Below, one piece after another: positions 1 through 64,000 of a DNA stretch of 64,000 nucleotides. The notes under the pieces are model-generated. The model did not search any database, was not told where the DNA came from, and saw only the letters and a program-made list of their open reading frames with translations. The position numbers and the translations under genes are program-made. This DNA comes from Lepidodermella squamata (taxonomy: Eukaryota > Animalia > Gastrotricha), in NCBI GenBank assembly GCA_047495785.1, contig JBLDXI010000054.1, positions 3,410,001 through 3,474,000 on the forward strand, read 5' to 3'. Each line of letters opens with the position of its first letter. Positions within the stretch are counted from its first letter, which is position 1.

Positions 1-2100
1 AATTTTATCGCTAAAATCCGGCGCCATGCGATTGACAGGCATGCTGTATTGCCGACAGCAACCATCATTCCAAGCGCGTATATCCGGTGTGACCATTGTT
101 TGACCTCTTTCCGGCTGGTTTGATTTGAGCGATTTTCGGAATAAATTAATCACTTTGATTGCAACGCTCATGTTAATTAGTTTCCGCTTCATCTTGTGTT
201 ATATTCGCGAGTTGAGGACGCGAACAGCCGCTAGCGATTGCAACTGGCGCCGCCGCTAAATCTGAACTAATGATGATGTCGACGATGATAAACACAGCGG
301 CAGATGCATCACTGGTAATACCCTAAAAGTGAGCGTTATATTGCGAATAATTGTCAACATACGCGCGTCGTCAAAGCCAACGGCTTCGCTTAAAGATAGC
401 AGATGTGGCTCATCATCCGGCCAATATTCGTATTTCGCGCCCTTTGCCGGTGCGCCTGGAACGCGCTCGTTACGGCGCGTTACATGGACGCGTGCGCTCG
501 TTACGAAATTATCCTCACACAGTTCGTCCTCAAACCGATGGCCTGGGCATCTATATTGCTCATAAGCTGGGCATCGCTAACGGGGTCATGACCAGCGTTG
601 GTGCTACTTTGGCTACGTAACGCTCGCAAAACCGACGCTTCTGGCTGCGCGGCTAAACAACTGGCCGCACACCTTCGTTGCCGTCAAGTAATAAATAATA
701 CACATGGGACTCATCCTCCACCACCACCGTTGCAGCGCTCAATAAATAATTATCAAGAGCCGCAGCGTCGTTCCTGTGTGGACCTGATGACATAACGCTA
801 TAACCGACTCTGCGCTGCCAATATTTACTGTTCCCCTCACCCTGCTGCTCAGGTATCGGCGCTTCCATGAGACGTAGTAGGTACTCCTTATTGCTCGCAA
901 CTTGAAATTCTCAAGTTGTCGATTCAGTTACGCGCTTGACACCCCCGAGTAAACAGCAGCATACCGTTAAACTGGTACGGAAACTATTTCTAGGTTGAGG
1001 CGAAGATTTATAGTCCATGGAAAGCGCTTAGGTGCTCACAATTTTGAATTACAATGTAAATAGTCGTGAGCTGGAATTTCTTGAATGTTCAAGGACTATT
1101 GCAAAATTTGTTCAAGTTGCAATTAAAAATTGGTTGTCGAAACCGGGCATTTACTCATTCGGAGCGATTGTTCAAAGTCAAATTTACGCCATTATTCACC
1201 CTTCATTTTTGCGATAGCACTCACAAGCATTATTCACGATGTTCAGGTTTCGGTTTCCACGACTTTTCTCGCGAACTTGATGTCATCGAAAAATTTGATT
1301 TGATTTGAATTAAGGGCTTAAATCTAAATCAGAGATAATCTATGCTCTGTAAGTCATATATGTTATATGGTGGAAGAATTATAAGAAATTATCTTCATTA
1401 TTGATACTGCTATCATACCTAAATTTTAATACTATTATCCAAGTGCATGTAAATTACATGTAAATTCTTCTAACCTAGACTGTTGTCGGTGGTTGTTCAT
1501 ATCGGATGTGCTCTAAACCGGACGTTTTTGCCTGGGGGGCCATCCTGGTCCGGTTTACACACCTTTCATATACTGTACGTTGCGCTAATTGAGATGCCGC
1601 AAAAGGATTCTTGCAACAAAAACAACACGTAAATCCGTGCGAAGGTGGAATATGACACTGAGCCAATTTCACGTTGAGCATGGAATTAGCCAACGCTCAT
1701 GAAAGAAGGCTGAATATGCGCCAGTAATTAAGTGACGTGAATTCACGCATTACTTGCTGATGATGACATTTTACACGATAACGCTACTAAAATAACTAAG
1801 ATTCATTTTCAAGTGGAGGGGTAAAAATGTTTTTTCTTATAACTCTGGTTTTTATATAATTAAGACATCATTGAAATTGAAGTAATTTTTGGATATAACG
1901 GACAGAATCTTCGATTAGGTTTATTAAAATTCGAAAAATGAGCTCGAAATAAATCTGAAAAATCACCCCAACAAGACAGCTCACTGTAAACCCAAAAATA
2001 TATGTTTATTTTTTGATAAAAATCGAATCGAAAATCACAAATGAAAAATCAAAAAGAACTTGGAATAGAAAGCACTTGAGCGTCATCGCAACTTGGCACG

Positions 2101-3679
2101 CTAGTGACCATCTTCATCATCAGAAGAGAGAGTAATAATTTCAGGTTCAGATTTGGCTTTTCGAGCAAGCGAAGTGGCAGCGACAATTCTGCCTTTGACT
2201 ATTTTCTTCGGAACAATTTCCGCGGTAGCAACGTTATCGTCGATAGTAAAATCGAAGTTCGAACTTGAATCATCTACAGCCCCATCCACCGGCTGAGAGC
2301 AATCGGGCTTGGTATCCATATGGCTGCGCTTTCTAGGGAAATATTTCGTAGTTTCACTATCGAGCTGAGATGCTGAGTTTACGCTGGGTGGTGGAGCTAA
2401 TGCCGTTTCAACGCATTGCATTAAAAGCAATCTCGCCTGAAAGAATTCGAAAATTAAAAAAAAATAAAGTTACATCGGTAATTTACCTTTTCCAACGAGG
2501 AATTTCGTGGTGCAACTGTTGGCACGATTCGCGAAGGTCGCAAAAGACTGACAATGCCTTTTAGTTCGTTGAAGCTGGAATGAGCTGAAAAGCACAAATG
2601 ATGAATTTTGTACTTCATTCCTATCGCGGGAACATCGTCCTGATAAAAAATCTGATCGACCCCAATTTTATCGTCCGTGAAATGCATCGCCGAGCAGCGA
2701 ATGATAGCTAAACGTTCATCGGCCGGGTTTTTCGGCAGTCCATCGCTACACCATGAATTTGAATTAGACGAGACCATCAGGCTGGTAGTATCACAGCACG
2801 CATGAACTGGAAGACCTCGGCCTGAATCTGTTACGATACTGGAGACTTCGGGAACTGCCAAATAGCGGTCAAAATTTCTCTTGTGGACATGTATTTTCCA
2901 ACGACGATCAAGAGCTTCGAAGCAACATTTTAACAAAGGTTCGTGACCGATGTTTGCCGCGACAGATAGCAAGATTTGATTCCCAGAACGTTCCATGACG
3001 AACCTTCGGACAAAATCGGCTAGGACCTTGCATGAAAGACTGGTAGGCGGAATATACGCTGTTGCTTCCGAGCAGAATGTTGTATCGATACATAATACAT
3101 CAATCGGTTTTATTTCTCCGTTATTATATAGGTGCGGCATTTCGTCTATACTCATGTCGAACGCTGATAACCGTATATCACCCGTGTAAAGCAATCGTTT
3201 GACAGTTCCTTCGACTTCTCTTTCAAATAAGAACATCACGGAACCAATGCAATGTTCGGCATTATAAAGCGTGACGTAAATTTGATAATGTTCCATGCCA
3301 TCATTTACGGGCACAGATATCAAGGTAGGCTGTCCTAAATTCAATCCCTCCTAGTATAGCAAATTATTGTTCACAATATTCATAACCTAGAAATACTGCT
3401 TACGCAAAATGGCTCTAAATGCTTGAATGTGTCGCGATTGTCCCGACTTTTCTCGCGAAGCATCATAAGCTTGGTTACGTTAGACATATATAACTTCTTG
3501 AAAGGTTTTCCCTTCATACATTCGAAAAATTTCGGAGTATGAAGTCCAACCATGTGGTCGGAATGTAGATGTGATAGGAAGAATAGCGACGAATTCAAAT
3601 TGACTCCGGCGAAATGATCGACAGAAATTGAGTTAAGCCATTCGGCATAACTCGCAAGTGGACCAGGAAAGCAACTCAT
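2101..3679 (-). CDS. DCLRE1C: Artemis DNA cross-link repair / NHEJ nuclease (metallo-beta-lactamase + beta-CASP), 3 coding exons
   Basis: N-terminus MSCFPGPLASY..ISVDHF..FFLSHLHSDHMVGL, plus YNAEHCIGSVMFLFE, LLYTGDIR, IDTTFC and CFSAHSSFNE, matching Artemis motifs. In-frame GT-AG introns at 3351-3403 and 2437-2486. Confidence 0.9.
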
Positions 3680-4639
3680 TTAACAACCTGGAAAATAAAA
3701 GGAATTTAACATCCAGAACATTAGCATCCATGTATGCCCAATCTGATATTCGACCTCACCACAGGGTAGCGAAAGAAGTATCGGTCATGATAGCATGGAA
3801 CAGCGATGAAATTTGACAGAAAGTACAAATTACCAACGCAAAATAAAAAAATCAGAAGTGCATTGCCATATTAGGAACACAGGAGAAGGACCATTCAACT
3901 TATTGCGGATGGATGAATTTGCAAGCTCAGTCGCAAGCGCCTTCGTTTGCTATACTGCAAAACTAAAAATCACAATATACATATTTTATGATTTATGAGA
4001 CACTGGCCAATAATTTTCAAGTCCTGCCATATATTTAGGTTCTGTCCATCATTTTTCGAGCCTAATCAGTCAATCACAGCACTCAGCAACAACTAGGTTA
4101 TTGTTACTCTTAACGACAATTCTTCATTACTATCGCCATCTCGATGCGTGAAGTATTTGCTCGAGTTTATTAGGGAGGATTAGAGCACTTACTTCGGAGC
4201 AATTGCCCATCATATCAAACTTCTCTAGGCTAGGGCTTGAACTATACTGGTAGCTGAAATTCGGTAACTAGATGCGGATATTGATTCCGATCACCCCGGT
4301 TGCGCAAATTTCGCAATCATTCCTATTTTCTAGCACTTCCATGACAGCTCGGCATTTTTAGTATTATCCCGAAGCTCTAGAGGACTAGAAAACCATGGAG
4401 GAATAGAAGGTGCGCGATGTGTGCATTCGAAATCGCTTACTACCTGGAGCTGTTACTTCTGCAGTTGAAGTAACTCCTCTTAGAGTATGTCATCTGGGAG
4501 TATCTCCTCCGCGAGCAAATTCCTCCGGGAGCAGCTCCTCTGAGACTAATTAAAATAAAGAGGCATCTTCCGTAAGAATAGTGGCCTTCTCCCTTCTCCT
4601 CCGAGAGGTGTCCAATCATAGAGCAGCTCCTATATGCAC

Positions 4640-5900
4640 TATATACAATACAATACAATGCATTGTTTTATACATGTTTTATTGCTATTAACCCAGTTGA
4701 ATTTATTATTGACTAACTAGTAGTAAATCAGTTATCATATCATATCAATTCAGAGAAGACGATAACAGCATGGGGCGCAAGGAGACTAGCTACTGACGTG
4801 CACCCAGGAAGAAAGATATTACATCTAATTTATAGCGAGCATCTCGCACAAGCGAAATTATACAGAGTTGCCATATGTTTGACTAAGATAACGTTATGAT
4901 TATCAAGCATCATTTTATATAGATTCAAGTCATGGATGCTTTTGAGGTAAAGAGGCAAGGAATTCCATATCGTAACTATTCTACAGCTGAAGAAAGATTT
5001 TCTAACAGCAGTAACAGTTTCGGGGCTATCACGAATGCAAATTGTCCATCGATAGACACTAGTTGTGGCTAAGGAAAACCGTAAAGAAAGGCGTTTAAAG
5101 AAAATACGTATCATTTTTACGCTAGCTGGGTCGTTAGTAAGAATTCTGAGAGCATCGTGACTGATTTCCGGAACATAAGTATGGTTAGATGTTAGGTGAT
5201 GGGTGGCTTGCCGCTAATCGAAAATTAACAGTTATATTACATAAAATACATACTGCATAATTAATTCGTTGAATTCTCGCTCATGAAAAATACTATTGGT
5301 AAGAAGCTGTGGATTTGAGATCGCACTGGGTAGAGCCGATAAGGTTTTGCAAAATCAAAACAAGACGAAGTAGCTCGTCGCTAGTCGCTAGAGCATATAG
5401 GTAATAGATAATTTTGTTTCAAAGCAGTCTTGCACGCATTGCTCTACTCTATTTAGTCTTGGAGCTCGGAGAAGCAAATAATGAAGCGGTTTGCTGCTAT
5501 AATCGTTAATAATCGGATCCACGCCAAGTTTTGGATGAGGTCACACGGAACGGCGGCATGGATTTTTCAAATTTTAGCGGGTAAGCTTTTTCACATTTAT
5601 ATAACTATATGACATTATAAAAACTTTTATACATTTTTTGTTGCTTTCATACACGCCAGGAAAGAGAAATTTAAAATTTAAAAAGGGTTGCAAAGTGCAC
5701 CCGCTCAGCTGAGTCCAAGCTGAGTCGGTTGATGCGATTGATGCGACTGTCTGGAAGGGTTGAAAGCGATGAGGTAGAAGCGATTAGTGGTAAGCGGAGG
5801 GATATTGCCGATTTGTTTATTAAAGAGATCACCTGCGATTTTTTGCTGCTTTTCCCCTTGTCTTGAGGGATCCGTCTCTTGAAGTTACCTAGTAACCAAG
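4640..5900 (-). mobile_element. Decayed, 5'-truncated CR1/L2-type non-LTR retrotransposon remnant
   Basis: ORF 4830-5114 contains RKSFFSCRIVTIWNSLP, the typical C-terminal motif of CR1/L2-clade ORF2. There is a degenerate FDFAK RT-like motif near 5345-5360. On the minus strand, AATAAA (~4678-4683) is followed by a (TTGTA)3 tail (~4644-4658). The 5' boundary is approximate. Confidence 0.6.
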
Positions 5901-6062
5901 TATTCCGAAAAATAGGTGTTCAGTGTTGAATGTTGAATCTAATGCGAGATGTGAGATATGTTACCTTAAACGAGACCATTCATCAGCTATTATGTTTTAT
6001 GTTTATCTAGATTCTTATGTGAAATTCGTGTATTGCATCTTGTTTTACTTTGATCCATATAT

Positions 6063-7506
6063 ATGGGCGTGTTCGGAATACTTTTCGATATCGATGGTGT
6101 TCTCATGCGCGGGAAGCAAGTTCTCCCTTCTGCAAAGCAAGCACTGTATCGGCTGATAGACAAGAAGAAAAACTGGCGGGTTCCATGCGTCTTTGTGACT
6201 AATTCAGGCAATTCTCTCAGAAGACACAAAGCGGAGCAGCTGTCGGCACTATTTGATTTGACTGTATGTTTGTTCAAGTCTGCCTATAAGCTATTTTTCT
6301 TAAATTTGCTGCCCTTAGGTTCACGAAGACCAAGTAGTATTGTCCCACTCTCCGTTACGAATGCTTTCCAGTAAATTCAAGTCTAAAAATGTCCTCGTTA
6401 CCGGTCAAAGCAGACACATTCGCGAAATAGCTGAAAATTTGGGTTTCAATAAATGTGTTACCGTTGACGAGATCGCCGCTAAGCTGCCTCACCTCGATAT
6501 GATCGATGTTTACAAGCGCCTGGACACTTCAACAGTGAATATTTTGTTTTAATTATTCATATTTGGTTAATAATTCGTGTTTAGTCGGCTAGCTCAACCG
6601 CCCAAAGTCAGCATCATCACCACAAAACTTCCTTGGTTGACCGGGTGGAAGCTATTATTCTACTTGGGGAACCCATCGCATGGGAACGTACTCTTCAGAT
6701 ACTTATGGACTGCCTCTTAACTGACGGCTACTTTGGAGATCAAGTTTATCGAGTCCCCTACCCTCACTTGCCTATTATGGCTTGTAATAAAGATTTGGTA
6801 TGGATGTCGGACGCAATAAATCCTCGCTTTGCGCACGGCTCATTTCTAGTTTGTCTGGAAGCGTTGTATAAGGTAAATCATATTTTGCAAAATTCCATTA
6901 ATATAATGTTTGCGAAAATTACAGCGCTACACCAATAGAGACCTTCGATACACCAGTGTGGTGGGAAAACCCAGTGAAATCACATACTATTATGCAGATT
7001 ATGCGATCAACAAATTTGCCAAAAGGATTGGATGGCCTGTTCCTGTTCGGAAACTCTACGCAATTGGGTAATTCACTGTAATGACTTGAATTATTTATCT
7101 AAATGACATCGTTTATTTACTTAGAGACAACCCAGAGTCAGATATTTGTGGAGCGAATCTTTATAATCGCCACTTACAGTCTCGTCACCACAAAGCTCAA
7201 AAAATTCAGCACGTGTTAACTAGTGGTGGAACTGTTGAAGCTGTTCCCGTAGACCATTCTTCTTCTCAAACCGAATCAACTGAACGAAACCATGATGAAA
7301 CCGAACATCTAGCTCTGAATGACTTCGCGGCGTCTTGCACTCCTATTCTTGTAGAAACTGGCGTCTACTCTAATCGGTCGTTTCTATTCCAGGAAGGCGC
7401 TTCGCTATTCGACCAAGAGCTCATAAAACCGGCATTCACCTCTAGCAATGTAGCCGAGGCGCTTGACTTGATATTCAAGCAAGAAGGCTACGAACCCGAC
7501 CTATGA
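6063..7506 (+). CDS. HDHD5: HAD-superfamily class IIA hydrolase HDHD5/CECR5, 5 exons
   Basis: FGILFDIDGVLMRG (HAD motif I), VFVTNSGN, SHSPLRM, EAIILLGEPIAWE, ACNKDLVWM, PRFAHGSFLVCLEALY, GKPSEITY, YAIGDNPESDICGAN and ILVETGVY, joined by ~50-60 bp introns. AATAAA at 7515-7520. Confidence 0.92.
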
Positions 7507-8529
7507 TAAATTTAAATAAATACAGTCGATAGAAAATGCCAATTGCAGCATTACGAATGAATGAATTATTGAGGAAGAACCGTTCTTTCTCTAGCTGTTT
7601 TTCCTCGAACTCTCATAAGCTCTTTCGTGTATTACTGTTTCTGTTGTTTGTTTGCGACGAACAATTGGTAGCACGCTAGAAGGTCTCATGCTCGCTGTAT
7701 CCGGTGACACATGGCGGGGCAGTGGGCTCTAGCCTTCCTGACGATGGAAACTTGTTGTAGATAGAAATAGCGAAATAGGAGTAATTTGCCGCATCCATTG
7801 CAACCTCGGTGTTTCTTATTCGTTTCTGTTTATAATTTATATTGCTTTTCGCCTTATCGGTACTATTTTTTACTTATGACTACTAAAACCTTCGATTCCT
7901 CCACATTAGCAAAGATAGTTTCGTTTTTACACTGATGTTCTGGCGAGAGAAAATGAGTTTTATTCAAGTTCGATCACTCATACCTTAGTTTGTTTTAGTC
8001 TCTTATCGGTGCAAATCAGATTGAAGAAATTTGCCATTGAAACAAACTCGACTCATAATCGAATAGTATCTTTCCAATTGCGCGACTATATAATCAGATA
8101 AATATGTTTACAACTAATCAGGAAGCCTTTCCCTGACCTTCAATTAAAAGCTTGAAAACACGTGTATTGATGCTGGCTTGTAATTGAAAATTCTATAACC
8201 AGTCTATTTTGTAGCTGTTGACTGGCATTACGGAAAAGTTGACTAGCCTTTAAATTGCATAATAGTCGTTAATATATACAAGAAATATTGTATATGTTTC
8301 TGAGAGACCGCAAAGTGGATTTTATTTTCATGATTCGTTCTGACACCTCGAAGCTTGTGTGGATGAGACAAAACGCGTCGGCTGAAGGAATGAATCGCTC
8401 GTTCGACATTGCCTGTATTTCCTCAACAGAACTGATTTGTGCAAAAGATGAAACATGGAATAAAACATCAAGCTGTTGATCTGTGTACATTTTCTTCCAT
8501 AATGATGCCGAATTTGTTTAGGTTTTGAA

Positions 8530-9365
8530 ATGAGCGATGAAAAGCTGAACGATTACCTGGAAGAAAATCTCGAAATTATCATCGTATGATGTATACTCAG
8601 GTCATTAATCGATTAATTTAATGTTTACAGGTCGGAATTAATCCTGGGATTGCATCAATTACCCAAGGCCACCATTACGCCGGGGCGGGGAACCATTTCT
8701 GTTTGTTATTTTTGGTGTAAATAACTCGATTTGAGTTTAATTTTGGAACAGGGCCGTGCCTCTACCAGTCAGGTCTGATTACTGAGAAGTTGACAGCCAA
8801 AGAGGACGACAAAATTCGAGAATTCAGCATCGGCTTGACGAATATTTGCGACAGACCGACGAAAAGTAGTAGCGATCTGAAGCCGTACTCTAATTCTTGT
8901 AGCAATTTCCATGATAAAACTAAAAAATTTCAGAAATGAATTGCGCGAGGGTGGTGTCTTGTTGAGACAGAAGTTAGTGAAATACGCCCCGAAAATTGCG
9001 GTTTTCAATGGGAAAGGTAACTTTCATAGATTTTGAAATTCATCGCCAAACTCTTTACCCCAGTCATCTACGAATATTTTTCGGGCCGACGATCCGCTGA
9101 TATTAAATTTGGAATTCAAAAAGAAGTAATTCAAAATTGCCGCGGTGAAACAACGGTGAGATTTGAAAATGCATAGTTTCCTGTCGCATTTTTTGGACAT
9201 TTCTAGCTTCTCTTCGTAATGCCTTCCTCATCACCGCGATGCTCCAGCTTCCCTCGAGCGTCTGACAAACTTCCGTTTTACATCGAAATCAGAGAACTGC
9301 GAGATCGACTGCGACTGGAAAAAAGTGACAAACAACCTCCTAGAGTTTCGCCTTACTTTGAATAA
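8530..9365 (+). CDS. TDG: G/T mismatch-specific thymine/uracil DNA glycosylase (TDG/MUG family), 6 exons, ~196 aa; not in the ORF track
   Basis: Manual splicing of 8530-8583, 8631-8700, 8752-8884, 8934-9016, 9064-9155 and 9207-9365 is phase-consistent. It gives LNDYLEENLEIIIVGINPG..GHHYAGAGNHFWPCLYQSGL..IGLTNICDRPT..PKIAVFNGK..FVMPSSSPRC. An upstream coding exon is possible (acceptor at 8520-8521). Confidence 0.92.
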
Positions 9366-9482
9366 AACATTTTACGCTGTTTCAAGCGTCTTTCTTTGTT
9401 GTTTATTTGAAGCAAAAGCCAAAGCAATCAGCCGCAAAGCTGGCGATAACATTTTTAAGGCATTCGAAAATGGTATGAGTTC

Positions 9483-11355
9483 TTAATAATATCTCGAATT
9501 CAGCCGATTGATTTTACAACGAAGCTCATAATCTGTAAACTAGAAGTAGGTTACACCATCGTCATCCTAAAAAAACCAGATTTTCGAATTCAAATGCAAC
9601 AGTATGTGAATAAAATACCTCCTCGGGCTCGGGATTTTCCACAGGTTGATGATCCGGTTGCGTCGTGGCGTACGTTGCTCGGGGCATTTTAGCAGGAGGT
9701 GATGCGCTTTGATAGGGCCAAGCTACGACAGGTGGGCTTATCACAGCCTCAGTAGTTGAGCTGGTCGCATTGGCTGTAACGTTCATGTTGCCATACTGTG
9801 ATTCTTGATTATCGGTGTTAGTTGGATTCGCATAGCTTATCCTAATTCTCGGATAGTCTACAACTGTAGCAGCCTGAGGATATGAGTTCATGGGAATCGT
9901 CGGCGTGGGAGGAGGAACGGCCCTACGCTGTTTCAATCTGGCACATGGAATTCATTTTTTAGAATATTGGGAAAAAATCAGTTAAATTACATGGTAGATA
10001 TCAAATAGAGACCGATAAGAACTAGCAGGATGGCAGCGATTACGGCGCTAACGATAATCGCGGCTAATACGCCCTCATCTAGGTCAGAAGATGATGATTT
10101 TTCAGCTGGAACTTTGACAGAAACCTCCCCGAAAACCAGCTTCAGACCAGGGTCATTCTTGACGATATCTGCTACCTGACGCTCGATGTCTTCATTTTTG
10201 ACATTTTTATCCACTGTAACTGTATATACAGCAATTATCCCGAATTGTTCAACTCGTATCATCGAGAACTCCAATCTCTGACCTTGCCTGAAAAACATCA
10301 AGGTTTCAATTGTCTTAAACGATTTCGCAAAAATATACCGAAAAGAGGTGATCTTGATCTCCGCGAAGAAAAAGTCGGTTTTTTGGTAAATATTTTCCAG
10401 CTGAGTTAGAAAAGCATTTGATAGAACGGCGCTTATTTTAATAAAATTTGTTAATACCTCTCTCGAAAATATCTCAGCTGCATCTTTGTAAAATTGAGAT
10501 GACGAGTTTTTAAGATCAGTACTCCAGTACTTGATTTCATTGCCGATTTTGACATATTGCGCTGACATCTCGCAAAAAACTGAATGAAGAACAAATATTG
10601 GCAAATATTCAAATGAGAAGGAAAGTACTTTGTTTAGTTTCAGCTGGAGAAATTGGCGTCACTTTTGTCGTTACAGGTTGCGTTGACCAATATTCAGTTG
10701 AGGTCGTAGGCATATTCGTCGAAGATTCTGTCGAAGCTGGTTCAGTCGTTTGCGATAATGTCGTGTCGCTGATAGGATTTAAAGTCGTTGTTGTTTGTAA
10801 AGAGGAAATCGGTTCAGTTGTAGTTGATGCAATATCATCGCCGATTGTTGTTGTTGCATTGACATTCTCGATGGTTGTAGTACCAAGATCTGCCAACTGT
10901 GTAGTTGGGACTGATGAAGTTTGCCCTTCGGTCGTTGTTGGCTCTTCTGTATCAGAACCCCATGTTGTCGGGGGGTCAGTAATATCCAGTGCTGTAGTTG
11001 TGGTGTCGACTCCCTGAGTGGTTGAGGTAGCTGGTTCTAGCGTAGTCGAAGTAATTTCTTCTACAACCGTGGTTGTATCTGCTTCGATAGCAATTTGCGT
11101 CGTAGTTGGAGGTGCAGTTGTTGATTGTAGCGTAGTAGAAGTAATGTCTTCTAAAACCGTGGTTGTGTCAATTTCGATAGCATTCTGCGTCGTAGTTGGA
11201 GGTGCAGTAGAAGAATCTTCGGCTTCAAAAGACAAAACAATTTTGATAAGAGCACAACATATCAAGGCTAATGTTTATGTGAATGAATGAATGAGCATAC
11301 CTGAACAGCAATGGCTGTAAACTACGAACAAGATGAGCAAATAATTCAACTTCAT
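9483..11355 (-). CDS. Type I membrane mucin-like protein: signal peptide, Thr/Ser-rich region, SEA domain, TM helix, Tyr/Pro-rich tail
   Basis: Signal-like MKLNYLLILFVVYSHCCS at 11355, a Thr-rich exon (ORF 10609-11265), SEA-like WSTDLKNSSSQFYKDAAEIF..LENIY..IKITSFR, and TM GVLAAIIVSAVIAAILLVLIGLYLI. The last exon ends with TAA at 9483-9485. Confidence 0.75.
11038..11208. repeat. 90-bp-period tandem duplication (2 copies) in the mucin Thr-rich exon
   Basis: 11038-11118 and 11128-11208 are near-identical. They encode TAPPTTTQNAIEIDTTTVLEDITSTTL and TAPPTTTQIAIEADTTTVVEEITSTTL. Confidence 0.9.
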
Positions 11356-12811
11356 TGGATTATTTCGTATTAATGATTTAAGTTTAGAGCTCAACGCCAA
11401 ATTGGCACCTGGGTATTGGTACTCAGATTAAATTTTTCCGCCTATTTTTATACAAAAGTGTTAACTGATTGCTATTTCAGGTATGTGATTATCTTTATTG
11501 GAACCTATTTTGAATATCGCTGGGCGTAATAATAGGCGAAATTATCGGAAACCGCTCTCGGTGTACAGCGGCATTTTTTGTTGATAAAAAAAAGTTCGCC
11601 ACTCACACATTGCCTATGGCCTCTGAGTTCTAGCCAGCGTTGTGATAGCCGGGTATTTCATTTGACGGTGCAGATTGTTATTTATCAAGCGTTGCATCAT
11701 TTTTTATAGTTTATAGTTCTGAATATTTTAGATAAATTGCTTCTGAGTGTAACCTGCCCACTCGTTGCCCACACTTTCAGACGCTGTAAAACGCGGGCGA
11801 TAAAATACCGGAAAAGTGCAACCTTTTCCAGCTCATGAAAGTGGTCGCTAAAAACACAGCCTAGTGCTTCAATTGCTACCTCGGTATTTTAGTCTCGATT
11901 TACTGCTTCATTCAGCCTATCAGAAAAACATAATTATTAGCGTCTGCAGAACATTGCGGGGAACGCTCTGGAAAATTTGCGCCGCTAAAACCAGCACTTT
12001 TTTCTGATTTTGTGAGATTTCGAATATTTCTCAACTTAATCGATAATCGATAATGTTGGTCCTAACCTAAGACACCAGGATTCATTACTCGAGCTACCGG
12101 GTAACCTCAGATATCTGTATAACGTTGAAAAAAATATCGAGAAAATCCCTGATTGGCAAAAGCAATATTGCCTCTGTAGAATGAAGTATTACATACTCTC
12201 AAACTGATAGGGCAAATTACGCAAAGTACGAGATCTATCGGCAATCGGTTAGGCCTGATTTAAAAATAATTAAAGGAAAAATTACCTCGAAATAACTCAT
12301 TATTTCCGGGAGGTCAAGGGCTGGAGACTCACATTTAGCGTTGAATTTAGGGTGCGGTGCGTAACCGAAGTTAGGTAATATTTAATATTAGCTTTTGGAA
12401 TTCAAGTATTGTTATCGGTTATCGCCATATTCTGGTTTTCACTTCATCTTGAATGCCTGTAAAAGCGAAATCGGCAAACTTCATTTAAAATGAAAACAAT
12501 TCGGTGTATTTTTTCTAGTTTTATTTTGCGAATGTAGTAAAGCATATAAGTATACATATACGGTGTTGGGCTTTTTGAAACCAAAATCAGTAAGAAAGTG
12601 TTGGCGCGACTATCAACGGAATAAAAGATGATAACACAGTCTCACACTCACGCTTTAACGGGCTATTTTTCGAGGCACGGAGCAAGGCAGCCGCTTCTCA
12701 TCAAATCACAGACTAACATAATGGAACAGAGCAACAGTCTTTTGACACAGTTCTGACTTTTGAGCGATAAAAATGAATCTGATCTGACTGACTGGTTGAT
12801 GCGCGAAAGGA

Positions 12812-14350
<1,539 letters not shown>

Positions 14351-14446
14351 TCAGGTAGTAATAACAAATTTAATAAGCAGATCTAGAATGGAAAATCGCA
14401 GAAGTTTAACAAAATACTTTAAAAATGTGACTAGATCTTTAAAAGG

Positions 14447-15461
14447 TTATTTTTGGGGCAAAGTAAGGTCTTCCTCCTCTTCATCGTCTTCATCTTTCTT
14501 CCCTGATACAAAACTTTTCAACCATTCCAATCTCTGCTCACGCCGAAGCCTTCGCTCATCACGAGCGGTGGGCACTTTCTGACCAGCCCCAATCAAACTT
14601 TGGTAATACCTGTATTAACAAAACGATACAAAATGTGTCCAGTTACGAGCAAACAAGTTACTTTTGTTGGGCTAAATGTAGAGCTATTACAGCCTTGTGC
14701 CTTTCTTCTTCAGTGAGACCTGCGTACTTTTGCAGAGGATAAATTATAAGACCCGCAAACGTTCTGCAAAAATCGATTTTGTATGAATAATTTTGAACTT
14801 GGAAAAACGAACCCCAAAACACCCCCAACAATGCCCGCTACTGCACAACCCCGGAAGCCCATATTAAGCTTCATAATGCTACCAGCGAGAACTGAAAAAA
14901 ATTGTTTGAAAAATAATTTAGCTTAGAAAAGCACCCTTACAGCCGCCAGCTGAATAATCGGTTAAGCGACTCTGATTATTAGCAACAGAAACTGCCTTAG
15001 AGCCACCCATGAAAATGATGGCAAAAGATGTGAATTTCAACGCCACGAGTGCAGATTGTTGCATTGCTCGAACGAAGACAAAGTCCATGTAAGCCCGCAT
15101 AGCCTTGTACTTAGTCTCGAAAACGCTAATCTGGTTGGTTGAATGCCACCGAAAATGCGCATGCTTGCCAGTAAAATAGTTGCTGAAGAAAAACGTCAGA
15201 AAGCCGATGTGCACGCCATTATCGAGCAGAAGCTTGGTCTCAGGGCCCATGTGACCATAGTTACTGCATAAAAGTAAGTTAGATAACCTAATTAATTCGA
15301 AAAACGATCACCTACTCGCTTCCATAAGCCTGTCGCAGCCTACTCCAAGGAGTTTCTTGAGAAATGTAGGCGTCTATTTCCTCGGGCGTAATTTTTGGCA
15401 GGAAAACATTTTCTGGCCGGTCTTCATAGCCCATGCCAAATTTGCGAACTAAAGCTTCCAT
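14447..15461 (-). CDS. TIMMDC1: Complex I assembly factor TIMMDC1 (Tim17/22/23 family), ~5 exons
   Basis: N-terminal exon ..QETPWSRLRQAY, then NQISVFETKYKAMRAYMDFVF..ALKFTSF..DYSAGG and GSIMKLNMGFRGCAVAGIVGG, resembling the TIMMDC1/C3orf1 pattern. Short introns; TAA at 14447-14449. Confidence 0.75.
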
Positions 15462-15771
15462 TTTTTGCAACTAATATATCTAAATTGGCACCAAGAAGCT
15501 GTATTCAACGATAGTTATATGAAGATATAATTATAAACCCTTCAGAATCGACGTCCTAGTGCATGTACATCTGACCCGTGAAAACTCAACAAATGAGTCA
15601 AAAATATTGGCTTCGCTTTTTTCACAACGTGCACCATTTTTTCGAATGATGAAAAAGTATACTTCACAAAGTTGAGCGAAGATGATAAGACGACGATGAC
15701 GACAAGGGGCAATGCATTGTTTGTTGTGGCATAAAACGTAAATTTTGCTGATCCAGTTTTGAGCAGAAAAA

Positions 15772-17239
15772 TTAGCCAAGTAAGCTTTTTGAGTAATCTT
15801 CCATTTCTTTCACCGATGCATCCGCAATGCGACGAATCGTGGCCTCAAAGCACGATCGAATTGTTTCAGCAGCGTTGCGACTATCTCTGCATCATCAAAA
15901 TTGTGATGGAAATCAACAAATTTAACTGAAAAAATTACTTGATAAACATTTTTCCAATTCCCAAAATGTTCTGACATTGACTTTGAAAGTTTTTGGCGAC
16001 TTCGAGATTTTTTGCAGTAATCAATTCGAGAGTTTCAGTCGCAGCCGGGCGATGATTTTCGGCGACTTCATTCCGAACCCTGTTCCCATTATGCTTGCCG
16101 TGGTCAGAGCGAGGAATGCTGGCGATTGAGTTTGATCTGCCATGGTCATTGCGATGCGGACTAGGCGATCGCGATTCACTTCGATTAGACGACTGTTTCC
16201 TCACAACCTTACGAATCGTGGATTCAACGGGAGAGCGGGAACGGGATCGATCGCGGCTACTGTCATGCTGACGCTTTCGGGTGCGAGAGTCAGGCTTGCG
16301 CGGTTGCTGCCTCTGGCTGACGTGTTGCCGCTCCCGCTGACGATGGCGAGAGTCGCGCTTAGAAGATGTGACCTCTTCGTCTTCTGAAAACGATTCTTGT
16401 TCGACGGATTCGATGTTTGACAAAGAAGCTTCCGACGGCGATCGGACCGATAATATCTCTTCCTTTTCGTTGTAGCGCTGACGTCCTGAATTCTATGGTG
16501 GCAAGAAATGAAAAAATTAGAATAATCCTCCTTAAATTAGTGGGTGCTTACACTCGCTTTGACTTGTCTACGAGGATATTCGCCTTCCGTATCGGAAACG
16601 CTGTTCGAGCGTAGATCGTCCGAAATTGGAGAACGGTCATCGTTTCTCGGCCGACGAGGTTGATACGGCTTTTGACTGCCATTGCTGGGGAAATCCCGAC
16701 GTTCGGCATTTCGCCGATTCCAATTGCCTCCGTTGTTGTCAGCGATGTTGGTGTTGCTACCACGACTTCTCAGCAGATCAGAGCGGAGATCACTAGGGCT
16801 GCCACCGCCGCGGGCGCCACCGTTGCTCCTGGGACGACGGGGCTCTTCGCGGAAGTTGTCACGAGGCAGCTGACGGCGCTCATCTGCGATTTCTTTGGCC
16901 TTTTGGTGGTCCTTGTAATACTGCATGTTTACTCGATATCCAAGAATTGTTCTGTCATTATATCGACGTATAACTTCTTCAGCAACCCGTGTATCGTCAA
17001 ATCGAAGGGCCAGAAATAGATTAGTTCCATCTTGTGACTGCCGATGAAAAGCGACAGTACAGCGACCACAGTTATCGAAGAAAAATGCTCTAAACAAGAA
17101 TTATTTACCATTTATCTAGAATTATAAAACAAACCTACCGAATTTTCTCAATGCTAACACCGGATGGGAAACCTCGCATATAAACTGAGTGAAAATCTGG
17201 TTTCATCCGATCAGCAATCGCCAAATATTCCTTCGACAT
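15772..17239 (-). CDS. RRM + Arg/Ser-rich low-complexity protein with a periphilin-1-like C-terminal helical domain, 4 exons
   Basis: Exons 17239-17139, 17089-16552, 16492-15939 and 15886-15772 are phase-consistent. RRM: HSVYMRGFPSGVSIEKIRAFF..LFLALRFDD..YNDRTILGYRVNMQY. C-terminus ITAKNLEVAKNFQSQCQNILGIGKMFIKDSRNAAETIRSCFEATIRRIADASVKEMEDY aligns without gaps to the remembered PPHLN1 C-terminus. Confidence 0.7.
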
Positions 17240-17354
17240 GTTTCGTAAATAAAAATATCTATATTAAATGAACGGGGGATTTTACGGCTGAATTCGCTGA
17301 AAATTGAGAGGAGCAAGAGAAAATTTATTATTACTAAATAAAGGAGAAAGCTCT

Positions 17355-17930
17355 TCATTTTTGCACAATTTTGACTGGCGTTTCGCGCAATTCGACTTCT
17401 TTCTGAATATCTTCCCGCCGATGAGTGCCGTCGCAAAATGGTCGGCTGTCGGTCTGTTTACAGTTGCAAAGCCACACCTCGCACTCTTCGGCAACCTCGA
17501 ATTTAACCGGCCTAAATCTCGGTTGCGTTTTGATGTTACCGGTTCCTTCAATTTTGGCGTGCATACCATCACACAACGGTTGGGAGTGACTTTGTCCACA
17601 AGAGCACCACGAGTAAATTTTACCGGGCTTCGCCAACATCTTCCACGGCTTGCAATCAAAAATTTTGCCCTTCACAACCTCGTATTGATTAGGATATTTA
17701 GGTGTTTCGGGATGATTAGTCTCGGAAACACCACCAGCAGATTGATCCAACAAACCGTATTCTTTGAGCAAAGTGTCTTGCTTCGACTTCTCTTCTTCGG
17801 CCTTCTTTTTCAGCGACTCCTTGTACTTCTTAGTTAATAAAACCGGCTGATTACTGGTATGAAGCGATCGAAACTCAACTGGCGAGAGAGCTTTAGTAAT
17901 CGCCAATTTTGAGCCAATTACTCGAATCAT
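17355..17930 (-). CDS. CISD3: CDGSH iron-sulfur domain protein 3 (MiNT), mitochondrial, single coding exon
   Basis: Two CDGSH-type motifs, WCSCGQSHSQPLCDGMH and WLCNCKQTDSRPFCDGTH, after a basic N-terminal presequence-like segment. Confidence 0.93.
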   Translation of the reverse strand: MIRVIGSKLAITKALSPVEFRSLHTSNQPVLLTKKYKESLKKKAEEEKSKQDTLLKEYGLLDQSAGGVSETNHPETPKYPNQYEVVKGKIFDCKPWKMLAKPGKIYSWCSCGQSHSQPLCDGMHAKIEGTGNIKTQPRFRPVKFEVAEECEVWLCNCKQTDSRPFCDGTHRREDIQKEVELRETPVKIVQK

Positions 17931-18093
17931 TTCAAATAATAATCCTAAATGAAAATAAAAATCTGATTAAAACATGGTCCCATCTTTTTAATTGATTACT
18001 TCCGGAGCAGTGGTGATATTTACGAAAAATTAATAGCATTTGTGATTTTTCATCATTTTCATAATTAATAATATCAGTAACTGAAACAATAAA

Positions 18094-19356
18094 TTAATGC
18101 ACGGTCACCGTGTTGACAGGCGGCAAATAATGAAGCGCTGTCAAAAGACGTGGATTCGCAGCAATCAACTTTATATCCATGTCCCATGACAAAGTTTCCG
18201 TGGCCTGCGTTTGAGCGTTAGGAACAATGCCACCATCACCAGGCACTAGCAACCTCCAGGATGTATAGCCTCCAGAATCATTTGATTGCTCAGCCTCTGC
18301 TAGCCGTTTATCGGCTTTTAGCAGCGTGAATTCAAAATGAACACGCCACCGCAATTGCACAATACCAGACTCGAAAGTTGGGGTAACATCGGGCGGCACT
18401 GGTAAAAATAAATTCGAAACTACTGAATGGAGACACAGTTCCTCTTGCTGAGCGACAACATTCACTGCCATAGAAACCACGTCGTTATTAGATTCTGAAG
18501 TTGCAGGTATCAACTCTTCACAGCACAACTTGGCAGACCATTTCAAAGAATCGACAGAAGATCTACTGAAATCGAACAATCCTAGCACTGAATCCCCGAT
18601 ACGGACAACTTGCTTATCAATAGTAAGGGTGCCAACTAATCGAGGCTTTTTGGTAACAGCATCGACACCGGCATTGATAGTGTAAGTTCTCGAACTAGAG
18701 ACATACGGTGGTTCGAACAAGGGCGATGGTGGAGAGTTATTGCCGTTCGAACCCACAGCTGCGTCCCGCTCTCTTTCCAGATCTTCGGAGAACGGATTTC
18801 CGACAGCCTTGAAGGAATCCGAGAAAGTTCTATGCAATGAAGAGCTATCGTTTGGTGCATAATGAATTGAGGACATTGGTAGAGGTAAAACTCGAAGAGG
18901 AATCTTAGCTAGTTTAATTGGGAGATTAGGGCGTTGAACGCCGATGGTGAGACGATAAAATATTCGAACTGCTTCGCCATCAAACGAAGGAGGCGCATCT
19001 GTAGGAAGCTGCTCAGAAAAGTCCACTGTTCGATGCCCAGACGGATTGAGGTTGCAATCACAAAACAACATTTTAGTTTGCCCTTGAAATATGACTATTT
19101 CAGCAATAGAGCCCTTTCGACCGAGAGATTTTCCAGATTGGGCACTTAGCGCCAAACGAGAGCAGGCAGCGGCACGAGCTGAAAGATTAGCCACACATTC
19201 GAGCTGAACAGTCGCCCAGGATAAAAATATTGGAGACAGTTTGTCCGTGGATTGACCGTCATTGTCGCAGCTGTTCACAAAAGTTAACGAGCAATTGATT
19301 GTTTGCCCGCCAACGTAAATATGCCCGTTAGGCAAGGACAAACGTATCTCTAACAT
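18094..19356 (-). CDS. RGP1: RGP1, partner subunit of the RIC1-RGP1 RAB6A GEF, single coding exon
   Basis: MLEIRLSL..YVGGQTINCSLTF, LSWATVQLEC, KMLFCDCNL, LPTDAPPSFDGEAVRIFYRLTIGVQR, VTPTFESGIVQLRWRVHFEF and ETLSWDMDIKL follow the RGP1 arrestin-like pattern. Confidence 0.88.
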   Translation of the reverse strand: MLEIRLSLPNGHIYVGGQTINCSLTFVNSCDNDGQSTDKLSPIFLSWATVQLECVANLSARAAACSRLALSAQSGKSLGRKGSIAEIVIFQGQTKMLFCDCNLNPSGHRTVDFSEQLPTDAPPSFDGEAVRIFYRLTIGVQRPNLPIKLAKIPLRVLPLPMSSIHYAPNDSSSLHRTFSDSFKAVGNPFSEDLERERDAAVGSNGNNSPPSPLFEPPYVSSSRTYTINAGVDAVTKKPRLVGTLTIDKQVVRIGDSVLGLFDFSRSSVDSLKWSAKLCCEELIPATSESNNDVVSMAVNVVAQQEELCLHSVVSNLFLPVPPDVTPTFESGIVQLRWRVHFEFTLLKADKRLAEAEQSNDSGGYTSWRLLVPGDGGIVPNAQTQATETLSWDMDIKLIAANPRLLTALHYLPPVNTVTVH

Positions 19357-20467
19357 CCCTAAAGATTACAAAATGAGTAAAATGACAGGATACATAATCG
19401 TGCTGAATGACAATAAATAAGGAGAATGGAGAAAGAACAAACATCCTTTGCGCCTGATCATCGTACCGTCACCTGCCACTGCCAATAGAGAAGTAGTGGC
19501 GCCCTATGCCTTATGCGCTACCTCAGGAAAACTTTCATATCTCGATATCTCCGCCGCAGATTCCAATCTTTCAGCTTTCAGCTTTCCTTGAAATACGAAC
19601 ATGGTACATGAACAACAAATAAAATGAAACTAAATTAATAGCCGCTGGGAATGAAAAATCTATGCCGCAGAAACAAAACACTGGTAGTCAATTGACTTGC
19701 GAGTGATCGATTCTAGGGTACTAATTAGTGGCTAGCCGCAAGACACAAGGCCCAAGCCCCACCGGCACCAGGCTACACAACACGACAACAGGTTACAAGT
19801 TATCACACGGGACGCCGCAACTTTACCTGCCTGGATGCGAAATCTGATCGCGTTGGTTTGAAAACGCAACTTTTTAAAGAATTATATGTCACATTTTATG
19901 TCACTTAAAAATAGAATCATTCATTTATATTAGTAAAATTTTCAGGTAAATTAAGTACTTTTACATAAAATTGTCGACGTCGATCGCCGCAGGTGTTTCA
20001 CATGACACTGCGCGAAAAAAGAGTTCGGTCCTTGGCCCTTAGCCCCTGGTGGTTCGCATTTCATTAGGAAATAACTTGGTTGAACCCTGTATTTTGTATA
20101 AACATTGTTGGAGTATACTAGATCCTATAACAGCTCGTAAATTTTGGTAGCATTTTAACACAGACCGTCTTAACAATGATCAGATAGCGGTGTGGGAACG
20201 GAATTCTTTCCAGTCTACCCAAAACCCAAACAGGAGCCTTGGCAGTTATAAAGTAGTCGAAGATCAGCACGGTTGTTTGATTGAAAACCAGGTTAACAGG
20301 CGTGCTCAGTCTCCACAGTCAGAAATCAGGCCGAGCCGATGCGATATCACCGAGATTTTACCCGATGATCGAATAAAAAAAGGAATTACGGTCAATCCCT
20401 GTGGTTTGCTCGTTAACACTTGATGAAAATAGAGTGTAGAAAGCCCTTTTCATCTATTCATCCTGAT

Positions 20468-21013
20468 TGTGTTGGGGCCTGAGTCCGAATTCTGCCCATA
20501 CGCGCTCGGGCCGGCCCGTACGCAGACGGGTAACATTGATTTGCCTCTCCGCCGCTTTAAAACATGCCCGTATGCGACGTTTACTGCAAATTTAATAAAT
20601 TCGTAAGAATCACGGTTCACCGCACAAGGGCCCGCCAAGGTGTTAACCCGAGCCAGGCGGAGAACAATGGGAACCAGCGCTATTGTTCAGCGCCGCACTC
20701 GGGCCGCCGGTCTTGGGTCATCCTACAACCAACGCCTTCCCGATAACCGTATGAAGTCCCAACCCAAACCCGCGGCGACCCGAGTACGGCGCGCGCGAGC
20801 GCCTAACAATAGCACTAGTTCTCATTGTTCTCCTCCATGCTCGGGCCAACACCTTGGCCGGTCTGTGTGCGGTGAAGCGTGATTACATCGAATTTGTTAA
20901 ATTTACAGTAAATGTCGCATACGGGCACGCTATAGACCGGCTCGAGCGCGGAGTGGTAAAGTGCTGTATCCCGGTCGCATACGGTCGAAATCGGGCTCGG
21001 GCCCCAACAATTG
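20468..21013. mobile_element. Non-autonomous foldback / Mutator-like MITE with ~250 bp imperfect inverted arms and a 9-bp TSD
   Basis: The left arm (~20468-20717) is the reverse complement of the right arm (~20762-21011). An example pair is TGCCCGTATGCGACGTTTACTGCAAATTTAA versus TTAAATTTACAGTAAATGTCGCATACGGGCA. The element is flanked by the exact direct repeat CATCCTGAT at 20459-20467 and 21014-21022. Confidence 0.8.
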
Positions 21014-21453
21014 CATCCTGATGGTAAGAGGTAATTTCAGGTTTCAAGCCAACATTTTTCCGAAGTTTCAAGCCCTTAAATATAGACCAAATGCGGACAA
21101 GAAGCAGCGGTCGGCAAAAATTGACCGAAGGAACATATATCCCTGACCCACTGTCTTTACAAGCAAGTACTGTGAACAGGGATTACCAACTTTAGCGTGG
21201 GAGGTGTTGTCTGTTCCTGTTGACACGGAACTCGGTCGAAACTTGGGGAAACATACTTGGGAAAGTTCATGAGTTTTCCAAATTAAATGATCATTTCAAT
21301 GCGACTTATTGACTGTAGCGGTGGAAAGTGGCAACGCAGTACACCATGCAGTGATCATGTTAAGAAAAAAGCTATTTGAAATATCATTAAAATATCTATT
21401 TTATTGATCAATTAGACTGAAGGCACAATAAGTTCCCGATGTCGAGAAATTCA

Positions 21454-24400
21454 TCACGACGGCACGGCAGTTTTTGGAACACTCCAGGTATCATATTTTG
21501 GTTGGTCAAACAGCAGCGGCTTTCTTTTAGGCTTCTGTTGCAAGCCGTCAGCTCTATACATCAGCTTTATCACTCCAGTTCCAATAGCCGATGGCCGACC
21601 TAGAATGACGGATTCGGACACGCCCTTCAACGCATCTGCCTGTCCATGGAAAGACGCCTCGAACAAATGGTCCGTGGTGCGCTCGAATGACGCCAGCATC
21701 AGCACTGATTGCTTCAAGCGAGCCAACCCAATTCGCGTAATGCCGAGAACCTCGCCACGAACAGTCATAAGATCAGCAAGCAACTCAACGTGCCTGAAAA
21801 TGAACAATGCAAATTAGTATGAATTAAAAAAAATATTCTCACCTTCGGTCGATTGACATGCCGTGATTAGCCATTGTGTCGTTGATTTCATGGGCAATAG
21901 TAGCTCGCGCTGCTTCGATACCCAATCGTTTCCAAACCGCAACAATGCTGTTGGACGAAACCTTTGTGGCGGCGACGCCAGGAGTGGCTATTACACCCAT
22001 CAGATCGTCACCTTCGACGAATAGACGGAAACGCTTTCCTGTCTTTTGATCAGCCTCAATAACGACACGACCTGCCGATGCCAAACCGCATACCGTGACA
22101 TTGGGTAGCTCAGTCCGCAACATATGCATAGCACCAGCCAACCCGCCTTTACTGCCTGGGTCAGGGTAAACTGCGACCATGCACTCGGAAAACACGCGAA
22201 CGGTTTGAGGCCTGACGTGCAGTTGGCGCGTTGATTGCGCTCGTTGAATGGCCATTGCGACAGAGGACGCAGTGAGGCGAAGCCTTAACAGCGCCATTCG
22301 AGCCAAATCAAGCCGCAGTAGAATGAAACACTCGTGCGGCCGGTAGACATCATCAATCGACTCGCAAATATCAGCCAATCGCGTCTTTTCAATGCGGGCT
22401 TTCACAACACGCGCGAATTCCTGGTCTTCCGGCTTCTCCAGCTCAGCCGTTATGATAGGGGTTGAAATTGTCTTGTTGGCATTGATAATTTCCTTCAGAC
22501 GGGGAACACCGAGGGTGATGTTCATCGAAGCAACACCGGCAAAGTGGAAAGTTTTCAGCGTCATTTGGGTACCAGGCTCGCCAATCGACTGGGCGCAAAT
22601 TGCACCGACCGTTGTCCCTGGCTCAACGCACGCCTTCTGCCAGCGATTAGCGCATTCATTCAAGAAGGCCAGCAGTTGAATTTCAGTCAGGCGTCGCACG
22701 TGGTTAACCACCTTCAGTTGATGCAGGGAGATTTCTTGGGCGAACATAGCGCGGATTTTGTCGACTTTATCAGCAAAGCCGTGCAAGAATTTTTCGACCT
22801 CTTCTCGGAATACAACATCAGTCGCAGCTTTCGACTTCCACTGCGTTTTCGCACTCACGCTTTTATCTTTCTGTTCGACAAACCAGGCGTCTATAATTGC
22901 TTTAATTTCAGACCCGGATAAAGCTGGACTGCCCTTGCTCGGGTGAATAGCACAGGTGTGTTGCAGAAGGCGGGTGTAATCGACTGGGCTGGTTGTTTCA
23001 ATTGTCAGCGGGTCGAGTCCGTCTCCGCCATAGATGAATTGGACAATCTCACTATCCGAATTCCGCACAGTTCCATCGTAACTGAGGACAAGGTCCTCAA
23101 GTGATTTGACCAAACGACGTTGCATGTAACCAGTTTCCGCAGTTTTGACAGCAGTATCGACCAGGCCTTCTCGCCCGCCCATGGCGTGGAAAATGAATTC
23201 GTAAGGCGTGAGGCCGGTGTAGAAACTGTTGGCAACGAAACCCTTGGCTTCGGGTGAGCGGTCTCCGCGCCTGAAATGGGGCAGGGATCGCTGGGTAAAA
23301 CCATCCGGCACTCGCTTGCCGGACAAGGCCTGTTGCCCGACACACGCCACCATTTGAGAAATGTTGATAGTGGAACCTTTCGAACCAGAAAGTGCCATGA
23401 TGAGCGGGGCGTTAGTTGGCGGCAGTTCTCGAAGACACGCTTTACCTAGAAAGAGAAACCAAGATTTGAATGAGTATTCCAAGTGCCTAGCCTAATTAGG
23501 GTTCCAAGGCTAAATTGGAGGCTTCAGCGCTAAATTTTCCCAAAATATGGTTTTTCGAGTTTCACGTATTCCCTTTCTACAAATCACTGATTTTCCCGAT
23601 ATCAGCAGTCTTTGAGGCCAAAATAGGAAATGGCTCTTTCTAGCTATGGTAACAGTTAACCAAAATAAAGTCGCAGGATCATGGACAGCATCGATCAAGT
23701 AATTTAGCGCCAGCACGCTTAATTTTAGTCGTGCAAATATTATTTTAACCTGATTTAAATCTAAATTTTAAAATGATGTGAATATCAAACCTGCGTGGTC
23801 TCGAATAGCAGAGAGTTCTCTCAAGATCACCGCCTCCAGCGTTTGATCTGGGGTGCAACCAGCTTGCGTTTGAAGCCGACCGGCTTTCAGATCGTCGATG
23901 TACTGCGCGCACTTGGCATAGCCATCAGCTACCAACTGCTTTTTCACCGCAGTCAGGACTTTTCCTGGCGTTACATCACCAATACCAATCGACATGCCGT
24001 AGTGGGTGAGGAAGGCGGGTGCAAGACGAGCGACACGGGTGAGGTAGATAACAGCGGCCGGTGGGCCGAAATCACGCACCAGAACGTAGACGAAAGACGA
24101 TTTAGAGCCAGATCCTAGCGATGATTTGTCAAGTCGGCCAGCCATTAGCTCAGAATTAACCATCACAACAAAACCGTCATTTGAGCACAGCTCCTCATCT
24201 TTGCCCGAGTAATTTTTGGTCTTAGCCCGGAGGTTCAGATTGATGCTTGATTTACTCGAGGGTTTAATGGTTAGTGAAAAGATCTGTTTTCCAGTCCACA
24301 GGCAAACAGGGCGCAGAATACTTGGCGGCGGCAATTCAATGCGAGCATTCGGTTCGTCCCATCGCATTAAGGAGGCTGCCAATTGCATAGCTTGAGCACG

Positions 24401-26201
24401 GTCGAGGAACGTATCTCGAGCAGTTAAGAGGTAAGTAGCCGTGATGAAGTCCTGAATAGCAGCAGTGAGCGGTTCGCCGTTCCTCGGGGTCAAAATGTTT
24501 TCAGACGACGCCAACAACGTAGCAGCTTCGGCGCGGGCCTCCTGCGTCTGAGGAACGTGAATATTCATTTCATCACCGTCGAAATCCGCATTGAAAGGCG
24601 TGCAACAACTTTCATTGAAACGGAACGTTCTATACGGCAGGACTCGAATTTTGAACGCCTGAATCGATAAGCGATGCAGCGACGGTTGGCGGTTGAAAAG
24701 AACGATGTCGCCGTCTTTAAGGTGGCGTTCGACAATATCACCATTTTGCAGCTCCTCAGCCATTTGCTTCCGATTTCCGTACCGCAAAAACTTCTTCGCT
24801 TCATTCGTATTTCGCGGCTGGATGAAATTCGCGCCAGGATGGCAGTCACCACCATTTATGACGAGCTGCTGGAGCATTTTCCGATTAGCGTTGTTCACAC
24901 ATTCGGGAAACGTGAGAATTTTAGCGACCTCGATTGGAATTGCAATTTGATCGATTCGCATGTTAGGATCTGGGGAAATTACGGTTCTTCCCGAAAAATC
25001 GACACGCTTCCCTGATAGATTGCCTCGGAAACGCCCGTGCTTGCCCTTCAAACGCTGGCAAAAGCCTCGCATCCACTTTTTCGGCTGCATGCTAGCCGGA
25101 ATGCCAGAGGTTTGACTGTTGTAGAGTAAAGCGACCTGCAGCTGCAAGAAATCCCAATCTTCGGCGATCAAGCCCATTTTGGCACCGGTTTCTTTGTGCT
25201 TTTGGATAACATCATTGAGCAGCAAAATTTCGGTCAGCTTCATGGTGATATCGTCCTCGGTTGTACCGGATTTAATGTCTGACGTCACTGATGGGCGAAT
25301 GCACACAGGTGGAACAAGAATTCGCGTCAAAATCATCGATTCTGGACGACTGACTTCATTTGACATGAGCAGAAGAGGAATGTCTTTTTCGGGAATCCGA
25401 CGGAAAATTTCCAAAACAATTAGTGGATTCAAGTTTTCCTATTGAAATTCGGATTGTGTTGATGTATAGAGCTAGCTATAAAGTAACTTACCACGCCACG
25501 TAGACAGGATGCGTTTGTTGATTCTACTGCGACGACTTCCTTGTTAGCAGCCGCTGCAGCCGCCGCTGCTTTTCCTTTCGGTTTCGGTATCAAAGCAGCG
25601 CTGTCCAGTAAGTGGCCAAGCTGAAGTAGACTGGTTTTACGGACAACGCCGTTGAGCTGGTGGCAATGCGGGCATTCGGTGATTTTTGAAGCCGGCGGTT
25701 TGCATCGTTCATAGATTCGTTTTCGAATACTCTTGCGTTGCAAGTAGCTCAATCCAGGCCGTCGTAGTAGGGCCGTGAAATTGCGGCACTCTTCATCTGA
25801 GAGCAGAATTCGGCTGCAAAACTTGCAGACCGAATTCAGAACTTGTTGAATAGCCGTAAAATAGCCGATGTGGAAGACAGGGAGCTGCAAATCGATGTAA
25901 CCATAATGGCCCGGGCAGTCAGCCAATTGCAAGCCACAAGTTTCACACGTTTTGTCCTTACTGCAAACACCCTGGTTTAAAGAAAGCTATAGCCTCGAAA
26001 CCTTTCAAGTTATGAATTAAATACCATTCTGATATCAAGGACACCATAAGGAGCTGGTTGGTTCTTCCCATCCTGGGTGTACAAGTTCTTCGATACGACC
26101 TGAACACTCGACTGCTGTCGCATTTCCTCGGCCGTGAAAATGCCAAACGTGACGCCGACGACTTGCTTCGACGTATCCACCGACCGGAACTGTTCTTTCA
26201 T
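21454..26201 (-). CDS. POLR3A: RNA polymerase III largest subunit RPC1, 5 exons
   Basis: MKEQFRSVD.., [40 protein letters not shown], catalytic [38 protein letters not shown] and [16 protein letters not shown]. No CTD heptads. Confidence 0.97.
23525..23712. repeat. Short inverted repeat (GCGCTAAATT...AATTTAGCGC) inside the enlarged POLR3A intron; possible small MITE
   Basis: 10-bp perfect inverted ends at ~23527-23536 and 23701-23710, within a ~345 bp intron where typical introns are ~50 bp. Confidence 0.35.
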
Positions 26202-26794
26202 TTTTCAATTTAAAACAGAACCTCACAATACACAATACACCAACAATAAATTACACCAAAAAGTTTATTGTTGATGATATTATCGTATCATAATTATTGT
26301 TATTACAGAATAATCGCAGTTGCGGCGCAGTGTAATAAAATAGTATGACACGGCGAGAAAAATGACATGAACAACTGCAAATGACTCAATCAATCAGTTT
26401 CAATCAATTTTCGATAAACAAACAAGTCATTATAGAAAACACTGGCAGCCACTGCGTTCGATTAAGATGGATCAAGTTCAAGTCATACAGAGCGATTTTT
26501 GTTTCTTTTAGAAAATTCAAAACCTGGTCTAATCGAAAAATCATAGCACAATGTTTAGAAGTTACTGTACACAAAGAATGTTGTAGGTAAATTATTGGCG
26601 CAAAACAGCCGCAATGCAACCGGAGCTTGAATGAGCACACCAGAGCACGTAAGAAGATGCGAAATTCATGAATTTCGAGATTAAATATAGCAACAGCTGA
26701 TTCGGCACTGTACGTATAGAAAACCTTAACAAAACAAACGTACGGGCACTGCTAATGTGAGCACTGGATCTTTCCAACGAAAAACCGAACTTTC

Positions 26795-29622
26795 TCAAGC
26801 GATTCTCGTCCGCTTTGCATCGCCACCGACCGGGGTTTGAGCAGCTGGTGTTTGAGGATCAGTCGCTTCCCGTTTTGCCACCTGAGAACCCGGTGTTCCC
26901 TGGGCAGCAGCAGCAGCAGCAGCAGCAGCTTGTTGCTCCTGAAGCCATCTTACCTGCGTAGCTGGTCCATAACCCTTCTCGTTTTTAGCTGCGATTCGGA
27001 AAATAACAGCAGGCTTGCCACCACTTGAATCTATCGCTGCCAGGTGAAGAGCATCCGCTGTCAACGCGCACTTGGCACTAACACCAGCGTAAACTTTCTG
27101 GAAGGAATATTGACCCGGAGGCTTCGGTTCAGTAGGTTGAACCGCTAGGTAAACAGAGTATTCGTTAATGCGACCCGCAGTGTTGGCCGGTTGTTCCCAG
27201 GACAACACAGCTCCGCCAGCGTCGGTCTGAAATTAAAACGTTAATTTCTTACTCTATCTATAGGTAGGTATGAGTAAATCATTACCCTAGTTATCTTGAT
27301 GTTAGAGGGCGCGCCAGGGAATCCCGGTACGCAGGTTTTGAAGGCAGAAGGTTCCGACCACTGACCCCGGCCGCAACCGTTGACAGCCGCGAACCGAAAT
27401 CTGTACACTGTTCCGGGTTGTAGCGCCTGGCGTTTCAAATTGTTAGTTTCGACGCCATTTTCGACAGAAACCGGGCCACCAGTATCCGGACCAACGAAAT
27501 AATGGGTGACGACATAATTGCTACCTTTGATGAGACCAACGTCAAACCATTGGTTTGCAAGAATATCCTCTGCGGACATCGAAGTAGCTGTGACCTGGCC
27601 GAGGCTATGTTGATGCTGAGATGACATAAGTGCCTGTGAATCGACCAAAGAATCGCTACCCTCGGTCTTCCCGAGCGGTTGCATCAGGCTTACAGGTACG
27701 TTTGAACTGAAAATATCTCCAGATCCGACACCCGTGCTAGGTTACATAGAAAGAAGTAGTTCAATGTTCAATTAAAGCACTATGATTCTTACCCCGCGTG
27801 TCGCTCCAAAGCGCTACCAGAAGTCTGAGGTGGGGAGGCAAGATCGCCCAGCGAGTGTAAGTCGTCCAGTAACTGGTCAGGCGGTTGACTGGAAATTGAT
27901 TCGAGGAGATCAGTAGGAGCTAAAAAAACACGCATATTAGTCATTCCGATTAGATAATTCATCTGCTAATTACATTTCAAGTCTGGAGGTGTTTGACCTT
28001 GAGAACGAATAGGGGTGACAATGCTGCCAACTTGGGGCGGCGACCCGTGAGGTTGAAAAGAAACTAGGCTAAGCTGACCGCCGGGAGCTTGGGCTCTTGC
28101 GAGAACAGCTGGCGATAACTGTCTGGGGGCGGAAGAGGCAGATACTGGTTGACCTGGTCTCACCAAGGTAAGAATAGGCGTGGTAACTTGTGGAGTGCTG
28201 TTGCCACCAGATCGCTGAAGTGTAATGGTAGGACGGGTAGGGGTTGCAACACCTCCAAGCTGAGCAACTCGAACAGGCGCTGCAGGACTAGGCGAAACCA
28301 AGCGAACACCAGCGTTTTGCCCTTGGTCTGCCGTTCTAGAAGGATCGTACCGCTGGACTTGGACCAAGTAGAAATCCGCCGTAGGTACAGGGGACCAGCT
28401 GATCTCTAAACTGTTGGTCAAAGCACGGACAAGTTGAACGCGACCCGGAGCTGGAGGTTTTTCAGTTTCTAGAAACCACATGTCCTTGAAACAGACTTGG
28501 TTGTTCCAAGCTTTCCGGTAGCCATCGCGGCCAGACCAAATGTATAGTCGAGTGTGAATGCCGACGGCACAATGGCCGGCTCTCGGGCGAGGCACTTGGT
28601 CGTCATACATATCAGTTTGAACAGATTCCCACACCATAGTGTCTAGATTCAACGCTGCCATGGTGTTCGTGCATTTCCATTCCTTTTCTTGAGCGCCCGA
28701 CCGATTTTCATCGATAACCAGCGGGACCCATCCGCCAAAAATGTACATACGATTGCCAATAATAGTAGCTGAGTGCAAGCTTCGCGGAAGCGGTGCCGGG
28801 CCATCAATGACCGGTCGTTCCCAGGTCATTGTTTCTAGGTCCAACTGCCAAAGATCACCAAGACGGTGACCTGACATGCCGCCGTAAATGATCAAACGCG
28901 ATCGCCCGAGCCTGTCAGTATAGGCTACCGCCGTGTGAGATTCGCGTGGAGTGGGAGGTTGGCCATTTGTTCGAGGACAAGACCACGCCAACTGCCCAGT
29001 CGATCCAGGCTCGCCAAGATCAAGGACGTATAAATCGTTAAGGTAACTGGGTCAAAAATATTTTCAAGAGGAGCAACAACCTTTTAGACATGCTTACCGA
29101 GGTACGTTGTTCCTGGGCTCATCGCTCTCGTTTGCTAACCCACCAAACAGATAAACTTTTCGACCGAGCAGAGTGAACGTATGTCCCAAACGAGGACAAG
29201 GTGGTGTAGTATCTTTCGGTGCTCTCGGTTTTAACCTTTTCCATTCCCATTTAGATATTTGCAGCTCGTACAGTTCGTTGGAGTATTTTCCGTATTCCAC
29301 CATGCCACCAAAAACAAGCAACCGAGTCTCATCGCAAACGAAGCCGAAAGCAGCACATCCCGGAGGAATGTCACCCTTCGTCTGAGGCATAAACCACTGG
29401 TTGGTAGCTAAATAAAAAAGCACATGAAATAGGTGCACATAGTGATGAAAAAGACAACGCACTGGTATCAAAAACATGTAGTTCATCCACTATGCCTTCG
29501 TTTCCGCCGCCGAATATCAGAACCAAATCTTTAATCGCAGCAGCACGATGACCATGCCGGGGTCTCGGAGCAGGACCGGTCGGATTGGCGATTTTTCGCC
29601 ATTTGACTACTGAGGTCGACAT
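26795..29622 (-). CDS. HCFC1: Host cell factor (Kelch repeats, FN3 pair, C-terminal NLS), compact ~850 aa, ~6 exons
   Basis: [91 protein letters not shown] and C-terminal KRTR. Confidence 0.95.
26904..26929. repeat. (GCA)n microsatellite encoding a poly-Ala run in the HCF last exon
   Basis: GCAGCAGCAGCAGCAGCAGCAGCAGC, translated on the minus strand as [12 protein letters not shown]. Confidence 0.9.
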
Positions 29623-29772
29623 GACGTTATCATGAAAACAACAACTAAAAGTCAGATACAATTTTAGATGGGATACGACAGCATAAAGTGGACTGTAGCC
29701 GTTTTCAATTTCGTAGGTAGAAGGTAGAAGTGCGAAGTGGCTTCTCAGAGGGCGCCGCTCTCAGCTCTCAGA

Positions 29773-29809
29773 GGGTTAAGGTTAGGGTTAGCGTTACGTT
29801 AGGGTGGGG
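29773..29809 (+). repeat. Degenerate telomere-like (TTAGGG-type) tract upstream of HCF
   Basis: GGGTTAAGGTTAGGGTTAGCGTTACGTTAGGGTGGGG, bracketed by the inverted pair GAGGGCGCC...GGTGCCCTC. Confidence 0.6.
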
Positions 29810-30957
29810 TGTGAGGTGCCCTCCCAGAAAGAACTTCTATCAACGGAATTCGGAATTGGAAGAGACGTAGAACGTAGAAGCCAGCCATTCGCTATACGCG
29901 ACTATACGCGCTAGAAGTTTTAGGGTGGAGAAATCTACCTAAATCTGTATAAAACGGCTGGACTTGAAGTAATCAGTCATCAGTCAACAGATCCAACAGT
30001 TCAAGCAGCAACCCCGAAAAGGCATCAATAACACCTAACACCATCGGGCCGATTTCCAATCTAACCGCAAATAATCCTTCTTCCGTACCTCCGTGGCTAC
30101 AATCAGGCCGCTGACACCACACCCTCCGACCTCCGACTCGCCAGAACAATGGTGGCCCATAGCCTACAAACTACTAAGTCACGGGCGGCAGTTTTGCCGG
30201 GAGGCTAACTGACGCAAAATCCAAGACGAAAAGTGTTTATTAATTCTTGAACTATGTAAAATAATATAATTTTAATTCAACAAAATAATTTAATTTTAAA
30301 ATGTAATACAACGTTTAATTAAGTAATGTCTGGCTTTCCAGCCGCATGTATATATCACTTACGTAACAACGGTTTCTGGCTCCTGGTGTCTGTCGTTTTG
30401 TGACTTGCCCGTTTTGAATCGCAGAATCGAAACAGTAATCAGTTTCAGCTTCACTTACTTTTACTGAGACAGTCGCATGCCATTGGTTCTAGCTGCGAAA
30501 TCCAGGTTTTTCGATATCCTTTATCATTTTTCATCTTTGGTCGCCAATCGTCACCTCCTTAAGGAAAAAGGCTTTCATGCAACGGCAATCAGAGTTTTGG
30601 TCTGATCTTTTTTCAAAACCATCAATACCTATACCAGCACCAATACCGGTCTGTCTTTCGATGTCGGTATGGGTAAAAAATGCCATCACTCGTTTCGACC
30701 GTGTCATTATAAAGCGAATTTGATATTTTGAATCAGCGTGGAAAGTAACCTCATCACTCAGCATTTAACGCTCTACAAAATGGTACCAAAATGGTACCAA
30801 CATGATGTTAGATATCTGAAAATCGATTTAACATTTCGAACAACTGAAGTCATCAAATTAATACCCCGTCTTTTACCGATTTGAAAACTTTTATTCATCT
30901 TTTTGCTGGCAAAACAACCAAATATTAAGCAAAATTCACCTCAAAGTATAAAAGAAG

Positions 30958-32806
30958 CTATGACGGCAGCAAGATTGCCCATATCGATAGATACAAAAAT
31001 GGAGCAAATGACTGTAAGCCTATAGACGTAGAGCAACTTCTGCTCCCTAACAAGGCTTTCTGCTTTTTCTCTTTACTAGACGCAGCGAACATGGACATAG
31101 GGCCATCGCTCACACTCGAGGGGTAATTAATTTCATCCCCAGAATTCACTACTTCATCATCGATTTGACCAGTATCAATTTCTGTTGTTTGTCTCTGGCG
31201 GGCACGGCCGTTTGGAGACCACGACTGGGACACTCCCTCGCCATCGTTGGTTACTTGCTCTTCATCTTCAATGAAAATGACAGGAATATCGGCTTTGTTA
31301 TTAGTTGTTATTTCGATTCTAGGCACTGACATCGTAGCGCCATGTTCTGGCAGGGACTGGGGGATATCCGTGATATCACTGAAGGACGGCACTGGTGTGG
31401 TAATGATATCCTCAGAGGCTGGAGCCTCAATTTCTGAAAAAAAAAATACCATTTTTTAAATAAGGTAGGGAAATGTTACAAAAATTACCATCGTCTACGA
31501 CTTCTGAGCTTTTCATGGCATTACCGCCGGCAAGGTCATCGTAATTATTGTAATCATAGTCCGTTATTGCACGCTCTGTAGTGGGGGCAGGAGTAGTGGT
31601 TGTAGGCGGCTCGGTTGGAGGCGGAGCTGCTGTTGAAGATGTTGGAACACTGGAACGCTTTATTTGCCTCCATTTCAGCGTAAAGCCTTGATTCACCGTT
31701 GTCAACATGCTTCTGCTTTCGTAGTAAATGTGAATAACGTTCGACGTAGATTGAACTGATGGAGGTTTGACGTTTAAACACATGCACTGCAGTTCATCAT
31801 ACATTTCCAGGCCTAGATTTACGATATTTACAGAGGGTAAAATGTGACGGTGCGTTAAGGGTAATTTAGGTGAAAACAAACTTTTTATCGCATTATTGCC
31901 AATAGGTGATATTGTAGGGTTGATGTCACAACACCTTGGACCAATAATAGTACTACCATCCTCGTTCATTACAGGGTCGTTGACATCATTTATAGTCAAG
32001 ACAAAAGGTGCATTAGGATCGATTGTGTATTTTATGAATTCGATTTGGAAGGCAGTGTCCTCCGGGGCAACGACAGACCAGTAACACCTAGAGTGGCTGG
32101 CGACCGTTCGATCAAAGGGCGAGCTTATCTCCCCAGTTGATGCGTTAATATTCATGGCGGGCGAGTATACAATAGCTTCAAATCCGCAACCATGCATTGG
32201 TGTTAAGACGCTGAACTGAAATTTGAAGCGATCACGCTTAGCTTGATCGACGCTTCGAATGTGATATTCAATGATCACATCGTTGCCATTTGACCACCAG
32301 AAAACCTGTTGAGGTAACGCGCCACAGTATGGCCCAGTTATTGTTGAAACAGCTGGTCGTTCTTTGGCTAACGCCGAGTCTGAATCTTTGATGTAAAGAG
32401 TATTGCCCCAACAAGGCTGCTGTTCGTTTGGAGAGGACACCGGCACTCCTCCAGTGATAACACCCCTACTGCTGATGTTGAAATCCCGAAAATGAATACG
32501 AACCGCCTCGCGATCATAGCCGACTATTCGCCAAGCTATGCAAATAATCGACGGGTTGGCTCGTAGAAAGTCTTCGAAAGCGCTGTCTAGGAAAACGTGA
32601 CGCATATCGACCTCGCCTGTCGCATCGACGAACTTCTTCACCAATTTACAACCTTGACTTGGAGCCGACGCCAGCGTTGACGTTAGCGATGAAAGGATGA
32701 AGACGAAGATGCAGCTAGTAGCAGTGAAAAATACTGCGATGAAAGTAAGACCGGCTTGTGTCGACCTCCTCGAGTCGACAACCGACGTTTTTCGATGCCT
32801 CGGCAT
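30958..32806 (-). CDS. Secreted / GPI-anchored-type protein with two CUB domains and a Ser/Thr/Pro-rich stalk, 2 exons
   Basis: N-terminal hydrophobic segment, CUB1 (CIAWRIVG..VRIHFRDFNI..GPYCG..SNGNDVIIEY..FKFQF) and CUB2 (CG..TGEISSP..CYWSVVAP..STSNVIHIYY..GFTLKW). In-frame intron 31434-31488. Hydrophobic C-terminus FAPFLYLSIWAILLPS. Confidence 0.8.
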
Positions 32807-35800
32807 TGCTGATTCAAATCGGCGTATTGGTTTTAATTTTTGGCAAACAGTTCGATACCAGCATCATGACTCACAGACATTATGCGTCAAGGATGGCCTA
32901 ATAACAAGGAATATATATAGGTATAAACAAATTATATCGTCTAATAGGATTAAACCGTGCGAAATTGACCAGAAAAAAATGAAGAAACAAGAGCGAGCAA
33001 ATAGGAAAAAATGGCGTGTTTGCTCTCGAATCTCCGAAGAGAATTGGCATTCTAATGATTTGCTTCTGTGTGTCTCCTAATATCATGCATTTCGCGGAAA
33101 TCAGATGACATCATTATGCGCAAGGAAAAAAACGCTACTCAGCGCGCGGTCAAGATTGCTAGACTTCTGCGGATTTATGCGCGCATTTCATCGTGATACT
33201 ACAACCAGCTTTTCCGGATGGCCATGTATCACGGGTAGATGTAAAATAAATATCTCGTTAAAAATAAGCTATTGATCATAGATCGCTATGGCATCAAATT
33301 ATTGACATATCAGCGCCTGGAAAAAACTGGCTATCATTATAACGCGGGTGAAAAAACGTCAGCCCATTAGCCGGCTGTTCAAAATTCAGGAGGCTAAAAG
33401 AATAAAATTACCTCCTACTCTCATTATAAAATTATCGTTGCCATGAGAATTGACTTTTTTGCGTCGGAAAAATTATAATGCGCTATCGGAAAAAATGGCG
33501 ATGCACCTGATATATGGCCACGATAATTATTTGCACTAAAAATAGCTCCGGATCACACGGACCAATAACACTGACACCAATTTTTCGCGTAAACATCATC
33601 GTGTAAACAAGCAAGGCTAATAGACCTGAACATGAAATTTGGGCGACAGTACTCGCTAAATTGCTTGATAAAGAGGGCCAGCAAATTAGAGTGCACAAAT
33701 CGTTAAATTTATTAAGACAGGAAATCAACACATGAGCCAGGGTGTTAATAATAAATAAGGCCGTCATCGAACATCGTAACTTTTCATAATTGATTTCGCG
33801 CGTCGATTCTTTTACGCGCCGAATATCTGGTGACAGTATCAAAGTAACGCGAATGTTATGACTCGGTAATATTTCGCTATTTTATTTATTGACTACAGGT
33901 ATTGTCAAGTAGCTCTTGTATTCGACCGCATAAACGCCGCGCGCTCGCCGCAGCTTAGAAGCGCAATAAATACTTGGATACCATGAAAAACAACACATGC
34001 GCCCGAAAAACGTTATACATAGTTCACAATTCTGGGCATACACTTTAATTAGTCCGATGTATACACAACGCGGTACTGATTCTGTATGTGCGAGTGTTGA
34101 CAAGCATCGGAAAAAGGCGCGGCGCTTTCTGGGTTGTACAAAACATGGGGAAAAAGGTACAAGCGTGGGCCGGGCTTCAACACTTCCTGCCCTCTACACC
34201 CTTGTTCGTTATTTGCACCTCGTTGATAGCCAGCGCTACCTTTATGTATGTCAGAACCGGGTGTGGCGCGTTATATTCGACAGAAAAAAGAGCGAGCAAT
34301 CGTCAAAAAGCTATATGTGGTGGCAATCTCGTGCTATACAAGGCTATAAGTTTACATTGACAACAGTTGCATGTGTAGTTTGAAGCACGCAGCCATATAT
34401 ACATTTATATGGGTGTGATTTGAAACGCCCGAATGCGCACCATGCGGGAACAAACAATGATTATCGACAAAAATAAAAATGGTTTGCATGAAATAGTTCG
34501 TCAAATCGGAAGTAATAGCAACTCAATTAATCTTAGAAAATTTTGTGTCGCCGAATTCCATAGCTAACACTGCCACATGAGCTAATTCTAGAACCAACAA
34601 GCGACTGCTAAATTTCGCACTAGCGGATGAGCCGAAAATTTTATTTCTCCGTAAAATGTTAAGGACATAGCGACATTAAACATCGCAATACAAATTCACC
34701 TTTTGGAACCCGAAATAATTCAATGATAATGGAATTGATACTAAATTAAAATATATTCTCTGGGTAGCGCGGTTGGTTGTATCATATTTCCTGAGCTGAA
34801 AATAGCATAGGAATATAACTTGGCCTAATGGACGGTCCAGACGCACGTCATCATTATATTGCTGCTGTTTGTTCCAAAAAAGAACAATAAAATGACCAGC
34901 ATTTTTGTAGAATTGCACCCCCTAGGATAACGAGAGCAGCCATATCATTTCATTGGCAAATAGTAGCCTGAATGAATAAGGGTTGAATTTCAGGAAAGTA
35001 TCAGCTTCTCGCGAGATATGCGACCGCCAATTTTATGGTCTCTGGCGAATTCTGTTCTCGAAAGAAATTCTACAATAATAATACAATCCGCTTTAAGGTG
35101 GCTATTAAAACAATGAAACGACAAAAACGTTGCAAATCAATAATTCAGCATTTGCACATTGTGGCTATATTCGGCTGTGTGAAATTATTAAATTGAAAAG
35201 TTGGTCAACGGTGTTTCAATAGCTTGTTTCAGCATGTATCGATTAAAATATTTTATGAACCCGGAAAGCTAGTCTCATACCTATGCAATTCAAAAAAAGT
35301 ATTCAGCATCAGTGAATGGCCTCAAATCGATTCATGCCTTGATTTGAATAAATTAATATACTTTGACCGCAATGTTTCCCACATAGAAAAAATGTCCCAT
35401 CATCTTTTGCTAATCTCTAACTTAATAATGGTAATACGAACTATTATTTTGCTAAAATTCTAAAGGATATATCTAGGCATTAATTTCGTCTGCGTTATTA
35501 TTGCGAAAACTGGAATGAAATGTCTTCAGCTGTTTTAATAATTTATGCAAGTGATGATGTCATTAAGAATCATGCACAAGCGTAAAAATCAAGTTTGCAA
35601 CTGCGCGATTGCTTGCACGACAACAAGCGCCAATGTGTCATGAGCAATTTACGTTTATTCAAAAACAGCGAAAGCGCAATCGCAACGCTACACATATATC
35701 GTGACTGCCGTAGTAGAATTTTCCAGGCTGATGTGTGGGATTGAATCCTCATTATAATATTTGCTGCTGTTCGTTGAACCGAGGTCGCAAAATGTCTGTG

Positions 35801-36033
35801 TGCAGTAATTAACAGGGGCATTTTTAATTAGACAAAACAATAGATGCTGCAGGTAAAAAAGGCTTTTATTCGGAATAAAACTGGGTGAAAAATCGATTGG
35901 AATACTGGTATTAAAAATAATGAAAGAACCGCAACCAGAAGTGAGCACCGACTAGTGGATGAAAAAAATAGGACAATTTTGGTAAAAATAATCGAGGTGG
36001 ATAATGTCCGTTATAATCATTTCACGGCAAGTT

Positions 36034-38567
36034 TCAATCAGCCCAATAACAGGGCGTCAACTCCATATCCGGAAAATTGCTCATAGCAGCCTTTGTAGCT
36101 TGCTGTGCCAGAGAATGACCGGCCCAGGCACGACGAGCCACTCCATTGATGACATCCCATTGCAGCATAGACGTAGCTTTATCATGCGCCTCGCGACTTC
36201 CATCAAGCACCAAACCGAATCCTCCATTCATAACCTCGCCCCAGCCAACGCCGCCGCCGTTGTGAATTGAAACCCAGGTGGCGCCTCGGAACGAATCACC
36301 GATAACATTTTGAATAGCCATATCAGCGCAAAACTTGGAACCATCTTGAATATGCGAAGTTTCGCGGTATGGCGAATCCGTCCCTGAAACGTCGTGGTGA
36401 TCACGGCTCAGGACAACAGGGGCGCTAATGCGACCATCGGCAATAGCTGCGTTGAAAATTTGGGCAAGTTTCTGACGGCCAAGCAAGTCGCTGTAAAGAA
36501 TACGAGCTTTGGAACCAACAACCAGCTTGTTATGAGGGGCTTTGACAATCCAATCCAAGTTATCGCGATATTGCTGACGAGTTTCGTCAGACAAACTCCC
36601 GTCATTCGTCATTTTTTCGAATAAATCAGCCGCCAGTTTGTCAGTTAAAGCAAGGTCCTCATCTAAACCTGAGGTACAGACCCAGCGGAAAGGTCCGAAA
36701 CCAAGCGAGAAAACATCTCCCATTATGTCCTCGACATAAGACGGATAGCGGAATTTCGTTTTACTTCCTTCTGCGAAGACATCGGCTCCGGCACGGGATG
36801 CTTGAAGTAGGAACGCATTTCCGTAGTCCCAAAAATGCATTTTCGCATTTTCAGCCAAATAATTCACAGCGGCAACATGTCGCAGCAAACTTTCGTGAAC
36901 TTTCCGTTTGAATAGATCAGGCTCATCGACCATCATTCTACGAGCGTCATCGTAACTAACACCAACCGGATAATAACCACCTTAAAATCGAACAATTCAT
37001 GGTATACTCCAGGTACTTGAGCGGTTTTTTTTACCGTAATACGGGTTGTGTAAAGAGGTTTGATCTGATCCTAATTCCACCAAAACCTCACCAGTTTTCT
37101 TGTGTTCAGCCACGAAACACTCCCTATAGAAATTAATTAGCATTTTCAGAGAAAATATATCGAAATATTGTACCATAAGTCAACAATATTGCCGTGATAG
37201 CCGATGCTAACGGCTTCTCGTTTAGCTTTCGCTTCTCTCATTCGTGACATAACCTTGTTAAGATCACTGTGCCATTCACTCAACCAGCCCTGCGAGTGTC
37301 GTTTGGTGATCGCTTCGAGCGACACTTCTGCAATGACGCCGACACAGCCAGCAATAACAGCAGCTTTCGCCTGGGCGCCAGACATGCCGCCCATACCAGA
37401 GGTAACAAAAGCTACCCCTCCGACATCTTCTCGGTTCAAATATTTACGACCCGCACTTTTCACTGTGATCTGTAGCAATAAAACATGAAAAATATACTCC
37501 AAAATTTCCTGAAGCGGTTATAATGTACCGTTGTTCCGTGAACTATACCCTGAGGGCCGATATAGCAATAGCTCCCAGCAGTCATTTGGCCGTACATAGT
37601 CACACCCATAGCAAAAAACTTGTCATAATCTTCATTTTTGCTATAATTGGGAATCATCATGCCGTTCGTAATAATTGCCCTTGGTGCAGCGGTTGAGCTG
37701 GGAAATAAGCCCATCGGATGACCAGAATACATGACCAGTGTCTGAGAATCAGTCATTTTCGACAAATAGTGCATCACCAATCGAAACTGGGCCCAGTTAC
37801 TGAACACTTGGCCATTCCCACCATAAGTAACCAACTCTTGCGGGAACTGAGCCACGGCCGGGTCCAAGTTGTTGAAAATCATTAGCATAATAGCTTTAGC
37901 TTGCACACTTATGCCCGGAAACCACGAGATTGGGTAAGCTCTGTGAAAGAGTGGGCACGAATAATTTTACGTGTCCAGCTGTTACTGGAGAGGAAAAAAC
38001 ACATACTTGAGAGGTATATCAGGCATGAAACGGTACATGTAAATATGGCCGTGTTGTTCCAACTCTTCTGCAAACTCAGACGCCAAAACATCGTGAAGCT
38101 CGGGTCGGAAATACCGCAACGCGTTTCTCACGCACAACTGATAAATAACACAAGATGCAATTAACCCCTATGACACTAAAGCCACATAAAAATCTGTCTA
38201 GGCTACATTGAAGGAATCAGATTGAAAACTACCGTGTCATAAACATCGCAGCAAAGAACACCGCCGAGCACAAGCAGCGCTGAAATATTGCGTTAACAAC
38301 AAATCTTCACCACAGATGCTCAAGGCTGTGTTCAGCTGGATGCCTCAGAGATACAGAGACTCTCATCATATTAGTCTTCAGAGCAAATGAAAATAAAATA
38401 AAATACATTCAAGTAACCTTTTTCTCTTCATCCGTTAAATTGGGACGACGGCGAGGTGCATGAGGCAAATTTGGAGATGGAACTCTTTTCGCCCCCAGGC
38501 CCAACACAGTTTGGGGCAGTCCCGAGCTTAGTAATTCCAGGGCCGCCTTAATTTCGCTCTCTGTCAT
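36034..38567 (-). CDS. UROC1: Urocanate hydratase (eukaryotic long type), multi-exon
   Basis: LPHAPRRRPNL, VRNALRYF, GHIYMYRFMP, NNLDPAVAQFPQELVTYGGNGQVFSNWAQF, GQMTAGSYCYIGPQGIVHGT, SDQTSLHNP, FWDYGNAF, SRDHHDVSGTDSP and HNGGGVGWGE. Confidence 0.97.
38210..38380 (-). ncRNA. Intronic box C/D scaRNA-like guide RNA (U4-A65 guide plus a U6-complementary guide) in UROC1 intron 1
   Basis: C box ATGATGA at 38369-38363, D' CTGA at 38348-38345, D CTGA at 38220-38217, with terminal TGAAG/CTTCA pairing and a long internal hairpin at 38256-38333. There are 10-nt antisense elements to U4 (AUUGAAAACU, 38221-38230) and U6 (GAUACAGAGA, 38350-38359). Confidence 0.8.
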
Positions 38568-38946
38568 CGAAAAGCCGGTAATTTACCTATAAATGAACAG
38601 AACGCAAAACATTTCATGGCATGTTTAATAGAATAAATTAATAAATGTGCACATGCATACGTGGAAAACACTGAACAAAAAGTGTTCGTTTGCGACTAAT
38701 ATGCTCGATTGTAAATAGCAAAGAGAGTAGTGATTTTACCACTTCGTCCCGCATAAAATGCTTCAATTTTTCATCGAAGAAAATGAATCAAGTTAGACAA
38801 ATAATAGCAAGTCATTACTTCGCGTTAGTTATGAGCAGTGAAGAATCACACCAACTGCGATACAGCATTTTTGCAGAAATTTAGAGAAATCCCATTATCA
38901 AAAGTTCACAACTAGAGCACCTTATACATAAAAAATTGTGACGAAT

Positions 38947-39810
38947 TCAAGAAGCAGTTTTCAAAAATGCTATCAACTGCTGTGTTTGAAGCACAAGAAC
39001 CAAGGCGCTAATATAAACGGGTTCTTTTTTGTTAACTCGAAAGAACAGCTTCAATTGCTGGCTGAAGTTTTTAGATTGTCTGACGAATTCTTTCTTGTGT
39101 TGATCCAGGCACTAAAACCAATAAAAATAGTTGATATTTAACAATAAATAAATAAGTTTTCCTTACAATTCGACTGCGCTCAGAAGGTAATGACGCTCGG
39201 ATATCCGTCATAGATTGCAAAAAGTCCCTTATCGCTCCAGCAATATCCCTGGTGTAGCTTTGATTAACACAAATTCATAAAACAATGAAAAAGTCTTACT
39301 TTATGACTTCTAGAAATTTCTTTCGATCAGATATTTCATCTGGAATCCTGCCCAGCTTTTTTGTGAGCATTAACGAACGTTCGTTGATATCAAAATATAG
39401 AGGTTCATTCTTCCGAACAAGAAATTCTGAATGATAGTATAGAATATAGAATAATATGAAATCAACATTTATGTTGCATCCCTACCGTCTGAGCTCAGAT
39501 GGGCTTCGAGCCGGAGAAACGCTTCACTCAACTCTGATTGCTTGCTTTCAAGACCGGTCATTACCATCAAATTACGAACGAAAGCTAGATGAAAACCAGG
39601 ATGCTCTTGCTCAACCTGTTTCAGGGCGTCCATGACGCTTCGAGTAGAAGAGGAGCTGATCTGAAGCTAGAACAAGCATAAAGTATAATTGGAAAAGAAT
39701 TGATTTTATTTGCGACTTACTTTTTCGAGAACTGGAGCAAATAATGTAGGATAAGCTAGAGCCCGCATAAGCTCTTCGTCATCCACATTCTGAGCGATGG
39801 TCTCAGCCAT
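38947..39810 (-). CDS. PDCD10: Programmed cell death protein 10 (CCM3), 5 exons, ~210 aa; not in the ORF track
   Basis: Manual splicing gives MAETIAQNVDDEELMRALAYPTLFAPVLEK|..KQVEQEHPGF..EAFLRL..|..LGRIPDEISDRKKFLEVIK|DIAGAIRDFL..|CLDQHKKEFVRQSKNFSQQLKLFF..VYISALVLVLQT. This is colinear with PDCD10 ([39 protein letters not shown]). Confidence 0.92.
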
Positions 39811-41398
39811 GACCTATCCAAGATGATAAACAAGCGAAAAACTCTAGAAGAGAGAACAACAGGAAAACACAGCTAAACGCTTGACATCATGAAAGTCGTC
39901 ATTGAGATCGTAGCGAAGCGTGATGCGTGACACAACTTTTCCAACTTCCGAGCTAACAGTGTAATATCAAGATGAGCATTATCCGTGAAATGAGAACTTA
40001 ATGGTATGCAGCTAATCAAGTTCCGAAAAATTGAACTAGCAAAACCAGAAAATGGAGACATTAACGGCAAAGCGCTAACAACTAACAACTAAGCCTTGTG
40101 CGTAGTTCTCAGCTACTGCATCACGCGGAAACTGCTTGAGCTGGAAACGCGCAAAACCACGCCCGCAAGGTCAGCGTCGCAACATTTTCGCATTTTAGTT
40201 AGAAAAATCCGCTGATTTAGAAACAGCTCTTGTATCAAAACTATATTCCAGTTTTTTAAATATAATTATATGTCAATTCTAGATGGCTTAGATACGAGAT
40301 GAGAATCGAAGGACGCTTTCTTGCAACCCTTCCGATAGGTCTTCCCTGAGCCTCTTATTCACGCTCAAGCTGGGGGTTTCCTTGTCAGCTACGCATTATA
40401 CTTGCAGCTTATAGCTCCAGAACTTTCGTGGCACCTATTTTTCTTACCATTGAACTTTGTCGGCAATATTACCAGCTCCAGAGCTCCAGCCTAGAGCGTC
40501 TTAAATCTTGAAATCCGATCATTGTCATAGCAATACTACAGTGTTTGCTGGGTAGCCTCCCCAAAATTGAACGTTTGCAAGTTTGAGTAGTGTTGAGAAC
40601 GAGTTTAATGGCCAACCGCCTGACTTTTTTCCCGCGCCGCTCCTTTGCATTTGCTGACTTCGAATTCACAGTGCATATTCTTGTTATGAAAAATGTGGTG
40701 ATCCATGCTGCGCCAATTGGAGGCTTAATGCATAGTTTACGCTCATCTACTCAAGCCTTAGAGAGTGAGATAAGGCATGGATCAACAGCGATAACAACAC
40801 AGAACGTGAACACATTTTGAAACTCATTTTTTTTATTGAAAATCTTTGAAATATTCCCAGACTCATGGTCAAAATGAACAAGATGTAAGTATTCGATACA
40901 TTTACAGCACTTTCCAATGATTTTTCTTGGTTGAAAATTAATCAAAGCAACCGTTTATCGCTGAGAGAAAACTGAATTTTGCTGTTTGGTTATTTAATAT
41001 TATCCCCGAACAGGCTACAGCTCGAAACTGGTACACACGCCTATAGACGCCGTTTTCGGTTCGCGGCGGGCCTTACCAAGTCAAGAGGGAACCCCTCTCG
41101 CCTCCCTTTTCTTTCTTCGCTGATGATCAGAGCTACCCAAATCTTGGTATATTTTGCTCCTTGTTGTTAAGCTCTGGATTTTTTTATATCTGTATCTTCG
41201 AATTTCATTTTCATTCATGCAAAATGATACGCATTGCAGTTGAAATGATACGAGAACAATTATTTCCAAGCAATTTTTAAATGGATGATAACCTAAATGT
41301 CGTTCAACATCTTGATCGGCAAATATAAATATGCCGAGACGTTGACGCCTATTTAAAATTTAAAATTAATATGTTGATGAAATTATAGATGCTATAGA

Positions 41399-42129
41399 AT
41401 GGGCTTCTTGGACAAGTTAGCTGAGTTCTTCGGCATTCGCAAGAAGGAGGCGAATATTGTTGTTGTGGGCTTGGATAACAGTGGCAAAACGACCATCCTA
41501 AACAAGCTGAAACCACCTGAATTTCAAACCCATGACATAGTTCCGACTGTCGGCTTCGGGGTCGAAAAATTCAAGGTAATTAATCGGGTTATTTCCTCTT
41601 CATTTGTCATTATCTTTTTGAATTAGGTGAAAGGGTTGAATTTAACAGCGTTCGACATGTCAGGACAAGGCAGATGTAGGAATCTATGGGAAGCTTATTA
41701 CAGCAGCTGCCACGGCATTATTTTCGTCGTCGATAGCAGTGACAAACTACGCATGATTGTGGCGAAGGACGAACTAGATTTATTGCTCCAGCACACCGAA
41801 ATCAAATCCAAAACCATTCCTCTTTTATTTTACGCAAACAAAATGGACCTCCGAGAGTCTCTAAATGCAGTTCAAGTAAAGTTTTACATCTGAATTTTGC
41901 GTGGACTAATTTCTTGGACTGACATGTAGGTATCTAACGTGATGGGCCTCGATCAAATTCGTAATAAACCCTGGCATATATGCGCAAGGCAATTTGATTT
42001 TATGATTTGTTACTTCATTATTAATTATATTTCTGTCGTTTCAGCAATGCTCAGAGCGGTGAAGGCCTTCAAGAAGGTGTCGACTGGCTAACAGATCAAA
42101 TCCTTCAAATGTTGGCTGCTAAGAAGTGA
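41399..42129 (+). CDS. ARL6: ADP-ribosylation factor-like 6 (BBS3), 4 coding exons, one GC-AG intron
   Basis: [55 protein letters not shown] and [26 protein letters not shown] at 42127-42129. Confidence 0.95.
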
Positions 42130-42993
42130 TTGGATTCGTAGCCGGGCTTTGTAATGCAGAAAATCTACTAGTAATAATATAAATACTATACGCATGTCTT
42201 TGTAAATAACTGTGCCTGCTGAGTGGACGGCAGTATCTCAGTTTTCAACTATCCTAAAATCAATGAGCCGATTTTTTTGTTGGCGAAATTAATATTTGTT
42301 ATTGCTTGTCATGAATACGGTTGCGCTGTATATTTGACACCTCACTGATCTCAACGTTGTAATGGATGATCTCTGTGTATGTCAGCTGTCAGTGCACTTT
42401 CTCGCTCGCAGTGTAAAACATGTGCTGCAAAAAAGTAAATTTCCGAAAATGAAAGAGATATACGACTTTTATGTGATCTATCCATCTAGGCAATCGAAAA
42501 CGACTGAGGTTCACAAAATTGTTCACTTTTACTCGCAACTCGATAGATTTGTTACATTTTGGCGCTCATAATGCTGATATAGGAAGTATTTACAAGGGTG
42601 TACACAAAGAATATGTAGCATAACGACGATGAATTGCACTCTCGATTTAAATAATGTATGACGAATAAGCGAAACCACTTGAGTGCAGCGCCCCGTTATT
42701 TGAATAATTTGCAAAAATTTAACCGCGCCGGATGCTGAGAAAAAAAAAGAAAATATAAGCTCTATAAAGATGATAACAGTGATGTGTTACGCAGGATATA
42801 AATTAGTTTGATTTTTTGAAATCAACAACATAAAAATCATATGTCAGAGAACTCACGATAATTCAAAATTACTTAGCAAAATCGTAAGATCACTATAAAA
42901 TGTCAAGTCTCCACAATACGAGAAAATGAAGAACTGAGGTTCAAGCCATTAACAAAATCGCGAAATGTGAGCAGGTTGCAGAAATCGCAGATT

Positions 42994-45900
42994 TCAATTC
43001 CTGACAGATAGCATCGAAGTGGGTTGAGGGGCGATTATAGCCGAAGGTTTCGGGGCCTTTTTCTTGGTTGCCGGCTTCGCCTTGCCTTCGCCGGATCGGT
43101 CGAAAAGGCGGCGGAGAATTGCATCGCCGACTCGCCGGAACGACCTGGTCGACGCTGATTTTACCATAGGCCGATCGGGAAGGGGCGAGGGAGGCTGAGA
43201 CACAGCTGTCTTCAACGGCGAATCAACTGCTTCAGGTTTCGACAATGGCGCCAGTTTCGGCTCGGGGACAAATTCGCTGTCTTGTTGCTGGGGCTCCGGG
43301 CGTTGAGGTGTAGGGCTATCGTCGATGTACTTGCTCGTGCAATCAGTAGCTTGCCTCGACGGGTCGAACATGTCCTCGGAAACTAGTAGCGATGACGAGG
43401 TTACAGAAGCCAAGGCCGGCGAGTGAGGCAGAACACTGATAATTGCGTTCTGATGCGGCGGTGTGACTTCGGTCTGCGTGGCGGAGGCCGATTGGAAACA
43501 GCCGGAAATAGGCCGCTCGCTGGCGAAAAAGTGTTCAGCGGCGACGTAGATCGGTTTTGAAGTTACAGTAGCCGTTAGAATGTGAGGCGGCTGAACTGGC
43601 GGCTTGCTCGACGGCACCTGTAGCTGTTGTTGCTGTAGCAGCTCAGAGTTGGTGCCGAAAGATTTGCTCGTTCGAACGGCGGTATTAGCTGCCGGGGTGG
43701 ACCGGGTCATCACAGCCGGGAGCTTGGGCGGCTGTGGCATTGTCGATGATTTTGTAGTAGGAGCCAATAACAAACCGCTGGTGTTATTGAGTCCAACATC
43801 GAGTTTCAGCTTAGCAACATCCATTTCCCAAATCGCGGCCTCCAGGGCGGCCAGCAACTGCCGGTTCGTCGACGATTGGGACGGCACCCAGTCGCCACTG
43901 GTCGGGTCCAGTTTCAGGTTGTCATAGCACGATTGGCGGGACATTGACATCGCGTTATTGATGAGATCGGTCAACGCAATGGCGTCGTGTGGTTTCGACG
44001 CGTCGCTGTGGATAGCACTATCGACGCTGCGCACGTGACCGCCGCGCTCCGATGACGTCGAACCACCACCGTTGTTCGAGTTGGGCGACCGACCAGCTCC
44101 GCTCGATGAGTCCGACGTACCGCCAGGGCTACGTCCGGCGCCATCGGGTGGCGTCTGACCCGGCGGGGTGGGTCCGGTTGCATTAGCCGGCTGTCGATTC
44201 GGCTGTTTCGACTGCCCATTCGCGGCGGAACTCGTGAAGCCACCGACCCGGCACAGGCGTAGCACTACGAGTGAGTCGGACGGTAAGCTGTCCAGGGTGT
44301 CTTGAAGTTGTTGCAGCGTACAGCCGGACAGGTCGAGGTCATTCACAGCGACGAGGTAATCGCCGAGGTGAACGGCACCGCTGCGGAAGGCTAAACCTCC
44401 TTCGTCGAGCAACGTCACAACGAATGGGTAGAACGGATTATCCGTACGGGCCAAACCGATGCCAAGCGGTGTATCGCCGATCTCAAAGTGAACGCCATAA
44501 GTAACCACGAAGAACTGATCTATGAAAAATGAAGAAAATTTGTAAATTTTGAGGAATTTTTGATGAAAATGACTTACTGGTCGCAGAAAACCGGCGAATT
44601 TTCAGGACAACAATATCGCCGGCTTGTTGCACGTTAGAGATGAAATCGACAACTGACTCTAGCTGAGAGCTGTTAACCGAAATGATTTCATCACCGACCA
44701 GCAGATTTCCACATCTGATGAATTAGAAAGAGTTTAATCATTTTCGCGGAGTTTGCTTTTCAAATTTACCTGTATGCTACACTTCCTCGTCTTATGTCCG
44801 ATATGAATATACGTGACTGAGGCGCAGCGTTAGGGTGGATGCCGTTTGACATGCCATTTGTTAGAAGAGGCGAACTGCTTGGCAGCGCCACAGCGGCGAG
44901 GCCAAGACTGGGGCCCCTGTTCGGCAACCGAACGTGGAAGACGCCGTTGGAGATGGCGAACGAATCGGCGACATCGAATTCCACGCGCAGCTGGCAAACA
45001 GGGCCAGAGTCGTGCAACAGCTGAGACGCTATTTCCGGCGGTTTATTTACTAAAGCGTGGCCGTTTATTTGCAACACGCGATCGCCCTCTTGCAACAAGC
45101 CGATTCTAATGAAAAATTACAAAATTCATGAATAAAATTAGAAAAAGAGAAAGAGAAGTTAGTAATCCAGGAATGGGATTTTTCCAGAATTTACGAGGAA
45201 CCCCTAGCCCTCTATTTTGACAAGAAACGCTGTACCCAATGAAAACTAATCTGAATCTGGAAAACTGCCGAGTTTTCTCTTAGAACGCGATGCTTTCAAT
45301 GGGCCTTGAAGCGTTCAGGAAGTGAATAGCCGCTGACTTCGATTAAAAGCCTTGAATCTACAACTACGTGTTCATCACAAAGAAAATCTCACAGCTTCTA
45401 AGCCACTTAAGAGAGAACAATTAAACTAACATTTTTCAATGGAAATCATTTAACGAAAGAACAATGAAGGCAACGAAGTTTTGGGAATTAACTTAAAAAT
45501 TCAGAAAATTCAGAAAATAAATTCAGAAATTTTCGCATACCTATCGGCTGCCGAGTTGTACTCGATGGCGCTGATTGTGAGGCAGTTTTTCGATGGCGTT
45601 GCGTTGTAGAGCGTCGAACGACCTATAGTTCCCGTTGCAGGTGTCGCCATGCCGGCGGAAGTGCTTTTTTGAATAGTGAGCCCAAAGTTGGCACCAAGGC
45701 CGCCACAAGCCGGCTGGCAGTCGGCTGCAATTGCCGTCGCTTCGATGTAGACGTCCATGGTTTCCGAGTGGAAAACGTAGCCGCCATTCGCCGAGCACGT
45801 ACTCGAGAAGGACGTGACAGAGCCTGCGCAAGAAATTGAAATTGTTATAAAAAAAAATCTCGACACGCTGAAGAGGCTGGAGATAAGAAGCCGACAATGG

Positions 45901-48900
45901 GCATAAAACGGGTTTAATTACCTATAGATCCGCGTCGCTTCAGCCGGTTCATGCTGTTTGTGGCGGACGCGACCCCGAGCGCTGGCTGGTGAGGATAATA
46001 GCCGTTTGCGTTAACAGCTGTCGCCGGTATCATCATGAGCCCACTCGTCGCAACATCGGCCACTCGCCGCAGCGTCGGCGTCGAGACAACACCCGCTGTC
46101 GTATCAGGCGCCCCGGCACTCACCATCACCGAAGTTGCGCTCCTCTTCGCCGTAAACTGCGCCTGGCCATTGCTACCAGCTGCTGTTGACAAACTCGCGT
46201 GGTACGACTGCGACATGGCCACCGCTCGGCCGTTGAACATCGGCGGCGACGGTTCGTGGCGCAGGCTGCTCACGCCCGACGACATCGACCCGGCCGGGCG
46301 CAGGAACTGCAACCGCAGCGTGTTGCCCAGCTTCGGGCTGCCCGACGCGCCGCTGTTCCCATTACCGTACCTCAGCAGTGTCATCACATCGGCAGGCATT
46401 TTGTTCTCAACGCTCTGCCCGTTGATGCCGAGCAGGATATCGCCCTGGCGTATAACCCCGGTGCGGTCGGCGAACGACGCCGGCCGCACGCTGTCGACGA
46501 CCATGCACGACCGGCCGTCGACGTAGGCGGCCGAGAGTGACAGGCCGATGTCTGAGCCGGACTGCCGGCAGAACTCCATGACCCATTCGTCGGAGGGCGA
46601 TGTTTTGCCGCCCTCGGCGCTGCTGCGTAGAATGTCGTATTCGATGAGAAGCCGCAGCGGCAACGGGTGGTGGTTCGGGCCGTTGTTCATTGTCGACTGT
46701 TGCGCGTGGAAGTCGGCGAGCAGGCCGTAGACGTCGTCGAGGTGCAGCCCGCTGAGGTCGGTGCCGTTGATGGCGAGGATGCGGTCGCCGGGCCGCACGC
46801 CGCCGTCGCGGTGCACGGCGGTGCCGGGGCGGACTTGCACGACGAACACCGGACACGCGCGGTCACGATCGAGCCGCGCGCCGCCGCGCAGCACCAACCC
46901 GGCGGTCGGGCCACTCGCGGCGTCGCGAGGAATGACGATTTCCGTCCGTTTCGTTTCTACAGGCGCGCCACGTAGGCCATAGTCAACAAGCAGCGGCGAG
47001 CCCTTGTGCATTCTTGGTGGCGAGCCGGGCCGAGATAAAGCTACAAACAAACGCAAGTGATCAAACGAATTCGAAAGAATAGGCAAAGATCCACAGTGAA
47101 AAAAGACCAATACGCTTCTTACAATTGTAACACTTCTTCAAAAAAAGTTATAAGACGAGCGGTAACTTTATCGATTTCTAAAATGATCGTTAACAAATGA
47201 AACATGGAGTTTGGCAAAATCAAAACGAGGCTAGTCGTCATCATGGGTGCGAAAAACTTGGCTTAAAAGTTCCCCCGGCGAAAAATGCGGGCTCAACAAG
47301 TGCTTGAATTTAATAATTCGTCTCAGCCGATCTGAGGTGAGGAATCTCGTTAGATATTCGAAAATTTCGATCACGGCTACAGAAAATGCAAGAATGCTTC
47401 TCGAAAATGTTCCAAAACCTGGACATATTTTGGAAATTTCCAGAAAAAATCCAAATTTCCAAGCATTTTTTGGGCTTTTTTCTACATTTTTTTTATATAA
47501 TTGTACTGACGTTTCCATGTCTAATCTAAAAAAAATTAATTAAAAAAAAATTGAAGAGAGTGATTTCCCTTTCATATAAGATGGACAGGATCATCTTTAA
47601 TGATCGAAACGTTGATTCCGAATACTAAATAAAGGAAAAGCTACGATTCGCTCTTTTCAACAAGAGTCAAAAATACTTTTCGCAATTTCCTAGAAAATTC
47701 AGAAACTTCGCAATACCCCAATTCTAGATAACGGTCAAATGGCGAAAATATGATATTCCAATCAGAAAAACACGAAAACCCCCATGGTAACAATTTTTTT
47801 ACCTGATGGGCACAGTCGATAATGGAGTTCGAAAACAAGTGAATGGCGGCTGTTGCCGATAAGAGTCATGATTTCGCTCTGCTTAAGCCGAAGTGTCGAA
47901 ACGCCATTGATTGCCGTAATATAGTCACCAACTAGAATGCGATCAGTTCGATGCGCGGTTGAGCCTGGCTGAATGCTGATTACGTGAAGGCGATCTTCTT
48001 TATCAAAGCCACCTTAAAATACATAATAAATACAATAATATATATACATTTTCAAAACAGAGACAACGCACTGCCTAAAAAGTCTTATTCAGTAAATTTT
48101 ATTTGTCAGGGTCACGGCCTTTTGCTTATTGACAATACGAAAACAACAAATTTTAAACAAATCGGCCTTTGTAAAGCGCGACGCTAGCTCATTTAAATTT
48201 TAAAAAATTGAGGTTTTGTAGGGAAAATTATAGCCTAATCTCATTCTGAATCGATCGGCGCTAACATTGCTGCTATACCATGAGCAAAATCTCAGCTGTG
48301 CAAACAATTATTTCAGTAAATACAAAATCTGAGATTGAAAAGCTTTAAAAAAAAGTATTTTTGCATACCTGCTAAAATGAGGCCGAGATCTGAGCGACCA
48401 GTTTCGTTGGAGCGAACGAGTTCAACTCGGGTTTTGCCAGCTACAATTTCCTCGCCACTTGTTAGGCCATTAGAAATAGCCGGAATGGGCGACGACTGCG
48501 GAAGCAGCGAGCAAACAGGCGGCAGTACCGTGTCGTCGAGGCCGCAATTAGCCTGGCACGGTCCAGCGCCATTGCCACTGTCGTGGAACGGCTGCTTATG
48601 TCCCGACTTCTTGCTCGTTTTCATCGATGACGAACGACCCGAGCAGGTCGATGCCTGCACGGGCGGGATCGGCGAGTCGGGCAGTGTGTCTGCATTCTGC
48701 TTGTGTTTATTCTTACTCGAAACCATGTTTCGTTGGCTGTTAAACGGCGACGATGAACATGCTGGCACCGATGCGCTTCTACGCGGGCAGCGGTGATTTT
48801 GCAACAGTGACGATTCGCTTAGCGACCAAGTTTTATCTCTCAAATAATAAGACTGCAACTGGTGGTGGAGGATCGGCGAGTGAAACGGCTTACTAGTGTA

Positions 48901-48972
48901 ATCTAGCACAAAATCATCGTTATTTCGGGCCGTAAAAAAGTGTTGTTGTCCACTCGTTAAAAAACGCGCCAT
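42994..48972 (-). CDS. GRIP1: Glutamate receptor-interacting protein-like multi-PDZ scaffold (six PDZ domains visible)
   Basis: PDZ1 is split across the exon ending 48369 (LGLILAG) and an exon missed by the ORF track, 48012-47803 (GFDKEDRLHVISIQPGSTAHRTDRILVGD). Then PDZ2 (GLVLRGG..PGDRILAING), PDZ3, PDZ4 (LQEGDRVLQING..VEFDVADS), PDZ5 (IFISDIRRGSVAYR|CGNLLVGD) and PDZ6 (PLGIGL..RSGAVHLGD). The start may extend further 5'. Confidence 0.85.
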
Positions 48973-51900
48973 CGAGAGAACGAGCGCGGTGCAAAATTAT
49001 TTAGGATGAGCAGGCAACGCGCGGACGATATTAGCGCACAGCCGATAAAAAAAACACAAAGTGGTGCGGCTGGTGTGAAATGTCATCTAATATATACGCA
49101 CACAAGTAATGATGATAGGGGAAGCGGGGCGCCAAATTGGTGCCTGCCGGTTTTACGCCGGGCTTACGGCACCGTGGCGCGAGTATCTTATTAAAACGAG
49201 CAGGCGACTAAGCAATCAACGGTTTTTTAATGAGAAAACTGAATATATCGCGGCCGCCCATCTTCGGATGAGAAGATAAATCCATCGATCGTGCGCACAA
49301 ACAATTTTTAAGGCGGTCTTTTTATTATTTCGAGTATTAGTATTTTTGGCGGCGGTATTTAGCCGCGGATGTGACTGACGATGCCAGTTGCCGAATAATG
49401 ATGATGATATTAGTCAAGCTAATGAAGACGACTCCTAGGAATATGGTATGTTATGAAGACGGTAATATAATAATCGTTTATCGTTACGGCAAAAAGCCGT
49501 GTGTTGGCGCGACTTTTGCTCCTTGTTGACGATGACGACGACAATAAACGTTGGCGTGTGCGCGCATTCGGGCTCCGGGGTACAAAACGGTGGCACTGCG
49601 TAAACACGAAACGGTGGCGCGTTCAAGCAAACAGTCGTCAGACGTTTCAGGCCCAACAACAACCACAACAATAATAACAATCGCGCGCGTACTAGGTAAG
49701 TACAAGTTGGGTTTATTAGTCACCCTAAAACACAACCAGCCGTCGATGTTACAATGGCGGCAGCAGCGGCGGCGGCGGCGCCACTAGTAGCAATATAATG
49801 AGCAATCTCGTTCGCCGAAAAGAGAACATGAGATCTTATTGATGGCGCGGGCCGCCAGACTCGACTTGACTTGCCTCGCTCATCGCGCAAGGTGACCTAT
49901 GCTTCCTAGGTGTTTGCACCTACCAGCAATCTAATTTATATTAATATGTTACCTATTTCGCTCGCTCGCTACCTGTGTGAGCAGCACTCGAGAAGGCCAT
50001 TTATTAAGCCAAGTGGGCCGTCATCAAAAGCCATCGGCAAACTTCACGCCGGCCTCGTGTGGATCCGCCACCGAGCTTAATAACGAGCCGCCTGTGCCTA
50101 GCATCATCATCAGCCTCATGGCCAGCGGCTGGTGATAACGCACCACACACTTGTCCGACGCCTGAGACAACGACCGGATATGTGCTGGTTTATCGGCAAA
50201 TAAAATCAAAGTCATTAGCATAATACTACTAATTTTACTGCGTCTTATGTCAAGGCCAATTCATTGCTACTACGATAATTTATGTCGCCGGCTTAATCAA
50301 GTGCGCCCATATAGCCAAAAGGCGCCACTTCAATTCTAAATTTGTTGATAAATTAAAGCTTCCCTAATCGCTAAAAAGCTAAAAATTGTGCAATTACTGA
50401 GTCGGGAACATAAGGGCAACCTTAATTTGTAAAAATGATGCTTCGGAAACAGATTACGTGGAACTCAACTGTTCCCGTTAGTTGATGAACGGTTCCATAT
50501 TTTCCATACTTTTCTTCGAACTTGTAAAGAAAGATAAATAAAAAATTGTGCGGGAAAAATCGATGCTTGAGACAACTTGAAATTATCCTAAAACATCAAC
50601 GCGTAGAACAAAATTTCACTTCAGTTAATTGAAAATGCAGAGTGAAAAAGGCGGCAGACAACGTTGAATAGCACACGAGAAGGTAGAGTAATATGATGAT
50701 ACTAGCACGACACGGCTGAAGATGCCTGTGTTTCAGGGCAAAAACGCCATGGAATATTTGGGCTGAGAGGTTGTAACTTATTCGGAGCGAAGAAGGTTTC
50801 AATAACAATGGTAATTGCGGTAACAGATATTAAAATATTTGCAACCAGCTTAAAGAAATATAGGCGACCCCGGGTTTATAAATATAAGCGCGCTGGTTTG
50901 AGTTATAGAAGTTGCTGAGCGAAAATGTTACCTGTTATAAGAATAGCAAACAAAGGTGTGCGATACGCGCATACCTAAGGGCAATTGTTACCTTAATATA
51001 AGTACACTAATAGCAATAATAACACAAATTTTCGAAATGGTTACAACCTGCGGTTATAATGTAATTGCATTATAACTTGCCCGTTTCTATTATCGCCAGT
51101 GTGCTGCAATCGCAAATAAATTAGCGAGCTCGAGTAAACTGACATTCGAGTGGTTCGACCGGTGGTCGAGTGCCAGCACTATCTAGCCTAAGATAATACT
51201 GGGCGCACAGGTTCCGACCAGGTAACAACTGCTGAAGATATCTTCGTTAGCCTGGCGTTGCGTAACTCAGCTGAAAATTCTCGACTCTCAGGAAGCGAGG
51301 AAAAGATCTTCTATTGCGTTGTTATTAAAACATTTTAACGCACTGCAATAACACATGTGATGCGCTACTTACTGCCCCCTAATAGTAGGTATGTTTTGGC
51401 AGGTGAGCCTATTAACAGCTGATATGCTAAATCTCTAAGCTGGTTGCACAATGGTACGGCGGAGATTTGACGCTGATTTGAGCCGGAGCGCGTAATTAGA
51501 CGCCGGCGATAAGCGTTTATTGGAGGGGGTTTAATTTTTGACAAGGGCGGGGATTATTTTTAGCGCTTAACGTGTCACGTTTCGATATCGCGAAAAATTA
51601 TCGATAAAACGCGTGACTTTGTTATTATTATCATCGTTCGCAGTTTGCCGACAATAAATAATTATCTAGATAATATTATTAGAAAATAATAATAAACCGG
51701 CGAAAAATAATGTCAGGGTGTTGGTATAGCCGAGAGAAAACAAAGAGGCGCATTCTGGCCTTTTCACTCCTCGGCAAGAAAGCAGCTGAGATTGTTTGTA
51801 AACAAAACAAAACACATTGCGCACCCTGGAGAGAAAAAGCGGCGCGCTAATTTTTACAGTTCCCGATATCAGTTGTGTTATAATAGCAGCAGCGCAAAAA

Positions 51901-54900
51901 CACCAACATCACACAGCCGTCTTTTCACACCCTTTGCTCATCGCGTGGAGCAAATAGGGAAGCCGAGATATTTTTAATGCTATAATGATAATGTTATATC
52001 TTTTTGTCTCGGATCTTCTGGGAGTTTTCGCTATCACACGTTGCCAAGGCGGGCTTTATTAAGAGCAGACGAGATGATAATAAAAGATATAGCTAGTATA
52101 CCCATTTTGAGCACTCGAATAAGCGCTAATTGTAGCCCTGTTTCGCATATTATATTCTGGAACAAAAGGCGAGAAAATAGATCGTGAAGAAATACAGTAT
52201 ATACTAATAACGAGTAAGTTGTTAAAGCCGCGACCTAGTTTCGAAATGAAAAAAAATGACTAAAATTTGATTTGTATCACTTGATCGGAAAACTCATATC
52301 AACTATTGAATCTAGTTGTCTGTCATAATTTTCTCGCGAGAATGAAGTTTAATCGCGAAATAATGACCGACGCGCTAAAAATGTGCGCATCCCATTTACA
52401 GAGACGAAAAACTAATGCGTTGGTACCACTGACTCGAGCGCGATGATATATCGTTATTATAACAAACGCAGAAGCGAAATGCGAGCAACAAACAGCGCGC
52501 GAGAGAGAAGTGACGCGCTAATTTGGCCAAACCAGCTTAATATCGCATACATTTTTCTTGAAAAATATTTATAAGGGTTACGATGATAAATGTTGTATAT
52601 AATATGCATTTATCTCATCAGCACCATCATCGCCGTCAATTTTATATAACATTTCTGAAAATGCGAGAAAATGGCTTACTTATAAAAGCAGCTAAAAATG
52701 TTCCTTTTAAGGTAAATGACGAGACGCTATTTTCCTCATAAGTTAATGGTGTCAATAAAAATAAAAATATTACGCGCAAAAATTGTCTCATCACGATCAT
52801 CAGCTGTTATCAAGAGCGTCATCTATCGTTAGTCACTACACACGCTAAAAATTTGTGTTTGATGAGCTCTTCTTATTGCTATTATCGGACCTGGCAAGTC
52901 AAACTCCACTCCCACTGTTATATAACGGGGCCGAGAGGGCGCATAAGATAATATATTTTCGTTTTATATATAAGATATCAACGTGGACAGAAGAGTATAT
53001 AATCATAACTACCTTAAAGATACCTATATAACTCCCTACTATATAGCCGTAAATCCGGGCTAGTGAAGTTTGCCGATATGACAGCTGCTAGCTTTTCCGC
53101 CTTCAAAGTCTGTCAGCCGCCGCATTGCGTCAACGCAAGGGTTATGCCAATACACGTGCCTGTATCGGGCGGGCTACAAAGCGGCTGCCTAAGCGCACCG
53201 GAAAAGGGGTGACAAGAAGACGAAGAGCCTAATACAGTAATAAACTTATTTATGCGAGTCAAGATCATTTGTTTGTTACGTTTGAAGGAGCACAATCGCT
53301 GAGACGATACACCGGGGTAAGTTAGACGAGTTTTCAACGGCCACTTGAACGCGAACTAAAAACGCTAAAATCTGAACCCGAAATTGCGGTATGTGCGCAT
53401 CAATAAAAATATGCGCAACGTTGTTTGCCTGCTGTCATCGTTATTTTTTTCGGGTAACCAACGACCCGCCAGCCAGCCAGACGATGGCGCGCGCGCCAAG
53501 GTGATGACAACCCTCCAAAAGATGTGATTGCGAACAATGAAGATCCGGCGGAGAAAAAACTGCGCAACGTTTTTGTTTACCCCATGCGCGCGCGCGCTCG
53601 CACGTGTACATCGGTAGCCGCTCCCCCTTATAATAATGTTTGCATCTTTTTACCAATATGTATATATCGCGCACATACTCGGCGTCACGCAGTTTTGACT
53701 CGCAATAAAAGCGACCTAAAGCTGGCATAAGGAGCCACAAGACACGTATTTCATGGCTCATGTAGAAAATGTGGCACCGTGCTCGTGGCTCTTGCCCTCC
53801 TGCCCGTTAATGAATTGATGACCGGAGAAAAAAACATCATTCTCATAGACATTTCGGTTGGCATAATTGATCACGGGTTTTAGAAGTGAAAAGTGGCTCA
53901 CGCGCAGGTTCCGAGTGGCTTGATCCATATTGTTAGTAATACGCACCTGCGTTGTATTACGCCGTTCTCAAATATCGTTCCGCCATTGTTTTTGACCCGA
54001 GAAAAAATTCGATTTTTTTGTATAGCCCCATCGGCGCCAGCTCTCTCAATACACTCTCAAAATAGCCTAAGGTAATACAGATGGCCGCATGCTGGAAAAA
54101 GTGTCAATTGCAATTGAATTGTTCTCACAGCTTTGCGCGTCTGGGGAATTTCTCGTCGCCGTTTTCAATCGCCTTCATTGCATTATATCAGTCTGCACCA
54201 GAAATCGCTTTTTATCTTCCAGAATTTTTATTATTGTTATTTTAAGATCGTTGTTTTTCAAGTTTACACTATCACTATATTTTCGAGACACAGCAGATGA
54301 AGCGGGGAGAAAGAGATGTAGGGCACCGATCAATCATCAATTAATTAAAAGAGATGCAACAGAAAAATGTGTAAAAACAAAGCGGCAGTAGAATGATAAT
54401 AGTTTGAATATCAATACACAAGATTACAAGAAGTAGTAACAAAGAGTTTTGCTATATAACGGCGGTAGATCGTCAGAGACAGATAAAGGTGATCCGGAAC
54501 AAAGTCGCGCTATCGCTGGAGCGAGGTAAATCCGGCGGCTGATTCGGAAAAGCACGTTCAGAGTCACGGCGTATTTACCCGAGACACAAACATCAGGTGG
54601 AGCAACGCTGCGCATTCGTCATTACAGGAGAAGTATAAAGATCAAGATGATGCTAAATAACAACTCATCATTACGTTAAGTAGCAAATGATTAGCGAAGA
54701 GACTGAGCCGAAAACACAGCGAGACAATGCGGTGACACTCGAGCGAGACAGTCAAGTTTTTTTCCTCTTTCCGCATTACAAGATAAAATAAACGAAATGG
54801 GTAAATAATAACAAGAAATTATGCGCCTCGTATCATCAACACTAGAGTTGGGCCGGGGAAGTGGTTGTTTATCACTGCTGACAAGTTACACATAACTCGT

Positions 54901-55738
54901 GCCACCATCGTTGCTGTCGAACGTTGGAAGTAGATGAGATTGCACGTTCTTAGCCGTATCTGCGCCTCGTTTGCGCGTGCTGCGAGTTGGAAGGCTCTGC
55001 GTTTCGACAGGTTCAACGACAGTTTCATCGTTTTCTTCCGCTGAAATTTATTTTCAAAAATTAGAAAAATAATACATTGATGGAGCGCTACGAAGGGCAC
55101 TATTGTTGGGCGAAATCGAGTCAATTCAATCTCAAGCGAACCAATAAAAGTTGCAGCTATTTAACATTGAAAAGGATGAATTAAAATTTTGCAATTAGGA
55201 CTAAATATTTTTACATCTAATAAAAAAGTCTCAAGAGTTTGATTATGCATAACGAAGCTTTTTTCTGCATACTGGAGCACTTCAAAGTGAACACTAACTT
55301 TCAAGTAAGTATTCGAAATTTGGTAAATTTTGGGCACGGTAACATTAGTAAATGTTTCAACTGATTTGAAAAGGGAATTACTTATAGCGGAACCAAATCA
55401 ATTTCAGAAGCTAATAAAAATGAGAAATCGATCGAAATTACGATTCAATTTATCTCACTATCTAATATCATCAGTACTTAGGAAATTGGAAACCCAAATC
55501 CACATCCTAATTTTACAACTCAACTTTTGAAAACTCAAATGGTTCGGTGCCTAAGTATTCCACTTTGGATCCGCTACAGGTAATTTTAGTTTCGTAACAG
55601 GTAAATTCCACAAAAAGCTTGCGGGAATGCATACCGAAATCTAGGCCAAATTAAATATACCCGCTTTAAATTTCATTGGGAAGCTACATTTGAACCATCC
55701 CTACACAGTCGGGGCCTAGCTTCTTATTTGATTGAAAT

Positions 55739-58700
55739 TCAAATCATACGTTGATCAGCTGGTTGATTGCGTTGACGCCCTCGAGCGCGGGCTCGGGTGA
55801 TCGGAGCTGCTTTAGTGCCCGCCCTAGTTGTCACCACTGTTTCCTCTTCATTCGATTGGACAACCTCGGACTGAACCTTCGTCATCTGCGGCACCGATTC
55901 CGTTGAAACCTCCTCCTTCTTACCCCGACGGCGACGTTTATTCGAAGCATCAGCGACCTCCTCATGATGCTCTTGTTCAACTAATTCGGGCGGAATCGCA
56001 GCAGCTTGGATCTGGGCAGTGACCAACGCGTCCATTTCTGTGTCGGAAGGCTCAAGTTCGGGCTCGACCGGGGTGTCTTGCTTCCGCTTGCCGGTTCGCT
56101 TGTTGCCACCACCTCTACCCCGTGTAACGTTATTATTGCTACTACTCGGCGGCCGTTCGTTATCCTCGACAATTTTCGCAATTTGAGCTTCCTTCGTCGC
56201 CAAAACACTTTCAAGCCGTTCGACATTACCAGAGAGGCGTTGAACTTCGTGCTCCAGTTCGTTGATTCGAGCGTTCTTCTGGCTAATGACATCTCGCTTT
56301 TCGGACAATTCACGGGCCATTTTTGTGTATTGAGCGGTCTCACGCTTCTCCTCCTGCCGTTGCATGTCGACAACCTCCTGCAGGTCGCTGATCTTCTTCT
56401 TCAAATTCGAGCAATCCGCATTAACTTGAGCCAATTCGTTGGATAACGAGTGATTCTCCGCAGATTTGTGCTTCAACGCGTCTTGAAGTTCAGCCAATTT
56501 GTTTGAAGCTGTCGTCAAACGGTTGTTCAAAGTTTCCATTTCCTCCCTCAGTTCAGCCGCCTCCTGCTGCTTTTCATCAGCCAATCGAAGAGATCGCTCC
56601 TCCTTATCACGGGCAGCATCTCTGTCCTTTCGAAGAACGGAAATTTCAGAATCTTTATCGCGAAGATCGGCCTCGAGACCGCGGATTCGGCCGTTGAGCG
56701 CCTCCTCCATAGCATCACGATGTTCGTTCAAATTACGAATCCTGTCTTCTAAGGCACTGACTTGCTGAGATTTCGAATTTTCGAGTAACAGCCGCAGTTG
56801 GCTGATCACTTTCTGACTCTTATGAACGCGCTCAGTCATCACAACCAGTTGTCGTTCGACACTGCTCAACGCTTGGTAATGCGATCGAACGGTTTTGTCC
56901 ATCGCACTAGTGACTTGAGATTTAAACGTTGAATATTGCCCGATCAGTTCAGTTTCTTTCATCAGCAATTCCGTATTTTCAGCTCGCTGCTTTGCCAAAA
57001 TGTCCTCAAGCTCCGCAACCTTGGTCGCATGCTCCTCCGTCAAATCCTTGATTTGCAGCCTCTGGTTGCCGATTGTCTTTTCAGCATCATCGAGGCGCAT
57101 TTCCAGCTTGGATATTATTAGCATTTTCGCGTCTAGCAACGCTTTCGCATCGTCTTCACAATGCCTGGCCAACATGGAACGTTCGTCGTCGAATTCAGCC
57201 CTGCAGCGTTCAATTTCTTGGCGAGCGTCGATCAATTCAGCCTCGACAGCTGTGAAGCGATTCGATAATTGATCGTAGTCGGCGTTTTTCGCCCGAATAG
57301 CTGCTTCAAGTTCGCTGATTTTCGAGCTGATGCGATCGACTTCCGCCTGTTTCAATGTGTTGAGATCAGCCATTTCCGCCTCGAACTTCTGCTCCATTTC
57401 ATGCTTTTTCGTTTTCAGGTCTTCGAAATTTGCGGTCAATTCGGAAATTTGCTCAGTTTGCTTTGTTGAAGCGTTTCGAAGTTCATTAAGCTGCGATTCG
57501 AGGGCCAATGCTTCTGACGATTTTTCTGCCAAATCCGAGACAGCTTTCTCGTACATCGCCTCGAAATCTTTGAGACGAGCAGCTGAGCCCTCCAAATCAA
57601 GGATTCTTTGTTGAAGAGAATGGATTTCAGCTGACTTGAGGCTGACTTCTTCAACAGATTTTTCATATGTAGCTTGGAGATCCTTCAGCTCAGAGGCGAG
57701 AGAAGCCTCATCCGAGCTCATGCGGTGCTTCAATTCATTCACGGATGATTCGAGACGGCAAATCATCTCCTGCAGCGAATCTACTTCCGACTGCTTTTGG
57801 GACAATAACTGTTTAGCCGACTTCAAATCATCCTCAAGTCTTGAAGCAGCCTCGAGGTGCTTTCTAGAAATCGCTTCCTTCTCAGATTCATGCGCTCGTT
57901 GCATCTCCTCAATGCGATTTTCGAGCTTGGAGATATCACTGAGCTTACGCTCAATGTCACTTTCAAGCTCCTTGATCTTAGCCTGCTGCGAATTTGATAA
58001 TTCCTCCAAGCTTCGCGCTTTGTTTTGAGCTGTTTCAAGCTCAACATTTGCCTCATCAACGTCAAATTGAAGTTCTTCGAGCCGAACGGTGGTGTTGCCT
58101 TTTTCCAGACGAGCTCGCGCTTCGTCTATCAAATCTTGGCGCTCCTTTTCCACCTCGGCTAGCTTCTTCTGGGCAGCCTTAAGCTGGGTTCTCAGAGTTT
58201 CAAGCTCTTGGACCTTTCCGGCGCATTCAATCCGAATAGCTTTCAGTTCACTGTCCTTCAACGTGATTTCTGCATTCATTGCTTCAATTTGATCGTTCAG
58301 CGCCTGTAGTTCAACGTCTTTACCAGCTTTACTGCTGTCCAATTCTTCATAAACTACTTGAAGATCGTTTTGCAGCTCGCTGATTCGTTCCTTCAATCTC
58401 GCGATTTCTTCGATTCGACGAGCAAGTTCCTCCGAAACCATGTGTTCGTTTTTCTTCGCCAAATCAAAAGCAGCCTGCAATTCGAGATTTTGACACCGCA
58501 ACGTTTCGGCTTCAGAAGCGTTTTGCTGGCATAGTTGCTTCTCAAACTCTAAATCGGCCCGCATCTTCAACAAAACTTCATCTTGGCGACGGAATTTTTC
58601 AATACTAGGCATTTCATCCAATTGCCGCTGTAGCGCCTCCTTCTGCTCTTCCAATTCATGCAGAGACTGCTTCAGCATCTGAATTTGCTCCAAACGACGG

Positions 58701-61700
58701 GCTAATTCAGAGGGCATGGTTGGCATAGCCTCATCCAAAGACATGTCCTCAGGATTTGTAGGGTGAAGAACCGGGGTTTTGAGGTGGACGGCATTGTGAC
58801 GTTCTTTGATCACATTCGCCTGGTGCATGCGCATTCGCAAAATGCTTGCCTTAGTATGCGTCGAAAATTTGTTGATAGGCATAGGAGAAGGCGAGGCGTT
58901 GTTGCGTTCTTTTCGCTCGGAAACCACCGCTTGAGGGAACGGGGCGTGCGGGGGCGTCTCCAGTCGGCTCCTCTTCACCTCGTTATCATCATCATCTGAT
59001 TCGTCCTCCTCAACAATTTTACGCTTATCCGCGACTTTGTCTTGAGAAGTTGGTTTTGAGGTGGAATCATCGTCGGTCCACAGCGAGGTCTTCTGCTGCC
59101 AGCTGAGGCTAGGCCCGGCGAGGCCGAGAGCGGCGATAAGGCCCGATGAACTGGTAGCCAAAGCTGGTTTCTTAACCTGAGTTCTCACGTATGAATCAGA
59201 ACGGGAAACTGTAAGAGGCAGGCCGTCGGTATCAATGCACTGATCGACAGATGGCCGCGACGCCTTTAGCTCGGTGATTTCTTCCATAGCCTCCTTGAAC
59301 TTTTCCTTCATCATTTCGTAATGACCGCGTTGACGTTTCGCGTCCAACTCAGCGGCCTCTTTCGCTGCTTTCAGCGCAGCATTTTCTTCGTGCAGTTGTT
59401 TACATTCACCGCAAACGCCGCGAAGAAGGCGTACCAGCTCGGCTTTAGACATGTTTGAGCCCTCGCAGCCCTCTTCATCTTCCTCTTCTTCGCTACCAGT
59501 TTCTTCCGATTCTTCGCCCGAACCTTCTTCTTCATCATCGTCTTCATCGTAGTCGTTAGCGTCGTTGATGCCCTCCATGACGACCAACTGAGCATCGAGT
59601 GCGTCGCCCATTTCCTCTTGAATTTTGACGAGTTCTTCAGTTATAGGCGTGCCTTCGGAGACGGCGCCTTTTTTCGTTACCGTCGCTGTCAAAGCTCCGC
59701 GACCCCTCGGAGCTTGAGAAAGTCGTCTAGCCGCCTGCGGAAGGGAAAAACGAAAATTAAAATACTTCGTTAATTAGGTACACCTATATGACGCAAACAT
59801 CGAAATAATCAATTTTTATTTGTGGATGCCAGAACATTACTAAAATTAACGCCAAATGTGAAAAGCCGAACAGTTATTAACACTGCGTTTTCATTAGCCA
59901 ATCCCGCCTCCAGTCTAAGACAAATATGAACCTAGTACGCATGTTGGAGGCCGTGACATTTGATACAGTCCACCGTCGTACTTTTAAATCTCAATTCTTA
60001 AAGCATTTTTGTAGCATAGTATGTTTTCAACATTGACAGCAATGAAATCGGTTTGCAATTTCTTTCAACTGTTGATATTTCTGAATTTTTCACTCCTTAT
60101 TCATGGAAAACGCCAGACCTTGGAAATACTCGCTCTTGTGCCCCAAACTGGGACAGGACCGAATGCTACAATTGGTCAGACTTGCCTTGCAGCAATGCAA
60201 TTAGTCGTCAATACAGTTAATAACAGGATCGACATTCTGCCCGACTACACCATCAAATTGAACGGCGTGAATGAAGGCTCTGGTGCTGCCCTAGCTCCTC
60301 GTGAACTTGTCAGATTTATCGACAGATTTCATCAGAATGAACGCTCATCAATTGCGCCAATAGTTATCGGCCCGACTCTTCAGTGCCAGATAATTACTGG
60401 AGTTATCCGAGCTCATAATTTGATGGAGATAAGCCAAGGATGTGCAGGAAAACTTCTCGTCGATCGTAAGCGCTATCCGAATTTGTACAGAACTTCCATT
60501 CCTGCCGACGCAGTCAAAGTGGCTCGGCTGATTTTCGCCAAAAAGATCGGCTTTTGGAAACAAATCGCCCTGCTGACTAATGCCGCGAATCCCAATACTA
60601 ACTCTGGACTTCGGGCTCTATACGAACTAAGCCTAGCAAACAACATTGAGGTGGTATGGTTTGGAAGTGTGCCGGATATAGACGGAAATGCAATCGAATC
60701 TCTGAAGCAAAGCGACGCAAGAATCATTATCATTGAAATGACTGACTCGCAGTTGATCTTAAAATTTATTTGCCTGACTTATTTCAGTGGGATAACTGGT
60801 TCGCGCTATGTTTTCATCTTTCTGACACAAAATTTCAACGATCCTTACTCAGCCCAATTTACAACGCTGCTACCAAACGATTGTTCTCGCGACGTTGTAA
60901 TTGAACAGTTTAAAATTACGTTTTGGGCTGGACCGGCAAAAACTGCTTTTGAAAATAATGGTATCACGTCCCTGGGATTTAGCCTAGACGAATATGAGCG
61001 TTACATTCAGATGGCAACGAATAACATTCAGCTTCAAGATTTTGAATTCCGGCATAATTGCTACGATGTAGCTCAACAGGCTATTCTTACACTCGATAAA
61101 GCCGATAAAGTATTGTCAAAACGTTACAATCTAACCGTAGGTTTACTAAATTCAGAAACCTTGCCAGATGTGATCAAGGAGGTTATGAAAGATAGTAACT
61201 ACGTTGGCTTACGTGCAGGAAGCATAAGGTATTCTGAAAGATTAGAGTTTGACTTTGAACCAATTTATTTAACTCAATGGAACGATAGCGCTCGATCGAT
61301 CAGACTGGTAGCAAAAGTCGAATTTATTGGGAGCGGAATAGCTCAACTGACCAATTTGTCCCTCAATAACTTGACTTTTCTCAATAAGCCGCTTTGGGCG
61401 ACGAAATCAAAGTTGCCACCCAAGGATTTGTCGAAAATCGTAAGAATTTTCAACTCCTTCCCAGATGCTGGCTTGATCCCAATTTTTACAACATTGGCCA
61501 TTATCAAAATCGCTATTCATTCGTTCTTAATCATAAGGGGATGGGGAAAAGAAAAAAATCAAAGGTCAAAAATCAAAGAAATCCATTTCATTTTCGCATC
61601 AGTTCTGCTCGGCATCGCCTCGCCTCTTTTAGTCACAGATCCAGAGGTCATTGGAATTGAAGGCTGCCATGCGATTCAAATTTTGATCACTAGCGGACTG

Positions 61701-64000
61701 TCTCTAATTCACGCAATCCTACTCACCGATTATATTAGCCTCAGTAGTCATGTTTCTAAGCAGATACGCCCGGTCAGTTCGATGGCAAAGCAAACCAAGG
61801 CGGTATGGCCAAAAACAGCGAACGTAATTACAATCGTCACTTTTCCAACATCATCATGGAAAGGAATTCATTTGACTCTCACATTTCTACTGGTTAACTT
61901 GATAGCCCTGATCGTGAGATTCGCAGTGTTTGACAGACTTTCTGTAATTGAATCTAAGGAGCCAGTCAAATATGACGAAGTTATTGACAGCTACGTGCAA
62001 GTGACAACTTATTATTGCGGATCAAGTCAGCAGGTTAATTGGCTCGGTGGACTAGCCATTCTCCACGCGCTCAGCTTAGTAATCAGCGTGAGTATCGCGT
62101 TTCAAACAAGACAGCTCAGACTGGCGGAAGAATCGCGGAGTCACTTCGTTTCATTGCGATTGGCAACTTACAATGCGACTATTTTGTTCATAGCTTTTGT
62201 AGCAATTCTTTTCATGATTCAACAAACCAGCGTTTTCGTCAAGTCATTGACAATTTCAGTTCAGGTCATACTGTATTCATTGACTTCAGGAATTTTATAT
62301 TTTTACTGGAAACTGAAGACTATTGATGCCCAACTTCAAGCTTAAGTAATTCTAGTAAACATTGAAAAGAAATAAAACGCATACCTTGGCGACTGCGATA
62401 GTCTGTTGCTTTTGTTTTGCTTTCTGAAATTTTTCGATAACAGCAGGCTCGAGTTTTCGATAGACGACGACTTCCGAAGCGAACGCCGCGTAACGTAGGA
62501 CTTGGAGGTTTTGTTCCAATAACTCGACAGTGGGAACTATGGCAGAGATCATAGCCACACGAGCCCTGCCGCCGACTAGAAACGCCTTTAGGAGATAAGT
62601 CAAACGGCAGGATCGGTAAGGAACCGGCTCTTCTGTCGGCTTCTTCTTGGCAACTAACGCCGCGGCACCGGCAGTTGGATTTATCTTGGATTGGAGCTTC
62701 CGACTGGCAAGCTGATTATTATGCATGCCAGTTAGACACTGGCCAAGAATCAGAAGATCGGTATTGATGCTGCCCGCCTCGCGCAATCGGTCGTTTTGAT
62801 GTCCCTGTGGCGGTTGCCTTTCACTACCAGCCAAATCACAAATAGCCATTACGGACGATTTTTCCACCTCCAGAGTTTGTACGCCCTGCTCTTCAGTGTA
62901 CGATGACATGCCTCCTGTTGTTTCGAGAACGGCTGATGCTTCACTCAAGTCGCAACGAATCGTCCAATATGCGAGGCGAATGAAACAGATAACGTGGGAT
63001 CGAGATGAATTCATGTTGAAAAATGTTGACGCAAAGGTCATATTCCGCTGGGCAAATGCAACAAGCTCAAGTGCCTCTTGCGCACTCGACACTTGGACCC
63101 ATTTCAATTCCTTGACGTATGTGTTATGCGATACATCCTCGCCCACTTGAAGGGCCTCTCGTGGCTCCAATTGTTGCTTTGCTTTTCCGATCAGCTTGGG
63201 TTGTGGCCGTTGAGGCACTCTAGAACTTCTAAATGGAGCGACGGATGAAATGAAATAATTTAGCTGATGCAGAACACTCACTTCGAGAATGGCTGCATGT
63301 TTTCTGATGATTGCATTGAAGTTCCCAAAAGATCGTAGACGTTGTTGTTGTAAATTTCAACAAAGCCCATAAACACTGAACACTGTCGACCCGACTGCTG
63401 CAAAATTTCTGTAAAATTGCTGATTTAACGGGGACATGAAGGCGACTCAAAAATCTCACCGGGAAAGAAACATGAAGTTGAAGGGTCTTGCTCAAAGTGG
63501 ACATTCTTTCCTTCTGCGTGTATCTTAGCGAATAAATTGTTCTTCTCCGCTAGTGCAGCTTCTGCTTGACGGCTGGAAAGAATATTATATTCGTTGAATC
63601 GCACAGGTTGCAGCCTGTGTTGTTCGACAACGTTTAGTTGACAAAATATGGTCTGTACGCAGCGTGGAAGAACACCCGGATTATCGTGTGTGCCTGCAAC
63701 GATAAGTAATTTAATAATTGATTATTTGTCAGGTGAATTAATAACCTTCAATCGTGAATGTCTTTCCAGAGCTTGTACATCCATATGCAAATATGAGAGC
63801 GTTGTCGCCGCCGATAAAATTAAATACCAGCGGTCTTGCGGCGCCGAAAAATACTTCTTGTTGGCTAGCTTTGCAAGAAAATATGTGGGAAAACTTCAGT
63901 TCGTGTTCGGCCGTAGCGCCAGCATTTGTTGCAGACACGTATAGACGTTGCCCGGCATCAATGCGGTATGTTTTGTCCTGCAAAAAAATAGCTCAAAAAT
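55739..64000 (-). CDS. Kinesin-6 family motor (KIF20A/B-like) with a very long coiled-coil tail; 5' end outside the window
   Basis: LIFAYGCTSSGKTFTIEG (P-loop), a kinesin-6 loop-6 insertion, FVEIYNN, NMNSSRSH, ICDLAGSER, RLREAGSIN and VPYRSCRLT. The donor at 62384 splices in phase 0 to the acceptor at 59735, joining the 1317-aa coiled-coil ORF. Confidence 0.9.
60021..62345 (+). CDS. Intronless class C GPCR, GABA-B-receptor-like (signal peptide + Venus flytrap + 7TM), nested in the kinesin intron
   Basis: CLAAMQLVVNTVNNRIDILPDY, LVDRKRYPNLYRT and LKQSDARIII (ANF/VFT ligand-binding fold), with no cysteine-rich linker. Seven hydrophobic segments include GABA-B-type AFQTR and ATYN motifs. The C-tail is very short. 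Confidence 0.85.
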   Translation: MFSTLTAMKSVCNFFQLLIFLNFSLLIHGKRQTLEILALVPQTGTGPNATIGQTCLAAMQLVVNTVNNRIDILPDYTIKLNGVNEGSGAALAPRELVRFIDRFHQNERSSIAPIVIGPTLQCQIITGVIRAHNLMEISQGCAGKLLVDRKRYPNLYRTSIPADAVKVARLIFAKKIGFWKQIALLTNAANPNTNSGLRALYELSLANNIEVVWFGSVPDIDGNAIESLKQSDARIIIIEMTDSQLILKFICLTYFSGITGSRYVFIFLTQNFNDPYSAQFTTLLPNDCSRDVVIEQFKITFWAGPAKTAFENNGITSLGFSLDEYERYIQMATNNIQLQDFEFRHNCYDVAQQAILTLDKADKVLSKRYNLTVGLLNSETLPDVIKEVMKDSNYVGLRAGSIRYSERLEFDFEPIYLTQWNDSARSIRLVAKVEFIGSGIAQLTNLSLNNLTFLNKPLWATKSKLPPKDLSKIVRIFNSFPDAGLIPIFTTLAIIKIAIHSFLIIRGWGKEKNQRSKIKEIHFIFASVLLGIASPLLVTDPEVIGIEGCHAIQILITSGLSLIHAILLTDYISLSSHVSKQIRPVSSMAKQTKAVWPKTANVITIVTFPTSSWKGIHLTLTFLLVNLIALIVRFAVFDRLSVIESKEPVKYDEVIDSYVQVTTYYCGSSQQVNWLGGLAILHALSLVISVSIAFQTRQLRLAEESRSHFVSLRLATYNATILFIAFVAILFMIQQTSVFVKSLTISVQVILYSLTSGILYFYWKLKTIDAQLQA

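Follow-up and report, generated by a model that had tools for sequence, protein, structure and literature searches.

A predicted box C/D RNA with conserved guides for U4 A65 and U6 A41 in a gastrotrich urocanase intron

In vertebrates, U4 A65 is addressed by SCARNA5 (U87), which couples this guide with a second one for U5 U41; a single RNA that serves two different snRNAs is therefore not new in itself. The second guide of the RNA described here is predicted to address U6 instead. In Drosophila, U4 A65 is assigned to mgU4-65 (scaRNA:MeU4-A65), which, like the Drosophila C/D CAB box, reportedly goes back to Tycowski et al. 2009. In SCARNA5 and mgU4-65, as in the present RNA, a box C/D antisense element sets U4 A65 at position +5. 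The Drosophila RNA is a known guide for U4 A65 and a confirmed WDR79-bound scaRNA (PMC3884663), and the consensus of the Drosophila C/D CAB box reads cgaGUUAnUg (PMC4041459). Arabidopsis U4 carries a single 2'-O-methylated nucleotide (Nm), at A67 (PMC8053127), which is taken to be the equivalent of A65. Two guides within one C/D RNA also occur in mgU12-22/U4-8 and mgU2-25/61, which are independently transcribed and capped (PMC4041459); both guides are functional in those RNAs, whereas in the present RNA they are predicted and the RNA is intronic. Like the C/D scaRNAs, the RNA described here is long for a C/D RNA and contains an internal hairpin, yet it has no detectable sequence homology with mgU4-65 or SCARNA5.

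U6 reads the 5' splice site with its ACAGAGA box, and the known modifications of this region (m6A43, Am47 and Psi40) are few and closely studied. Guides for Nm sites in U6 are known from human, Drosophila (mgU6-47 and mgU6-68), S. pombe and Arabidopsis (PMC5855946, PMC3884663, PMC8053127). Those of the mgU6-47/SNORD7 type resemble the present RNA in being box C/D guides that pair with the ACAGAGA region. They differ in selecting the last A of the box (human A47), six nucleotides downstream of the first A (A41) selected by the guide reported here, and in that the present RNA bears a U4 guide as well. Drosophila pugU6-40 targets the U6 nucleotide adjoining A41 (Psi40), but is an H/ACA pseudouridylation guide and not a box C/D RNA; it illustrates that no strict division exists between guides for U6 and those for Pol II snRNAs (PMC3884663). 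The existence of Am47 in human U6 (PMC5855946), and of mgU6-47 and the H/ACA scaRNA pugU6-40 in Drosophila (PMC3884663), argues that U6 around the ACAGAGA box is accessible to guide RNPs.

Within the window, by which we mean the whole 64,000-nt stretch of DNA that was analysed, a predicted box C/D RNA was identified in intron 1 of a urocanase (UROC1-like) gene (Table 1). Read on the minus strand, this intron has GT..AG ends, and at 280 nt it is approximately four times as long as the next urocanase intron (66 nt). It is spliced out, as the RNA data, which are assembled poly(A)-type contigs, display the spliced urocanase mRNA and one contig joins 38137 to 38418. The predicted RNA has a C box of the RUGAUGA form near its 5' end and a D box CUGA near its 3' end, with the two ends joined by a terminal stem of 5 bp (UGAAG/CUUCA). 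D' has a perfect CUGA, which is conserved, whilst the C' box is degenerate, reading UUAUGA here and CUGUGA in the relative described below, with only the 3' UGA common to both. Degenerate C' boxes are common among C/D RNAs. Every box and both guides stand at canonical spacing. The string comprising the D guide and its box occurs once in the window (0.05 expected), as does that comprising the D' guide and its box (0.02 expected). The combined architecture, defined as a C box, a D' box at guide distance, a D box and a terminal stem of at least 5 bp, was likewise found once across both strands of the window, compared with 0.05 occurrences per shuffled window. Folding of positions 38209-38380 gave -67.2 kcal/mol with a z-score of -5.3. 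The original prediction had described these boxes, guides and helices in a UROC1 intron of about 280 bp; all were located on the minus strand, the intron is confirmed by its splice junction in the transcriptome contig, and canonical spacing and conserved guides support the reading as an intronic double-guide box C/D RNA. The comparison with Rfam that it proposed returned no matching family at gathering thresholds in the window or in sequences L003 and L006, and at E values up to 10 the only matches were archaeal sR14/sR3 noise over the segment from the C box to D'.

Table 1. Positions in the window of the predicted box C/D RNA, its elements and the flanking urocanase exons
Feature	Position	Strand	Basis or remark
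Urocanase exon 1 (ORF)	38409-38567	-	
Urocanase intron 1, host of the predicted C/D RNA	38138..38417	-	Spliced transcriptome contig
Urocanase exon 2	38007-38137	-	
Predicted box C/D RNA including terminal stem, ~172 nt (mature ends predicted)	38209..38380	-	Sequence reading, fold
Terminal stem, 5' half UGAAG	38376..38380	-	Pairs with CUUCA 38213-38209
C box AUGAUGA	38363..38369	-	Sequence reading; spacer GAG next
D' guide UCUCUGUAUC, 10 nt	38350..38359	-	Followed by U 38349, then D'; complementary to U6 G38-A47 GAUACAGAGA
D' box CUGA	38345..38348	-	Sequence reading; same in relative
Long internal hairpin, ~100 nt	38243..38344	-	Fold; apex GUUA at 38297-38294
Degenerate C' box UUAUGA	38237..38242	-	Sequence reading, comparison with relative
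Spacer CACGGU, between C' and D guide	38231..38236	-	Fully conserved; within 25-nt exact block
D guide AGUUUUCAAU, directly 5' of D	38221..38230	-	Complementary to U4 A61-U70 AUUGAAAACU, T-loop
D box CUGA	38217..38220	-	Sequence reading; same in relative
Terminal stem, 3' half CUUCA	38209..38213	-	Pairs with UGAAG 38380-38376

Human U4 and U6, as printed in PMC13253345 (where the U4 T-loop spans n.63-70), served as the reference for complementarity and target positions. The D guide forms ten of ten pairs with U4 61-70 from +1 to +10, which places A65 at +5. The D' guide forms ten of ten pairs with U6 38-47 from +2 to +11, and here +5 falls on A41 (human numbering), the first A of the ACAGAGA box. 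The original prediction had derived the same two positions, and its statement that A41 is not a known 2'-O-methyl site also agrees with what we found: A41 is not one of the eight Nm sites of human U6 (PMC5855946) and is absent from the Arabidopsis sites (PMC8053127) when these are counted on the Arabidopsis U6 sequence as we take it to be. Literature searches yielded neither a guide nor a site in U6 whose name refers to the A41 position, apart from S. pombe A41, the target of mgU6-47. The latter residue is presumably equal to human A47. The predicted U6 A41 target site is probably novel. As for the suggestion that one RNA directed to both partners of the U4/U6 duplex may be undescribed, the pairing of U4 T-loop and U6 ACAGAGA as targets was indeed not met in the literature examined, but the joining of guides for two snRNAs has its precedent in SCARNA5.

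Interspecies comparison was made with one relative species, the sole relative found, in which the orthologous urocanase intron lies on L003. Protein identity to this relative is 77 % (P0151) and 63 % (P0271), synteny is kept, and its intron is likewise long (221 nt). Only three long exact matches were present between the two introns, namely TCTCTGTATCTCTGAG (16 nt), TGACACGGTAGTTTTCAATCTGATT (25 nt) and ACTAATATG (9 nt), the last just 5' of the C box; the longest exact match in 500 shuffles was at most 12 nt. Elsewhere the two introns could not be aligned, and the hairpin differs in both sequence and length. Both guides are identical in the relative, as the original prediction had proposed to check in orthologous UROC1 introns: the D' guide at L003 4756-4765, within the 16-nt block, and the D guide at L003 4841-4850. 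The 25-nt block equates 38239-38215 with L003 4832-4856 and contains the CACGGU spacer. The D and D' boxes are kept as CUGA, and the relative's C box reads AUGAUGU (L003 4746-4752). As the guides are identical in a distant relative whilst the flanks and hairpin have diverged, the comparison indicates that both guide elements are under purifying selection and, given their letter-for-letter identity, both stretches are probably in use.

Wider searches were made for further homologues. A protein search of representative sequences gave no match above 66 % identity over any long stretch. The best full-length protein matches were rejected as relatives, P0001 belonging to a protist-like metagenome contig and P0004 to a bacterium, and two matches to ORFs of 304-305 aa (P0229 and P0270) were rejected as exon ORFs of relatives, being frameshifted Bacteroidota-type bacterial genes. 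A search with Rgp1 led back to this relative, the one other match being a lamprey protein at 28 %. An RPC1 exon showed about 65 % identity to a snail, a bryozoan and vertebrates, which places the host animal among the bilaterians. A metagenome scan anchored on the U4 guide returned chance bacterial matches and no further orthologue; one element from a termite gut metagenome was not established as a C/D RNA.

The second haplotype differs by 11 substitutions and a 1-nt insertion. The RNA core is spared by the insertion and by 10 of the 11 substitutions, which fall in the 5' flank (terminal-stem bases among them), the upstream intron and exon 1. The remaining substitution is at +12, and the C box, D' guide and D' box are unchanged. 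The start of the conserved D' block coincides exactly with that of the U6 complementarity, and beyond it positions +12 to +14 vary, reading GAG, GAU and UAU in the three sequences. In two of the three, those of the relative and the second haplotype, +12 is a U that adds a pair with U6 A48.

Judged from its sequence, the element is a real, conserved double-guide box C/D RNA. We give a probability of roughly 0.6 to the reading whereby urocanase intron 1 encodes such an RNA with U4 A65 and U6 A41 as its targets, both of them methylated. The C/D RNA would be released from the spliced intron as a stable RNA, and its C/D and C'/D' motifs would assemble the Snu13/Nop56/Nop58/fibrillarin core according to established box C/D RNP rules, with the internal hairpin bringing D' and C' together. 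The D guide would pair with nucleotides 61-70 in the U4 T-loop, and fibrillarin would 2'-O-methylate A65, as with Drosophila mgU4-65. The D' guide would pair with U6 38-47 (38-48 in the relative and second haplotype) and present A41 at +5 for 2'-O-methylation; the animal's own U4 and U6 are expected to carry these canonical targets. The conserved guide to the first A of ACAGAGA thus predicts a further modification site, and the locus adds a predicted guide for U4 A65 in a bilaterian lineage that has been little sampled.

Some features of the conserved blocks can be read differently. The CACGGU spacer is as perfectly conserved as the guides and has no obvious target, so some of the conservation here has a cause besides a 10-bp guide duplex, and the spacer's ACGG is paired with CUGU from the D' guide in minimum-free-energy folds. 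Together with the absence of A41 from the human and Arabidopsis methylation maps, these points favour an ordinary U4-A65 guide in which the D' element is kept for some other RNA containing GAUACAGAGA (rRNA, another snRNA or an mRNA), or for an intramolecular or structural role, and the match to U6 is coincidental. We consider this unlikely. For a 10-mer, we estimate the chance of a perfect match within some 650 nt of snRNA at close to 0.003, and that of a further copy within some 6 kb of rRNA at close to 0.006. Moreover, the limits of the conserved block coincide with those of the complementarity to U6, and at the variable +12 position two of the three sequences have a U that can pair with U6 A48. 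The duplex itself is canonical in length (10 bp) and register, and a perfect CUGA follows it.

The predicted targets of the two guides are functionally connected in the spliceosome. In human U4 the T-loop is the site of ReNU-syndrome variants, including n.65A>G at the methylated A65 itself, and together with stem III it positions the U6 ACAGAGA box (PMC13253345). A single RNA aimed at these two elements gives a hint of coordinated modification. A bolder form of the methylation reading holds that the first A of ACAGAGA is 2'-O-methylated in this lineage by a guide coupled to the U4 A65 guide in one RNP, which docks on both strands of the ACAGAGA-positioning module and might either work on the U4/U6 di-snRNP once assembled or assist in its assembly; this we regard as speculative and rather doubtful. 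The same cooperation between targets would suit a D' element that binds U6 without directing methylation, as a chaperone or bridge holding ACAGAGA and the U4 T-loop during U4/U6 assembly or recycling, or as a mask shielding A41-A43 from the m6A43/Psi40 machinery. The degenerate C' box, which could weaken catalysis at D', and the lack of Nm at A41 in both maps point the same way. Set against them are a perfect D' CUGA, a duplex whose length and register are exactly those of methylation, and the small number of non-methylating C/D chaperones such as U3 and U14, and we judge this role improbable. A locus that makes no functional RNA, its intronic sequence being kept for the splicing or the transcriptional control of urocanase, or else being a decaying snoRNA relic, would accord with the lack of an Rfam match, but is very improbable given conservation limited to boxes and guides, a hairpin and terminal stem kept despite sequence change, an architecture rarely expected by chance, and an intron that is long in both species. 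We retain the double-guide methylation reading.

The internal hairpin, folded alone, reached -48.2 kcal/mol and comprises the helices GAACAC/GUGUUC and GAGCAU/GUGCUC. At the same place the relative has a shorter hairpin (~60 nt) of unrelated sequence, with neither GUUA nor a GU-repeat stem, the vertebrate Cajal-body element being a G.U/U.G wobble stem at the tip of the internal hairpin; structure between D' and C' has been kept whilst sequence and length have changed (z-scores of -5.3 here and -6.2 in the relative). The original prediction had likened the apical GUUA to the Drosophila CAB box and described the RNA as scaRNA-like, and this part was not borne out. The apical GUUA matches the 4-nt core and final g only of the 10-nt consensus, which derives from Drosophila and may not be that of this lineage. 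In the fold of minimum free energy the loop reads UAAC, the G and first U of the GUUA being taken up in closing pairs. As the apical GUUA is also missing from the relative, membership of the scaRNAs by way of a Cajal-body element is not supported, although the predicted U4 target fits a scaRNA. Given the possible difference in consensus, this result lowers the claim that the RNA is a scaRNA and not the claim that it guides snRNA methylation. The CAB motif of Drosophila scaRNAs is accordingly not conserved in this RNA nor, on the one relative compared, a conserved feature in this lineage. The terminal stem has also varied in sequence: the relative has a long external stem, and the substitutions in the second haplotype yield a register-shifted stem of 6 bp (AUUGAG/UUCAAU).

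The host gene is urocanase (domains Urocanase_N, Urocanase and Urocanase_C), and its first intron was placed at 38138-38417 (280 nt, GT..AG ends) because a transcriptome contig splices 38137 to 38418; the next urocanase intron in that contig measures 66 nt. Reading the minus-strand stretch from 38385 to 38205 recovered the C/D boxes and both guides of the original prediction, in the order tabulated below. The minimum-free-energy fold of the element (-67.2 kcal/mol, z-score -5.3) contained both expected helices, GAACAC/GUGUUC and GAGCAU/GUGCUC. Each guide-plus-box string occurred once in the window, against 0.05 (U4 guide) and 0.02 (U6 guide) expected, and scanning both strands for the whole architecture returned this locus only, compared with 0.05 per shuffled window. 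An Rfam search found no family for this RNA. Judging from sequence, we regard it as a genuine conserved intronic double-guide box C/D RNA, with a predicted U6 site, A41, outside the Nm maps considered here.

Elements of the predicted RNA in urocanase intron 1, listed 5' to 3'
Element	Window position	Strand	Basis
Terminal-stem 5' half UGAAG, then ACUAAU	38380-38376	minus	sequence
C box AUGAUGA, then GAG	38369-38363	minus	sequence
D' guide UCUCUGUAUC, then U	38359-38350	minus	sequence
D' box CUGA	38348-38345	minus	sequence
Long internal hairpin	38344-38243	minus	sequence and fold
C'-like UUAUGA, then CACGGU	38242-38237	minus	sequence
D guide AGUUUUCAAU	38230-38221	minus	sequence
D box CUGA, then UUC	38220-38217	minus	sequence
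Terminal-stem 3' half CUUCA	38213-38209	minus	sequence

A search with the last-exon ORF yielded one clear relative (urocanase match P0151, 77% identity), with remaining matches at or below 66% in bacteria and assorted animals; the interspecies comparison rests on this relative, the sole one among the collections searched. Neutral sites are expected to be saturated given this identity and that of a second gene, Rgp1 (63%). The locus is orthologous, since the relative's contigs (L003-L005) retain the upstream neighbour gene in sequence and position (window 39469-39633, minus, versus L003 3539-3697; MDALKQVEQEHPGFHL... versus MEALKKVELDHPGFHL...), whose called product in the relative has no Pfam match on record. 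Intron 1 of the relative (L003 4710-4930, 221 nt) reads AUGAUGU-UAU-UCUCUGUAUC-U-CUGA, a hairpin of ~60 nt, then CUGUGA-CACGGU-AGUUUUCAAU-CUGA, so both guides are identical. The introns shared just three long exact matches, the 16-nt TCTCTGTATCTCTGAG, the 25-nt TGACACGGTAGTTTTCAATCTGATT and, immediately 5' of the C box, the 9-nt ACTAATATG; the longest in 500 shuffles was at most 12 nt. The relative's hairpin is structurally retained (z-score -6.2), but its sequence is unrelated and it is roughly half as long; the terminal stem is also kept with different sequence.

The second haplotype, from DNA run X3, displayed 11 substitutions and one insertion over 38330-38460, with six substitutions in the 5' flank and no change in the C box, D' guide or D' box. 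These six turn the terminal stem UGAAG/CUUCA into a register-shifted AUUGAG/UUCAAU (38376-38384 and 38207-38213, minus), maintaining pairing through different pairs. The conserved D' block starts exactly where U6 complementarity starts; positions +12 to +14 vary (GAG, GAU, UAU), including a +12 G to U substitution in this haplotype, and +12 is U in two of three sequences, giving an additional pair with U6 A48. Together, the interspecies blocks and the haplotype pattern indicate that purifying selection acts on both guides, not the U4 guide alone.

Targets were assigned by counting positions by hand on human U4 and U6 as printed in PMC13253345. The D guide pairs from +1 to +10 with human U4 61-70 (AUUGAAAACU), placing +5 at A65 in agreement with the original prediction. 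Drosophila scaRNA mgU4-65 targets this nucleotide (PMC3884663), and the single Nm of Arabidopsis U4, at A67 (PMC8053127), is taken to be the same site. Around ten near-identical contigs (L006, L008, L011, L012, L018, L019, L022, L023, L025 and L026), taken as termite-gut metagenomes and probably host DNA, carry GUGACAC-UUC-AGUUUUCAAU-CUGA at an apparent intron start (L006 8318-8340, minus). This element had no canonical C box upstream, no U6 guide and a fold z-score of just -0.5, and could represent either an insect guide for U4 A65 or a coincidental match.

The D' guide pairs from +2 to +11 with human U6 38-47 (GAUACAGAGA), and the count again agreed, +5 being A41, the first A of ACAGAGA. S. 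pombe U6 A41 is, from a paper title, reportedly the target of the mgU6-47 gene, and for this reason we take it as the equivalent of human A47. Searching the literature by term for any other U6 guide or site designated by position 41 yielded nothing. A41 is absent from the human Nm map considered here, and by a count along Arabidopsis U6 presumably none of the Arabidopsis sites corresponds to human A41. Mapped sites are A47, A53, G54, C60, C62, C63, A70 and C77 in human (PMC5855946) and include U27, A43, A48, C57, C63, A65 and G75 in Arabidopsis (PMC8053127). In Drosophila an H/ACA scaRNA serves the adjacent U6 Psi40, and mgU6-47 and mgU6-68 are nucleolar (PMC3884663). This part of U6 is therefore within reach of guide RNPs, and for U6 no strict line separates scaRNAs from snoRNAs.

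Alongside the observed architecture, intronic position and conservation, an intron-processed double-guide box C/D RNP is the likeliest interpretation. A stable RNA would be processed out of urocanase intron 1 and assembled into the RNP, in which the C'/D unit would methylate U4 A65 and the C/D' unit U6 A41, presuming canonical U4 and U6 in this species. We infer that the two targets may be coupled as one functional module. An alternative, that the D' element addresses a different target or serves a structural purpose, is rather unlikely. The U6 match was judged on the human sequence. In favour of this alternative, constraint extends beyond the 10-bp guide, because the CACGGU spacer between C' and the U4 guide (38231-38236, minus; L003 4835-4840) is equally conserved. 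The C/D RNP channel accommodates a 10-bp duplex (PMC8053127), and the 25-nt identical block that includes this spacer exceeds what a guide duplex needs; CACGGU could pair additionally with the lineage's U4, or intramolecularly with CUGU of the U6 guide. Binding of U6 by the D' element without methylation appears distinctly improbable. The pattern of conservation makes it unlikely that the element goes unexpressed as an RNA.

The proposed scaRNA/CAB-box identity is not supported. GUUA does lie at the hairpin apex, but the loop is UAAC, with the G and first U of GUUA within the closing pairs. Against the Drosophila C/D CAB consensus cgaGUUAnUg (PMC4041459), the window matched at the GUUA core and final g only. 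The motif core is not retained in the relative, the hairpin of which has neither GUUA nor a G.U/U.G wobble stem.

A freshwater-labelled poly(A) metatranscriptome (run X2) contained spliced urocanase mRNA ~95% identical to window 38007-38139 (94/100 aligned letters), suggesting that the organism, or a close relative, lives in fresh water. The organism itself is a bilaterian from a sparsely sampled lineage. Elsewhere in the window, large exons of RPC1, the RNA polymerase III largest subunit, were present at 21842-25432 (minus strand), with the best named matches to an RPC1 exon (~65% identical) from a land snail (mollusc), a bryozoan and vertebrates.
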